64,000 bases of DNA, taken from contig OZ038378.1 in the NCBI GenBank assembly GCA_964036045.1, positions 166,966,001 to 167,030,000 on the forward strand. The letters are read 5' to 3'. A model generated the notes under the pieces. It searched no databases. It was not told where the DNA came from and saw only the letters and a program-made list of their open reading frames with translations. Source of the DNA: Eutreptiella sp. 'Long Island Sound 2002' (Eukaryota; Protista; Euglenida). Below are positions 1-64,000 of the stretch, piece after piece; position 1 is the stretch's first letter; each line of letters starts with the position of its first letter. The position numbers and the translations under genes are program-made.

Positions 1-899
1 AATGCAGTATTTGGCCCAGCCTTGGTTTCTGCATCAACGTGCCGTCCTCGGGGCCTCACTGATGGTTTCATACCGCGACGTGCTAGATGATCTGGTGCGG
101 CAATCACCGCACTGGCACTCCATTCTGCGACGTGCTAAAGTGTGGACCACCTCCGCAGACCAGCACTACCAGCGGCATAACCGAAGGATTTAGCTCTTTT
201 CGGTGATGAGCCAGTTGTGGGCAATCGAGCGCGCTGCCCACCGGGTGGAGTCCCCTCTGCCTAAAGGCCACTGCCGCACAAGGCCCGGCATCTTGGGCCA
301 ACGCCCGCCACCGGACATGGCCCCTCCAAAGCGACGAAAGCTTGTCACTCTTGAGGACCTATGGGGAATGGCACACACGTGATCCAGCATGTCTTAACCC
401 CTTTAAATCTTACACATTATAGGCCTGCCATATGGCCTACCGCATCTGAGGGCCCTCTGGAATACGCATGTGAACTCTGGGTCTTTGCCATGTGCCCCGC
501 TTTGCGGGGATCCACTGTATCATATGCTGGAGACGCCCACTTTCCCAAGCACAATCTTGTCGCCCAGGGCATATGCACTTGCAGGGCAGATCAATGAATG
601 CGCGAGTACGCATAGGGCACCTGCCTGCCGGGGCCCCATCCAGTCCTTTTAGGGTTAGCAAGGGTGCAGGGGATCATACAGGGGGACGAACTGGGATCAG
701 AACGCAGACAGAGCAGGCCACCAAAGTGCCAGCAATGATGCACCTCTCGCTGTACATACCGAGTTCCATGAACCTTCGGAACAATGCAGTGGCTACGATC
801 CCAGCTTTGAGGGGCTGAGGGGAGCAGTGGAAAACCTCGAGTGAGACCCAAGCACAGTCTTGAGTACTCTTTGAACTTCTGGAGTCAGTCAAAAAAAAA
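1..899 (+). mobile_element. 3' end of a LINE-like (non-LTR) element, runs off the window start
   Basis: A broken ORF tail ends ~412 (..MAPPKRRKLVTLEDLWGMAHT*). ACTCTTTGAACTT at 866-878 and A9 at 891-899 match the end of the element at 20260-22901. Confidence 0.4.
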
Positions 900-900
900 G

Positions 901-1403
901 CATAGAATTTTTTGTATGTCCCGGATGCCTTTCGGGTGGAAGCACTCCCCGCTTTTTTTGCTAGACAGCCCTAAGCCTTATAGTGCGACCCCTGATGCCG
1001 GACGGTTACCTACTTTTTCACTACGTCGATGATTTTCTCATCCTAGGACCAGACCCGGTGCGGTTGCGCGCTATCACAGCGCGTGTGGTGCGGGCCTTGG
1101 AAGAGGCGGGGTTCCTCGTGTGGTAAATACGTAAATTTAGGTGTGCGCACGATCAGGTCCCACCCTAGGGCTTTGCTATAGATGTTTAACATCTGGTTGC
1201 GTTTGGCCACTTGGTCCCGCCCTTCGTCCCGCTTGCTTTGTAAGGCGTTAGGATTCATCCACTGGCACTTCCGACCGCGGTTGGGAGGGGGCCTCCTTCT
1301 TGCAGGGAGCTACTGTTGCGACCGGTGGGGGGGGTTTGAGCGCCCCACGCCTTGCAAAGTTCTCCATGGGCTATGCACTGCCAGAGGTGAATTGATGAAC
1401 TGA
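901..1403 (+). pseudogene. Reverse transcriptase fragment of a YR (DIRS/VIPER-like) retrotransposon, third lineage
   Basis: RMPFGWKHSP (motif B) then, after a frameshift, FHYVDDFLILG (YVDD at 1022-1033). The thumb segment ALGFIHWHFRPRLGG aligns by eye with VTGQLQWLFGPGRG of the minus-strand element. Confidence 0.75.
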
Positions 1404-1457
1404 TTTGGTGCTTTGTCTTGTGTGATCTCACGTGGGTCAGTTTCTTCACGTCTAACA

Positions 1458-3051
1458 TCAAAACCTTCCACTTGGATAAGGTGTCACAACAATAGCCACT
1501 GTGATTGCAGAAGGGGCCACCTCAGATAGGCGGGAAACGGCATCGGCAGGCACCGGTTGAGACCTCACGCAGAAGAGGTGCATTAGGGTCCCTGACCACC
1601 ACAAAAGGGTGAAAGTTCGCCTTAGAGTTTTATTTTGTGTGACAACCCGAGGGGTCGCAGACAATTTACGCATGCTTGCCAGTGTTGCCGTATTATCACC
1701 CACGGCACTAGCGGAGTTCCAGCCAAATCATTGCACCAGTTTGGCTGCATGTCCCATCCCTTGTAGTTCCGCTTGCTGCTGGTTCTGCCAGAAAAATGTC
1801 CTAGTTCTCGTTGCCCCATTACGACACGACACCCCCACCGTGTACCCCCCCCTCCTTTGCCTCAGCAGCAACAACTGCCACCCAGGGGGATAGTCGGGGG
1901 GTTGAGGGGGCACTAGCTGTCAGTCCATGGACAGGCACCAAACCAATCGGGAAAGTGTCCATCATGCTGAGGGTCATTTTGCGTGAGAGGCTGTGGGCAA
2001 ATCTGTACCCTGCCGTTTTCCACTTGTATCAGCCAAACATGAAGGTGGTCATGCCTCGTCCGGGTCCAAACAGCCATTGTAGTTGGCCGGTCACTCGTTC
2101 TACCCTCTTTGGAGTCAGCCTTGATACCGCCGGTGGTACCACTACAGCTAGTGCCTTCCTCATAATTCCAGGGATGTTACGAACCGTCCCTTGGGAGAAG
2201 TCAAATGGTTTACCTATCCACGTGACGGTAGTAAGGGGCTCGGTCTGGCTCTTGGAGCTAATCAACAAGGATTTGCCACGCAAAAATTGACATAGTCCTT
2301 GAGTCACAACTCCTAAGATCCCTCCGTCCCTTACCAAAAGCAAAATATTATCACGGTAGTGAGAGGAAACAGTGTTATGGTCCAAGAACCTACTCATGTG
2401 CTGCCGTCCCCTCGGGTCTCCTAAGCAATCAGGGGTGAGTAGTGCCAGCCGAACGGGAGCGAGTGGAACTCAGCCCCTTCCAAGTGGAATAAATCCCACA
2501 CCTCCTGTGGCATACGGAGTGACCAATAAAAATTAGTCACGTCAATCGTGGTCCCAAACACTGCCCCTGTCCGCCTCATCTTCTCAACCGACGTGAAAAA
2601 CTCTGCCACTGACGGCAGTGGTGACCTTCTAGGTTGAAGTGGGCACTCTTCAATTAAATTACACATGTCAACAATGAATGCACACTTCTGTGAACTCTTC
2701 AGCTTCACAAACACATAGCAGTTCTCATCCTGTACACTTCACGGCTCATGTAGCAACCCATAACGTAGAAGCACCCTGCAAGACGTTTTGCAAATCTTTG
2801 TCAGGGGGTGAACCAGGTACTTGGACTCTTCCTTCCAATTCCGAATTTAGTCTATTACACTCTTCGGGACGCAATCGTTCCAGATCTTCTTGGGAATGCC
2901 ATACACCCCATGGTGTCCAAATCCTGCATCCTCCATCCGCCAAGGCATCTGAGACCTCTCCTTCCCTAGGTTCTCCATCGTACACATTGTAGTCTTCATC
3001 CAGCAGGTCCCAGTTCGTGTCAGCCAACCGTTTCACTGCCTCCACCACCAT
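1458..3051 (-). pseudogene. RT + RNase H of element 1 (frameshifts and stops)
   Basis: FIVDMCNL, TTIDVTNFYWSL, SLPFGWHYSP, HYRDNILL (decayed YLDD). DIRS-type RNase H motifs NQQQAEL, GDNTATLA, VRSQPVPADAVSRL. Confidence 0.85.
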
Positions 3052-3170
3052 ATTTATCTAAAGTTTATGCAGTAAACTTGAGTTTAAATTGGGCAAGGGG
3101 GTGGGAGGAGGGCACCTCGTAAACACTCGCCTAGTGTTTGTTTGTTTTGTGGTGTGTCGTCGCCCTGACC

Positions 3171-4187
3171 ATGCCTGAGTCTGAGAACCAGCCGATCAGC
3201 TTTGAGGATTACCTCGAGCAGGGCCAGCATAAACTGGCCACGCAGCTGCTAAACGCATCCACGCTTCAGCAAGACACGGACAGACTCGTGGCGGCGGCAA
3301 AGACAGCGGGAATTGACACCGTTGAACTAGCAGATCGGCGGAGGCAGAAGTATGGTATGAAGGGATCCATGGAGGGCATCTACGAGCAAGTCGTAGCCTT
3401 CGGGACCCTCCACAAGCGGACCTTCAATTGGAACGACTGCACGTTCTACATGTCAGCACAGCATGCCCAAGTGATCGCAGGGAACGGAACCCCGGAGAAG
3501 AACCCCGCGGACGTGGTGTCAATTGGGGGCAACTCCAGTGCCAGCGGGTGGCCAAACAACAAAGGGGTGCACGCAGACATCGAGAAAATGCGCCAAGAAA
3601 TGGAGGACATGAAGCTCGTGATGGAGCAGCAACTACGAACGATACAAGAGCTACGAGCGTCCAAGACAGTGCCGCAGCTGCGGCAGGTGGTTTTCGTACT
3701 GGAAGCAGGACATGAGATGGAGGCCAACGAGGCGAAACCTGCCTGGGCGAGAGCGATGGCGGGGGCGATGGCAGGCTGGGCGGCGGAGAATCTGCAAAGC
3801 ATGCTGGAGTCTGAGTACGAGGCGGCGATGAAGGCCCTGTCCGAAGTGTGGTCACACCTGCTGTTCGAGGTCGAAAAGGAGGAAGTCAAGGCGCAGCTGG
3901 AGGCTCGAACCGCCGACGGAGCGAACGGGGCCAGGGGCTCAGGGAAGGCGAACGTCAAGGAGGAGGGAGCGAAGACCAGGCCTCAGACGGGAAAATTGGC
4001 TCCGCAGCACGTGCAAGACAGGCGGAGGGAGCGAGTGAAGGACCGCTTCACCAACATGGGAACACCCGAAGAGACGTACGAGTCCAAAGGCGGCAAGGTG
4101 CTCAAAACAGGGAAGCCCCCGCGATATCCCTGCGACGTGTGCAGAGTCAAGCACTGGTGGTTCCAGTGCCCAGTCGAGAGCCACTGA
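3171..4187 (+). CDS. Gag-like protein with coiled coil and C-terminal CX2CX3HX4C zinc knuckle (338 aa)
   Basis: Uninterrupted ORF; coiled coil EKMRQEMEDMKLVMEQQLRTIQEL; knuckle CDVCRVKHWWFQC; directly upstream of a YR ORF. Confidence 0.75.
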   Translation: MPESENQPISFEDYLEQGQHKLATQLLNASTLQQDTDRLVAAAKTAGIDTVELADRRRQKYGMKGSMEGIYEQVVAFGTLHKRTFNWNDCTFYMSAQHAQVIAGNGTPEKNPADVVSIGGNSSASGWPNNKGVHADIEKMRQEMEDMKLVMEQQLRTIQELRASKTVPQLRQVVFVLEAGHEMEANEAKPAWARAMAGAMAGWAAENLQSMLESEYEAAMKALSEVWSHLLFEVEKEEVKAQLEARTADGANGARGSGKANVKEEGAKTRPQTGKLAPQHVQDRRRERVKDRFTNMGTPEETYESKGGKVLKTGKPPRYPCDVCRVKHWWFQCPVESH

Positions 4188-4811
4188 ATGGAAGGGGGCC
4201 CCCGCCGCCTCGGAGCTCGGCGAGACGGCGGGCGCAGGGGGGCAGCAAGTGCCCGTGGAGGGGACGGTTGGGGGGCGGCCCTCCAGAAGATGGAGAGACT
4301 ACGCACACAAGACGCTCTGCACAGCTGGCAGACGTTTGTCCTGCTGGGATGGGAAGAATCGTCATTGGGGACATACCAGTGTCACGTGCGCAGGCTGGCG
4401 GCGGTCGAGCGGCGGTTCCCATGTGATGCCAAGGAGCGGGTCCTGGAGCAGGCCATATTGGAGTGCGCCCGATTGGGGAAGTCCGAGAGCACAATCAAAG
4501 GGATCATCAGCGCAGCCGTTATGGCGACAGAAGTGCGGCTGGTTGACGCGTGCATCCCGGCCACCATCTGGAGGTCCGTCAAGGCGGCGAAGAAGACAAG
4601 GAACGCGGCAAAAGAACGTATCTGGGGATCCCCGATCATGCTGCTACACATGGCAGCAAGGGCCAGCAGCCTGGAGGACTGGGCAGTGGTCGGGCTGGCC
4701 ATCGTCTCGTTCCAGCTCTTCCTGCGCGTCGGAGAGGCAATCACTCTACAGCCTTGGGCGGTCGTGGACGACGCGGTACGGTTCTTCGACTCTTTCTTCG
4801 ACTCTTTCTGA
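4188..4811 (+). pseudogene. Tyrosine recombinase N-terminal part, truncated
   Basis: LGKSESTIKGIISAA resembles MGRSPSTIKTVLSAA of element 1. The first catalytic Arg motif FLRVGEA is present; the ORF stops after a 12-bp duplication, and the HxxR and Tyr motifs are missing. Confidence 0.75.
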
Positions 4812-5530
4812 GTGTCTATTTTTTTTCGTGTTTGTTTGTTTTGTGCTCCCTGGTGGTGGTGGTGACGGATGGTGCCGCCGGCACAGCAGCACAATGGTCA
4901 CGCGACACTACGTTCTTTGGGTTCAGCAATGTCCACGACTGTGCACTGTTGTCTCGTCTACTGTGTGGATGACAGTGAGGGGAGGTGGAAGGAGGTGCGT
5001 GGGGTTTGGTTGGGCGAAGCAGCAAGTGCCAAGCCCATGGGGGGAAAACCAATTTAAACCACGGCCCCGTTTTGTGGTACTCATACAGGCGTTGCTTGCC
5101 TCTCACCAAGATAAGTTGCACTGCTTGAAAAGGCCTCTGTGTGTGAAACCGCTAGGCCAATGGTCACCCTGCGTGAAACTTTCCACGCCAAGGATCGGCA
5201 CTATCTATAAGGAAGCCATTCTTGCTGTCCATCGGTCGGGTCAAGAAAGGCTCTCCACACGTTAGACTGTTGCCTGTGTTCAGGGCTTCACCCAACTTGA
5301 TCACGCCCGGATCCCCGCCTGCAGTGGCGCGCCGGCATTCGCTTGGGGGGGCAGTTTCGGGCGTCATTGCCCCCCGTGTCATCCCCTTTGCTCCCCTCGC
5401 TGTCGTTGTTGTTGCCACTGTCGCTGAGCACCTCACTCTTGAACAATCCGGTCGGCCAAACATCCCGGACCTCGAGTTTTGAGGACTTTGTGGCATACAT
5501 GTCTTTGCTGATGGGGTTTGGAGCTCTTGG

Positions 5531-6400
5531 TTAGTCCGCCACAAGTTTGATTGTTCCCTCCTCCGGGCATTCTGCGTAACCACGTGCAGTTTCAGTGGAT
5601 CTCCAACGGCACCACGACTTGATGTTGGGCATTGGTGCCCCACCTTGGAATAGTGTGTCAGCGCAAATTTGGTGCCATCCATGCCACATGACGTCCTGCC
5701 ATTTTGATCCCACCAGCAGCTTCATCATGACTGTCTCCAACTGTCTTGGACCCGTGAATATCGGGTCATTTGGGCTTCGCCCATTTTTCTGATCGCCCAC
5801 CAATGGAAGAATACGACCCAACGCACGGCCCATGCTCCGGTTCTCCTGGTGTACGCTCTACGGTTGACCTTTTCGTCCTAGAAGGTGACAATACCCCAGA
5901 TTCCATCCTCGGACCTTGATGCCCGCCGTTTCCCCCACTCGTAGGTCTGCCACCGTTGACGGTACCGTTGCTGCCACCACCGCCCATTCGGCTGGGTATT
6001 TGGGCCTTGGTAGCCATTGTCTGCAGGGCCGCAACCAATCCCCACAGTACTTTTCCGTCATGCCATGCGTTCTCCGCCCCTTTGACATACTTCCAGAAGA
6101 TCGGGACGTTGTGCTTTGCGATCCCCATCGACTCTGCCCACGGGGCCGCTGATAGCACTGTTTTAATGGTGCTAGGGCTCCTGCCCATTGCCATTTATTC
6201 TTGGAGCTGGTCTTCCACGATCTTCCATGCAAGTTCGTCTGTGGGAGCTATGTACCTTTTTCCCAGCTTTCGGAGTCCGGCAACGAACGTTGACGGGGAT
6301 GACATTTTCCATGCAAAGGCCAGTAGGGTTCTCTTCTCTAGTGGTTCACCGGATCGTCTTTGCACAATGATGCCTCCCAACACTGTTGTCGCCGTTCTAT
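5531..6400 (-). pseudogene. Tyrosine recombinase of element 1 (frameshifted)
   Basis: WHGWHQICADTLFQGG..WCRWRSTETARGYAE is a decayed HxxR plus catalytic Tyr region matching the ORF at 22972-23658. Confidence 0.8.
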
Positions 6401-6670
6401 AAGTGGGCGCAGATCTCGGGAATCCCCATTCGTTGTTTTCTTCACCATCATCGGAACTTGTGCTCTCCTACGCTCCCAATCCGGCCTCACTGTTTGTGTT
6501 GAGTGTTGGACCTCGACTGTTTTCCCCTTCGCGGCATGCCGCCAAGGGGGTTCAGGCTCCCCGCGGCAAGACATGGGGCAATTTTCTGCCATTTCGCTGG
6601 CCCCCCTCCCCTCATGTCCTCCCTCTACTGGCGATCCTAGGGGTTCAACATTCCCCGGGATCACACCCCG

Positions 6671-7853
6671 TTAAACTAGGCCACACGTCCACACCCAGTG
6701 CCCCTTGCCACACTCTCTACACTTCTCTAGCGGGTCGTTATTTATATTGTACGCGTCGCTGGCTTTCGTGACATTGTACTTGTCGTCCTAAAAATCCATG
6801 AACCAGAAGTACCCCGCTTTGGTCTTCACCCGGTACTTCTTTCCGCCCCTGTCAAGCAAAAGGTCCACCGACAAGTTGTGCTTCTTCCCCGGCCACGACT
6901 CTTGTGACTGCGGATTCGGCTTTCCGTTGCAATATCGCTCCTTCGTCTTGTGATGGTATTTTGTGGCATAGGACTCTTTGGTGTCCCACATCGTGTACCA
7001 TACCTCGTTGCTCAAGAACTGGATTGGTTTCATACCTTCACGACCTTCAAGATTTTCCACCCACTTTGGTACTCCCTCTTCTGCAAGTAGGGTGTCCACT
7101 GCCTCCTCGGATAACTTCGGACGCACATTTTCCTTGTCCTGCTCTCCTAGCTTTGCTTCCGGCTCCTTTATCCTCCTGCATAGTTCCTCGACCATCGGAT
7201 CTTGTTCTTGGTCTCTGTCGGCAAATTTTGCGTTGCACGTGAACATTACACTCGCTCGGGATCCAATTACCTTGATTTTAAAGCTCTTATTTGTGCACAC
7301 TGCATAAGTAGCCAGAACTTGCAGGAGATGTTGGTAAGTGAACCCCAGGTCTTCAGAAATGGTCCGGATCATGTCCCTTACAATGAAATTTTCAACCCCG
7401 GTATTTGCCATCCTCGGGCCCACATCCACTGTTGTTTTGGCGAGCAAGAGGCCATCCACTGCCAATAGGAACGCCTCAAAGGCAAAAGCTGCGAAGTTGG
7501 ACAATTCTTTAATCAAAGCTTGATCTAGGCTTACCGACATCATCTGTCTTCTCGGTGGACATCCACCATCCAACGCATCCCCTAAACTCCCCAAACTTGA
7601 TGTCGATTTTTTGCGCATGTGCAGCTTCATAGGCTGATATTGCCTTCAACAGCTCAGAGTCATCTCCAGTAAAACCACCGGGCTCTCGTAGTTGTCTCAA
7701 CCACTCCTCTTTGTCTACACCCGCCTCTTTGATTTTGTCTAGCACCCCCATTGCAACCTTGGCGCCCTAGTCGACTCCTTTGCTGTTTATGAATGCCTGC
7801 AGCTTTTGCGTGAGTACAAATTGTACAAAAGTCGGGACTGCCCGATTTTCCAT
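6671..7853 (-). pseudogene. Gag-like gene of element 1 (two in-frame stops, one frameshift)
   Basis: ORFs at 7853-7767, 7751-7509 and 7630-6788 join. Reading through TAG 6788-6790 gives ..DPLEKCRECGKGHWVWTCGLV*, again a CX2CX3HX4C knuckle. Confidence 0.7.
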
Positions 7854-8448
7854 AGATACCAATAGCAAGGGGAGGGGCGGGCAGTGATCACCCAAATACA
7901 AAAATATTCTGAGATCCAAAATAAAAAAAAGACAGGAAATTTGGTGATTCGGCCATTTGGCCATTTGAACGGGCTCAATGCCCACGCACACCAATGGCCT
8001 GACAGCCTGAACTAAGTTTGGTGTCAACAAAAAAAAGTTGCCACTAGCCACTACTCACCCGCCAGCCCCTAAGACTTCAAACAACTTGGGTTGGCACACA
8101 AATGCCGGGTCACAACCTTCGCATGCCATGGGCACCATTTGGTTGTGGTGCAACCTCGGATGGTGACCACAAGTAGATTCATGGAGGTGCAACCCCTTCT
8201 TAGGGTGAGCTGTAACGCTGCCACCTATTAGCTTGCAGTGGGCAGTGGATTTGATGGCTTGCAACTCAAGAGTGCATGAACTCAAAACTAGGCAGCTAGT
8301 GGCACACGTCCATGCTTGTAACCAATTGTTTTCCAGAATAGGCCAAGGCGCAAAGCTTTGTGACAACAATGAAAGGCATAGGCAAACGGTAGAATGCCTC
8401 TAACATAACCGCAACCTGCCATGTTGGGGGAATAGGACCAACCGCTAG

Positions 8449-10582
8449 GACTACCCGTTGTGCCACCCCTTATGACCATCCCATATGCCCACCCCTTATG
8501 GCCACCCCTTATGACCACCTGTTATGACCACCCCTTGCGACCACCCCTTAGAACCACCCCTTATGACCACCCCTTATGACCACCCCTTATGACCACGCCT
8601 TATGACCACCCCATATGACCGCCCCGTATGACCAACCCTTATGATCACCCCTTATGACCACCCGTTTTGACCACCCCTTACAATCACCCCTTATGACCAC
8701 CTCTTATGACCACCCCTTACAACCACCCCTTACGACCAACCCTTACGACCACCCCTTATGACAACCCCTTATAACCACCCCTTACGAACACTCCCTACAA
8801 CCACCCCCTGTGACCACGCTTTATGACCACCCCTTATGACCGTCCCTTATGACAACCCCTTATGACCACCACCTATGCCCACCCCTTATGGCCACCCCTT
8901 AGGACCCTCCCTTATGACCACCCTTTATGACCACCCCTTATGACCACCCGTATTACGGACCTTGGCGTGGCCATGATTCCGCTCGGCCGTACAGTGGATG
9001 GGCAGAAGCAAAAAAAGAGTAGCATGGAATTGTACTTACGCTGAACATGCTCAAAACATTGATTCATTTGTGGTGATGAAAGGGGTGGGCATAGGCGGTG
9101 GCCATAAGGGGTGGTGATAAGGGGTGGTCATAAGGGGTGGTCATAAGGGGTGGTAATAAGGGGTGGTCATAAGGGGTGGTTATAGACGGTGGTCATAAGG
9201 GGTGGTCATAAGGGGTGGTCATAAGGGGTGGTCATAAGGGGTGGTCATAAGGGGTGGTCGTAAGGGGTGGTAACGACTACCCCTTATGACCACCCCTAAT
9301 GACCACCCCTTATCAGCACCCCTTATGATCACCCGTTATGACCACCCCTTACGAGCACCCCTTATGACCATCGCTGATGACCACGCCTTATGAGCACCCT
9401 TTATGACCACCCTTTATGACCACCCGTTGTGACCACCCCTCATGACCACCGCTTGTGACCACCCCTTATGACCAACCCTTATGACCACCCCTTATGACCA
9501 CCCCTAATGACCACCCCTTATGACCGCCCCCTACGACCACCGCTTATGACCACCGCTTGTGACCACCCCTAATGACCACGCCTTATGACCGCCCCTAATG
9601 ACCACCCCTTATGACCACCGCTTGTGACCACCCTTTATGACTACCCCTTAACCACCCCTTATGACCACCGTCTATGACCACCCCTCATGACCACCCATTA
9701 CGACCACCCCTTATGACCACCTCTTATGACCACCCCTTATGATCCCCCCTAATGACCACCCCTTATGACCACCCCTTACGAACACTCCCTACAACCACCC
9801 CCTATGACCACGCTTTATGATCACCCCTTACGACCACCCCTTATGACAACCCCTTATGACCACCACCTATGCCCACCCCTTATGGCCACCCCTTATGGCC
9901 ACCCCTTAGGACCCTCCCTTATGACCACCCCTTATGACCGCCCCCTACGACCACCGCTTATGACCACCGCTTGTGACCACCCCTAATGACCACGCCTTAT
10001 GACCGCCCCTAATGACCACCCCTTATGACCACCGCTTGTGACCACCCTTTATGACTACCCCTTAACCACCCCTTATGACCACCGTCTATGACCACCCCTC
10101 ATGACCACCCATTACGACCACCCCTTATGACCACCTCTTATGACCACCCCTTATGATCCCCCCTAATGACCACCCCTTATGACCACCCCTTACGAACACT
10201 CCCTACAACCACCCCCTATGACCACGCTTTATGATCACCCCTTACGACCACCCCTTATGACAACCCCTTATGACCACCACCTATGCCCACCCCTTATGCC
10301 CACCCCTTATGGCCACCCCTTAGGACCCTCCCTTATGACCACCCCTTATGACCACCCCTTATGACCACCCGTATTACGGACCTTGGCGTGGCCATGATTC
10401 CGCTCGGCCGTACAGTGGATGGGCAGAAGCAAAAAAAGAGTAGCATGGAATTGTACTTACGCTGAACATGCTCAAAACATTGATTCATTTGTGGTGATGA
10501 AAGGGGTGGGCATAGGCGGTGGCCATAAGGGGTGGTGATAAGGGGTGGTCATAAGGGGTGGTCATAAGGGGTGGTCGTAACT
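8449..10582. repeat. Two head-to-tail foldback modules built from a 13-bp repeat (TTATGACCACCCC)n around an identical ~130-bp core
   Basis: Forward array ~8470-8949, core 8950-9079, inverted array ~9080-9270. Forward array 9275-10370 (with a ~414-bp internal duplication), core 10371-10500, inverted array ~10501-10580. Confidence 0.9.
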
Positions 10583-10789
10583 CAATACTGTAGGTGACGA
10601 TGAGTGCATCATAGCATTGAGCCCATTCGAACTGCCGAACATTGCTGCATATGCATACCAGGACGTGCATGTGTGGAGCGCTTTGTGACCTGCTTGTGCC
10701 CGAGTCCCTGCACCGCGACTCTGGAAGATTTGCCAAAGGGCAGTGTAAAAGGCTTTAAAATGTTTTCATCTCGTCAGTCGGTTGTTCCC

Positions 10790-10819
10790 TAAACCTCTTC
10801 TGCAGGGCCGGTTGTTGCA
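10790..10819 (+). promoter_or_regulatory. Possible (trans-)splice acceptor upstream of the kinase ATG
   Basis: cctcttctgcAG and gttgttgcAG lie just 5' of aaaaATG at 10825. The spliced-leader role is an inference from the presumed euglenozoan host. Confidence 0.3.
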
Positions 10820-10824
10820 GAAAA

Positions 10825-13248
10825 ATGTTTTCATCCAGAGCCCGCCAAGGAACCCTTACCTTCAGGGACATCTGCGCATCCGTCTGCACGATGTCCCAGG
10901 AGGACTGTCGCAAGACCCTTGACCTCTGCAAATGCCTCGATGATTTGCGGAAAGGTTGGCGATGGACTGAACAGGCAACTCGCCGCCTGTTCCATTTGCT
11001 GAGCGACGACGGACAGCCGGTCCCGTTTGATGCCCTCGCAGACGTTGATTGGCTGACCCAGGCACACCGGGAGTTCCTGCCGGAGTCCAGGCTTGTGACG
11101 GAGGAGGTGCTGGTTCGCATGCTCATGGGCGAGTGCCCCCAGCCGCTACTGGCCCCCCCCACAGTCAGTATCCCAGGGCCCAGAATGTCAGAGGAGGACT
11201 CTCTGAGGCAGGGGATATGGCGTATGTACGTGTATCTCGGGGGAAGTGATGGTATGGACGACGGCCTGGGCCAAGCGGCGCGGTCGTACTTTGCGGCTTG
11301 CCTGGGGCTGAGCCATCTGCCTTGCACGCGAAAAAAACAGGTGATGCCGTATGAAGCCCTCTATGACCTGCTCAGCAAACTGGACACCGAGACCGTGGAC
11401 GGAGTGAAGCCCGAAGATGCGAAGCAGCTCCACGAGGCGTTGGCCTTGCTCGGGGATCCAAGCCGTGCCATCTGGCCGCAGCCAGAGGCCAAGAGGCTTG
11501 TCAGCATTCTGGCGACGCCGGGGCCGTGCGATGCCACCCGCTTCGTGAAGTTCGCCGAGCAGGTCGGGCTTCCCATCCCCGCGGTGCTGCCGCTTGGTGG
11601 GATCATGGGCCAATGGGAACCAGAGGACTTTGCGCAGTTTCTCTGGCCTGAGCTGCAGTCCGTGACCCCCTCCTCAAGGTACTCATTGTCGTCCGAGTGC
11701 CCGTCCACGTCGACCACCCCAAAGTCGAGTGATTCGCCGCGGAGGGCCAGCGGATCCTCCCAGGCAACCAGCAGCAGCGATTCCCAACCGCCGGAGTTCG
11801 CCCGCCGCAGGTCGAAAAGAACGTACTACGCAAAGGGACAAAATATTGGCTCTGGGGGCTTCAGCCGCGTGTACCGTGCCATGGATATCGACACTGGAGC
11901 CTTGTACGCTGTCAAGGCAGTTGAGCGTCGCGAGCGCACTGCGAAGGACATCGAGGACCTGCGGAAAGAGATTGAAGCGATGAAGATGCTGAAGCACGAC
12001 CGCATCGTGGAATACATCTGTGTTGATGCGACAACCACGCATGTCCACATTCTTCTAGAGCTGATCGCGGGAGGCAGCGTGGCGGAGCTACTCCATTTAT
12101 ACGGCTCCTTTACTCAGAGGGTCATCAGTTGCTACACGCGGCAAGTGTTGGAAGGCCTGGAGTACATGCATTTCCACGATATTGTCCACCGGGACATCAA
12201 AGGCGCCAACATATTAATAACGGCGAAGGGCCAGGTGAAGTTGACGGACTTTGGCATTTGCATTCACCTTCGACAGCCCGCGGCGGGGCCCAGCGGAACC
12301 GGCGGAGATCCCCCGGGGCATGTCCCACTGAACGGCGTTGCCCATACCGAAGAGCTGGCGGGCACAGCCCGGTGGATGGCACCTGAGACCATCAGGGATG
12401 CAGGGAACATTGGCAAACCTGCGGATGTCTGGAGTCTGGGGTGTGCCATCATTGAGATGGCCACGGGGTATCCGCCGTGGGAAGAGAAGGATCTTGAAAC
12501 CCGGGAAGCGACGTTCTGGCACATCGCCTTCAGCGACGAGACCCCCTTAATCCCGAGCAGATTGAATGCCGACACTCGGAATTTCACTGAGCAATGCCTG
12601 AGGCGGGACCCCATGGCACGACCAGATGTTGCCGAGCTGCGGGAGCACCCGATGGTTGCCCCCCACGTCCCGTCCACCGTCGCGTCTGAGACGTCCGGCA
12701 TTTCTCGCAACGCGTCCGAAACGTCCCTGACGCGTGGATTCTCGCAGACCGGAAAAGAGGTCATGACCACCGGGACCATGGGCAGTCCCATCCACGTGCG
12801 CGTCGGCGGGAGGGGAAGGCGGCCTTCGTTCAGTAGCATTCCGGTGACGACATCAGACAGCGGAAGACCGGGAGGGAGCTGCGGAAGCGGATCGCCGTTG
12901 CCGGCTTCTCCGCATGAGCCCCCATTTGACCCGCCAGCAGTAGCCTCCAGCCCCGAGGAGCCGTATGTGCCAACGCATACTACACCTCAGGGGTGGGCAC
13001 CAAGGCGAAGAGCTTCCGAGCCAGTCGCCGTGCCAGGGGCCTTGCCTGAGGCCGCTGCGCTCGGAAGCAGGCGGAGGGCGTCCCTATGTGCCGCCCCGAC
13101 GAGCCTGGAAATGCCTCCGTCTCGCGGTGCAGAGTTGCTCGAGATGTTGGCGCCGGCAGATTGGGAAGCCCTCTGGGAGCACGTGGAATCGACCCGGATG
13201 CTGGAGCGCCACAAGCAAGTTGCTCAGGAGATGTACCCCAATGACTGA
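10825..13248 (+). CDS. Ser/Thr protein kinase, STE11/MAP3K (NPK1/MEKK-like) family, 807 aa, single exon
   Basis: GSGGFSRV, AVK, HRDIKGANIL, DFG, WMAPE, DVWSLGCAIIEMATGYPPW, CLRRDPMARP; kinase domain ~11822-12660; GC-rich coding-like composition. Confidence 0.93.
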   Translation: MFSSRARQGTLTFRDICASVCTMSQEDCRKTLDLCKCLDDLRKGWRWTEQATRRLFHLLSDDGQPVPFDALADVDWLTQAHREFLPESRLVTEEVLVRMLMGECPQPLLAPPTVSIPGPRMSEEDSLRQGIWRMYVYLGGSDGMDDGLGQAARSYFAACLGLSHLPCTRKKQVMPYEALYDLLSKLDTETVDGVKPEDAKQLHEALALLGDPSRAIWPQPEAKRLVSILATPGPCDATRFVKFAEQVGLPIPAVLPLGGIMGQWEPEDFAQFLWPELQSVTPSSRYSLSSECPSTSTTPKSSDSPRRASGSSQATSSSDSQPPEFARRRSKRTYYAKGQNIGSGGFSRVYRAMDIDTGALYAVKAVERRERTAKDIEDLRKEIEAMKMLKHDRIVEYICVDATTTHVHILLELIAGGSVAELLHLYGSFTQRVISCYTRQVLEGLEYMHFHDIVHRDIKGANILITAKGQVKLTDFGICIHLRQPAAGPSGTGGDPPGHVPLNGVAHTEELAGTARWMAPETIRDAGNIGKPADVWSLGCAIIEMATGYPPWEEKDLETREATFWHIAFSDETPLIPSRLNADTRNFTEQCLRRDPMARPDVAELREHPMVAPHVPSTVASETSGISRNASETSLTRGFSQTGKEVMTTGTMGSPIHVRVGGRGRRPSFSSIPVTTSDSGRPGGSCGSGSPLPASPHEPPFDPPAVASSPEEPYVPTHTTPQGWAPRRRASEPVAVPGALPEAAALGSRRRASLCAAPTSLEMPPSRGAELLEMLAPADWEALWEHVESTRMLERHKQVAQEMYPND

Positions 13249-13904
13249 TGTGCCATGCAAAGATTTTCTTGATAACAAAAGAGAATGGACCGGATAGTCA
13301 GCCTGGCGAGTACGGCGAGTGGCACAAGTGCTCACACGGGCTTGCGCATACCTACAAACAGCCGTGCAGTACACATCCGCAGTATTTTGTATGCTTTATC
13401 TGCGGGTGTGGATGTGCATGCTCCGAAAGGGGCTCAGCGGATGCAGGGAGGGACGCGTTTAGTTTCGGGTGCACCCGAACACTCTGCGAAGTGCCAGCGC
13501 ACACTTACTAGACATTTGCAGCGCTTCGGAGGGCTGACGGACACTGGCAGCAGTTGTTTCCTCTTCGGAACAAACATTCAAGGAAACACAACATTACCTC
13601 AGGCATTGTGAAGCACCATGAGCTCTTGTCAGCACATGCAAACACTTACAAACGGCTGCAAGCACTGATGAGCAACTGTTAGCTGTCAGCAGCTGTTAGT
13701 AACGGTTAGCAACTGTGGCACATTTACGCATCTGTAAGCACTTGCAAGCACTTGTGGGCTCTTGTAAGCTCAACCAGTAGGTGTCACCCATTGCTTTTGT
13801 AGCGCACCCTTTTCCTTGTTGTCCACGCAACGCCCCTTTCAAATAATACCAGGCGTTGCTTCCGTCAATTTTGACACGTGGGTTCTGCGCTTCTGCCTTT
13901 CTGA

Positions 13905-16164
13905 CTATCTGGATCCAGCAGTCTCTTGTTTACAAGTTTTGTGTGAGGCATTAGCGTCCGTCTCCTCCTCGCCGTAAACCTCCCTTCCCTTCCCTTCCCT
14001 TTGGCACGCTTCAAAGCCTTGACACATGGGATGCACCGTCTCCATCTGTTCCTTTTGGAGTCTGCTCAGTGCATCGAGTGCTGATACCCCCATTGGGCCA
14101 AAGTCACACAGCAGCAGTGACCAATCAAGTGGTTGGGGCGGGTGGCTGACAAAGCACAGCGTTTGTTGGGTCTCTTTTGAAGGTTCAGCAGCAGATTTTT
14201 GTTTTCCTCTTTCTTCTGCCCACTTTTTTTTTATTGCGGCTGACTTCCCGTGCAATGAATGTCTTTCAGCCTTCCTGATGTGCTGATCCGTCGACTACTG
14301 CTTCCTTCAAGTGCCAGGGCTGGGCTTACCCGGGAGCCTCACTTATTTAAGTGTGGGTGTCGGTGGTCCGTGTTCGGCGCTGTGACAGGGTTGCATACTT
14401 GTTCACAAATCAAACGAGACATGTGGGTTGCGCCCGCATCGCAACAGAACAGAAGAGGATAAGGAAGTAATGGAGACGGAGAAGCACGAGGCGACAAAAA
14501 AATGGATATCTTCAAAAGACTCCCATAAATCTACCAGTCGCTGCTGGTGCAACGGGAAAGATCGGCGAAGCAGGACATGCGGTGCACCGAATGTAATGGT
14601 TTGGCCGTTTTCTCAGGACCTTGTGGAAAGATAGTGTCAGCATTGGATCACTGTGCACTCCTTAAGGTCAGCCTTGGGTAAACAAATACACCCTCCCAAA
14701 TACATGTATTTGGCTGATGGGACACATCCCCCACTGCCTGCATCCAGCGTGGCGAAGTCCCGTTGACCGGAGTGTAGCACTTTCACCGAAGCTACCACCG
14801 TCGCCGGCCGAGTCGAATGTGAAAGAGCTGGTGTCAAGCGGCGGTGGACCATTTGGGTGCGGGGGTCATGAATCACTCTTGGCCACCTGCAAAGCTTCTG
14901 CCGACCACTGAGCGTGCATGATACTGGCTCGTGCTAGTGGTCTTGCCATTTGTGCAGATGGACAAAATGGGCATCTGTGGAAGCGGCAAGAACAGGCATG
15001 GCACTAGCAGCACTAGAATTATATCTGCGTGTTCAGTTTTTGTGTCCTTGTGGCATGGACCCACCCGCCTTTTGTCCTGCCTCTTCTCCCTCCATCCCGT
15101 AGCACCTTTGCACATTGCAGGTCCATACCATGAAAAGGCGTTTGGTTTTCACCCTCGGTCTGTTTGAGCATGCTCACGTTGCCAACCACCCCTGCCATTC
15201 ATACTCGGTCTCCTGGTTTGATGTATCTCGCGAGAGCCATCAGACTGTACCCTACGTATGCCGGAGGCATTGGAGGAGCATTGCATGCGGCGTGTGCTCG
15301 CTGATACTATCAAGGGTGCTGGAACCGAAGCCGGCTGTGCTGAGATTTGAAGGGAAAGCGCTCATGCACCACTCGGCCTTTGGGCAATCAGTCTGTGTTT
15401 GTGGAGAGAGAGTCTGTGTGTGTCTCTGCGAAAAAACTGAGTGTCATGCAGGATTCCCTGCCTGGTTTCGACTGGAGGGTGGCTGATAGTAGACGATGCA
15501 TCCACAGCTTGTGATGGAACCCGCTTGAGCTCCTTGCTGCAAAGCACAGCACCGAAGTGCTGCGAACGAACCGGGACTATACCAGCATCCTCACTGGACA
15601 GTGGGGCTGCAACGCCACACTTAACAACACACACAATAAGGGAGAGGATGGCATCCATCCATCGGTCCCATGCGAGGAAGAGTGCGCGCCTATGAGGACA
15701 GCAACGCCGCGTCCACGGTGCAGGTTTCTGCCATGTTGCGTTGACGCTGGCCTCTGCATGGCTCGCTCGCCGAGCATGCGTGCACTGTGGGCATGCACAC
15801 CAGGCAGCGAATGGCTGACTTGTTGAAATGCTGCCCGCTTGCCCAACACGTGCTCGCCTACAATGGCCTATCCTCTACGACGCATGTTTGTACACTGTAG
15901 GTGCCCTTTTAGAACAAGGATGAGACTCCTTCTCAACGCTCACCCCCCCCCCCCCCCCCACACACACAACGGAGGTTCTCGGCAAGGCGCGGGCACAGGC
16001 GCAGGGGCCTGGATCTGCTGGGGGGCCAATGGCCACCGGCCTAGGTATGACCAAAGTGCCTGTACAGCACACCTGAGCCTGCTGACCCAGGCTGGCGTTC
16101 CTCCTTAATATGGCTTCTGTCCCTCTCAACAACACAAACACACCCACACCCACACACAGACACA

Positions 16165-16222
<58 letters not shown>

Positions 16223-18900
16223 CACCGTGGATTCAATTCTAGTGACTGAGGAGTTCTGGGGATTACAGAAATTGACTGCATCAGTGCAGGCATTAGGGCC
16301 GCGACATGAATGCCACCATCTGTGGAGCAAGTGAAAGCTGAGACCCCCACCAGCAACGTTGCGAGGGGTTGCGTTGCGGCTGGGTTTGTAGCCCTACCTG
16401 CCGAAAGCAGGCCCGCCTCATGCAGACGGTGGCGTGCAGTGTTGGTTTTTCAGAGCATGTGTGGAATTAATCATGGCCCAGGCCGTATCCCATGTCTCTC
16501 AGTCTGCTCAGTTTTCTTTCCATTTGGTCGACTCTGGCCCACCAGCTGCGGGTGAATTACAAGCCGTTGTCGCTTTCATCCACAACTGCTGTACCTTTCC
16601 CCACAACCAACATGTCGAAGCTGCCCTGATTATGAAGGCTGGTGTTGAAAGTCTGCAGGTTTTGGTCTGTTGAGATGATTGGCAGCATCCTGCTCCTGCT
16701 GCTCTCTCCAGTCTCCATTTTCCATGCTCAGCAATTCCGTGAATCTTCATGCCCCTCGTCGGCTTTGCTAATAAGTAGCGTCAGAATGGATTTCATTGCC
16801 CAGCTGGGCTGTGCAAGCTGGTGTTGGTTGGTGCTGCAATGATGTGCGCGACTGGCATGGGGCAACAGGAGGTTCGTGTTCATTTGCCTCCTCACCATGT
16901 TTCACGATCTCCGAAACGCCTTTGTTGCGCGTTGCTGTCAGCTATACAACCTGCACTTTACAGGGAGGGAACACCATCTTTGGACACTGATTCCGCGCAT
17001 TTCGTCAAAACAGACACGAATGAATTTTCTCCCCCACTTCAAGTCAGGGGCTAACGGGGGTGTCAACCTTGAGGACGTTCGCTCAAACGGGTTTCCATGG
17101 TGTGTGTGCGCTGCAACCACTCCCTGACGACTCCGATTTCACGGTGTTGTGCTTGTGTGAAGCGTGACTTCCTGGCAGAGTGCATCATGGTCCCCGTGGC
17201 TGCTGTTGCCTTCAGCCAGAGACTCGATGCGGTACCTGCCTGGGCCGCATTGGGTACCGTCCAGAGCATATGGCGAACCGTGAGGCCCTGGCCTGATCCG
17301 TTGGTGCTACATTGATCCATCACAATCTTCCAATTTGTAGTGCATTTCTCTGGCGCTGCTTCATTCTTTCAAGTCTACCAAAGCAATCAACTCCACTTAC
17401 TGCTTTTGCTCATGCGTTGAGTGACCTTGGCACAACCTTGCTGTCGCCAATGCATTGCACCCACTGCCTTACTGTACTTGGTGCATCGCACCGAGGGGCC
17501 GTATGCCACAGACTGTCGCACAGCTGCGCACACCACTACACTACACTTGCATATTATCCCCTCACACAGCAATGCACAACGTGCCCAAGCACAACATGCT
17601 GCTTCACCTCATTCCCCGCAAAAAATGAAAAGGTGCCAGTAGCAGCCATTCCGTCCCCGAGCAGTCCAATGCTCATGTCACAGTCGCTGCCAACCGTTGC
17701 CAAGTACCCGCTGCCAACTGCTATCGGGTGTCAGTTGGCGACCGTTGGTGGCAGTTGTCGTTGATTGTCCCCTGTGCTGTTGTTTCAGGAGAGAAATGCA
17801 TGCTTGCACAGGCTTCTGGGGCAGCAGCAGGCCGTCGCGTGCACAGTACATTGGAATGAATATGAATGCATCCCTGCTGCCTGCATGTGCCGTGGTCCAT
17901 CAAGCCCCAGAGAGCGCTGTAAACATCTCCTCCCATTTCAATGAGCACTGTGGCATCTCCTCGGTACCAACTTGCACCCTCATTAGCCCTCCCTCCCTCC
18001 AGACAATGTCTGTGTTCGTGTGGTATCCGGACTTTCATTCCGCTCAACGCGCGAGGGTCTCGGTGGAAACCCAGTGGAAAATCTCTTTGACGTGGGTTTT
18101 GTTTATATGTCAGGAGGGCATTTGCTGAAACCACGCAGGTTTGTCTTTTCATATTTGGTTTGCATGTAATGGCAGACTTGTGTGCTCAGAAGCATGTGAT
18201 GCCCTGGCCCTTGCAGTTGGCACATGTACTAGTAGTTTTCTCTTGCTTGTGCATTCCAAGTGGTATCAATTTCGCATGCACATTTGCATGCATAATCCAA
18301 GTGGATGTGGGAAGGCGCTGGTCTTGCCTGTGCAATCCCACATTCTTTACCTATCAGGTGCATAGATAGTTCAACACCTGCATCCGCAGCCACACACACA
18401 TCCAGCCCCACAGCATCTCTATCATCAATATCCACACCAACTCTCTCAGCCACATTCGCCGCAGCATCAGGATGAGCACATACTTCTTGTATCTCTGTCG
18501 AAAAAGAAAGGGGGTGCGCTGCAAGTCCAGGGGATATGTCTTGCCTGACTCCTGTTCATTGATTAACCCTCATAAACGACAGTGGTCAGTGCTGTAATGG
18601 TCTTCCCATGTATTGTATCAGGCCTTCTGAACTGCCAGTGTTCCGACAGTGTGGCTGTTGGCCCAAGTGGTAATGAGGTCATTTGCCGTTTGCTTTCATG
18701 GCATAAATGGTCTTGCTCCCTGCCGCACTGCAACATCACTGCAGAAAGTGGTGCACAGATGGCAGCACATGTTCTCTTCCACCCATTCTGAGACAGGAGA
18801 CGTGGTTTTCTAGGCATACGCATATGGTCTTTGTACCTCTGCGCAGAACTGAGTTGTATGCTGCCTCTGAGTGCCAGATATGTGTTCACCAGCATAGATT
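13905..18900 (-). other. Possible multi-exon gene of unknown function
   Basis: Exon-like segments with AG/GT edges, e.g. ~18351-18495 (IQEVCAHPDAAANVAERVGVDIDD.., strong pyrimidine tract, GTAAAG donor) and a phase-compatible segment starting ~18124. No recognisable domain. Confidence 0.25.
16137..16220. repeat. (CA)n microsatellite
   Basis: Long CA run seen directly. Confidence 0.95.
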
Positions 18901-19063
18901 ATGGCTTTGCAATTGTGCTGCTTACTGTTGTGAGATTGTGCTCAAGTGCTCGCGGTCAGCGACAAAGAAGGCACCATGATGTTGACAAAGCGGAGGTGTA
19001 CATTTGGGACCCCCAAAATACTGCACACGAACCCATCTTGCCTGGAATGGACGAGGTGGGATA

Positions 19064-19320
19064 TTGTGGGAACAACCATCTCTGCAAAGACAGAGTTGGG
19101 GAGCAATCAACCCTGCAAACCATATTTAGGGCACGACCATCTCTGCAGAACATATTTAGGGCACAACAATCCCTGCAAAACATATCCAGGGAACAACCAT
19201 CTCTGCTGCAAATACATCCAGGGAACAACCATCTCTGCTGCAAATACTTGCACATGCTGAGGGAAGAACCATCCCTGAAGAACATATTCAGGAAACAACC
19301 ATCTGTGCTGAACATGCTGA
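19064..19320. repeat. ~30-bp degenerate minisatellite, cluster 1
   Basis: Unit ~TTAGGGAACAACCATCTCTGCAGAACATAT; translates as IFREQPSLQN repeats. Confidence 0.8.
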
Positions 19321-19879
19321 AATTGAACATACCCCCCCCCCTGTCCAAGCTACAGTAGGCGTAGGGACCGTAATAATTGTATACGTAATTTTAATTGCGT
19401 ACGAAATGTAGTGCGGCCACATGAGACATGGGTTTGTCGTCACATTTGCCAATTACATGGAGTCATGAACACATGCAACATGCCACATGCAAGGCAATTT
19501 GATTTCCAAGAATTTGAAGTTGCCCGAGCCCAAACCAGCCCCTAAGCCTCAGCCAAAGGCATCTTCAAGAGGTGAGCATGTGCAATTGTTCCGCATGCTG
19601 TATGATCGCAAGAAGGGTTTCCAAGCCGAACATTTGTAGGCTTCACATTCTTCATTGCTTGTGCCAACATGGGTGTGACCCTGAAAATTTCATGTTCCCA
19701 AGGCTTTCTTGCGTTTGCACACACCTGGAAATGTGGGCAGAGGTCAAGGTGCACTCATACCATGCGCGCGCATATGTGTGTGTCGGTAGTTGTATGTGTT
19801 GCGCGCAAGCTACGCCCTTGTCCAAGCTACAGAGGACATAGGGACCGTAATATTTCCGTACATTGGCATAGCTTATACA

Positions 19880-20262
19880 AGGGGAGGGGGAGGGAACAAA
19901 CATCTTTGCCGCATTTGGGGGACAACCATCTGCGCTAACATGTTTTGGGAACAACCATCTTTGTCAAACGTAATTCCAGAACGACGATCTTTCCTGACAT
20001 TTTTAGGGAACAACCATTTTTGCAGAACATTATCAGGGAACGACCTTCTCTGCCAAGTGCATTTAGGGAACAACCATGTGCGCTGAACATATTTAAGAAA
20101 CAATCATTTGTACTGAACATGTTTAGGGAACAATCATCTTTGCGGAACATTATCAAGGAACAACCATCTCTAAAGAACATAATTAGGGAAGAATGATGCC
20201 CGCAGATCATAAGTAGCGAACACCTTTGTTGGTACAACATGTTCAAGGAACAACCATATCCG
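19880..20262. repeat. ~30-bp degenerate minisatellite, cluster 2
   Basis: Same unit as cluster 1, about 12 copies. Confidence 0.8.
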
Positions 20263-22901
20263 TAGAACATGAGGCTGCTCCGCGCACCGTGCGGGAGCGC
20301 GGTGCGGTTGCGGCCCAGTTGGCGTGGAATGGCGGTACCATGGAATGTACTATAGCGTGCAGTAGACGCCGGATGGAAGAGGACAGCAACGGATTACATC
20401 GGTGTGGGCAGAGTGTTGGAAGCACTAGCACATATGTTCCTTGCCCACCAAGGAGTGCGGCAAGCCCGGTGGAACCTCGTGGTTACGTATGAGTACTGGT
20501 GTGAGTATTGGTCGCGACATTTGTTGAGTGGCCGCAACATGAAGTTTTTGAAAGGCAGTCTAGGAGCAATCATTGATGTGGGTTGGGCGCTACAACTTCA
20601 ATAGTATAGGGCAGATTTTTTGGAAAAGATGGCCATACCGAAGAGCAATAGAGCGGCAGCTCAAGTGTTGACCCAGCCGGGAAGTCGGTCAGGCACATAA
20701 GTGGTGGATAGCTTGAGCAATGGAGCGTCGGAGAAGGAGATGAGATAACGGCGGATATTGCGGTCATGAAGTTGAACATGGAAAGTGGATCGGGTCTGAA
20801 GAATTCTGGACACATGAAAATGAAAAACTTGAAGCTATTGAGAAAGCGACCAGGAGCTCCCGAGTATGTGAGGGAATTTGCCAAGCTAATTAAGGAACTG
20901 GCAAAAGGGGATGGCGATGAGGAGCGGTTTGGTTGGGTTGGTTGAAGTGAAGATATGGAAAACCCTAGTGAGGTGTGATGATTGTGGAAGAGCATACTTG
21001 ACCCCTCTTGGGTTGCCGCCCCCAATCTCACCCACGCGATCGGCACGTAGCTTGCTCCAAATGGTTCACACCGGACGTCAAGGGAGCGGAGAACACCTGG
21101 GACGACAAGAAGGTCCTGTGAGGATCCGGAGGCACCCCAGGGGACGGTGGATAGCATCACCATATGTAATGGAGTCACACCTACACCAGCCAAGAAGTGG
21201 ATTATAGAATACCGAAACGAGGTGAAATGGGTAGGGACCCATTGGATGAGCTGGTTACCACTACGAGGGACACGAAGAATGACATGGATCACATGGCTGT
21301 GGGGCAACGTCCGCTGGCAAGGGACGGGTGCACCATGGGAACGGGGGAAGGAAAAATGTCCCCTGTGCAGGGGAACCCATGGCACCACAGTGCATAATCG
21401 ACTCATCCAGTGCCCGGTGTGGGAACCAGAGTTCAAAAAGGTGTGGACGACTAGCTGGGGAGATTGGGCCGCCCAAATGGAGGATTGGTACAATCAAGCG
21501 AATCCAGAGGACAAGCACCGTATCAGTAACTTACAGATCCCAGAAAGCCTGATTGAGTCACTGCAGCCGGGTCAGAAGCGTGAACCCCGACGCAAAGTGG
21601 CGGAGCACCAGTACCTGGCAATGATAGGAATGACACAGCTCGGGGCACACTACCCATGATGCCAAAGAACCCGACATGGGAGGAAGGAAACGCGGGATCG
21701 GCATGGTATGGGGCGCTTCGGGCACGAAAGGTGAGTCCAAATGTCACAGAAAAGAACCTCAGAGAGCAAGTGCGCTATCGACCGCAAAAGCGCACAACCC
21801 GGGTAGTCAAAACGGACAAACATGGTAAGGACACCACAGCCCCACTGCGTCAGGTGTACAACAAAGTAAAGGTATATGCGGTAGGAGATTTAACAAGGAA
21901 AAGAAAAAGACAGTTGCTGGACATACTGGGGTCCCCCATAATGCAGACCACAAGAGTAGATGATCTGTGCGTACAGATATGTCAAATCCTACAGCCGCGG
22001 TGGTCCATACTGAATGGACCAGGAAACCACATGCCAATAGGAGGATATAAGATCACAAAGACTACCATAGAAGGGGTGGAGGCGGATGCCAAAACGGTCT
22101 TAGCTATGCGTTACAAGGTAGGGGTCGCCATGCACAACATGGCCAGGTGGTTGCGGTACACCCTGAAGTGGAGAGATCACTACACGCAGCAGAAAAAGAA
22201 GATGTACCATCAGGACTCCAAAGGGGTAGTGCAGCAAGTGTTTCGCAAATGGTATAGACAAGGGCAAGTGCACATGAGGTACTACAATACCCAAAATGTG
22301 ATGTCACCGCAACCGGCATGGGATGCGTGGGAGCAGCAGGTAAGACATCTTTGGGATCAGTCTACCAAAAAGATAATGGAATGCACTTACCGGAGGGTGA
22401 AGGACGAGGTACAACAATACATCATTAGCAGGACACGAGTGGGCTGTAGCCATACTGCATGCAGATGCAATTAACGCCAGCCGCAAAGGACGCCCCAGGG
22501 ATGGCAATGAGTCTGGTACTGACGGCACCAACATACACAAAAGGTGTAGGACAGAGTAGGTGAGTATGCCAGGAGAGGGAGGAGGAGAAAGCACACAGTG
22601 AACTAAATGGAGGTGGAAGGGATGGAGCACCTTGGAAGGTACGGTGCCTCTATGGGTCTCAGCAACACAGGAGAATACGTGAGCTTCACCACAACATAAG
22701 GCCAGTAGGCGTGGCACTGCGTAGTGCATATGCAAGGGGTAGACCAAGCAGGTAGTGAACAGAGACAGCTCCCCAGGTAAAGCTGGAACACATGCTAAAT
22801 GTGGAGCCCTCGTTTGTACTATATGCCCTACTTCTTGAACCAGGCGGTTGCCTGAGAGCCCGCATTACACTCTTTGAACTTGTTGAGCCTAGAAAAAAAA
22901 A
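20260..22901 (+). mobile_element. 5'-truncated, decayed LINE-like element (C-terminal ORF part, 3' UTR, A-tail)
   Basis: Overlapping + ORFs 21147-21659 (CPLCRGTHGTTVHNRLIQC, non-LTR-type C-terminal Zn knuckle) and 21656-22474. Ends ACTCTTTGAACTT (22869-22881) and A9 (22893-22901). No RT core is visible. Confidence 0.45.
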
Positions 22902-22971
22902 GGTTCTGTCGGGATCGGTTGAGGCCCTGCAGACAATGGTTGCCCAAGCCTAGCACCCTACCGAGTGGGCG

Positions 22972-23658
22972 GTGGTGGCAGTAGCGGTAGTGTTGACGGT
23001 GGCGGGACTACGCGTCGGGGAGATGGCGGGGATCAAGGTCAGAGGATTGGACGGAATCAGAGGCACGATCAACTTCTGGGACGAGAAGGTCAACCGCAGA
23101 ACGTACTCCCGGAGAGTGGGGCCCTCGGCGCTTAGATGGGTCCGGTTCTTACACTGGTGGGAAATCCGAAAGTTGGGCCGCACCCAGCACGACAAAATCT
23201 TCAGTGGGCCGCGCCAGCTGGAGCGGGTCATGGCCAAGCTATTCGTAGGGTCAAAGTGGCAGGAGGTCCGCTGGCATGGATGGCGCCGACTCTGCGCGGC
23301 AACCTTGTACCAGGCAGGAACCCCCATGCCTAGCATCAAGGCGTGGTGCAGATGGCGGTCCACACAAACGGCTAGAGGGTATGCGGAGTGGCTGGAAGAA
23401 GGGACAATCAAACTTGTCTCCAAATGGCCCAAAGCCCCAAATCCGGTCAGCAAGGACATGTTTGCAAAGAGGTCATCCAGACTTGAAGTCCATGATGTCT
23501 GGCCAGCGAGATTGTTCCCCAACGACGTTCTCAGCAATAGCGACGACAACAATGTTAGCGGAGAGTGTAGCGCAAGTACCTCGGGGGGCAGTGACACCCA
23601 GGCCCGAACCCGCAGACGAGTGCCCACAAAGAAGAGCTGTCGGGGGGCAAGGGCCTAA
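22972..23658 (+). CDS. Tyrosine recombinase catalytic domain (partial)
   Basis: GLRVGEM (Arg I), WDEKV (Lys), WHGWRR (HxxR), RWRSTQTARGYAEW (Trp..Tyr nucleophile); all in one open frame. Confidence 0.85.
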   Translation: MVAVAVVLTVAGLRVGEMAGIKVRGLDGIRGTINFWDEKVNRRTYSRRVGPSALRWVRFLHWWEIRKLGRTQHDKIFSGPRQLERVMAKLFVGSKWQEVRWHGWRRLCAATLYQAGTPMPSIKAWCRWRSTQTARGYAEWLEEGTIKLVSKWPKAPNPVSKDMFAKRSSRLEVHDVWPARLFPNDVLSNSDDNNVSGECSASTSGGSDTQARTRRRVPTKKSCRGARA

Positions 23659-23897
23659 TCAGGTTGGGCGTAGCCCTAATGGTTGGCAGCAGCCGACAAA
23701 GTGGAACACCTACCTGGACCCGGCCAGTGGCCGTCAAGCATGGCTTCCTTATAAACAGCGCAAAGCCCTGGCGTGGAAAGTTTCACGTGGGGTGGCGAAT
23801 GGGCTGAAGGTGCCCCGCTCGGAAGCATTCTAGGCGCTGCAGCTGGTCTTACTTAGAGCACACAAACGACTCTCCGAAGCACACACAAGGACCGTGG

Positions 23898-24812
23898 ATG
23901 AAGATGCTGGTAGATGCCACAGAGCAACCGCCGAGTGTGGATTCGGACCTGTTGGATGACGATTACAATGGATACGACGGAGAGCCAAGGGAAGGAGTTG
24001 TATCTGAGGACATGGCGGATGCAGGAATTGGGCTATGTGGGAGCTATGACGTGCCCCTGGAGATTTGGAACGACTGTGTCTCCTCGAAGGTGATCACTCA
24101 GATACGAAACTGGAAAGCAGAAACGTCCAAGTACCCAGTCCACCCGCTGATAGAACTATGTAAGCTGTCATGCAAGGCGCTCTTGAGGGATGGCCTCCTG
24201 CACCCACCGGCAAGCGACATGGACAGCAACTGCTATGCCTTTGTGAAGCCAAAGAACGGGCAAAAGTGCACGTTCATCGTGGACATGTGCAACCTGATCG
24301 AGGAATGCACGATCAAACCACGCAGGTCCCCACTCCCGACGGTGGCGGAGATCTTCAACAGGATAGAAGCAATGAGACGGTAAGGCACTGTGTTTGGAAC
24401 CACCATGGACCTGACGAACTTCTACTGGTCGCTGAGGATGCCGGCTTGGGTGAGGGACCTCTTCCGCTTGGAAGACACAAACTTTCACTCACTTCCATTT
24501 TGGTGGAACTACTCCCCGCTTATTGCCCAAGAAACACTGGGGGACCTCATCAGGCGATGCATGGGCAGATTCGCTGGCAGTGGGGTGGTGTACTTCCATT
24601 ACCTGGATGACATCCTGCTTGTGGGAAGGGACAGAGCCCTGCTGCGGGTGGTCACGCACGGTTTGTGCGAGTTTTTGCAGGCACATTCACTGTTGATAAG
24701 CACCAAAAGCCAGACGGAGCCGTCGGCGCTGGTCACTTGGATTGGTAAGATTTTTGACCTGGCCAGAGGGACAGTGCGCAACACTCCGGGAACGATCCGC
24801 AAGGCGCTGGCG
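23898..24812 (+). pseudogene. Reverse transcriptase of element 2 (one in-frame TAA at 24381-24383, C-terminally truncated)
   Basis: FVKPK..CTFIVDM, TMDLTNFYWSL, SLPFWWNYSP, YFHYLDDILLVG, VTWIGKIFD. Confidence 0.88.
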
Positions 24813-25348
24813 GTAATCTTAATTCAGACAAAACACACACAAAATCGAATTTGATCTAATGCAGATGTCATGCACCATTTGATGAGCACTGCACTACATC
24901 TGTTTGGCACTACTTCCTGTGGTCTGTGTGATGGAATGTGCCATAATGACTGATTGTCATCGATATTGCATGTGCATGTGATGCGGTACTCAAGCAATGG
25001 AAGTTATTCATGTTTTGTGGTTTGTTCGTGGCAAAGTGAAGCGAGCACAACGAATCCATGGAGCAAAGTTCCCACACGGCAGCCGCTGAGAGCAGTTTGA
25101 CGTGTTTATTTTGCGGCAAGGTATTGTCGCGACACGAGCAAATTAGTAGGCACCAGTCGATCGGGCCATGCATGTTGCCACGATCACAAAACTGGAACGT
25201 CTTGCTGCGTTGCGAACCGAGAATCTGAGGATCCCTTTGCATTTATGCAACTTTCAATTTGCAATATCGTCTTCTATACATGTGAATGCGCGTGGTGCGC
25301 ACTGGCCACATGGCTATCCTCGCTATTCCACAGGTTTTTTTGTTTGCC

Positions 25349-25423
25349 ATGACGGCCTACGTTTGGCCATCATGGCTGTCGTTGGCTCTGAGTGTCTCGT
25401 TGGGGCTTGTGATTGCGTCAGTG
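25349..25423 (+). CDS. Hydrolase exon 1, signal peptide
   Basis: MTAYVWPSWLSLALSVSLGLVIASV followed by a GTATGT donor. Confidence 0.6.
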
Positions 25424-28400
25424 GTATGTCATGCGCCAGTTCCTGCATCACCCACTTTTGACGCTCTTCACCCTTGAACCATCCCCACCTCCCTCCTGGA
25501 GCAAAAAGGCCCGATCATGGTCTTGTGTGGACTGCGACTCAACTGGTCAGTCAAATTGGGAGATGGGAGCAGTACGTACGCAGTGCGCTCTACTCTGCTG
25601 GGTATAGAATAGTGTCTTTGGCCATGCGTAGGTGAGGGTGCCCCCGGAGAAGTTGATGACTGTGACGAATTGTGTTTTTGCGCATGTTTGTGCTCTTGGG
25701 AGGTGATGGATTTCATGGGTATACAATATGGGTCCGAGCAACAAGTGCACACACAGTGCCCACGCAGTGCAAATTTGTCCCTGGAAGCTGCAACCTCAAA
25801 TGGAATTGGTGGGTGCGTATTGTTTTTGAGCGATTCGCGACTCGTAGCGAGGCACACCAGGGCCACCCGGTCACTCTGCACACCACGCTTACATACAACA
25901 CTTGTACGCAGAAGGGCAAGAAACACTGAGAGGGAGCATCGCACCTGTCGTGCAGGGGGTACGTCGCCCCTCCCCCTGCCCCATCCCACCTGTGATCAGA
26001 CCTGTTCTGGTAGGACACACGCCTGCGGATTCTTTCTTTTCAGGCGTTGAGTGCGCCAAGACTGGACTTGTGGAGCACTGCTAGGTCTCTGGGAGCCACG
26101 TCACTGTACATGGGGCCATCCACCATCCAAGTTGCGCATCCCACCCCGCAAGGTCTGTCCCAAGGAAACCTACTGTGCCCTTGTGCCCCTGCGCCAGGGA
26201 GGCTGAAGGGGGTTTTCAAAAGTGGTTGCCAGAGCCGTTACTGCTGGTTGAGCTGGCAGTTGGGGGTCCATGTCTGGCAGTTGCAAAACGGTTGGTGGAC
26301 TGTTGGGAGCGGACAGCAGGGATGCATTGGAAGGGGGGGCGGTATCCCAGCCTATGCCCAGCCACTGTCCCCCTGAAGCCAAGTGCCAGCTTCAATGGCA
26401 TTTGTAACCGACAGTAACCGCCCCCACCCGCTTTGACAACCTCCTCCAACCGCCTGTCTAAATGCTTCTGGGGTCCCTTCCCGTCTAATGTAACCCTGGC
26501 GGACAGATGCGGTGAGGTCGAAATGGATTGTCACCCCGAAGGTGGGTGGTGGAGGGGGGGTACAACCGCCCCTGTCAAAGTACATGCCTGCCGGCGCCCC
26601 CATGCACTCGCGCTCCAGTTGTGCCCAGGCCTCCAATGTGCCCCAGCCCTGCCCATGGGCGTGTCCTTGGATCCTGCTGCTCCAATGCCCCTGTCTCTCA
26701 TTGCTCCCCCTGTGCCGGGCTCTATCCATTCGGGGCCTTTCTTTGGCGCGCATTTATGTGCCAGTCGTGTTGCGCAGAAACACATTTTGTGGCAGCCTCC
26801 CGCTTTCTGCGATTGTCCGGTCCGCTGCAACCGCTGCGGTCCGCCCTCCTACGATTTTGCAACCGCCAGGACCCCCTCCCCCCCAAGATTTTTGCGCTGC
26901 AGTGCAGGAAGTCAAAACAATGAACTTAGATTTGTGGCCATGACCATATAGCTGTGTCACGGGGGTACATGCGAGCTAAGTATCCGTTGCTCATAGCCCC
27001 CCCAAGTGGAGGGTTCCTCCTCAAAAGGCGCACGTACGCACACCCGAAGATACCAACCGGCATATTCCTTCAGCCTTTATGGCGCAACCCCTCCCCCCCC
27101 TCCATCCGCTTTTCCATTGGCCAGCAACCGCTTTGTATTGGGGGGTGGTGATCCTTGATGTTGTGTGCAAGCTGCGCACCGAAACGAGGGCCAGCCTTGC
27201 ACTAGAGGGAAGAGTCCAGTGTGCAGTGACCGTCCTTTTGAGCAATGAAACCATCTTTGGAGCAGGGATGGTGGGGGTCCAACTGATGCTCCTCACTGGT
27301 GCTTCCCAATTTCCAGAAGGGGCATCAATGCTGACTGTCTGCCTTGTCCTTGGGATGTGGTATGAACACCCCCAAACTCCTGGACCACCTGCAGCACCTG
27401 TAGACGCTGCAGGTGCTACCTGTGGCACTGCCCTGTATCAAAAGGAGAGGTTGGCACAGAAAGTGTTCAAGGTTGGATGCAGCCTGCTCCTGTTGACTTT
27501 AGGGCGGGCATATTTAACACGGAGCATGCCAACTGCCAGTGTGGGGAACGCTGCAAATGCACTGCAGGTATGTTCATGCATGTTGCTCACCAGAGGTCGT
27601 GTGCTTGGCAGAGGCGTGATGGGGCCGTGACCCACAAATCCATGACCCTGGTTGGCTCGCCGCTGCCTCACAATCACATTAGCACCATCAGGCCACACTC
27701 AGGTCAATGCTACAGCAGTACCTGGAGCCACTTCTACAGGGTTTCTCCGTGCCCCAGGGGTCTATTCATTGGTACCTGGGGTGGCGTCATGTAATGTGCT
27801 GGATTGCTTCTACTGAAGGGTGGGTTGAACCCCCAGTGTGGGGGTTTTCTCCCTTGTACACAGCACTGTGTGTCTGCTTTGTGTGATGGCACACCTCATA
27901 CACATCCATGTGCTCTGTGCTCCTGAGCTATGCCACCTGTGATTCTGCCCTTCCCCATGCCACCACAATTCTGCCAGAGCCAGCGGATACAGGCCAATGG
28001 TTGACCACCAATTGCCCACTACCGGCTGCCCATTTTCGCTGACCAGTGAACGTTAGTGCGCCGGGTGTGTGCTGGGCATCTTTTTAGGCCGAAATGCCCC
28101 GACCAATAGTATACTAAGCAATAACTGTGATTCCTCCCCGCCAGACGCGCATTAGAACAAGGAGCAGTTGTCAAGGAGTAGGGTCAACCCCCCCCCCCCC
28201 TTCCTCTGCTCCAATGCATGCCTGCTCCCCGCTCTGGGGACCCCGAGAAGGTAGGGCTTATGTAGCCACTTTGATGCCTCTCCACTTTGGAGACCTTGAG
28301 AGGGTAGGGGTTGCGTAGCCATTTGTGATTGCATTCTTCACGTTCTGGTGCTATTGAGGTCAATGGCCCATGTTATTCGTCTCCATGTTGGAGATTCCAA

Positions 28401-29134
28401 CATGGCGAGGGGTATGTGCCTATTTCAGTTTCCTCGAGACGGAAAGGCTTGCACAGCCATTTCATTTCCTCCCCAGATGGTAGGCGTTGTTCGGTTGTTG
28501 GTAGGGGTAGCCGTTCCATTTTCTCCAAGACGGCATGGGTTATGTAGCCATTTCATTTTCCCCCAAGATAGCAAGGCTTCTTGCATGTGAGGTGTTTTCT
28601 TTGATTTTGAGGTAGGGGGCCATGATGGGGCGTACAAGGGCTGGGTGCACACCATGGTGCCCTTCACGGAACAAGGAATGGCACCTTGACAGCCCAACAG
28701 CAATCAAAAAATGAGGTGATGTACATGGCAGGTACAAGGCATAGATTGGGCACTTGTTTGCTCATTTGTGGCATTGGTGTTTGGTGAGGAACTTTTGGTA
28801 TACAGGGCCACGTGGAACCAGGGGTGGCATGCCGGCAACTCATTCATGCCACCCAAGAAGACATGCCCAAGTGGCCATGCCTTTGTGGCATGGCATGAGT
28901 GGGTGAGTGGGTTCATGGGGGTCGGCCAGAGACTAATATCCTCCACCCTAATGTAGCCCTGGCAATGCCCGCAAGGCAGTGCTGACTGCGTACATTTCCT
29001 CAGGCCTGGCCTGCAGAGGATGCTGCTGTTTCCCGTCGACTGTCCACTTTCAGAAAGGTTCCTCTTTGACTGCTGGACAGCCTGACAAGAATTGAGCACT
29101 CAGCGCTTTTACAAGTGCCTGTTTGTTGCGTCAT

Positions 29135-29192
<58 letters not shown>

Positions 29193-32100
29193 ACAGGGTG
29201 CACGTGGAACCACCCCTCCCCCCTCCCCCCTCTCTGTTGTCATGCCGTTGTTGTCGTTCCCAGGGAGCCTCACAGGCCACATACGCCGCTGCGACCATCC
29301 CCGCAGTCCACGGCGCCAGCCCTCTGTGGGCCCAGCCGCTTTTCTGGCCCGCGGTGCTAACCGGGGCATTTCCGCTGCTGGTCCTGGCGGTGGTGCGGGT
29401 GACAGCGTCGGTCCGGAGAGCTCCCTCGCTTTCCAGCCCTCGGTCTGTGTATGGCACGTACTCGAGCCCTGGGCCTGCAGCTGGGCACTTCAACGGGGCT
29501 GGGCCCAGGCAATGGCGGGGGCTGCAGCTCAGGGCCTTCGCGGGTTCGCAGCCGCGGCGGCACATGGCCTTGGCTGCACAGCGCAATGGATGGATCCTTC
29601 CGCAGCCCACAGCGGAGCCCCCAGAGGAGCACGCGGAACTGCGCGCGCTGCCTTTCCATGTGCGGCAGAACCTGCGGTTCTTCGATCCTTTGGAGGGTGT
29701 CGAGGGGTATCATGTGGGAGGTGTGCACACGGACCTGCCTTAGATGTGTGCCCCTCACCCTCAGGAAGACAGATTGTCGGTCGGGCACAGGGCGTGGGGT
29801 GGGGTGGGGTTGGCTTAAGGAAGGAGCCGTTCTGTCTTCTGTTGTCATCTGCCGGTGTGCCGTGCAGAGTCTGTGCTGTGCTGCGCTGCCACCTGCAGTC
29901 CCAAGATTGCCTGACGCAGTCTTCACGTCCAAATGTGCCAGGCCAGCCTTTGCCCCATTGAAGGTAGCGGCACCTCAAGTCATACGCACATTGCAGCTGC
30001 AACTGTATTTTTTTTGTTGTTCTACCGGTGGCCGACAAACCTTAGAAACTGTGCACCTGCAAATATTTTTTGCACCAGCTTGCTTGTGACGGCATTAAGT
30101 AAGAGCTGGTACATGAGTGGTCGCTTTTGGTGATATAGTGCACCAGGTACTTTTGCAATTTGGGTTCACTTGCACATTTCATCATGAGGTAGTGGAAATC
30201 ATGGATCCCCATATGGGAACCAACATGGGACTGCAATTAGTAGAGTGGAATCGGCCAATCTCTGCACAGCACGAGCGAGTGCAGATTTGGCTAGTAGAGA
30301 TGGTGACATTAAAATTCTGGAGACAGGAGATGTTTACGGGGAAGGAAATGGACACGTGCCATCTGCGGATGGCAACAACATTGATGGCCAATCCAGTTGA
30401 GACGGAACACCGTGCAGCACACAATATTCTCTGTTGAATGCGGACCGTGCGTATGGTTTACTCCACAAGCCGCCAACAAATAAATGGGCAGATGTATGGG
30501 ATCCGCGCCTGCAATGAACAACGTACTCCAATCAACACGCAACCCACAGCTCACACTGTGCACCATCATTTACTCGCCACAACATGTCCTGTGCACTGCC
30601 GGCTGTGCCACTGTTGCAGCCCCTTGGCACAGTCTCAACCCCTGTGTGCTCGCTCTGTTACCAACCACATGAGCCCGTTTGTTGGACGCCTTTTTGATGA
30701 CACCCTGGGTGCAGCAAATGACCCAATTGAGAGCCCCAGCTCTGCCTGCGCGCCAATGTCCCCTTTGTTGCATCCCCCACCGGCTTGGCCCTGCCACTCT
30801 TAATCCCAGCCCTGTGCAATTTCTCCAGCCAAGACCTATTCTTGACCCAACTGTAGTAGTGATGGTTCTAATAATGTGGGATCATCGTAGCACTGGATAG
30901 CGCAGAACCTTGATTCCGAGAAGTCATCTCGAGTACTGTGAAGTGAGCGGGCTACGCCAGCTCACCTTAGTCGGAATCCCCCCCCCCCCCAAAAAAAAAC
31001 TATAGTGATGGTTCTAATAAACACAACACATTCAGACAGGGCTGTAGTTCGTCAGAACTTTTCAGTGCATGCTCAAAATCACTGATAGACGCATCCATCT
31101 CACCCTCATACCAGACACAGGCCTTGACTTTGGGTTTAACTTCGACACTTCCTGTTGTCAGCCCATGCAACTCTTGACCTTGGAGCCCTGGTTGGGGATG
31201 CGCACAGGGAGGGGCTGTGCAGGGTTGTCACACCAATAGTAGAGGAGGGGAGCACCAATTCTGTCATGGTAAAACCATGACAAATGCTGGGAAGTCCCAA
31301 GAATCCTCCGTTGTAGGTTACAATGAGATGAAGTGCCTGGGAAATGGTCTAGTTGTCATGGTGCCAGCCTACAACCGCTCCAAGTTTCATCCCATCATAC
31401 TGTTGCTATTGCATGTGAGGGGACCAAACTGGGCCTAGCCACATGCAACTGGTTCCTGGGGGCTCTGATCTCAGCATGTGTGTCCTAGAATAGGGAAAAT
31501 ATAGTGGTGCATACATGCAGGAAGTTTTTACCTATGCGCACATGTAGGCAGTTTTTCCCTACACTGTTGGGTAATTATCTGTGAATAATTGTGATGCATA
31601 CATTTAGGCACTGTTTACCCCCATAGAACATTTTTTTCACGTCTATCTTTTGGCCTCTTCTCTTCACATCTGGTCCAACTCCACCCCCCATATTGGATCC
31701 AGGTCAAACTCATGCTTTGAGGATCCTTTGTTATCCAAGCCCGACTAGTCACCTCATGACAATAGTCTTTGCCAGAATCGAAATGCGAAAGAAATGCGAA
31801 ACACAAAACACAACGAATCGTTTTGAAGGGCACCCTATGATGTGGGGGATCAAACAGATATATGGGCAGTGGGAGGACATTGTGCTATGGTGGGGGGATG
31901 GGGCACACATTGTGCAGCACAATGCGCACACAGAGTGCACAGTATGCTTTTTTTGAGATTTTTTTTGTACATCACGTGGTGCTGCATCAGCATCAGCCTA
32001 CTTGTACCTCGAACCAGAGGGTAAGTAAATGCTGTTCGTTTTTGTTTTTTTTTTTAATGTGCATGCAACAACCACACATTGGCGCGGCACGCACATATTC

Positions 32101-35100
32101 ACACCAACACGCTACACGCGACCATCGCATGGTTGAGGACTCATGTGCATTCACACATATTCACACACACACATCATCTAAGGGGTATGGAGTATTGGGG
32201 CTGTGCTATTTCTGATTCAGGGAGCAACAGCCCTCGTCCTCAACTGCAGTAGAAGAGTATAGTTGGGCAACTGTTGTTGTTCGCAGTCTGACAAGGCAAA
32301 TCCACAACTAGAGAACCGCTGTGTTGCTCTGTTTGTCCGCTTCACGTGTGCGTGTGTGTGTGTAAATCCTTGTGCCTGTGTTTTTCTTCTGCCTCCTTTG
32401 GGGACCATCCTTTGGGGACCAGAGGCAACCCCGTGTGCCGTTGATGCAGTCATCCCCTCCCTAATGGCAAACATACTGTGGCCTGGAAAGTGGCAGTTGG
32501 CTGATGGCACATGCCCAGTGGCACCCCAGTTTCCGCTCTGCCCAAATAGCTGCACACGTTAGCCTGCTTCCAGTGTAAAGCAAGAGATCACATGTAAGTG
32601 GCATTAGAATAGTATGGCTGGAGCATCTGGGACCCATGGCTGTGCGTGCATGAACGTGCGTTCGCCCCTGTGTGACAAATCGTTCGATGACTCTTTTGGA
32701 GGGTCAACGCATTGCCTGGGTTTCATTAGTCCCGCTGTTTTCCTGCAGACAATTCCGATAAGCCAGTGCTGCTGCTGTTGCCTGGGCTGCAGGGCACCGC
32801 CATGACCACCTTCGTGCAGTTCCCCAGTCTCCAGCGCGAATATGATCTGCGATGCCTGGACCTTGGCGCAGACGACCGATCCCTCTTCCATGAGCTGCGA
32901 CAGGCAGTGATTGACGAGATTGCGAGGCTGCAGGCAGAAGGCCGGCAGGTGCTGCACATCGAAACAGACCTCCACCTGATTCCCAGCATCTGCGGGCACC
33001 CCAGCCCCCCTGCCCAGCCCTCCTAACCTCCTCCCCACCGCCTCATCCACGGGTTTATTGGGGGCTGCCTGACGATATCCTTCGTGTCAACCTCCCCCCC
33101 TCCCACTCCCAGGGGGTGCAAACTTTTTTCCGGGGTGGTGAGCAAAAGGTTGGCCTGGTGTGTCTCCGCAGGTTTTCTTGCTCCTTGTCCACCCTCCTTG
33201 CACGCAGCAATGGTTGTGGCTGAGCATCCAGCTCTGCATAACGACAAATCCAAACCATTTCTGGGAATCATCTTCGGCACTACCACAGGGAAAATTTTCT
33301 TACTCGAGCAAAACTGCACTGCCACTTGCAACACACTGCAACATGCCAAATGAAACTACTCTAATGCCAGGAATGTGGATGATACCGATTACAGTTTCTC
33401 GCCCTGTACAACTATTTGAGAGACCCCCCCCCCCCCCCCTCCAAAGAGACCGGCGGAGGTGGAGGGGCGCATATAACACTGTTGTGCTTGAGAGTGTAAC
33501 ACAATGGGAAAGCTACATCACCATCAGAGATGGAATGCGTGCCGACGGGCGGCTGCATACTGTGCACAGTTTGCAGTGGAAGCCGAACAGCTTGCACTAC
33601 ACAGCACATTGTATGCTCGTTGAAGTTCATTCACCCCTCCAGTGCGATTTGAGTCCTCATATCTCCCTGGGACGGACAGGAACCTGCCAACACGGAGCGT
33701 TTTCAGGGGTCGGTGCCATTGTTGCCTCGTTTGTGCCTCTTGAGTGCCTTGTCGGGGGGGGTATGTGGGGTATATTCGGAAAGCTCTTGAAAAGGGCTTT
33801 TCGGGGATGTGTGGGTTAGGGGGGGGTCGGGAACCATATTTTTTCAAAAATTGGCCGTTACCGTTGACAGGTTGGGTTTTTTTTGCCTGTTCTAGTCCGG
33901 TTTCAGACAGACTGCACCGCACCCCTACCTCCATTACTCCAACATATGGGCATATCAGGGTCAAGTCATTCGGGTGCATTTGTTGCATTTGATGTGTAGA
34001 AGACATGTGCAACATGGGTCCCCTCAAGACCCCAATATTTTGAAGACTTTGACCAATAACTACCTTGGACACCCGGGTGATGCCTGGTGCAACTTGCAGC
34101 ATCAAGCTTACCAGAGTGCAAGAAATCAAAGATGGCAGAATTTCTCAAACAGGCTGTCAAGTTGGGACATGAGACCACAATATTTGGATTCAGCACGTCA
34201 AAATGCATCCATTTACCTCCTTTCACTTTGCTCCAACTCCACAATATGCCGGAGCACCCAGGGGAAACCTGTGAGTTGGTGTCCCGCACGCGTGAGCGGA
34301 GCAGCCTGAGGCCCGAAAACCCTGAAACGCCGAAAAGTTCGGCCTTGGTACTCAAAAATATGGTCACCTATCCCCCCCCAACCCATACATTTCTGAAACA
34401 ATGTTTTCTCACGGATTTCGAAAAGCATACACATACCCCCCCCAAGGTGACGACATTTTGATGCATTCGACCAAAAGTTGAGAACAGTCTGAAAAAATGT
34501 GGAAACGCTCCGTTTTGGCAGGGAACGGATGTCCCAGAGAGATATGCTTTCCTATCACAGATAGGCGTGCATCGGAATGAAGCCTCCCAAGGTCCAACCC
34601 CCCCCCCCCCCCAAAGATCAAGAGTGCAAGCCCAAGTGCCAACGGGGAGGGCCCAGGAGACCCCCACATGGGGACGCAGGGACGGGTGGAATTTGGGGAG
34701 GTTTGCCACACCCACCGGCACTAGCACCTCAAATTAGCGGGCCCCAAGCCTCAGACGGTCCGGTGAGCTGTGCTCGGCAGGGGTCCGGGAGGCAAAATGA
34801 CTGGGTGATGGGGTGTAACAGTGGAGTGTGAAAAAGTAGTGAATACAATAACGATGAATTGCCTGTCTTGTTTGCTGTCGGGATTATTCCCAATGTGTGC
34901 TGCAAGGCGCGCCGCAGGCGCCGCGGGGGTGTAGCCCTCACCGGCCTGGGCAGCGGGGGCACGTCCAAGCCCCCGCAGCGGGTACTGGGCCAAGGCCTTC
35001 GTTCTTGTTCCCCTCTACACTGTGCAATACGTCTCTTGGGGACTCTTTTTTCTTTTTTGAGCCCCCCCCCCCCCACCACCACCCGTGTGTGTTGGGGCAC

Positions 35101-38100
35101 GGGGTTGGGGTGATGGGGAATGCTGAGTTATGTAGCCATTCCGCCCATGGTCTATGGGTACCAAGTTTGCTTCCTCTACACCTTGGTGCATTTGAAGGGG
35201 TTAATAAAATAGTTTAGCCCATGTGGTCATGCCCAACAAGGCAGGGGTTATGTTGCTACACCCAAGAAACGCTCGTCGTGCGGGAATGGGCACCCCGTTT
35301 GGAGAGGGGGAGTCGTTGCAAGCAACTTCTCCTTGGGGTACGGGGCAGAAGCAGCGATTCCCTACCACGCTTTGCACATTGAGCCGGGGCCATAGTCTCT
35401 CCATTGTAGAGAGCGATGGTGTCAACAGATCAATTTGCACCCCCCTACCCACCCATCCAAACCCCCCCCAACCCCCACCCACCCAAATCCCCCCAACCCC
35501 CACCCACTCAGTGGGTTTTGTACAGGCAGGTGCTCCAAAGGGTCATGGAATGGTGTTTTTTCCTTGTTGTTGCAAGATTCACTGTTTCTGCAGTTTAAGA
35601 GGACTATTCCTGCCCTGCGGCGCGGAGGTGTAGCCCTCAGTGCTCCTGTGCATGCCAATGGCCCTTCCCATGATCACCACGTGGCCCGACTTGCCACAAG
35701 AAATAGCGTAGATGCGCACGGCCACAGGGGACCAGGCGGAAGCCTGAGCCTGGCCCCTGCCGCTGCCGTCCGTTGTCATACCAGTGCCCCTGGCGCGGCC
35801 TTTGCCCCTGCCTACGCCCGTGCCTGTCCCCTTCCCCCTGCGCCTTCGCACGCCCACGCCCCAGACTGTGCCCCCATCCCTTTCCCATGCCCCTCTTCAG
35901 TCACCCCCCAGCAGAGTTCACTGCACGGACAAGCCTGGTCTCCTTCACAGAACACGCAACGGCCTGCAGGCGCAGTAGACAAGAGCAGGCCCCCGTCGGA
36001 GCCCATTGTACAGCCTTTGTTCCTGTTGTGGGCACGTTTGCGCAGAGTTGCACTGGGGCCCGCGTCTTGGGGTCTAGGAAGTGGTGCGGGCAAGTGCAAA
36101 GGTCAAGACGTGGGTATTGACATGAATGGGGGCTGGGGATGGGTCCAGGGAAAATAACAATACCCCCCGCCCCCTCCCAACCCTACCTAAGGGGCAGGAG
36201 CAGTTGTGAGCAGAGGTACAACGGCCCCACTCTCACCCTCCAAAATATATTTCTCCAATACTCGGGGGCCATCAATGTAGACAATCTACTCATAACAACT
36301 CAACGCAGTGCGCACATCCGGAAGCACCAACCAGCACACTTACTTCGCGTTCATCCCCCCCCCCCCCCCCTCCGCAGACTGCACTCTTCAGCTGCGGTGC
36401 GGCTGAGGCAGAGAAGAATGAGGGAGGTACAGGCCTCGGCACACACAACCCTCAGCACATACCACCCTCCGCACGTACACCCCCACCGCCGTTCCCCCCC
36501 TTACTGAAGGTGTTTATGATGGGAGAGAGCTTCGGGGGTCTGCTGGCCATTGCCGTCGCCGCCCGGATGGAGGTGGCCGGTCTGGCCCTCGTGAACCCGG
36601 CCACGTCCTGGAATCGTGCGTGGCCGTCCCGCATCGGCGTGTACTCGAAGGTGCTGCCCGCACCGCTGGTGGCCGTCTCAGGGCTGGTGGTGCTGGCAGC
36701 CGTGGGAGACCGCGGTACCTTCACGAACTTAGTGGACGCAGCTCTGGGGCGTCCGGTGCAGGGGGAGCTCGATATCTCAGAGGAGGACAGGTGCGGGTGC
36801 CAATGCAGATCGTTTCGTAGGGCTTGCCGACGTGCTGGGGCAGCACCGGGACGTCTTCACACGTGAATGGGACAAGGGACGGATGACTGATCTCAAACGC
36901 ACGACGTGCGGTGAAGGATCACAGGTGGTTGGCGGGATGACCGCCACGCCACAACATGGCATGGCAATCTGCCACGTGGGTGGTTCTGCAGCCTTTTGCA
37001 CACCGGATGGAAGTTGGCGGAGTGATCAATATCACCCCCACCTTTTTTTTCATTCATTTGCCTTGCCACTGCGTCTGTCTTGCTTGCACCCGACCGTGTG
37101 TCAGGCATCCAGCCACCCAATTTTGCTGTAAGTACCCATGGCAGATGGTGGCTGATTTCGCTGACTCAGCCCGCATCGGTGCGGTGTGCAAGAGGCTGCA
37201 CAAACGCCTACCCCCCCCCCCCCCCCAGCCTCCCCTTGGGGCAGTGCAACCCTGTCAGGGTCTAAAACTGCACTGGGTGTGGAAGAGTGCTGCTGTGTTA
37301 TGCTTCATGTGATGACCTTGTGTGCTGCTATTGCTGAGATTCTTGTGTGTGTGTGCGTGCGTGCGTGCGTGCGTGTGTGCGTGCCTGCGGTGCGTGTGCG
37401 TTTGTGTGTGTGTGTGTGTGTGTGCTCCCGCTGCCCCCTCCCCCCCCTCCCCGGGATTCACCTGCACACCCCACAAAAAAAAAACGGCAGGTAGTCTTGA
37501 CCCGGGCCCATGCACCATTTGTTAACAGCTGCCTTCCCCAGACAACATCATTCGAGGACTGGTTTCCAATCGGTGGCAGCCGGTATGAGACAGGCTTGCC
37601 TCCGTCAATGTTTTTTGAGGCCCCCCTACCTTTCCTCACCCAGTGTGCAATCAGTACAGCACGTCCGGTCGCTGGCACACGCGATTTCCTTGTTCTCTTC
37701 TGCACGCTGCCCGATGGAGTACAGCAAGCGCGCGTCGGATGGTGCATGACTAGCAGGCCACGGCCGAGCAACCCAAGAGTAAACCTGACGGGGCTGGGGG
37801 GGGGGGGGGGCTCTTGCCCCGACCGCAAGATGTCCCCTTGCAGTCCGACCGGAGAGCCTGGAGGGGGCCCCATGACCGTCGTGCCCGTGGGTTCAGCTTC
37901 CTTCCTTCCCGCAGTCCCCCGAATGACGAGGGTCAGGGCTGCCCGCGCGCACTTGTGCACTGTCGGAGCTTCAGGGCCGGCGTACTGCCGGCAAACCCCG
38001 TGCGCTGTCCAGCGCATCGTCGCATAGCACGTGCCATGCCCCGCCCCAAGCCTCGCTGCCCCTAAGCCCTGATCTCGGGTGCGGAGCGCCCCCGCGTGCG

Positions 38101-40468
38101 CAGCCCATGCCACCGGCCCCGTCGGCCCGGCGCAGCCTCGGTCCGAGCCCTGGGCCCTCCGTCGGCTCCTGCGCACGCCCTCTCTCGTTCTGTGCCTCAG
38201 GGCCCTGCAATACAAACTGTTGCCCTCGGTGATCCGGGCGTTGTCCACCCCATTTCCGTTGGAGACCCTGAAATGGCGGCTGTTCCAGTGGCTCTACCCG
38301 TCCAGCGACGTATGTTGGGCGGCGTCCGGGTCGTTGGGTTTGTGTGTGGGCCGGTGGGTCTGTGAGCGTCTTCGCGGATGGGCTCACCGCCAGTGATGTA
38401 TTAGAATGGCCGTACACCGCAGGAGGAGGGGGGGTTCCCCCCCCCTAGACCCCGCCCCCCCTCCTCCCCTTCCAATGTTTGAGGCTGACAGCCAAAATGT
38501 TGCTTCGGCGCCTTCGGTGCCAAGAGGATTTAAGCCTAAAAAGTTTTGGCCCGCCTTCGGCGGGGACCATAGGGGCAGCCGGGAAGGGAGGGGGTCCCAG
38601 CCGACCCCCCCCCCCCCCCCCTCAGCCCCCCCTTCTAATACATCCCCCCCCCCCCCCACCCGCAGGGGGGGGGACGGCCGGTGGATTTTCCTGTCGTAGG
38701 GGGGCGGATTTCGGCGGGAAGATTTCGCCGCTAAGAAAGCTAAGAAAGGTGGCGAAACCCCCCCCCCCCCCCCTCGTACAACCGGCGCCATGTCTTTTAT
38801 GTGACCCGCTTGGGTTGCGGTCCCTTTGGGGGGTGGCCCACATGGCACTTGTGGGACACATGGCCCGCAGGGGCGCCCACGTCCCCCTTCCCACTGTTCC
38901 ACTGTCCCCTGCCAACAGTGTTTTCAGTGCAGAATTCTTGGTGCTAGCAGCTGCGATTTTGAGTATTTGCCGCATCAATTCCAGAAAGACCAACTCATCT
39001 CTCGCATCAGATCTGTTAGAACTGCACCTTTCTGGGATCGTCTCAACACGTCGCAATGATAGACACCCGCTTGCAACTGCAACTGAAAATCGCGAGCGCA
39101 GAGACGCGACGGTGTCTGGCGCGAACCCCAAACCAATGCGTGCACCCGGAAGTAATAACCGGCGCACTTACTCAGCCCTTATGCCCCCCTCCCCCCTGCC
39201 GCAGGGCGTGGGGGGTTTGTCTGCATGCGCTAGGCACGTGAAGCGGAGCTATGTCCCAATGTTCCTCCGCCCATGAGCCCCCAATCCCCCGCAATCGAAA
39301 TCGAAGGGATGGCAGCCGTGCCATCAGCGTGATGACCATCCGCGCCACGACCGCCTCTCCCTCTCCCTCTCGTGGGTGGCCGGGACAAGAGCACCAAAAG
39401 CTGCAGAGCTGATGCACAGCGTTTTCCGGGGGCATTCGCATGGCCCACGCGACCGTTCTGCACTACACGAGCCCCCCAAGCCCCAAATCAGGAGTCCCCA
39501 GCCGCCCAATCTCCTCCGACGGACCCAAGTTTTGGTTGGGGTGCCGACGTCGTGGCGGCGGTCGGTGTCAGTTATGGTCATCGTACCGCAAACAAGGACT
39601 GAGCTGGGCGTTACACACTGCCACACAATGTGGGTGGGTGTTCTGCTGTGGCGCCGTTGCGGCAAAGCCCCCCTGGGCACGCCCTGGCAACCCCCGATTG
39701 CCGTTGGTCGATGCCCAGGGCCTTTCGACCAGGCGCTCAAACAAGGGGAGGGTACCCACCCTTCTCCCTCTTTGGCACGACGGTCCGCCCTGCTAACCGC
39801 CTCTGTGTGCCCAATGGCCCGCCGAACGGTCTGTACGCGCCAGAAATTGCCGCCCAACGCTTTTCCAACCGCTGGTAACCGCTTTTGCAATCATTCGTGA
39901 CACCCACGCCCTTTCAGCCCCCCTTTCCAGACCCAAATAGTTCTTGGAGGGGCCCGAATTTGCGTTCCTACAAATGTTCTGCCATGAAATTCATTGTTGA
40001 GTGCCACCACTCAACTACACGCACAAAGGTCTGATCACGACCTCAGGGCAAGCGGCACATGAAAATCTGAGCACCAAACGGGCTCAAATACCTTTGGCCT
40101 AAATTCTTTGGGGTATGTCGCTGCCTCCTTTTTCAAGTGCACCCCTGCTCTTCGACAGACAGAAGGGACCAGGGTGGCTCGGGGCTGGGGAGGGAGAGTG
40201 TGCTTTCCTGTCCAGCCCAGTCCACGCCCGTCGCCTGCAGGATCTGGACAACCTCTCCGAGTTCCCCATCCTGCGCACCTCTGCGGACGAAGTGCTGGTG
40301 ATCTGTGGGGACAGTGACACGCTGTTGCCATCGAGGGACGAGGGTCAGCGGCTGATGGAACTGATCCCCAATTCACGGCTCCGGTACGTCGAGACGGCGG
40401 GGCATTTGGGATGGTCTGATCAGCGCCTGGACTTGGCCGCAGAGCTGCGTCAGTCGTGGATCGCGTGA
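25349..40468 (+). CDS. Plastid-targeted alpha/beta-hydrolase, esterase/lipase/thioesterase (PES-like N-terminal domain only); join(25349-25423,26044-26152,27413-27471,29264-29720,32749-32948,36510-36790,38201-38309,40241-40468), 505 aa
   Basis: All seven introns are GT-AG and phase-consistent (1518 nt). Motifs RFFDPLE, LLLLPGLQGT, GESFGG, LVNPATS, FPLETLKWRL, VICGDSDTLLPS, AGH follow the order in plant PES/ELT hydrolase domains. Exons 4-8 are firm; exons 1-3 are less certain. Confidence 0.8.
26044..26152 (+). CDS. Hydrolase exon 2, transit-peptide-like
   Basis: tttctttcAG acceptor; ALSAPRLDLWSTARSLGATSLYMGPSTIQVAHPTPQ (S/T/A rich); GTCTGT donor. Confidence 0.6.
27413..27471 (+). CDS. Hydrolase exon 3 (putative)
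   Basis: 59-nt AG/GT-bounded segment that restores phase between exons 2 and 4. Confidence 0.45.
29137..29188. repeat. (GT)n microsatellite in intron 3
   Basis: Seen directly. Confidence 0.95.
29264..29720 (+). CDS. Hydrolase exon 4, second TM segment and linker
   Basis: LFWPAVLTGAFPLLVLAVVRV followed by basic residues; ends LRFFDPLEGVEGYHVG. Confidence 0.75.
30875..31002 (+). mobile_element. SINE-like retroposed insertion with 18-bp target-site duplication
   Basis: TAGTGATGGTTCTAATAA at 30857-30874 and 31003-31020; the insert ends C13-A9. Confidence 0.6.
32749..32948 (+). CDS. Hydrolase exon 5
   Basis: KPVLLLLPGLQGTAMTTFVQFPSLQREYDLRCL; AG/GT bounded. Confidence 0.85.
36510..36790 (+). 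CDS. Hydrolase exon 6, nucleophile GxSxG
   Basis: VFMMGESFGGLLAIAVAA..LVNPATSW; AG/GT bounded. Confidence 0.88.
38201..38309 (+). CDS. Hydrolase exon 7
   Basis: ALSTPFPLETLKWRLFQWL; AG/GTATGT bounded. Confidence 0.82.
38395..38644. mobile_element. MITE-like element in intron 7
   Basis: Perfect 12-bp inverted ends GATGTATTAGAA (38395-38406) and TTCTAATACATC (38633-38644); non-coding interior. Confidence 0.6.
40241..40468 (+). CDS. Hydrolase exon 8 (catalytic Asp and His, stop)
   Basis: VLVICGDSDTLLPSRDEGQRL..VETAGHL..QSWIA*. Confidence 0.88.
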   Translation, partial: DLDNLSEFPILRTSADEVLVICGDSDTLLPSRDEGQRLMELIPNSRLRYVETAGHLGWSDQRLDLAAELRQSWIA

Positions 40469-42645
40469 GGCGCCACGGGACGTGCTGGTCGCGTGTGCCC
40501 GGGTCAAAAGTGTACGCCTTTTATCTACACAGACCCGTACGCATGCTGCACCACTACACCACAGGCACCGATCCCACCGGCATCACCACCACCACCACAA
40601 CTACCACTACGACCACCACCCCCACCATCATAACCTTCGTTACAAATGATAACCCGCCACTCGCTTGTGACTTATTTTCTCTAAGCGCTGGTGTAAACCT
40701 ACCTGGATGAGCCGTAGTAACACTGCCTGATATTATGTGTATAATTCCGTAGTCCTCAGCATTGCACATCTGCAGGAACGGCTGCATGGTGTACTACGTG
40801 GTGATCTCGATGTACATGTTTTACGTAATTGCAGCTCTTTGATGACACTTAGTCCCCGCCCCGTAGGTGACATCACGCCTGCAGTGCGTTTGGCAACGCG
40901 TAGAGAAAGGGCCCCAGGCGCCATGATGGAATGTGGTTGCAAAGAAGGCCTGAGATTGGGCTGCAGCGCACTGTAAATGGCTAGAGGCAGGGGTTTGCTT
41001 GAAAGGGGAGGGGAGCTTCGAGGGCAATTCCAGAGCAGCTAGAGAGCGGTTGCAGGGGACTGTGAAAGATCTGGGGTGCGGTTGCTAGCGGTTGAAAATG
41101 CGGTTGGGGGTGTGATGGTGTATGGGAATGCCCCTGGGGTAGAGTTAGGGCTGGAGCCCTGGGGGGGAGGGGGAAACCCGCCACCCGCCCCCCTTCAAGC
41201 AACTCCCTGCTGGAGAGATGCTACGGTAGTCATGGTGCACTTCAGCATGACGAACATGTTGTGTGCTTTTGTTTTTGTAAACCTAAACAATAACACTAAG
41301 TTGTTTGGTTGGCAGGTGGTTCGTAATCATCAGTCACCCCCTTTCTGTTGTTTTTGGGACTGGGGGCGACCCGCCGGGCCTGTTGGTTGACAGGTGGTCG
41401 TCGGGCAACCGACGGCGGCGTTCGGTGGTTGACCGACTGCGGACAATGTCCAACCGACGTCGGTTGGTGGTCAGCCGACGCGTTTGAAGTCCGGCTGATG
41501 GCCTCCACCGGTTTCGCCAACGGCAAGTGAATGGTCAACGGATGGCAGACAGCTGTCCACCAACGGTTGCTGGTTCACTCACCATAGCGGGCCCCGCTTT
41601 CTGGAATGGACATAAAGCGTCGGGACGGTTATGCACAGGTGGCCAGTTGTCCGGTGCACCGCAGTGCTGGGCCTCCAAAAGCAGAGGTCTTGTCTGGGAC
41701 AACTGAGCCCCCCGATCATTCCCGTTGGGATAGGATGCCCAGGACTCTCTGCAAGTCAGTAACCAATGGCACAAACGCCCTACCCCCCCTCCTCATTGCG
41801 GTATTTTCCTTGTGTCACCATGCACCCCCCTGGCCTGGTTTGGATGAGTGTTGTATATGGGTTTTGTACTGTGGTTAAGGTAAGTGTTCGTTCTGCCTTC
41901 TGCTGAGGTTCAAAAAGGTCTGATTTCGAGAATATAACAAAAGTACAGTCAGTTCAGATTGTGGAGTGCATTACCTCATCATTCCCTCTGTCTTTGCTGA
42001 TCGTTGTTGCTTTCTCATTGCACATTCGTTTCACACGCATTCAATCTCTTCTCTACATTAAGTTTCACCGACCCTTATTGTGCTAGCATCTCATTCTCTA
42101 AGCACAGTAACCCTGTCTGGCTGTCATTGCCTGCAGTTTTAGGTTGTTTTTTGCAGAGGCGTGCCTCCGGGCTGTGTGTGGTTGTGGGGGGGCTGGGGGA
42201 TGGCGGGTATGTTGCGGGTTGAGGGGTGGGGGGATGCAGTTTCGTGGGTGAATGTCTATTCCACTGCTCACGATTGCAGCAGTCTGCGCCTGTGGCGTCT
42301 ACTCCCCTGCCAGCGCTGACAGGCGTCACATTCAGTCATCCCCAGACCGTGAAATTTGGAGGGTGCTCTCCACCACAAGTGGTGTGTGAAGTTGTAGCAC
42401 GGGACCAGGGCTGCCACAAGCGGGGCAGTCTGCTTCCCCTTGGAAAGCCAGGGAGACACAAGCCTACCCAAGCCACAAAGCTCTGTTTGTCGCACAGTCA
42501 GGGCACGCCACATCATAGCGGCAAAGGCAAGGGCTGTAATACTCAATATGCGGGAACAGGGCGGCTCTGCTGGGACCACTAGCAGGAATCATCGGGAAGC
42601 TCATTATTGTCGATGCATTCTAGCGTGCCAAATTTGGAGCAATTA

Positions 42646-43237
42646 TTCTGTTGACCGACCAGTTGTTGAGTGCTCCGGGGGTTATTTTGGGATTCAATGG
42701 ATCAGGTTCAACAGCTAGATTTTTCCAGCGGACCACTGAGCGAGGTAAGGGGGAGAGACTGCGGAGGCACCTTCGGCGCCTCTACATTGGCGCCTCTACA
42801 GGGCTGGTTGGTTGGCATACGCCGGCACCATCACCTGCTCAGGCAGGCTATGACACGAAAGTGGAGCCGACCATATTGGATGGATAACGTGGAGATGCCT
42901 GCGGCGCTTTTTGATCTTCCCACATGGCTTCAGTTTACGACATACAGACCCCCTTTCCAGCCATCAGGCAGGAGTGGCCTGCTGGGAGGGCACATGTTGC
43001 ATCGCCGAGCTAACCTACAGCCTTATGCCCCCTCTCTGTGAGGATGGCGGGTAGGTAGCAGGGGACGGTGGTGTTGTACTGTCTCAGACCATGTGTCTCA
43101 AGTGCCGAACAATCTTGAGCCTTTGTCAATGGTTTTGGACGGAACAAAAAAAGATCCTTCTGTTGACCGACCAGTTGCTGCGTGATCCGGGGGTTATTTT
43201 GGGATTCAATGGATCAGGTTCAACAACTAGATTTTTC
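42646..43237. repeat. ~80-bp direct repeat pair (42646-42725, 43158-43237)
   Basis: TTCTGTTGACCGACCAGTTG...GGATCAGGTTCAACA(G/A)CTAGATTTTT occurs twice with few mismatches. Confidence 0.85.
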
Positions 43238-43899
43238 AAATGTGAAATTTCTCGGATTGAATTCAGCCCGCAAAGATTTGTAAGGGAGAACACGGAAGTG
43301 ATGTACTCTTTCGAGTATATGCACAATTGTAAGAAGCATGGTCTGCCAAAGTCACCAAAAGAAATCATGTTTGGCATTTAAAAGCAGATAAGTTCATACT
43401 TTTATTATTCTAGCAATGAAAATTTCTTTTTCTCCCATCTCAAATGGTGTAATGGATTTATTGTCCTTTTTTTTTGTCGCTTTGGAGACATAATGTCAAA
43501 TGACCATTTTCTGCATCACTTCCTAGTTCAAAACCTCCCTCCACGGGGAGCTTTTTATGTGCGGGGCTGGGGAATGGCGCCCCGCCCTCCGCCAACAATT
43601 TCTACACCCCCGGGGGAGGGGGCGACTCCGTGGGTCCTAGGACGCCAACTACCCCCCCCCCCCCCCCCCAGGGGCCTCCGGCCAACATTTAGTTGCCAAA
43701 GGTGCCGCCCTTAGGAGTCCATGGGCGCCGAAGGCGCCCGACGCTCCATGGGCACCAAAGCTACCCAAATGAAAATTTTGTCCACTTTGCACCCCAGTAC
43801 TATCCTTCAACCCAACCCTGACCCTAACACCCACCCCAACCCTTAGCCTAGTCCTAATCAAGACTGAATATTGGGACCGAGCTGGTGGGGTAGTGCCTA

Positions 43900-44936
43900 T
43901 GCTTCTGTGCGTACTAGGGTGGAGGAAAGTCAATTGGTTGGGGGATGGCGATTGAGGGTTGCATGCATTGTGCACATCAATCTTGTTGCTTTCCCCATTG
44001 ACAATGTGGCCAATGCGGAAAGCCTTGCAGCAACGCTCGGTAGCCACGATTTTCCTAGTGTGGAGATTCGAACTCTCACCGAGGCAGAAATTGAGCTTTT
44101 GAGTGACATTCCAAGGACAGCAAGAAATCTTCTTCGCCAAGGAACGAACCACATCATTACACCTCCCCTTATGCGAGCTATCTACCGTGCATTCTTTGCA
44201 GCTTCTTGTCCACATATTCCACCTTCTCTTTATCCAAGTTTGTTTGCAGCATATCAACCACCACCCCAATCTGACAATCATCATTGTCAATGTGGAGCAA
44301 TGCTTTTGTCAAATATTTGTCAATTGTCACTGGTGTCAATTCGCAAACATTTTCCCACACCAACACACCCAGTTTGTGGTGACACCTACCACTGAATGGA
44401 TTGATTCCAATCATCAATTCAGCGATCACCTTTGCATCAACACCACGGCACATCCCGTTTTGGTGGGTAGGTGCAACCCATATCAGGTGTTTGCCTGCAT
44501 GGTGGCAAATAGCACCTTACCAAAGTGGCAATGCAATGAAGGACCGCATGTGTTCCCTACAGGAGGACCAAATCAACCACCCCAACCGAGTATGGCTACA
44601 CTGCTGAACCGCATGCGGCTTTGCCCCGCAAACGTCATTTTTCGCAATGTCTTCCTTTCGCCTTCAGCAGCTGCGCGTCCGCACGTTGATGACGATTGCT
44701 TTGTCACGAAGCACACTTTCCTTATTCACTTTGGTGACCCTATTCCCTTACAATGGGACAACTCCACAATCTACCTCAAGCATTGTGGTATTTATGCTTT
44801 TGACGCATCTAAAAAGCACAGCCTTCCAATTTGGCCTCGCTTTAGTATCTCCTTGCGATCTTGGGACACTGGTAGTGCCACGCCTTGTGAAGACGACCAT
44901 GTCACCAAAAAAATTCGCCCTAATCCGAGCAACTAG
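43900..44936 (+). pseudogene. Intronless AlkB-like 2OG-Fe(II) dioxygenase ORF with upstream Cys cluster, one frameshift near 44300
   Basis: FRNVF..RPHVDDD (HxD, His at 44682), KKHSL (His at 44817), RFSISLR (44838-44858), with the spacing of AlkB-type domains. HCQC..NCHWC lies upstream. Confidence 0.6.
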
Positions 44937-45482
44937 AGGTTGATCCTCTATCCAACGTCCCAACTTTGAATGTTTTGGTATTTGGCTTTCGCTTCATCGC
45001 GATCCCATCAATTACCTCCAATGTGCCTATCCATTTCACCGCAATCAATCAATGCCCGACGTGGCCGGTACCTTTTTGACCGTATTTTGAATTTCGCTTT
45101 GTGCCATTCCGCCATATCCCATTAATTTGTGCCACGTGAGTTGGAAAAAAATTCGCGTGAATTTTTTTTCCTGCCCCCCACGTCGCCCTTAGCTTACTGC
45201 ATACGTTGTGTTGTTTTGGACCACGTTCATCCTAACCTTGAAGCGAGCAACGTAACCCCGTACTCCACTCGGAATGAATGTGCTCCCCAAGCTTCGTGTT
45301 GACGTCTGCGCTCGGCTTTCGCTTCACCGCGATCCCGTTTTTCTTTCTCTTGTTATGAGCAAATCGATGCATATGTACAATGCATTGTACTTCCTGCCAC
45401 ATACCTGTACCAAAAAATTGATGTCTCTATCCGGCTATTGTGTGCCTGTCAAGTGTTGCATGTTCCTTGTTTCACGCATTAC

Positions 45483-48400
45483 GGGGTGCCACAAGGCCCA
45501 CGTTCAAGGCTTTTTGGACTTCTGAGGGGCCAAAATGCCCCCAAAATGGGCTCAAAATGGGCCTATTTCACCCGTTTGTGCACCCCAAATGGTCTAGGAT
45601 GAGGTCTGGAAAAATGCGTTTTTGACCCATTTTTGACCCATTTTTGGTCCCAAAACAGCCCATTTTCAAGGCATTTTGGCATTTTCGGAGGACCAAAATG
45701 GGCCACCACAAGCTCAAAACGGTCCAAAAACACTTGTTTTAGCGTCGCACATGGTCTAGGATCATTTTTGAGAAAAGTCATCTTTTTACCCCTACTGGAC
45801 CCTGTTGACCCATTTGGGCACCCACCTATTTGGGCTTGAGCTTGCAGCTTGCCGCAGCCTAGTGGGCCTAAGTACGAGGGTGTAGGCGTCCGTTTGGGCA
45901 ATTTTGAGGGGTGGAAACCACAAAAAGTGGGGGGTTGCGGGTGGAATAGGTGCCCTCGGAATCGCATTTTGAGCCATGTAGCCAAAGATATGGCCTATTC
46001 TTGGTTTGTGGCTGTCGGCATTTGGAGCTTCTGGGGGCCTTTTTAGGCCTTTTCCTGGACATATCATGGAGTTAGAGGGCGGCAAAGAGCTCGTTGACAC
46101 GGGGAAGTCAAGCCGCACATGGAGTGTAGCCACCGTTTCTCTTCGTTTGGCCGTTTTGAATGTGTTCTAGGGCTTTTTTGGCCCAAAAATGGCTGTTTTT
46201 GGCCCTAAACTGCAGTTTTTGAAACTGAGGTCCGCCACTTGCGAATCCCGTTCCCGGCCACCACTGTCAAGTTTCCTGCTCAAACTTTGTGTGATTGTAC
46301 TTCACACCCATAGGTATCATCCACCAAAAATCTGCAGCACCACGACGGAGTTCTGATTTTGGCCCATTTCGCGCGTGCTGCTGCTTGCTGCTTGCTGCTT
46401 GCTTGCTAAACCTGGTAGGTCCACCCTAGACACTAAAAAGGGTTATAAAACCAAGACTGGTTCCACCAGCTCGGTGACCCTACCCCTACCCCTAGCCCCA
46501 ACCTAGCCCTACCCCTAACCAAGATTGAATATTGGGACCGAGCTGGTGGGGGAAGGAACATCGTCCAGGAGACTTCAACGACAAATGAGGTACACACCGG
46601 AAAGTGGATGAGAGCGGCTCAAAGGGGGCTCGGAATGAGCCGTATTCATCCGTTTGAGCACCACAACTAGACCAAGATCATTCTTGGAAAACCATGGTTT
46701 TGACCCGTTTTTGAGCCATTTGTGGTCCTAAATTGACCCATTTTCAAGGCCCTTTTGGCCGTGAGAGGGACCACAATTGCTCAACATGGGTTCATAATGG
46801 GCTCATTCCACTTGTTTGTGCACCCCAAATAGTCCAAAAGTATCTTTGGAAAAACACATTTTAGCTTCATTTTTGACTGATTTTTTGTCCAAAAACAGCC
46901 AGCTTTCAAGGCATTTTGTGATTTTGGAGTGGCCAAAATGGCTTGCAATGGGCTCAACATGGGCTCATTTCACTTGTTTAGGCACCCCAAATGGTCTAGG
47001 ATCATTTTTGGAAAAACACATTTTTGTCCCATTTTTGACCCATTTTTTGTCCCAAAAAAAACCATTTTCAAGGCATTTTGGGATTTTCGGAGGGCCAAAA
47101 CGGGCCACCACAAGCTCAAAACGCGCCAAAAACACTTGTTTTGGCATTCCATGTGGTCCAGGATCATTTTTGAAAAAAGTATTTTTTTTGCACCCGGTGG
47201 ACCTTGTTGACCCATTTTGGCACCCACCTCTTTGGGCTACCTCTTGCAGCTTGCCGCAGCCCACTGGACCTAGGTACGGGGGTCTAGGCCTCCGTTAGGG
47301 CAATTTTGAGGCGTGGAAACCACCAAAAATGGGTGGGCCCGCGAAATCACGTTTTGAGCCACGTAGCCTGAGGTATGGTCCGTTTTTGGTTTGGGGTTGT
47401 TGGCGGCTAATGTGCACAAATTCTGGTGCTTTTGGGGGCCATTTGGGGGCTATTGTGGAGTTAGAGGGCCCTAGAGGGCCCTTCAGCACGGGGAAGTCTA
47501 GCTGCATGTGTAGAGTAGCCACTATTTCCCTTCATTTGGCCGTTTTCAGCAGGTTCTGGGGCGGTTTTGGGCAAAAAAAGGCTGATTTTGGCCCCAAATT
47601 GCAGATTTTGAAATCGAGGTCCGGCACTTGCGACACCCGTTCCTGGCCGCCACCGTTGAGATTGTGGCTCATACTTTGTGTGGTTGTCCCTCACACCCAT
47701 AGGTAGCATCCACCCAAATTTTGGCCAAATCCGAAGCACCACCAAGGAGCCGTGATTTTTTCCCATTTGGCGTGTGCTTGCTGCTTGCTTGCTTGCTTGC
47801 TGCTTGCTTGCCAAACCTGTTAGGTCCACCCTAGACACTAAAGAGGGTTATAAAACCAAGACTGGTTCCACCAGCTCGGTGATCCTAACCCTAATCAAGA
47901 CTGAATATTGGGACCGAGCGGGTGGGGGAGGGAACATCAGCTATGACTGGTGAGGGACATCAAGAATGATTCACACATTGATGGCTCTTGACAAAGTGGA
48001 ATCAGCTTGCAAGTGAACCCCATCACCACGAGGCCCACTTTCAAGGCTTTTTGGACTTCTGAGGGGCCAAAATGCCCCAAAATGGGCTCAAAATGGGCTC
48101 ATTTTACCCGTTTGTGCACCCCAAATGGTGTAGGATGAGGTTTGGAAAAATGCGTTTTTGACCCATTTTTGACCCATTTTTGGTCCCAAAACAGCCCATT
48201 TTCAAGGCATTTTGGGATTTTCGGAGGACCAAAATGGGCCAGCACAAGCTCAAAACGGTCCAAAAACACTTGTTTTAGCGTTGCACATGGTCTAGGATCA
48301 TTTTTGAGAAAAGTCATCTTTTTGCCCCTACTGGACCCTGTTGACCCATTTGGGCACCCACCTATTTGGGCTTGAGCTTGCAGCTTACCGCAGCCTAGTG

Positions 48401-49050
48401 GGCCTAGGTATGGGGGTGTAGGCGTCCGTTTGGGCAATTTTGAGGGGTGGAAACCACAAAAAGTGGGGGGTTGCGGGTGGAATAGGTGCCCTCGGAATCG
48501 CATTTTGAGCCATGTAGCCAAAGATATGGCCTATTCTTGGTTTGTGGCTGTCGGCATTTGGAGCTTCTGGGGGCCTTTTTGGGCCGTTTTCGGGACATAT
48601 CATGGAGTTAGAGGGCCGCAAAGAGCTTGTTGACACGCGGAAGTCAAGCGGCACGTGGAGTGTACCCACCGTTTCTCTTCGTTTGGCCGTTTTGAATGTG
48701 TTCTAGGGCTTTTTTGGCCCAAAATGGCTGTTTTTGGCCCTAAACTGCAGTTTTTGAAACTGAGGTCTGCCACTTGCGAATCCCGTTCCCGGCCGCCACT
48801 GTTGAGTTTTTTGCTCAAACTTTGTGTGATTGTACTTCACACCCATAGGTATCATCCACCAAAAATCTGCAGCACCACGACGGAGTTCTGATTTTGGCCC
48901 ATTTCGCGCGTGCTGCTGCTTGCTGCTTGCTGCTTGCTTGCTTGCTGCTAAACCTAGTAGGTCCACCCTAGACACTAAAAAGGGTTATAAAACCAAGACT
49001 GGTTCCACGAGCTCGGTGACCCTTACCCTACCTCTAACCCTAGGCTAGGG
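45483..49050 (+). repeat. Three copies of a ~1.0-1.2 kb interspersed repeat (45483-46550, ~46680-47930, ~48025-49050) ending in a hairpin that encloses telomere-like repeats
   Basis: Copies 1 and 3 are near-identical (duplicated pseudo-ORFs 45563-45985 and 48099-48521). Each ends (GCTT/GCT)n, ..CCACCAGCTCGGT-(CCCTAN)n-, with a closing ACCGAGCTGGTGG-type arm in copies 1 and 2. Confidence 0.85.
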
Positions 49051-49445
49051 TCAAAGTTATTGTTGGGGTCCAAAATGGAGAGCAATGATGTGGCAAAAGT
49101 AACCATGAACGAAATTTGGGGGATCTTGTTCAGCCTAGTTAACATGGCTGGCATGGTTGAACCAGTTCGCTGCAAAGGTTAGGGTGATGGTATGGTTAGA
49201 GGGAGGGCAAGGGGAGGTAAGGGGACCAACGCTTTGCATTGGGGGCATGTACCCCCCAAATCGCCCCACATGGACCCCCCCCCCCCAACCCAACCCTCCC
49301 AGACCCCCCCCCCCCGGGGGCAAAAGCCCCCCAGACCCTCCCCCATCGCTCTTCCCAAGAAACCCCCCCCCCCCCTAGGGGCCTCCGGAACAGTCAGTTT
49401 GGGGGGGGGGTTGTTGGTGTTCAGAACCGAGCCCCCCCCCCCCCC

Positions 49446-49745
49446 GGGTGTACACCATTATATCCCCCCCCCCCCATGTCCATCCCCCCCCGTGTCCATC
49501 CCCCCCCCCAGGGGGGGAACCGTCACTTGGCCCATGAACAATAAGAAATCAATAGGAAATCACAGGCGCCGAAGGCGCCGAAGAAAATTTTTAGTTGGGT
49601 TATACTAGAATTGGCTGGTCGGGAGTGGTGTACGGTTCCCCCCCCCCCAGGGGGGGAACCGTCACTTGGTGACGGTTCCCCCCGGGGTGGGGGGGAACCG
49701 TGTACCCTGGGGGGGGGCTGGACATGGGGGGGGCGGGGTACAAGA
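49446..49745. mobile_element. MITE-like GC-tract element
   Basis: Inverted CCCCCCATGTCCA / TGGACATGGGGGGG, internal GGGGGGAACCGTCAC palindromic repeats and GGCGCCGAAGGCGCC. Confidence 0.5.
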
Positions 49746-49789
49746 TGTGCGACGAAACAAGACCTATTTCAGAAACTACCGAGACAATT

Positions 49790-50320
49790 CTTAAAAATGG
49801 CTGCCTCAATGCGCTCATTGACGCCGTAAACTTTTTTTTTGATAAATTATAGCCGTTTCCGAAAGTTAGCAACTTCACCAGGTTGAGTTTTTGGCATTCA
49901 GCATCCACTATTTGTAGATAAGCTAGGGATCCAATCTGAATGTGCATTCGCAAAGTTAAGGTACCAAATAATACTGTATATAAGCCACATGCTTGAAATC
50001 TAGAGAAATGGCAACAGCAAGTTAATTCTGTGACCGCACAGACGACAAGTATCTGGCTTGATGTTGGCGCGCTATCCAAAACGCTTTCCAAATCGAACGA
50101 CAGCCAAAGGCTTCGGATTTAAGACTCGAAACCTGATTTTCAACGGAAAATTTTCAACGGAAAATAATGGTGCAGAAGCACTTTGTTGTGTTTATTTTGT
50201 TTTACGTATCTTTTAGCACTGATCTTTCATTTCCCGATGCTCAACCGTAGATGCTGCATTTTTGAGGACAAAATAAGAGAATACATAAAAAATTTAATCA
50301 AAATTAACTGTTGATTCATC
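49790..50320 (+). repeat. ~550-bp AT-rich repeat X; a second copy is split by the Mutator-like insertion (50460-50516 + 57005-57510)
   Basis: Shared AAAATGG(C/T)(T/C)GCCTCAATGCG, GAAAGTTAG, TTTGGCATTCAGCATCCACTA, AGATAAGCTAGG in the same order and orientation. Confidence 0.75.
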
Positions 50321-50769
50321 ACCTAGTTCAATTCCCTCCTCATGGGGGGCTCTCCATGTGGGGGTCAGGGAATGGGGACCCGCCCCTTTCTAAAACCTCC
50401 TTTTTGTACCATTTTATACAGAACGCACAACAAAACAAAACATACTTCAAAAATAACCAAGACAAAATGGCCGCCTCAATGCGATGATTAACATGCTAAA
50501 CTTTTTTTTCATAGATGGGTCTGTAGTGAAACCTAGTAAAAAAATTTTTTTTTTAAAAAGTTTTTTTTTTACTAGGTAACAGTTTACTAGGTAACACGTT
50601 TTTTTACTGGGTATTGGGAACCTAGTAAAAAAAAAAACTTTTTTTTTTACTAGGTTTCAAAACCTAGTAAAAAAAAAACTTTTTTTTTACTAGGTTTCCA
50701 AACCTAGTAAAAAAAAAGTTTTTGTTTTTACTAGGTTTCAGAACCTGGTAAACACAAAATTTTTGTACT

Positions 50770-53700
50770 TGTGGGCCACTTCTGATTTTGCCCCCCGCTC
50801 TGAAGCGGAGGGGATCCCCGATACGGCAGGGGTGAGGTAGCCACTTTGCCCACTTGTGGGCCAATTCTGATTTTGCCCCCCGCTCTGCAGCGGTGGGGAT
50901 CCCCGATACGGCAGGGGTGAGGTAGCCAATTTGCCCACTTGTGGGCCACTTCTGATTTTGCCCCCCGCTCTGCAGCGCTGGGGATCCCCGATAAGGCAGG
51001 GGTGAGGTAGCCACTTTGCCCACTTGTGGGCCACTTCTGATTCTGCCCCCCGCTCTGCAGCGCTGGGAATCCCCGATACGGCAGGGGTGAGGTAGCCACT
51101 TTGCCCACTTGTGGGCCACTTCTGATTTTGCCCCCCGCTCTGCAGCGGTGGGGCTCCCCGATACGGCAGGGGTGAGGTAGCCACTTTGCCCACTTGTGGG
51201 CCACTTCTGATTTTGCCCCCCGCTCTGAAACAGTGGGGCTCCCCGATACGGCAGGGGTGAGGTAGCCACTTCGCCCACTTGTGGGCCACTTCTGATTTTG
51301 CCCCCCGCTCTGCAGCGGTGGGGATCCCCGATACGGCAGGGGTGAGGTAGCCACTTTGCCCACTTGTGGGCCACTTCTGATTTTGCCCCCCGCTCTGCAG
51401 CGGTGGGGATCCCCGATACGGCAGGGGTGAGGTAGCCACTTTGCCCACTTGTGGGCCACTTCTGATTTCGCCTCCCGCTCTGCAGCAGCGGTGGGGATCC
51501 CCGATACGGCAGGGGTGAGGTAGCCACTTTGCCCACTTGTGGGCCACTTCTGATTTTGCCCCCCGCTCTGAAGGGGAGGGGATCCCCGATACGGCAGGGG
51601 TGAGGTAGCCAATTTGCCCACTTGTGGGCCACTTCTGATTTTGCTCCCCGCTCTGCAGCGGTGGGGCTCCCCGATACGGCAGGGGTGAGGTAGCCACTTT
51701 GCCCACTTGTGGGCCACTTCTGATTTTGCCCCCCGCTCTGAAGCGGAGGGGATCCCCGATACGGCAGGGGTGAGGTAGCCACTTTGCCCACTTGTGGGCC
51801 ACTTCTGATTTTGCCCCCCGCTCTGAAGCGGAGGGGATCCCCGATACGGCAGGGGTGAGGTAGCCAATTTGCCCACTTGTGGGCCACTTCTGATTTTGCC
51901 CCCCGCTCTGCAGCGGTGGGGATCCCCGATACGGCAGGGGTGAGGTAGCCAATTTGCCCACTTGTGGGCCACTTCTGATTTTGCCCCCCGCTCTGAAGCG
52001 GAGGGGATCCCCGATACGGCAGGGGTGAGGTAGCCAATTTGCCCACTTGTGGGCCACTTCTGATTCTGCCCCCCGCTCTGCAGCGGTGGGGATCCCCGAT
52101 ACGGCAGGGGTGAGGTAGCCAATTTGCCCACTTGTGGGCCACTTCTGATTTTGCCCCCCGCTCTGCAGCGGTGGGGATCCCCGATACGGCAGGGGTGAGG
52201 TAGCCACTTTGCCCACTTGTGGGCCACTTCTGATTCTGCCCCCCGCTCTGCAGCGGTGGGGATCCCCGATACGGCAGGGGTGAGGTAGCCACTTTGCCCA
52301 CTTGTGGGCCACTTCTGATTTTGCCCCCCGCTCTGAAGCAGTGGGGCTCCCCGATACGGCAGGGGTGAGGTAGCCACTTCGCCCACTTGTGGGCCACTTC
52401 TGATTTTGCCCCCCGCTCTGCAGCGCTGGGGCTCCCCGATACGGCAGGGGTGAGGTAGCCACTTTGGCCACTTGTGGGCCACTTCTGATTTTGCCCCCCG
52501 CTCTGCAGCGGTGGGGCTCCCCGATACGGCAGGGGTGAGGTAGCCACTTTGCCCACTTGTGGGCCACTTCTGATTTTGCCCCCCGCTCTGAAGCGGAGGG
52601 GATCCCCGATACGGCAGGGGTGAGGTAGCCACTTTGCCCACTTGTGGGCCACTTCTGATTTTGCCCCCCGCTCTGAAGCGGAGGGGATCCCCGATACGGC
52701 AGGGGTGAGGTAGCCAATTTGCCCACTTGTGGGCCACTTCTGATTTTGCCCCCCGCTCTGAAGCGGAGGGGATCCCCGATACGGCAGGGGTGAGGTAGCC
52801 AATTTGCCCACTTGTGGGCCACTTCTGATTCTGCCCCCTGCTCTGCAGCGGTGGGGATCCCCGATACGGCAGGGGTGAGGTAGCCAATTTGCCCACTTGT
52901 GGGCCACTTCTGATTTTGCCCCCCGCTCTGCAGCGGTGGGGATCCCCGATACGGCAGGGGTGAGGTAGCCAATTTGCCCACTTGTGGGCCACTTCTGATT
53001 TTGCCCCCCGCTCTGCAGCGGTGGGGATCCCCGATACGGCAGGGGTGAGGTAGCCAATTTGCCCACTTGTGGGCCACTTCTGATTTTGCCCCCCGCTCTG
53101 CAGCGGTGGGGATCCCCGATACGGCAGGGGTGAGGTAGCCAATTTGCCCACTTGTGGGCCACTTCTGATTTTGCCCCCCGCTCTGAAGCGGAGGGGATCC
53201 CCGATACGGCAGGGGTGAGGTAGCCAATTTGCCCACTTGTGGGCCACTTCTGATTTTGCCCCCCGCTCTGCAGCGGTGGGGCTCCCCGATACGGCAGGGG
53301 TGAGGTAGCCACTTTGCCCACTTGTGGGCCACTTCTGATTTTGCCCCCCTCTGCAGCGGTGGGGATCCCCGATACGGCAGGGGTGAGGTAGCCACTTTGC
53401 CCACTTGTGGGCCACTTCTGATTTTGCCCCCCGCTCTGAAGCGGAGGGGATCCCCGATACGGCAGGGGTGAGGTAGCCAATTTGCCCACTTGTGGGCCAC
53501 TTCTGATTTTGCCCCCCGCTCTGAAGCGGAGGGGATCCCCGATACGGCAGGGGTGAGGTAGCCAATTTGCCCACTTGTGGGCCACTTCTGATTCTGCCCC
53601 CTGCTCTGCAGCGGTGGGGATCCCCGATACGGCAGGGGTGAGGTAGCCACTTTGCCCACTTGTGGGCCACTTCTGATTTTGCCCCCCGCTCTGAAGCGGA

Positions 53701-54963
53701 GGGGATCCCCGATACGGCAGGGGTGAGGTAGCCAATTTGCCCACTTGTGGGCCACTTCTGATTTTGCCCCCCGCTCTGCAGCGGTGGGGATCCCCGATAC
53801 GGCAGGGGTGAGGTAGCCAATTTGCCCACTTGTGGGCCACTTCTGATTTTGCCCCCCGCTCTGAAGCGGAGGGCATCCCCGATACGGCAGGGGTGAGGTA
53901 GCCACTTTGCCCACTTCTGGGCCACTTCTGATTTTGCCCCCCGCTCTGCAGCGGTGGGGATCCCCGATACGGCAGGGGTGAGGTAGCCAATTTGCCCACT
54001 TGTGGGCCACTTCTGATTTTGCCCCCCGCTCTGCAGCGGTGGGGATCCCCGATACGGCAGGGGTGAGGTAGCCAATTTGCCCACTTGTGGGCCACTTCTG
54101 ATTTTGCCCCCCGCTCTGCAGCGGTGGGGATCCCCGATACGGCAGGGGTGAGGTAGCCACTTTGCCCACTTGTGGGCCACTTCTGATTTTGCCCCCCGCT
54201 CTGAAGCGGAGGGGATCCCCGATACGGCAGGGGTGAGGTAGCCAATTTGCCCACTTGTGGGCCACTTCTGATTTTGCCCCCCGCTCTGAAGCGGAGGGCA
54301 TCCCCGATACGGCAGGGGTGAGGTAGCCACTTTGCCCACTTGTGGGCCACTTCTGATTTTGCCCCCCGCTCTGAAGCGGAGGGGATCCCCGATACGGCAG
54401 GGGTGAGGTAGCCAATTTGCCCACTTGTGGGCCACTTCTGATTTTGCCCCCCGCTCTGAAGCGGAGGGGATCCCCGATACGGCAGGGGTGAGGTAGCCAA
54501 TTTGCCCACTTGTGGGCCACTTCTGATTTTGCCCCCCGCTCTGCAGCGGTGGGGATCCCCGATACGGCAGGGGTGAGGTAGCCAATTTGCCCACTTGTGG
54601 GCCACTTCTGATTTTGCCCCCCGCTCTGCAGCGGTGGGGATCCCCGATACGGCAGGGGTGAGGTAGCCACTTTGCCCACTTGTGGGCCACTTCTGATTTT
54701 GCCCCCCGCTCTGAAGCGGAGGGCATCCCCGATACGGCAGGGGTGAGGTAGCCACTTTGCCCACTTGTGGGCCACTTCTGATTTTGCCCCCCGCTCTGAA
54801 GCGGAGGGGATCCCCGATACGGCAGGGGTGAGGTAGCCAATTTGCCCACTTGTGGGCCACTTCTGATTTTGCCCCCCGCTCTGCAGCGGTGGGGATCCCC
54901 GATACGGCAGGGGTGAGGTAGCCAATTTGCCCACTTGTGGGCCACTTCTGATTTTGCCCCCCT
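50770..54963. repeat. 85-bp tandem satellite, about 49 copies
   Basis: Unit GTGGGCCACTTCTGATTTTGCCCCCCGCTCTG(C/A)AGCGG(T/A)GGGGATCCCCGATACGGCAGGGGTGAGGTAGCCA(A/C)TTTGCCCACTT; 85-aa periodicity in all three minus frames. Confidence 0.97.
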
Positions 54964-56519
54964 CCACACACCCGGATGGTGACAGCAGCCTCCCCGCAAT
55001 TACCCCCGCAAATGCGTCTCCTACCAGCCCGCCTCTAGCCATGGAGGAATTTGCCGACCATCCCAATGCTGGGACGGAGACTGTCCCCCCACCCCCATGC
55101 TCTAATACCACCCCGCTGTCACAGACGGGAATGGTTATTACGAGGCCTGTTTGTGGACATGACGTCTTGGCCGCAGTGTGCCATGCCCTGACCAATGGCC
55201 CAGGCGGCCCTACTGCCCAATTGCAGCATGTTGAGTCATTGCTCCATGACGAATGGGAACGACCACTTGACGTGATCATTCCAAGTTCTGGGTCTCAACA
55301 ATATAAGCTAGAGGCACGCCATTTGAGGGATGTTTACTCAGAATCTTACGTCACAGATACCGCCGAGATTGTTTTGTATTACTGGTGGTCCGCTCGGACA
55401 GCTTTGAGTGCGGACTGGGATGTTATGGGTGTGGCGTGGGTTGTGCGTGACTCATTGTGGAATGTGTCGGCTTTACCGTTGGGTCGTAGGGAGGTGTTGG
55501 CTGAGTCATGGGCGCGGCGTACTTTGAACGCGGCGTCCATTGATATGATCTATGCGCCCCCCTTGCTCGTGGCGCAGATTTATAATAAGCGCAATGCACA
55601 TTGGGTGCTGCGCTTGTTGTTGGTTTCCCCAACACGTACTTTCTTGTGCCTCGTGTTCGATCCGCTGTGTTACAAGCCGTACATAGCGGGTGCAAACACC
55701 GAGGAGTTGGCAATAGTGAACCTCATTGCCGAACAAGAAGGCATTAAGGCAAGGGCGCTGAAGAGGTGGGACAAGTTTTTGGGTGAGTTCGGCAGTGTAG
55801 CTTTTGCTATAGCCCCCCTCTACTCCACCTTCCTACATCAGGACGACGGTGTGAGCTGCCATCCTGCCTGCCTTATGATGCTACATTGCCTTTTGTCTAG
55901 GCGTGTTGTCAACGGTAGCATCCAACTTCCACAAGACAGATTGTGGTTGTTGCGTGAGATTGCACAGGCAGCTTTGCACTATCGCAGTTCTCCGCCTGCC
56001 CCCCCTATTGAGACCACACCCAGTTGGGCCTTGGCACGGATGTATGCTACGCCCTATTGTTCACCCAGCCGTTCGTCGTGCTTTTTTTGCGACGACACAG
56101 CCCACATCACGTGCCCTGAATGTGGAGTTTATCAGTGTGCCCTGCATGCTTCCGGTTTCTGTTCCACAGAGATATGTGTGGCATTGCGCAAATGGAATGT
56201 GCAATTTACTGCCACACTGGCATGCATTGTGTTGGCATTCGCCTTGGGTGACCGGCTTGTGGTTGACAAGCCGCCTTCTGTAGATGAGGTCCGTCCAAAG
56301 GTGGTGATCCGTGGTGAAGAATTTTTTGTTCCAGAGCATTACCCCAAAGATGCCTATGGGAGATTGGAGTATGACAAAAATCTAATCAAAGAGTTGGAAG
56401 AAAAGACCACGGGCGTGATTCACAACATGTGCAAGCACAACCCTCCCTCTGCACAACCCACCTACAAAGACAAGAAGTCGGACCTCATCTACAAGCGCGT
56501 GTTTTGCGACTTCATATAA
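54927..56519 (+). CDS. Ulp1/SENP-like cysteine protease (peptidase C48-like) with C-terminal Cys/His zinc cluster; first ATG at 55041
   Basis: Triad in C48 order: NAHWVL (His), VFDPL (Asp), HQDDGVSCH (oxyanion Gln + Cys). Then CFFC..CPEC..CALH..C..C. Single uninterrupted exon. Confidence 0.75.
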   Translation: MPTCGPLLILPPSTHPDGDSSLPAITPANASPTSPPLAMEEFADHPNAGTETVPPPPCSNTTPLSQTGMVITRPVCGHDVLAAVCHALTNGPGGPTAQLQHVESLLHDEWERPLDVIIPSSGSQQYKLEARHLRDVYSESYVTDTAEIVLYYWWSARTALSADWDVMGVAWVVRDSLWNVSALPLGRREVLAESWARRTLNAASIDMIYAPPLLVAQIYNKRNAHWVLRLLLVSPTRTFLCLVFDPLCYKPYIAGANTEELAIVNLIAEQEGIKARALKRWDKFLGEFGSVAFAIAPLYSTFLHQDDGVSCHPACLMMLHCLLSRRVVNGSIQLPQDRLWLLREIAQAALHYRSSPPAPPIETTPSWALARMYATPYCSPSRSSCFFCDDTAHITCPECGVYQCALHASGFCSTEICVALRKWNVQFTATLACIVLAFALGDRLVVDKPPSVDEVRPKVVIRGEEFFVPEHYPKDAYGRLEYDKNLIKELEEKTTGVIHNMCKHNPPSAQPTYKDKKSDLIYKRVFCDFI

Positions 56520-57789
56520 AGCACGCGTGTGTGCACCTCATATATGTATATATATATTTATCATATAAAAGCTCCTTCTTTTCTTGAGCCTCATTTTGTT
56601 TTTGCTGACCTTGCAATACACGGTTTGGCCCGGGTGGGGCGCCACTTACACAAGTGGCCTGGAATAGACCAGGGGGCACCATGCCCTTAAACATAAATAC
56701 CACCTACCGTTGACCCCCCCCCCCCCCATAAACTTGGTTTTTTTTGTTCAAATTCAAGTCCAAATTTGTCACTACCTAGTAACCTAGTAAGGGAAAATTT
56801 TTTAAATTTTTTGCTTTTTTTACCTGGTAAAAAAAATTTTTTTTAAATTTTTTTTTAAAATTTTTGCTTTTTTTACCTAGTAAAAAAAATAAATTTTTAA
56901 AAAAAAATTTTTTACTAGGTTTTGCTACATTTTACTAGGTTTTGCTACATTTTACTAGGTTTTGCTACGTGCATACTAGGTTTCACCAAATGCCCTTCAT
57001 AGATTCTACCCGTTTTGGAAAGTTAGTAGCCTCACAAGATTGACTATTTGGCATTCAGCATCCACTAATTTTAGATAAGCTAGGCATGGCCGGGATCTGA
57101 AGGTGCACCAGCAAAGTTTAGGTCCCAAATAACACTATATACAAGCCATATGCCCGAAATCCAAGAAATTGTGATCGGAAAGTAGTTCTTTGACAGCACA
57201 GGCGACAGCAATCTGGGCTCGCTCTCCAAAAGGGCTGTCCAAATCCCAAATTAGCTACAAGCCACGAAATTTTGATCCGAGACCTGATTTATAAATGATT
57301 TTTTTTTGGGAAAATAATGCAGCTGAAGCGCTTTTTTGCATCAATAAATGTGTTTTTAGGAAAAATAATGCAGCTGAAGCGCTTTATTCGCATTACTTTC
57401 ATTTTTTCTATTTTGAAGTACTGATGTTTCATTTTTCAACGCTAAGTGTTCAACGACACATTTTTGACGTCAAAAAGTGAAAATGCATAAAAAATTAATC
57501 AAAATGAGCTTTTGGTTCTTCAAAATCAGACATATACGGCCCAATGTATGAATTTTTCAGGTTGTGGTGTATTGACGCTGTGTAGGTCATTTTGCTCAAT
57601 CCACCCACCTTTCTTCGGTAAGGTGGATGGGATACGAGTTATCGAGCAAATATTTGCATTGTCCTTGCTTAAGGGCAGTGCGCGGGGTGCCGCGCCACTG
57701 TCATCCCAAGAGTAAAGACTCTCAGGCGCTATGGTGACGCAACTGAGTTAACTGGAGGGCATTGACGTGACTGAGTCGCCAGAATTGTG

Positions 57790-60700
57790 ACTGGCGACTG
57801 ACTGACTTGAGTCAACCCAACAGTATCACAAATTGGAGAGACGCATTGCGACATTGAATCCAAACAACACGTAGCAATTTTTGGACGACTTTTTTTTAGG
57901 CGCCCAGGCAAAGTCAGGCGACGGATGGGTCCACAACAAGCCACGTTTCGAACTTGCACGGGCCCTTTCGCAAAAGGGGATTCGCTGAAGACAGTCGAGT
58001 GGATATGCTCTTTCAATCCTCATTTGAAGGAAAGTCGACTGGGGATTCTAGTGTTGATATGTCGTCCAGTTACACTTTGTTTTGTGAACCGGTCGAGTGG
58101 CATCCTTAGCGAACCATGCGCTCGCAAACGACAATGTGCTTGCTATCATTCCTCATCTCTCAATTCTTTTGGATCGATATTACGACATTGCATCAAGGTG
58201 GTGTGCAATCGCTTTGGTTTGGGTAGATTGATGGTGTGCAAAGCCAACACATGCTTTATGTCCTCTCATCCATAGAGCGCATGCAAGGTAGATGGGGCTC
58301 GCGAGAAAGAGCGACAAAGAGTTCCCTTTGGTTGATCCCTCACATGGTGCCACAGAGTCTCTTTTTTTTTGCCCCATTCTGAAGAATCGAAAAGATTTGA
58401 TATGCGGCGATGTGCGTATTAGTAAGATTTGTCAAGGAAGGTACGCAGGACGAATGATAAAACGATTGCGGCTCGGGGAGGAAAGGCAAAGAGCGGCTCC
58501 AAGTCTTCCCCATCAAAAAATTTACCATAGGAACAAATGTCCTTGAAATATGAGCAGCGAAGATAATCCTCTTCTAGATCATGACCATTCTTGGGAAGTT
58601 GTTGGGGAGCGTCACACCTATATCGTCTTTGCGGCAACCTGTGTACGAAGAGACCAACGGCGATGATGTGTCAAAGATCGTTCGGGCGAAGGCGAACACA
58701 CATGCGAGCGCGATCGTGTTGAACTTGTATGAAACGGAGAGTGGGCACAAACGATTTTGGAAACTTGCCGGATCGGCCAACGTCGTGGCTAAGACACCCA
58801 TTGAAGGCGATGACACAAGGTGCTAAACCCCTGGTTCAAACGGCCGCCCTGTGCAACGAAGAGAAACGAGTGTCAGAGATATGCATGCACACCTGTTACG
58901 TTTGATTTTGCAGCAGCGCTTGCACTTCTTGTGTTTGCAAGGATTGTCCTTGGCAAAGGCTACAATTCCTGTGTCATATTTTTTACAATTGCCGTAATAT
59001 AGCAACATGTATGCGCGTGTTGAGGCTGTTCTCGCATCCAATTACCCCACTCTCATCATGCATCCATGCATACTGCTGCCGCTATTGCATCAAAGTGTTG
59101 CCAAGAGTGTCCCGTTGCCGACATTAGATCCGAAAATCTCAATCCTGAAGTGCGGTTGGGTGTGTACACCAAACCGGAGGAAGCGCCCCTCCACGAATGG
59201 GCATGGAACACGCTCCTCTTTCTGCTGTATGTGTGCAATGTAAGATACTATTGCTCTGTTCCAATAAGAGTAGGCAATGCACAGCATGTCGAGAAAAATT
59301 CATTCATTCATCCATCCATTATTTATTCATTCTATGGCGGCTTATGCCCCACCCTGGGCAAGTCCATGTCGAAGAACATTGCATACGGAATTCCTGATGT
59401 TGTTAAAGCCAAGCATCGAGAATTGTCTTGAGCCGCAACCATCATCCTTATCGTGTGCTACCACCACCCCGACAGTTCTTCCCTTTGTCCTTTCTGCCCA
59501 CATTTCCATGGCCAATCTAGAGTTTCGTCGTTGTGTCCTCCCATGCCGAGGACCGCTGCTACTAGGCCTTGGATTCCTCCTCTGCACGTGGGCCCACCGG
59601 GGGGGCCTTAGTTTCCCGCGCATACCCGATGTATCGTTCCCCGGTGCCGCTTGGTGGTTTACCTGGGACATTAAGAGACGCTCGACACGTCGCTTGTAGC
59701 GGTTGAAAACTTCCCTGTCCGCCATGGCTATGTGGCGCATCCGTGCCAATGGGCTGAAAGTGGATGGACAGACTAGCTCGGCATGGGTGAGTGATGGGTG
59801 CCCCTAAAGCACACAGAGCAAGGCCTGCACATGTGCATGCCCCATATGCCACAAGCCCCCCCCCCCCCCCACATCCCATGACCGGGTCGGGTGTTTGCAC
59901 CGGGCTCGAGGCCAAAGAACCTTTGTCTACCTATGTGTGCAGTTGGTGGGTCGCCAAAATCCAGCTCAGCTCATCATGGGAATCACCCCCCCCCCCCCCA
60001 CCCCCCACCCCCCACCCCGAGACTTGCAGTCATCCCACATTCCGACACGGGGGGATTCCCCTTGGACCTCTGTCAGCCGGAACCTTGGGTTGTTGGGACC
60101 AAAAAGTTTTGCTCCGCGTCTTCAGTGCAAATCAAAGAGTGTCAAATTGTTGTCCCACGTCTACGTGACCATTGCACACAGGGGGGGGGGGATTTCAGAC
60201 GCGGATAATTTTGAAGGAAGATTTTGTCTCTAAGGAAGGTGGCGAAATTTTCCCCTGGCGGAATCTAGGAGCGTTGGCAGTGCAATGTGTGCGTGAGGCA
60301 GTGTGAGTGAGCTTTGGGACTTGCAAGGGTGGCGAAATACCCCCCCGAAAATTTTGGGCGAAATATTCCCGCACGATATCATCTTCCCCCTGGATGTCCA
60401 TGTCCTAGTACTCGTGGGCCATGTATGTGCACCAGTCCAACCGTCGCCCCTCACGAAGACGTAGTTAGTACGACACTTTTCTTGCGGTTTACTTGACTCA
60501 CCAGATGGGAACAACACACAAAAAGAAATGGGTATTGTGAAAGGCAAAAAATACGCATGAGCCAAAAGGCTCCACGTGCTGCTCACCACTCACACACATT
60601 TGACTGCGTTGACGGAAATTGATGCAAATGCACATGCACAACAAACAAGACGCCTCGCGGTCTCGTAATCTGCCGCGCTAGGTTTGCAAACTCTTACAGC

Positions 60701-62100
60701 CCCCCTGTGTTGACCCCTCTGTTGCTGCACTGGCGATTTGGGCGACTGTGGGGCACACCTGAAGAGGATACGGGGTTCGGCGCTGCAAGTAAGAAGGAGT
60801 GGTGTACGGTGCCCCGGGTACCATCCACTGATCTGCTGTCGGCCACAGGGGTTTAGTTGTATTGGACACGGTGGCACATTTATTTAATACGAAGACCAAA
60901 ACTGTCGATGGTATCTCATGTGCCTTGCCATTCATGTGTCATGCGTGCGCCTTCTGTCCGTCAAGACAACCGGTTCACCTGGTCGTCTGGGCTTGGTCTG
61001 CTGTGTTACGTGCGTTTTTCACCCGCCTGCATAGAAACCCCTGCACCCCTGTCGCCCGCAAATGTAGTACCCCGAAATTTACAACCTCCGCAGCCTCTTG
61101 TTGAGCACATTTCCAAGGCAGAACACCAATGCCCCATCTCCTGCCTGACCTCCGATCCAGGCTCCAAAATATGACAGGCTTACGGAGCCCGCGTTTGGCC
61201 TACAGACGTTGAAGCTTACCGCAATTTTCATCCTGCTCCTCCTGAAACATCGTCTCCGCACTGGAAATACGGTCTGTCCTTCGCCGTCCTTTCGGGGTCA
61301 TTGTTCCTGCATCACAGACGAGGTGTATCATTTGAAGAAATCGGCGCTGACCTTTGATGTTCTGCCAGAGCCATGGTGGCGTGGCTCCAAAGTAAAGGCA
61401 TGGAATGTACAGCGCAACACAGAGGAAGGCTGGGCCCCGCTCGAAGTTCTGTCGACGCAGGTTTTCCCTTAGCTCTCAGTCCCAGAAGTGGTTCCAATGG
61501 ACAGTGATTCCAGAAGCAGCTATGCACTCTCTGCGAGTGCTCCTCAACAACGCTCTTTAGCTCGTTCTCGCCTTCAATGCCCCCTTTCAAAACTCTTCGG
61601 CCTTTTGCGGCATCTCCCAACATCCCCAACCCTCTGCAAAAGGTCCCCCAACATAAGGAATACGGGTGAGAATTTGAGCCTCTTGTTCTTGACTGTATGC
61701 CGATCCAAAATCCTCCATGAATAGTACGGGTGTGGTCCCCAAGAATATGAGTGGAGTAGTGAGAGATAGGGGCTGAGGGGTGCCCTTTGCCCCTTACAGC
61801 CCGCCCCAAAGGAGAAAGGCTTCCTGGCCAGGTTGCGCCAGCAGAGGGACATTGGTTTATGGGACCCTAAGGAGTCACCCGTTATACTGTTGGATAGAAT
61901 TTGATCCTGTCATGCTTGCTTCCCTCTGCTTTAACGCTTTGGCCAACAGCACCCAGAAGTGTTCTGTGGACTGTCTACTGCGCAAGAATTTTTGGCTGCA
62001 ATTGTTCTTGATTGTTAAATGCAGATTCCGGCCTTCCTTTTTACTGGCAACCTGAACACCTCAATCTCCCATGTCAGGTCCAAAGCTGCGTAATACCACC
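57790..62100 (+). pseudogene. Decayed long intronless ORF region with Cys-rich (CxC-like) clusters, probably a large DNA transposon relic
   Basis: Protein-like + strand segments broken by stops and frameshifts: CTSCVCKDC..CHIFYNC, KCCQECP..LGVYTKP..WNTLLFLL, FMCHACAFCP. MITE-like C-tract inserts at ~59850-60300. Confidence 0.35.
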
Positions 62101-64000
62101 CAGCATCGGCCTCGAGGGGTCCTTGTGGATTCTCTCCTCTGCAGTCCTGCGTGGTGGGCAGTTGCTTCCTGTGGTCTCCAGCTCTGAAATTATTTGTCTG
62201 GAAAAATTCTGTCCCAGGGTTTTTGGCAAAGCGCAAGGAGGGGTAAAGAGATGGGGAGGTCGTGGATGCCGCAAGAGGGTGGGCTGAGGAAGGGGAATCT
62301 TAAGGGGCATGGATTTTGTTTCTATTTAGAGAGAAAGCTGAGAGATATTAGCAAACCACAGCATCTATTCTCTTGGCATCATTAGTCATTGAACAGTGTT
62401 GGTAACTGTGTGCACCTGAGCACAATGGGACCCTTATCACACCTGTTTCTTGAGAGTAAGGACCTCTGCAGTCAAGAGAGCTGGCTTTGAGTCTTCTTAC
62501 GAGGGGCAAGGGAAAATGTGACAAACTTCTTTGTACTACATTGCAAAGGATTGTAGAACAACTTTCCTGGGCATATTTTTCTTGACACGTTGTTGCCCCA
62601 AATCTGCCCCCCAACGACAACATGTGTTACCATATCAGAAATATTGGGGGGGAGTGGATAAATATTCTGTTGTAAGTCCACGCCTTTCAGTTGTGCACCA
62701 CTCCCCATTTTCACATGGAATTTGTACCTCTCTTTCTCACTCAAATACCATGGAGCACCTTCGTGAGTGTTGCCCTTTGCTAAGGAGATGCTCTTTTGAG
62801 TTGAGACAAAAACAGTGGACCTCGAATTCAGCAATTTATTGATTCGTATGATTGTTGTTGCTCTTGTTTGGAAAGGCTGGCAACAATGAGTCTCCAATTG
62901 GGGATGATACCCCCACCGACGGTGGTGACTGGATAGTAGGCATCCCGGGTCCAACCCTACGCCCAGATGCTGAGGACCGGTTGCACCGGCAGACTTTTGA
63001 TAGGTTTCCCAGACATAGACAAAATGTTCAACCGTTTGACCAATCTCCTCCACCCCATTCCCTCAATTGTTCCTAGTTTTCCCAGTACCCCCCTAGTTCC
63101 CCCCAGTTGCCCCCCATTTTCCCCCATGCCACCCCCCCCCCCCCAACTCCCCCCAGTTCCCCCCACCCCTATTCCCCCATTTTTCGAGGTCTCATGGGGA
63201 GCGTTAGCACGCCGGGCATCTTTTTTGACCCGTGCCCCACCGGTGACCTTTTAGGGGGTGCACTAAGCGCAGTGCGCGCGCATTGCAACTATTTGGACGT
63301 CTAGCCGTCCTAGAACCCCATACTTTGTGATACTATGGGCATTATTGTTGTTTGACAACAGGTATTTTGATGCTTCTTTCACACTCGGTATATGGTATAT
63401 TTGGATTCTCACCCAGTTTCACCGATTTTCTTCCATTTTTTGCTCGTTTCCACCACATCCACTCCTTACTAGGTTGATTTCTCCCCACCATGGGGACCCC
63501 GAGAAGGCAGGGGTGATGTAGTGAATGCTGAGTTTGCGCTTCGTTCTTGTCACGTGAGGCAGAAACGCCGTCCAAACCGCTTGCGGCTTGGGGGCTCATT
63601 GCTATAGCGAGGTTTATGGGAAAGGTAAAGGCAAAGTACCGTTTGTTAAGTACAATACAAATGACATTTGGAGTTGTTGAATTCACAGCTATTGCCTAAT
63701 TATGCAACGTGCTTTGTAGGCGCAGTCCATCATGGTCTATTTGGGGGGCCTTCTCCATCAGAGGGTATATCTGGGGCTGAAGTTGGGATAGTTAATAGAA
63801 AGGTAGCGCACCGGGCAAACATTCCCCCCATGTACATCATGGGTGCGTTGCTGAGTGTCTTACCTGCCACGTGGTCTGGGTACTTTGCAAGACACAGAGT
63901 CAAAAGAAAAAACATGTTGTTGGGGAGGGCGACTCCTTTTTGAATGGGGTGAACTCCCATTCACTCTCAATCATGATTTCAGAATGCTGCATCTCGCATG

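Follow-up and report, generated by a model that had tools for sequence, protein, structure and literature searches.

A probable internally deleted copy of a euglenid Mutator-like transposon and the candidate Ulp1-like domain of its transposase

The window analysed here, a 64,000-nucleotide stretch of DNA from the euglenid Eutreptiella sp. 'Long Island Sound 2002', contains a 6,479-bp element (positions 50517-56995) with an exact 9-bp target-site duplication and 22-bp GGG...CCC imperfect inverted termini, but no match to a MULE or DDE domain is found within it by Pfam. What it does contain is a 4.2-kb satellite and an uninterrupted 492-aa open frame. The question raised by this locus is whether the open frame was captured by the element or has always belonged to it. 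A previous sequence-only reading took the former view, describing a Mutator/foldback-like element without a transposase that carried a C48-like protease as cargo and served as a satellite vector. Frame, satellite and the lack of a transposase in this copy are all as that reading had them. The origin of the frame appears to be different, however: in our view the element is likely to have arisen by internal deletion from a euglenid Mutator-like cut-and-paste transposon and to be non-autonomous.

The limits of the element are well defined (Table 1). Identity of two 9-bp sequences at two fixed positions has a random probability of ~4e-6. When the left and right flanks are joined with one copy of the duplication removed, they align across the junction to a neighbouring local repeat (72% over 442 bp, E 5e-61), showing that the element interrupts a copy of this repeat and bearing out the earlier claim that excision would restore it. 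The whole window contains 16 occurrences of the 9-mer ACCTAGTAA, in either orientation, and all but one of them (15) lie within 50531-50736 and 56774-56960; the chance expectation for the whole window is 0.09 copies. The motifs are arranged as inverted pairs able to form hairpins and are presumed to be transposase-binding sites.

Table 1. Features of the element and its insertion site (window coordinates)
Feature	Position	Strand	Remarks
Neighbouring unbroken local-repeat copy	49752-50188	+	joined flanks align over the junction
Left target-site duplication, TTCATAGAT	50508-50516	.	identical to 56996-57004
Left terminal inverted repeat, 22 bp, GGG start, GGGTCTGTAGTGAAACCTAGTA	50517-50538	+	16/22 against reverse complement of right end
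Left subterminal region	50517-50766	.	9x ACCTAGTAA in both orientations, A/T-rich palindromes, ~41-bp period
85-bp satellite	50767-54962	+	49.4 units, 96% matches, three short palindromes per unit
Open frame	54927-56519	+	first Met 55041; 492 aa, no stop
Probable CE-clan (Ulp1/C48-like) cysteine-protease domain	55257-55997 (residues 73-319)	+	profile, motif and language-model match
Candidate catalytic codons	His 55599-55601, Asp 55659-55661, Gln 55839-55841, Cys 55857-55859	+	
Cys/His cluster, HIT/MYND-like	56079-56177	+	C-x2-C-x7-C-x2-C-x4-C-x2-H-x4-C; pattern conserved in A1
Conserved C-terminal tail, ending ...DLIYKRVFCDFI	56319-56516	+	common to all four family types
Right subterminal region	56761-56995	.	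6x ACCTAGTAA, including three 20-bp tandem units
Right terminal inverted repeat, 22 bp, CCC end	56974-56995	-	reverse complement GGGCATTTGGTGAAACCTAGTA; 16/22 identical to left
Right target-site duplication, TTCATAGAT	56996-57004	.	exact match to left copy

Further evidence comes from the other copies in the 2.28-Gb genome, in which a 24-nt Euglena spliced-leader sequence has 5,458 hits and its control none. The left 22-mer terminus occurs 642 times at no more than one mismatch and the right 755 times, with no occurrences of a control pattern in either case. We checked the duplications of 26 copies: the window copy, five long copies and another 20 with paired ends, between 485 bp and 6.4 kb in length. 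Perfect 9-bp duplications flank 21 of the 26 (four of the long copies and 16 of the further pairs, besides the window copy), three more show one or two mismatches and one has 8 bp, in agreement with the earlier identification of a Mutator-like element. In other copies, satellite or 5' sequence is joined to differing points of one ORF. The family is young and high-copy, and is a recently active DNA transposon.

A genome-wide search for autonomous partners, proposed in the sequence-only reading, recovered both copies with a MULE transposase and intact sister families. Full-length members are 8.5-8.7 kb long and comprise, from the left, the 22-bp terminus, ~250 bp of ACCTAGTAA motifs, the 85-bp satellite and one long gene, 3' of which lie motif repeats and then the right terminus. 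These copies and the intact sister families encode one protein of 1,250-1,425 aa with a MULE DDE core, a SWIM-like finger and a C-terminal domain as in the window. The product of the long gene starts with an N-terminal DNA-binding region, the DDE core with C-x2-H and the SWIM-like finger; there follow a nuclear-localisation-like basic stretch, a Cys-rich finger, the probable, diverged Ulp1/C48-like domain, a Zn cluster of HIT-like type and, last, the conserved tail. The sister families (L047-L049) have intact ORFs of 1425, 1366 and 1246 aa with this same architecture. No fully intact autonomous copy of the window family is present among L040, L031, L036 and L033: L040 has frames of 1081 and 243 aa separated by one frameshift, with an in-frame stop upstream, L033 has an N-truncated frame of 1117 aa, L031 has an open frame of 1072 aa with a nested reverse-transcriptase insertion and L036 carries a frameshift. 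Over its length the window ORF runs collinearly with the final ~490 residues encoded by the L033 and L031 frames. Since the full-length copies and sister families encode a transposase together with the same C-terminal domain, the window copy would be a 5'-deleted MULE with no captured cargo; what had been taken for cargo is, in L040, L033 and L047-L049, the C-terminal part of the element's own transposase polyprotein.

The Pfam MULE profile (PF10551) finds L049 with 23.2 bits (E 9.4e-5, profile positions 3-99 of 99), L047 with 22.4 bits (E 1.6e-4) and L031 with 15 bits (E 0.034), all of these scores lying under the gathering threshold of 27.6 bits. In the ESM Atlas, the transposase part has MULE/SWIM clusters as its neighbours, at 0.94. 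In L040, L033 and L047-L049, the first catalytic Asp is read in DGTG and the second in SDG; C-x2-H comes ~22 residues after the second Asp, and ~105 residues past this same Asp a P[AS]E motif provides the conserved Glu. Mutator transposases reportedly have a DDE triad with C/D-x2-H after the second Asp (Yuan and Wessler 2011). The element probably represents a new MULE family.

The nature of the C-terminal domain is less easily established, but it is probably a diverged Ulp1/C48-type (CE-clan) protease. The candidate catalytic residues have Ulp1-like order and spacing (His187, then Asp207 at +20, Gln267 at +60 and Cys273 at +6), are kept across the window-type and L048-type families, whose domains are otherwise 15-20% identical, and fall in the same alignment columns as the H, D, Q and C residues in 11 verified C48 domains. 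Of the 30 nearest named clusters in the ESM Atlas, 29 are PF02902. With hhalign, a mixed profile of window and sister types matched verified C48 domains with the four residues in register (P 4.7e-5, probability 68%), scoring 41.6 against 7-15 for reversed and 30 shuffled controls; the sister-type profile alone gave P 3.3e-4, whereas the window-type profile alone matched neither the sister-type domain nor C48. The match was obtained with a C48 alignment of 11 sequences and not with one of four. A C48 seed search with a Euglena Ulp1-like domain returned only three proteins. An HMM built without window-type sequences scored the window domain at 7.6 bits, above all 2000 shuffles. Six of the top ten Foldseek rows from 350,542 chains are CE-clan proteases. 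The AlphaFold models are weak, that of the whole 492 aa having an unusable pLDDT of 43, and an Ulp1/adenain-like fold is a candidate one; in the model, the His lies at a strand start, the Asp past the end of the next strand and the Cys just before a helix.

Other searches were negative. Pfam PF02902 at E values up to 10 matched neither the window ORF, the domain slice, the three sister ORFs nor ten database relatives, and a genome-wide PF02902 scan found other loci but none of the window family. Comparison of the A1 profile with PDB sequences gave only a chance CxxC match, a word-index protein search returned only ENA proteins without names, most likely from this assembly or a sister one, and an exhaustive profile search yielded 266 relatives, with no Pfam family in the ten scanned. 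The Cys/His cluster reaches only E 0.32 against Pfam zf-HIT and is absent from L048/L049-type families, while the C-terminal tail is present even where the N-terminal transposase part is only ~35% identical. The earlier proposal of a C48-like protease with a Zn cluster remains the most likely one by spacing, profile and ESM neighbours, albeit with Pfam silent.

How strongly is the domain constrained? Between families, the protease-like domain shows 67% amino acid identity (dN 0.24) and the DDE core 65% (dN 0.27), compared with 22-30% identity for the linkers. Calculated across protease-like copies, as the sequence-only reading had suggested, dN/dS is 0.6-0.9 among young copies and 0.40 and ~0.27 between subfamilies. 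Constraint on the domain thus equals that on the DDE core, an argument for its being required in transposition, and it is predicted from these comparisons to be a functional part of the autonomous protein.

Several other explanations have to be weighed against this. That the ORF is a single- or low-copy host gene lying between unrelated repeats can be dismissed with near certainty: a first look gave more than 5000 candidates for the protease-like ORF, the 88 scored copies are spread over all large contigs, a 24-mer from the region occurs 232 times and the ORF is always ~480 bp from the same right terminus, within duplications differing in sequence. It is very improbable that the element is instead a member of hAT, P, Merlin or Foldback, the other superfamilies considered that make 8-9-bp duplications. 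Its imperfect 22-bp termini (16/22 complementary) are unlike the long termini of maize MuDR and its subterminal palindromes are reminiscent of Foldback and hAT, but such termini, although short for a MULE, are inside the published range, with termini of 20-40 bp on record for several MULE groups (PMC6446971, Table 1). In addition, the partner transposases match only MULE in Pfam and only MULE/SWIM in the ESM Atlas, and have C-x2-H after the second Asp as well as a SWIM-like finger. Foldback elements possess very long modular inverted terminal repeats that form most of the element; here, the inverted termini are only 22 bp, the palindromic motifs are confined to subterminal regions of ~250 bp and the 4.2-kb array, found at one end only, consists of direct tandem repeats, so that the label 'foldback-like' suits the subterminal motifs but not the termini themselves. 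We also think it rather unlikely that the C-terminal domain is some other, lineage-specific fold whose His/Asp/Gln/Cys pattern arose by coincidence or persists as a dead remnant. The failure of Pfam C48 to match any member and of the window-type profile to find anything by itself would fit this idea; the in-register match to Pfam-verified C48 domains far above the controls, the ESM and Foldseek neighbours, the modelled positions of His, Asp and Cys and the conservation of all four residues do not, and Ulp1 domains are found at the equal position in other Mutator transposases and in Ginger1 (PMC2836005).

It could also be argued that the protease is actively retained in transposase-less copies as a helper, for example as a deSUMOylase acting against silencing, and that the elements spread satellite as well. 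The protease-region segment is ten times as frequent as the DDE segment (232 genomic occurrences, counted with a 24-mer, versus 23), dozens of protease-only copies at 94-99% identity have open frames without stop or frameshift, and singleton substitutions show dN/dS of ~0.62 with only two stop-gains among 159. The satellite, too, is widespread and constant in its place: a 24-mer of the 85-bp unit occurs 86,869 times (~7.4 Mb), and full-length copies and sister families likewise have the array 5' of the ORF (L050, C1:14171073-14174239), near-identical in sequence and the same in position and orientation in three MULE families whose N-terminal transposase parts are 35-61% identical. Nonetheless, we regard active retention as decidedly unlikely. 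Set against the 642-755 termini, the 232 protease-region segments mean that the domain is retained in only about one-third of copies; the other two-thirds of termini belong to copies without the segment, including derivatives of 0.5-2 kb, and the family does not generally 'keep' the protease. Variants shared between copies have dN/dS of 0.88, and the ranking of the copy list by protein score favours unbroken frames. The distance of the protease-like segment from the right end is 0.5-2 kb, whereas the DDE core is central, and random internal deletions that spare both ends would yield an equal asymmetry, so the 10:1 excess is what this position would give. As only about one-third of copies keep the domain, neither the anti-silencing cargo nor the 'satellite vector' idea is supported as stated, and nothing in these results favours an anti-silencing role. 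The 'satellite vector' label is half right: the 85-bp array is abundant across the genome, but as a regular internal part of three MULE families, and it was not picked up by the window copy. More speculative still, and improbable in our estimation, is the notion, suggested by the constancy of the array, that the satellite is a conserved working part of this MULE clade (a binding-site array, promoter or chromatin module) and that protease-only copies might then be trans-acting SUMO/ubiquitin-like protease helpers.

Under the preferred explanation, a 5'-deleted MULE, the deletion would have begun within the satellite and taken away everything up to 38 codons before the internal Met, leaving open the last 492 codons, the presumed C-terminal third of the transposase polyprotein. 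Survival of the domain in the window copy is most simply a by-product of where this deletion fell. Because both its ends are intact, the window copy could be moved in trans, presumably by the transposase of one of the ~23 DDE-bearing copies, and the 9-bp duplication is explained by a 9-bp staggered cut at the target. By analogy with the Ulp1 domains of other Mutator transposases and of Ginger1, the C-terminal domain would probably act at the site of transposition by cleaving SUMO or another ubiquitin-like modifier off the transposase, chromatin or repair factors.

Ulp1 (C48)-bearing Mutator elements include the plant KI-MULEs/CUMULE (Hoen 2006; van Leeuwen 2007) and elements of hydra and lancelet (PMC2836005). 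The euglenid family resembles these in its 9-bp duplication, terminal inverted repeats, MULE DDE core with SWIM-type finger, CE-clan protease-like domain and many non-autonomous deletion derivatives, but differs in its host, in having termini of only 22 bp and a long 85-bp satellite between left end and gene, and in the C-terminal fusion of the protease-like domain, which is too diverged for Pfam PF02902, within one long intronless ORF. Ginger1 also unites a transposase and a C-terminal protease, Ulp1 or OTU, in one protein, for which a role in transposition or repair has been proposed (Bao, Kapitonov and Jurka 2010, PMC2836005); its DDE domain is Gypsy-integrase-like and its duplications are 4 bp, in contrast to the MULE core and 9 bp seen here. 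Rehavkus elements of arthropods and annelids (a Repbase group; PMC6446971) share the 9-bp duplication, a Mutator-related transposase and a regular internal minisatellite beside one terminus. The Rehavkus minisatellite precedes the 3' terminus and a PHD finger is present, whereas the euglenid array lies at the 5' terminus, upstream of the ORF, and Pfam detects no PHD finger, ruling out membership of that group. The TvMULEs of Trichomonas vaginalis are likewise protist MULEs with short termini (20-38 bp), 9-11-bp duplications and one ORF (PMC2725143); compared by description, neither protease nor satellite is listed for them in Table 1 of PMC6446971.

Among the papers searched, none links Euglena with MULEs, and in the published Euglena gracilis assembly 32.7% of repeat elements are unclassified (PMC11252322). 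The present family provides a clean DNA-transposon family for a euglenid genome, having defined ends with copy numbers and both autonomous-type and deleted forms, and is a source of about 7 Mb of 85-bp satellite. It also serves as a warning for annotation, as this genome has hundreds of 'orphan' ORFs that are leftovers of transposase genes, and it adds a euglenid case to the recurring and still unexplained pairing of cut-and-paste transposases with Ulp1/OTU-type proteases.

The element in the window is flanked by two identical copies of a 9-bp direct repeat and ends in imperfect terminal inverted repeats, as the sequence-only reading had described. The palindromic subterminal arrays it reported are also borne out: the 9-mer ACCTAGTAA occurs 16 times across the 64-kb window, against 0.09 expected, with 15 of the 16 copies no more than ~250 bp from the element ends, in both orientations and in hairpin-capable pairs. 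Joining the flanks minus one duplication copy gives a sequence that aligns across the junction to a nearby repeat copy, so that excision does restore a contiguous repeat. Inside lie the satellite and uninterrupted ORF of that reading, and no transposase-family match was found anywhere in the window element. On its minus strand the satellite is open in every frame (1,422-1,513 codons) because the 85-bp unit has no stop codons there, a property that could mislead gene callers. Two further features of the window are listed below; that containing TTACTAGGT resembles the decayed remains of a related element.

Features of the window element and related loci (C, contigs of assembly G000)
Feature	Position	Details
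Element	window 50517-56995	6,479 bp, bounded by target-site duplications
9-bp direct repeat TTCATAGAT	window 50508-50516 and 56996-57004	copies identical
Left terminus GGGTCTGTAGTGAAACCTAGTA		22 bp
Right terminus, reverse complement GGGCATTTGGTGAAACCTAGTA		16/22 positions in common with left end
85-bp tandem array	window 50767-54962	49.4 units, 96% identity; from left motif region to ORF
Open frame	window 54927-56519	first Met 55041; 492 codons
Repeat copy matched by joined flanks	window 49752-50188	442 bp at 72% identity
13-bp repeat (CCACCCCTTATGA) arrays	window 8463-10580	long; both orientations, ~140 units in total, 414-bp higher-order period
Lone TTACTAGGT motif	window 63466-63530	followed by ~40 bp resembling part of the 85-bp unit
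L040, long copy	C5:133150800-133158900, minus	1081-aa frame, one frameshift within protease region, then last 243 aa
Nested ORF in L031, a full-length copy	L031:4245-6059 (G000:C12:43974744-43976558)	reverse-transcriptase-like, F-I-D-D motif
Right terminus TACTCAGTTTTACCAAATACCC of L047, sister family	L047:5889-5910	4/22 positions unlike window family's right terminus
Satellite adjoining 61%-family copy near C1:14169378	C1:14171073-14174239	upstream of ORF, relative orientation unchanged
L051, other repeat	G000:C1:197531500-197538500	ORF of ~1,180 aa
L053, other repeat	C23:21697500-21703500	ORF of ~1,180 aa

Counts in the 2.28-Gb assembly gave 642 and 755 copies of the left and right terminus 22-mers (≤1 mismatch), 232 of a protease-region and 23 of a DDE-region 24-mer (≤2 mismatches) and 86,869 of a satellite-unit 24-mer (≤1 mismatch, ~7.4 Mb of satellite in total), with 0 for every control. 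Perfect 9-bp duplications, unrelated in sequence between copies, flank four of five long copies fetched. The termini were also paired from the two terminus lists and only the flanks fetched; of the 20 further copies obtained in this way (485 bp to 6.4 kb), 16 have a perfect 9-bp duplication, three show 1-2 mismatches and in one the duplication is 8 bp long. The duplications seen in the window thus recur, perfect in 21 of the 26 family copies checked, and no target-site consensus is visible across the 26. The window family is a recently active cut-and-paste transposon.

A genome protein search showed that in some copies the frame around the window-type ORF is far longer. Besides L040, these include L033 (1117-aa frame, N-truncated), L036 (one frameshift) and L031, which spans 8,748 bp inside perfect duplications but has its DDE region interrupted by a nested reverse-transcriptase-bearing element; among the window-family copies examined, none was verified as fully intact and autonomous. 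The flanks of the nested ORF carry a 117-bp duplication of transposase sequence, far beyond the usual length of a target-site duplication. In the long frames the window's 492 residues are preceded by a Cys/His-rich N-terminal region and a DDE core (Asp in DGTG, Asp in SDG, C-x2-H ~22 residues on and Glu ~105 residues past the second Asp); downstream of the core come a SWIM-like C-x-C...C motif, a lysine-rich stretch and a Cys-rich finger. In three sister families, ~61% and ~35% identical to the window family in the N-terminal transposase part, the ORF is unbroken (1425, 1366 and 1246 aa), arranges these parts identically and shares the C-terminal tail. The partners of autonomous type that a genome-wide search of the termini was to reveal are thus present as long frames with a MULE-type DDE core.

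MULE (PF10551) was the sole Pfam family matched by the transposase cores, all three scores lying below the 27.6-bit threshold: 23.2 bits for L049 (E 9.4e-5, whole profile covered), 22.4 bits for L047 (E 1.6e-4) and 15 bits for L031 (E 0.034). In the ESM Atlas, the L049 core has MULE/SWIM clusters as its neighbours (0.94). MULE duplications are of 8-11 bp, with termini of 20-40 bp in several groups (PMC6446971). On its core sequence, the window family would be filed under Mutator/MULE. The motif ACCTAGTAAAA is absent from L047, whose right terminus is tabulated, and the ends that the sister families recognise are probably different.

The claim of a C48-like protease fared less evenly. Pfam PF02902 matched no family member scanned; run against all six frames of the genome, it returned canonical Ulp1-like genes and another repeat family but no loci of the window family, and the window-type profile alone had no match in the sister-type domain or in C48. 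AlphaFold modelling gave pLDDT 43 in one run and 57 in a second, which reached 76-83 in the central sheet only. Against this, His187, Asp207, Gln267 and Cys273 have Ulp1-like order and spacing, with Gln and Cys six residues apart as they are in Ulp1, and the four columns are kept across window-type and L048-type families (alignments of 5 and 55 sequences). In the second model a strand opens at His, Asp comes after the following strand has ended, and Cys immediately precedes a helix. When a profile of window-type and sister-type sequences was set against 11 C48 domains verified with Pfam, 135 columns aligned (probability 68%, P 4.7e-5) with all four residues in register; the score was 41.6, against 7-15 for reversed and 30 column-shuffled controls, and the sister-type profile alone gave P 3.3e-4. 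An HMM made from canonical C48 and sister-type sequences, without any window-type sequence, scored the window domain at 7.6 bits, above all 2000 composition-matched shuffles, with the residues again in register. Among the 30 nearest ESM Atlas clusters with a name, 29 are PF02902 (0.92-0.93), and XopD, SseL and Ulp1 fill six of the ten top Foldseek rows (350,542 chains; E 0.2-0.6). The domain is probably a CE-clan protease, and it seems likely from these comparisons that the family's transposase has a diverged Ulp1-like C-terminal domain.

A different ORF is repeated at L051, L053 and six or more other loci. It starts with a C48 domain that Pfam does detect (31 bits), and behind this come a long stretch rich in Ala, Thr and Pro and a C-terminal half that is conserved but of no known family; the ORF may belong to another mobile element with a protease.

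The sequence-only reading took the protease and satellite to be cargo of a transposase-less element. In other copies, satellite or 5' leader is joined to differing points of one ORF, the mark of independent internal deletions; the window junction lies 38 codons upstream of an internal Met. From the genome counts, the protease segment is kept in ~1/3 of copies and the DDE core in ~3%, with neither in most. The DDE core is mid-element, whereas only 0.5-2 kb separates the protease from the right end, and internal deletions sparing both ends would retain the former more often than the latter without selection. The dN/dS comparison across protease copies gave 0.62 (singletons) and 0.88 (shared variants) for 29 young copies of 98.4% mean identity, close to neutral decay. 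For the C-terminal ORF it is lower, at 0.40 in comparison with a subfamily of 77% identity and ~0.27 with L047, where dS is saturated. Between L033 and L047, the protease-like domain (67% amino acid identity, dN 0.24) resembles the DDE core (65%, 0.27) and the segment from core to SWIM finger (69%, 0.21), whilst linkers stand at 22-30% and 0.7-1.3. In active lineages the domain has therefore been under purifying selection comparable to that on the catalytic core. The window copy is an ordinary, well-defined non-autonomous member of a new MULE family.

The satellite, too, is more than local. Long window-family copies have it between the gene and the left subterminal region, and it is found 5' of the ORF, its relative orientation unchanged, in L050 (an L048-type copy) and beside the 61%-family copy. 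With this recurrent placement, the array counts as a regular part of the MULE clade. Its sequence is nearly identical across families strongly diverged in protein. Rehavkus, which has a PHD finger, likewise has a minisatellite adjoining one terminus, there at the 3' side (PMC6446971). As a separate observation on dispersed sequences, a 24-nt Euglena gracilis spliced-leader sequence has 5,458 copies in G000, on both strands and dispersed over chromosomes (control 0), a lead by which the genome is taken to be that of a Euglena. The copies seem too numerous and too widely spread for SL-RNA gene arrays alone, and may be traces of trans-spliced mRNAs that were retroposed, or else SL-RNA genes that are themselves dispersed.

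Ulp1 domains are on record in Mutator elements of Arabidopsis, maize, rice, melon, hydra and lancelet, and in Ginger1 transposases Ulp1 is a C-terminal fusion for which a role in transposition or repair has been proposed (PMC2836005). Our literature search found no paper coupling Euglena with MULEs, and 32.7% of repeat elements are unclassified in the E. gracilis genome paper (PMC11252322). The new MULE family is of moderate interest, chiefly for Euglena genome annotation, and bears on what Ulp1-like proteases do for transposons.
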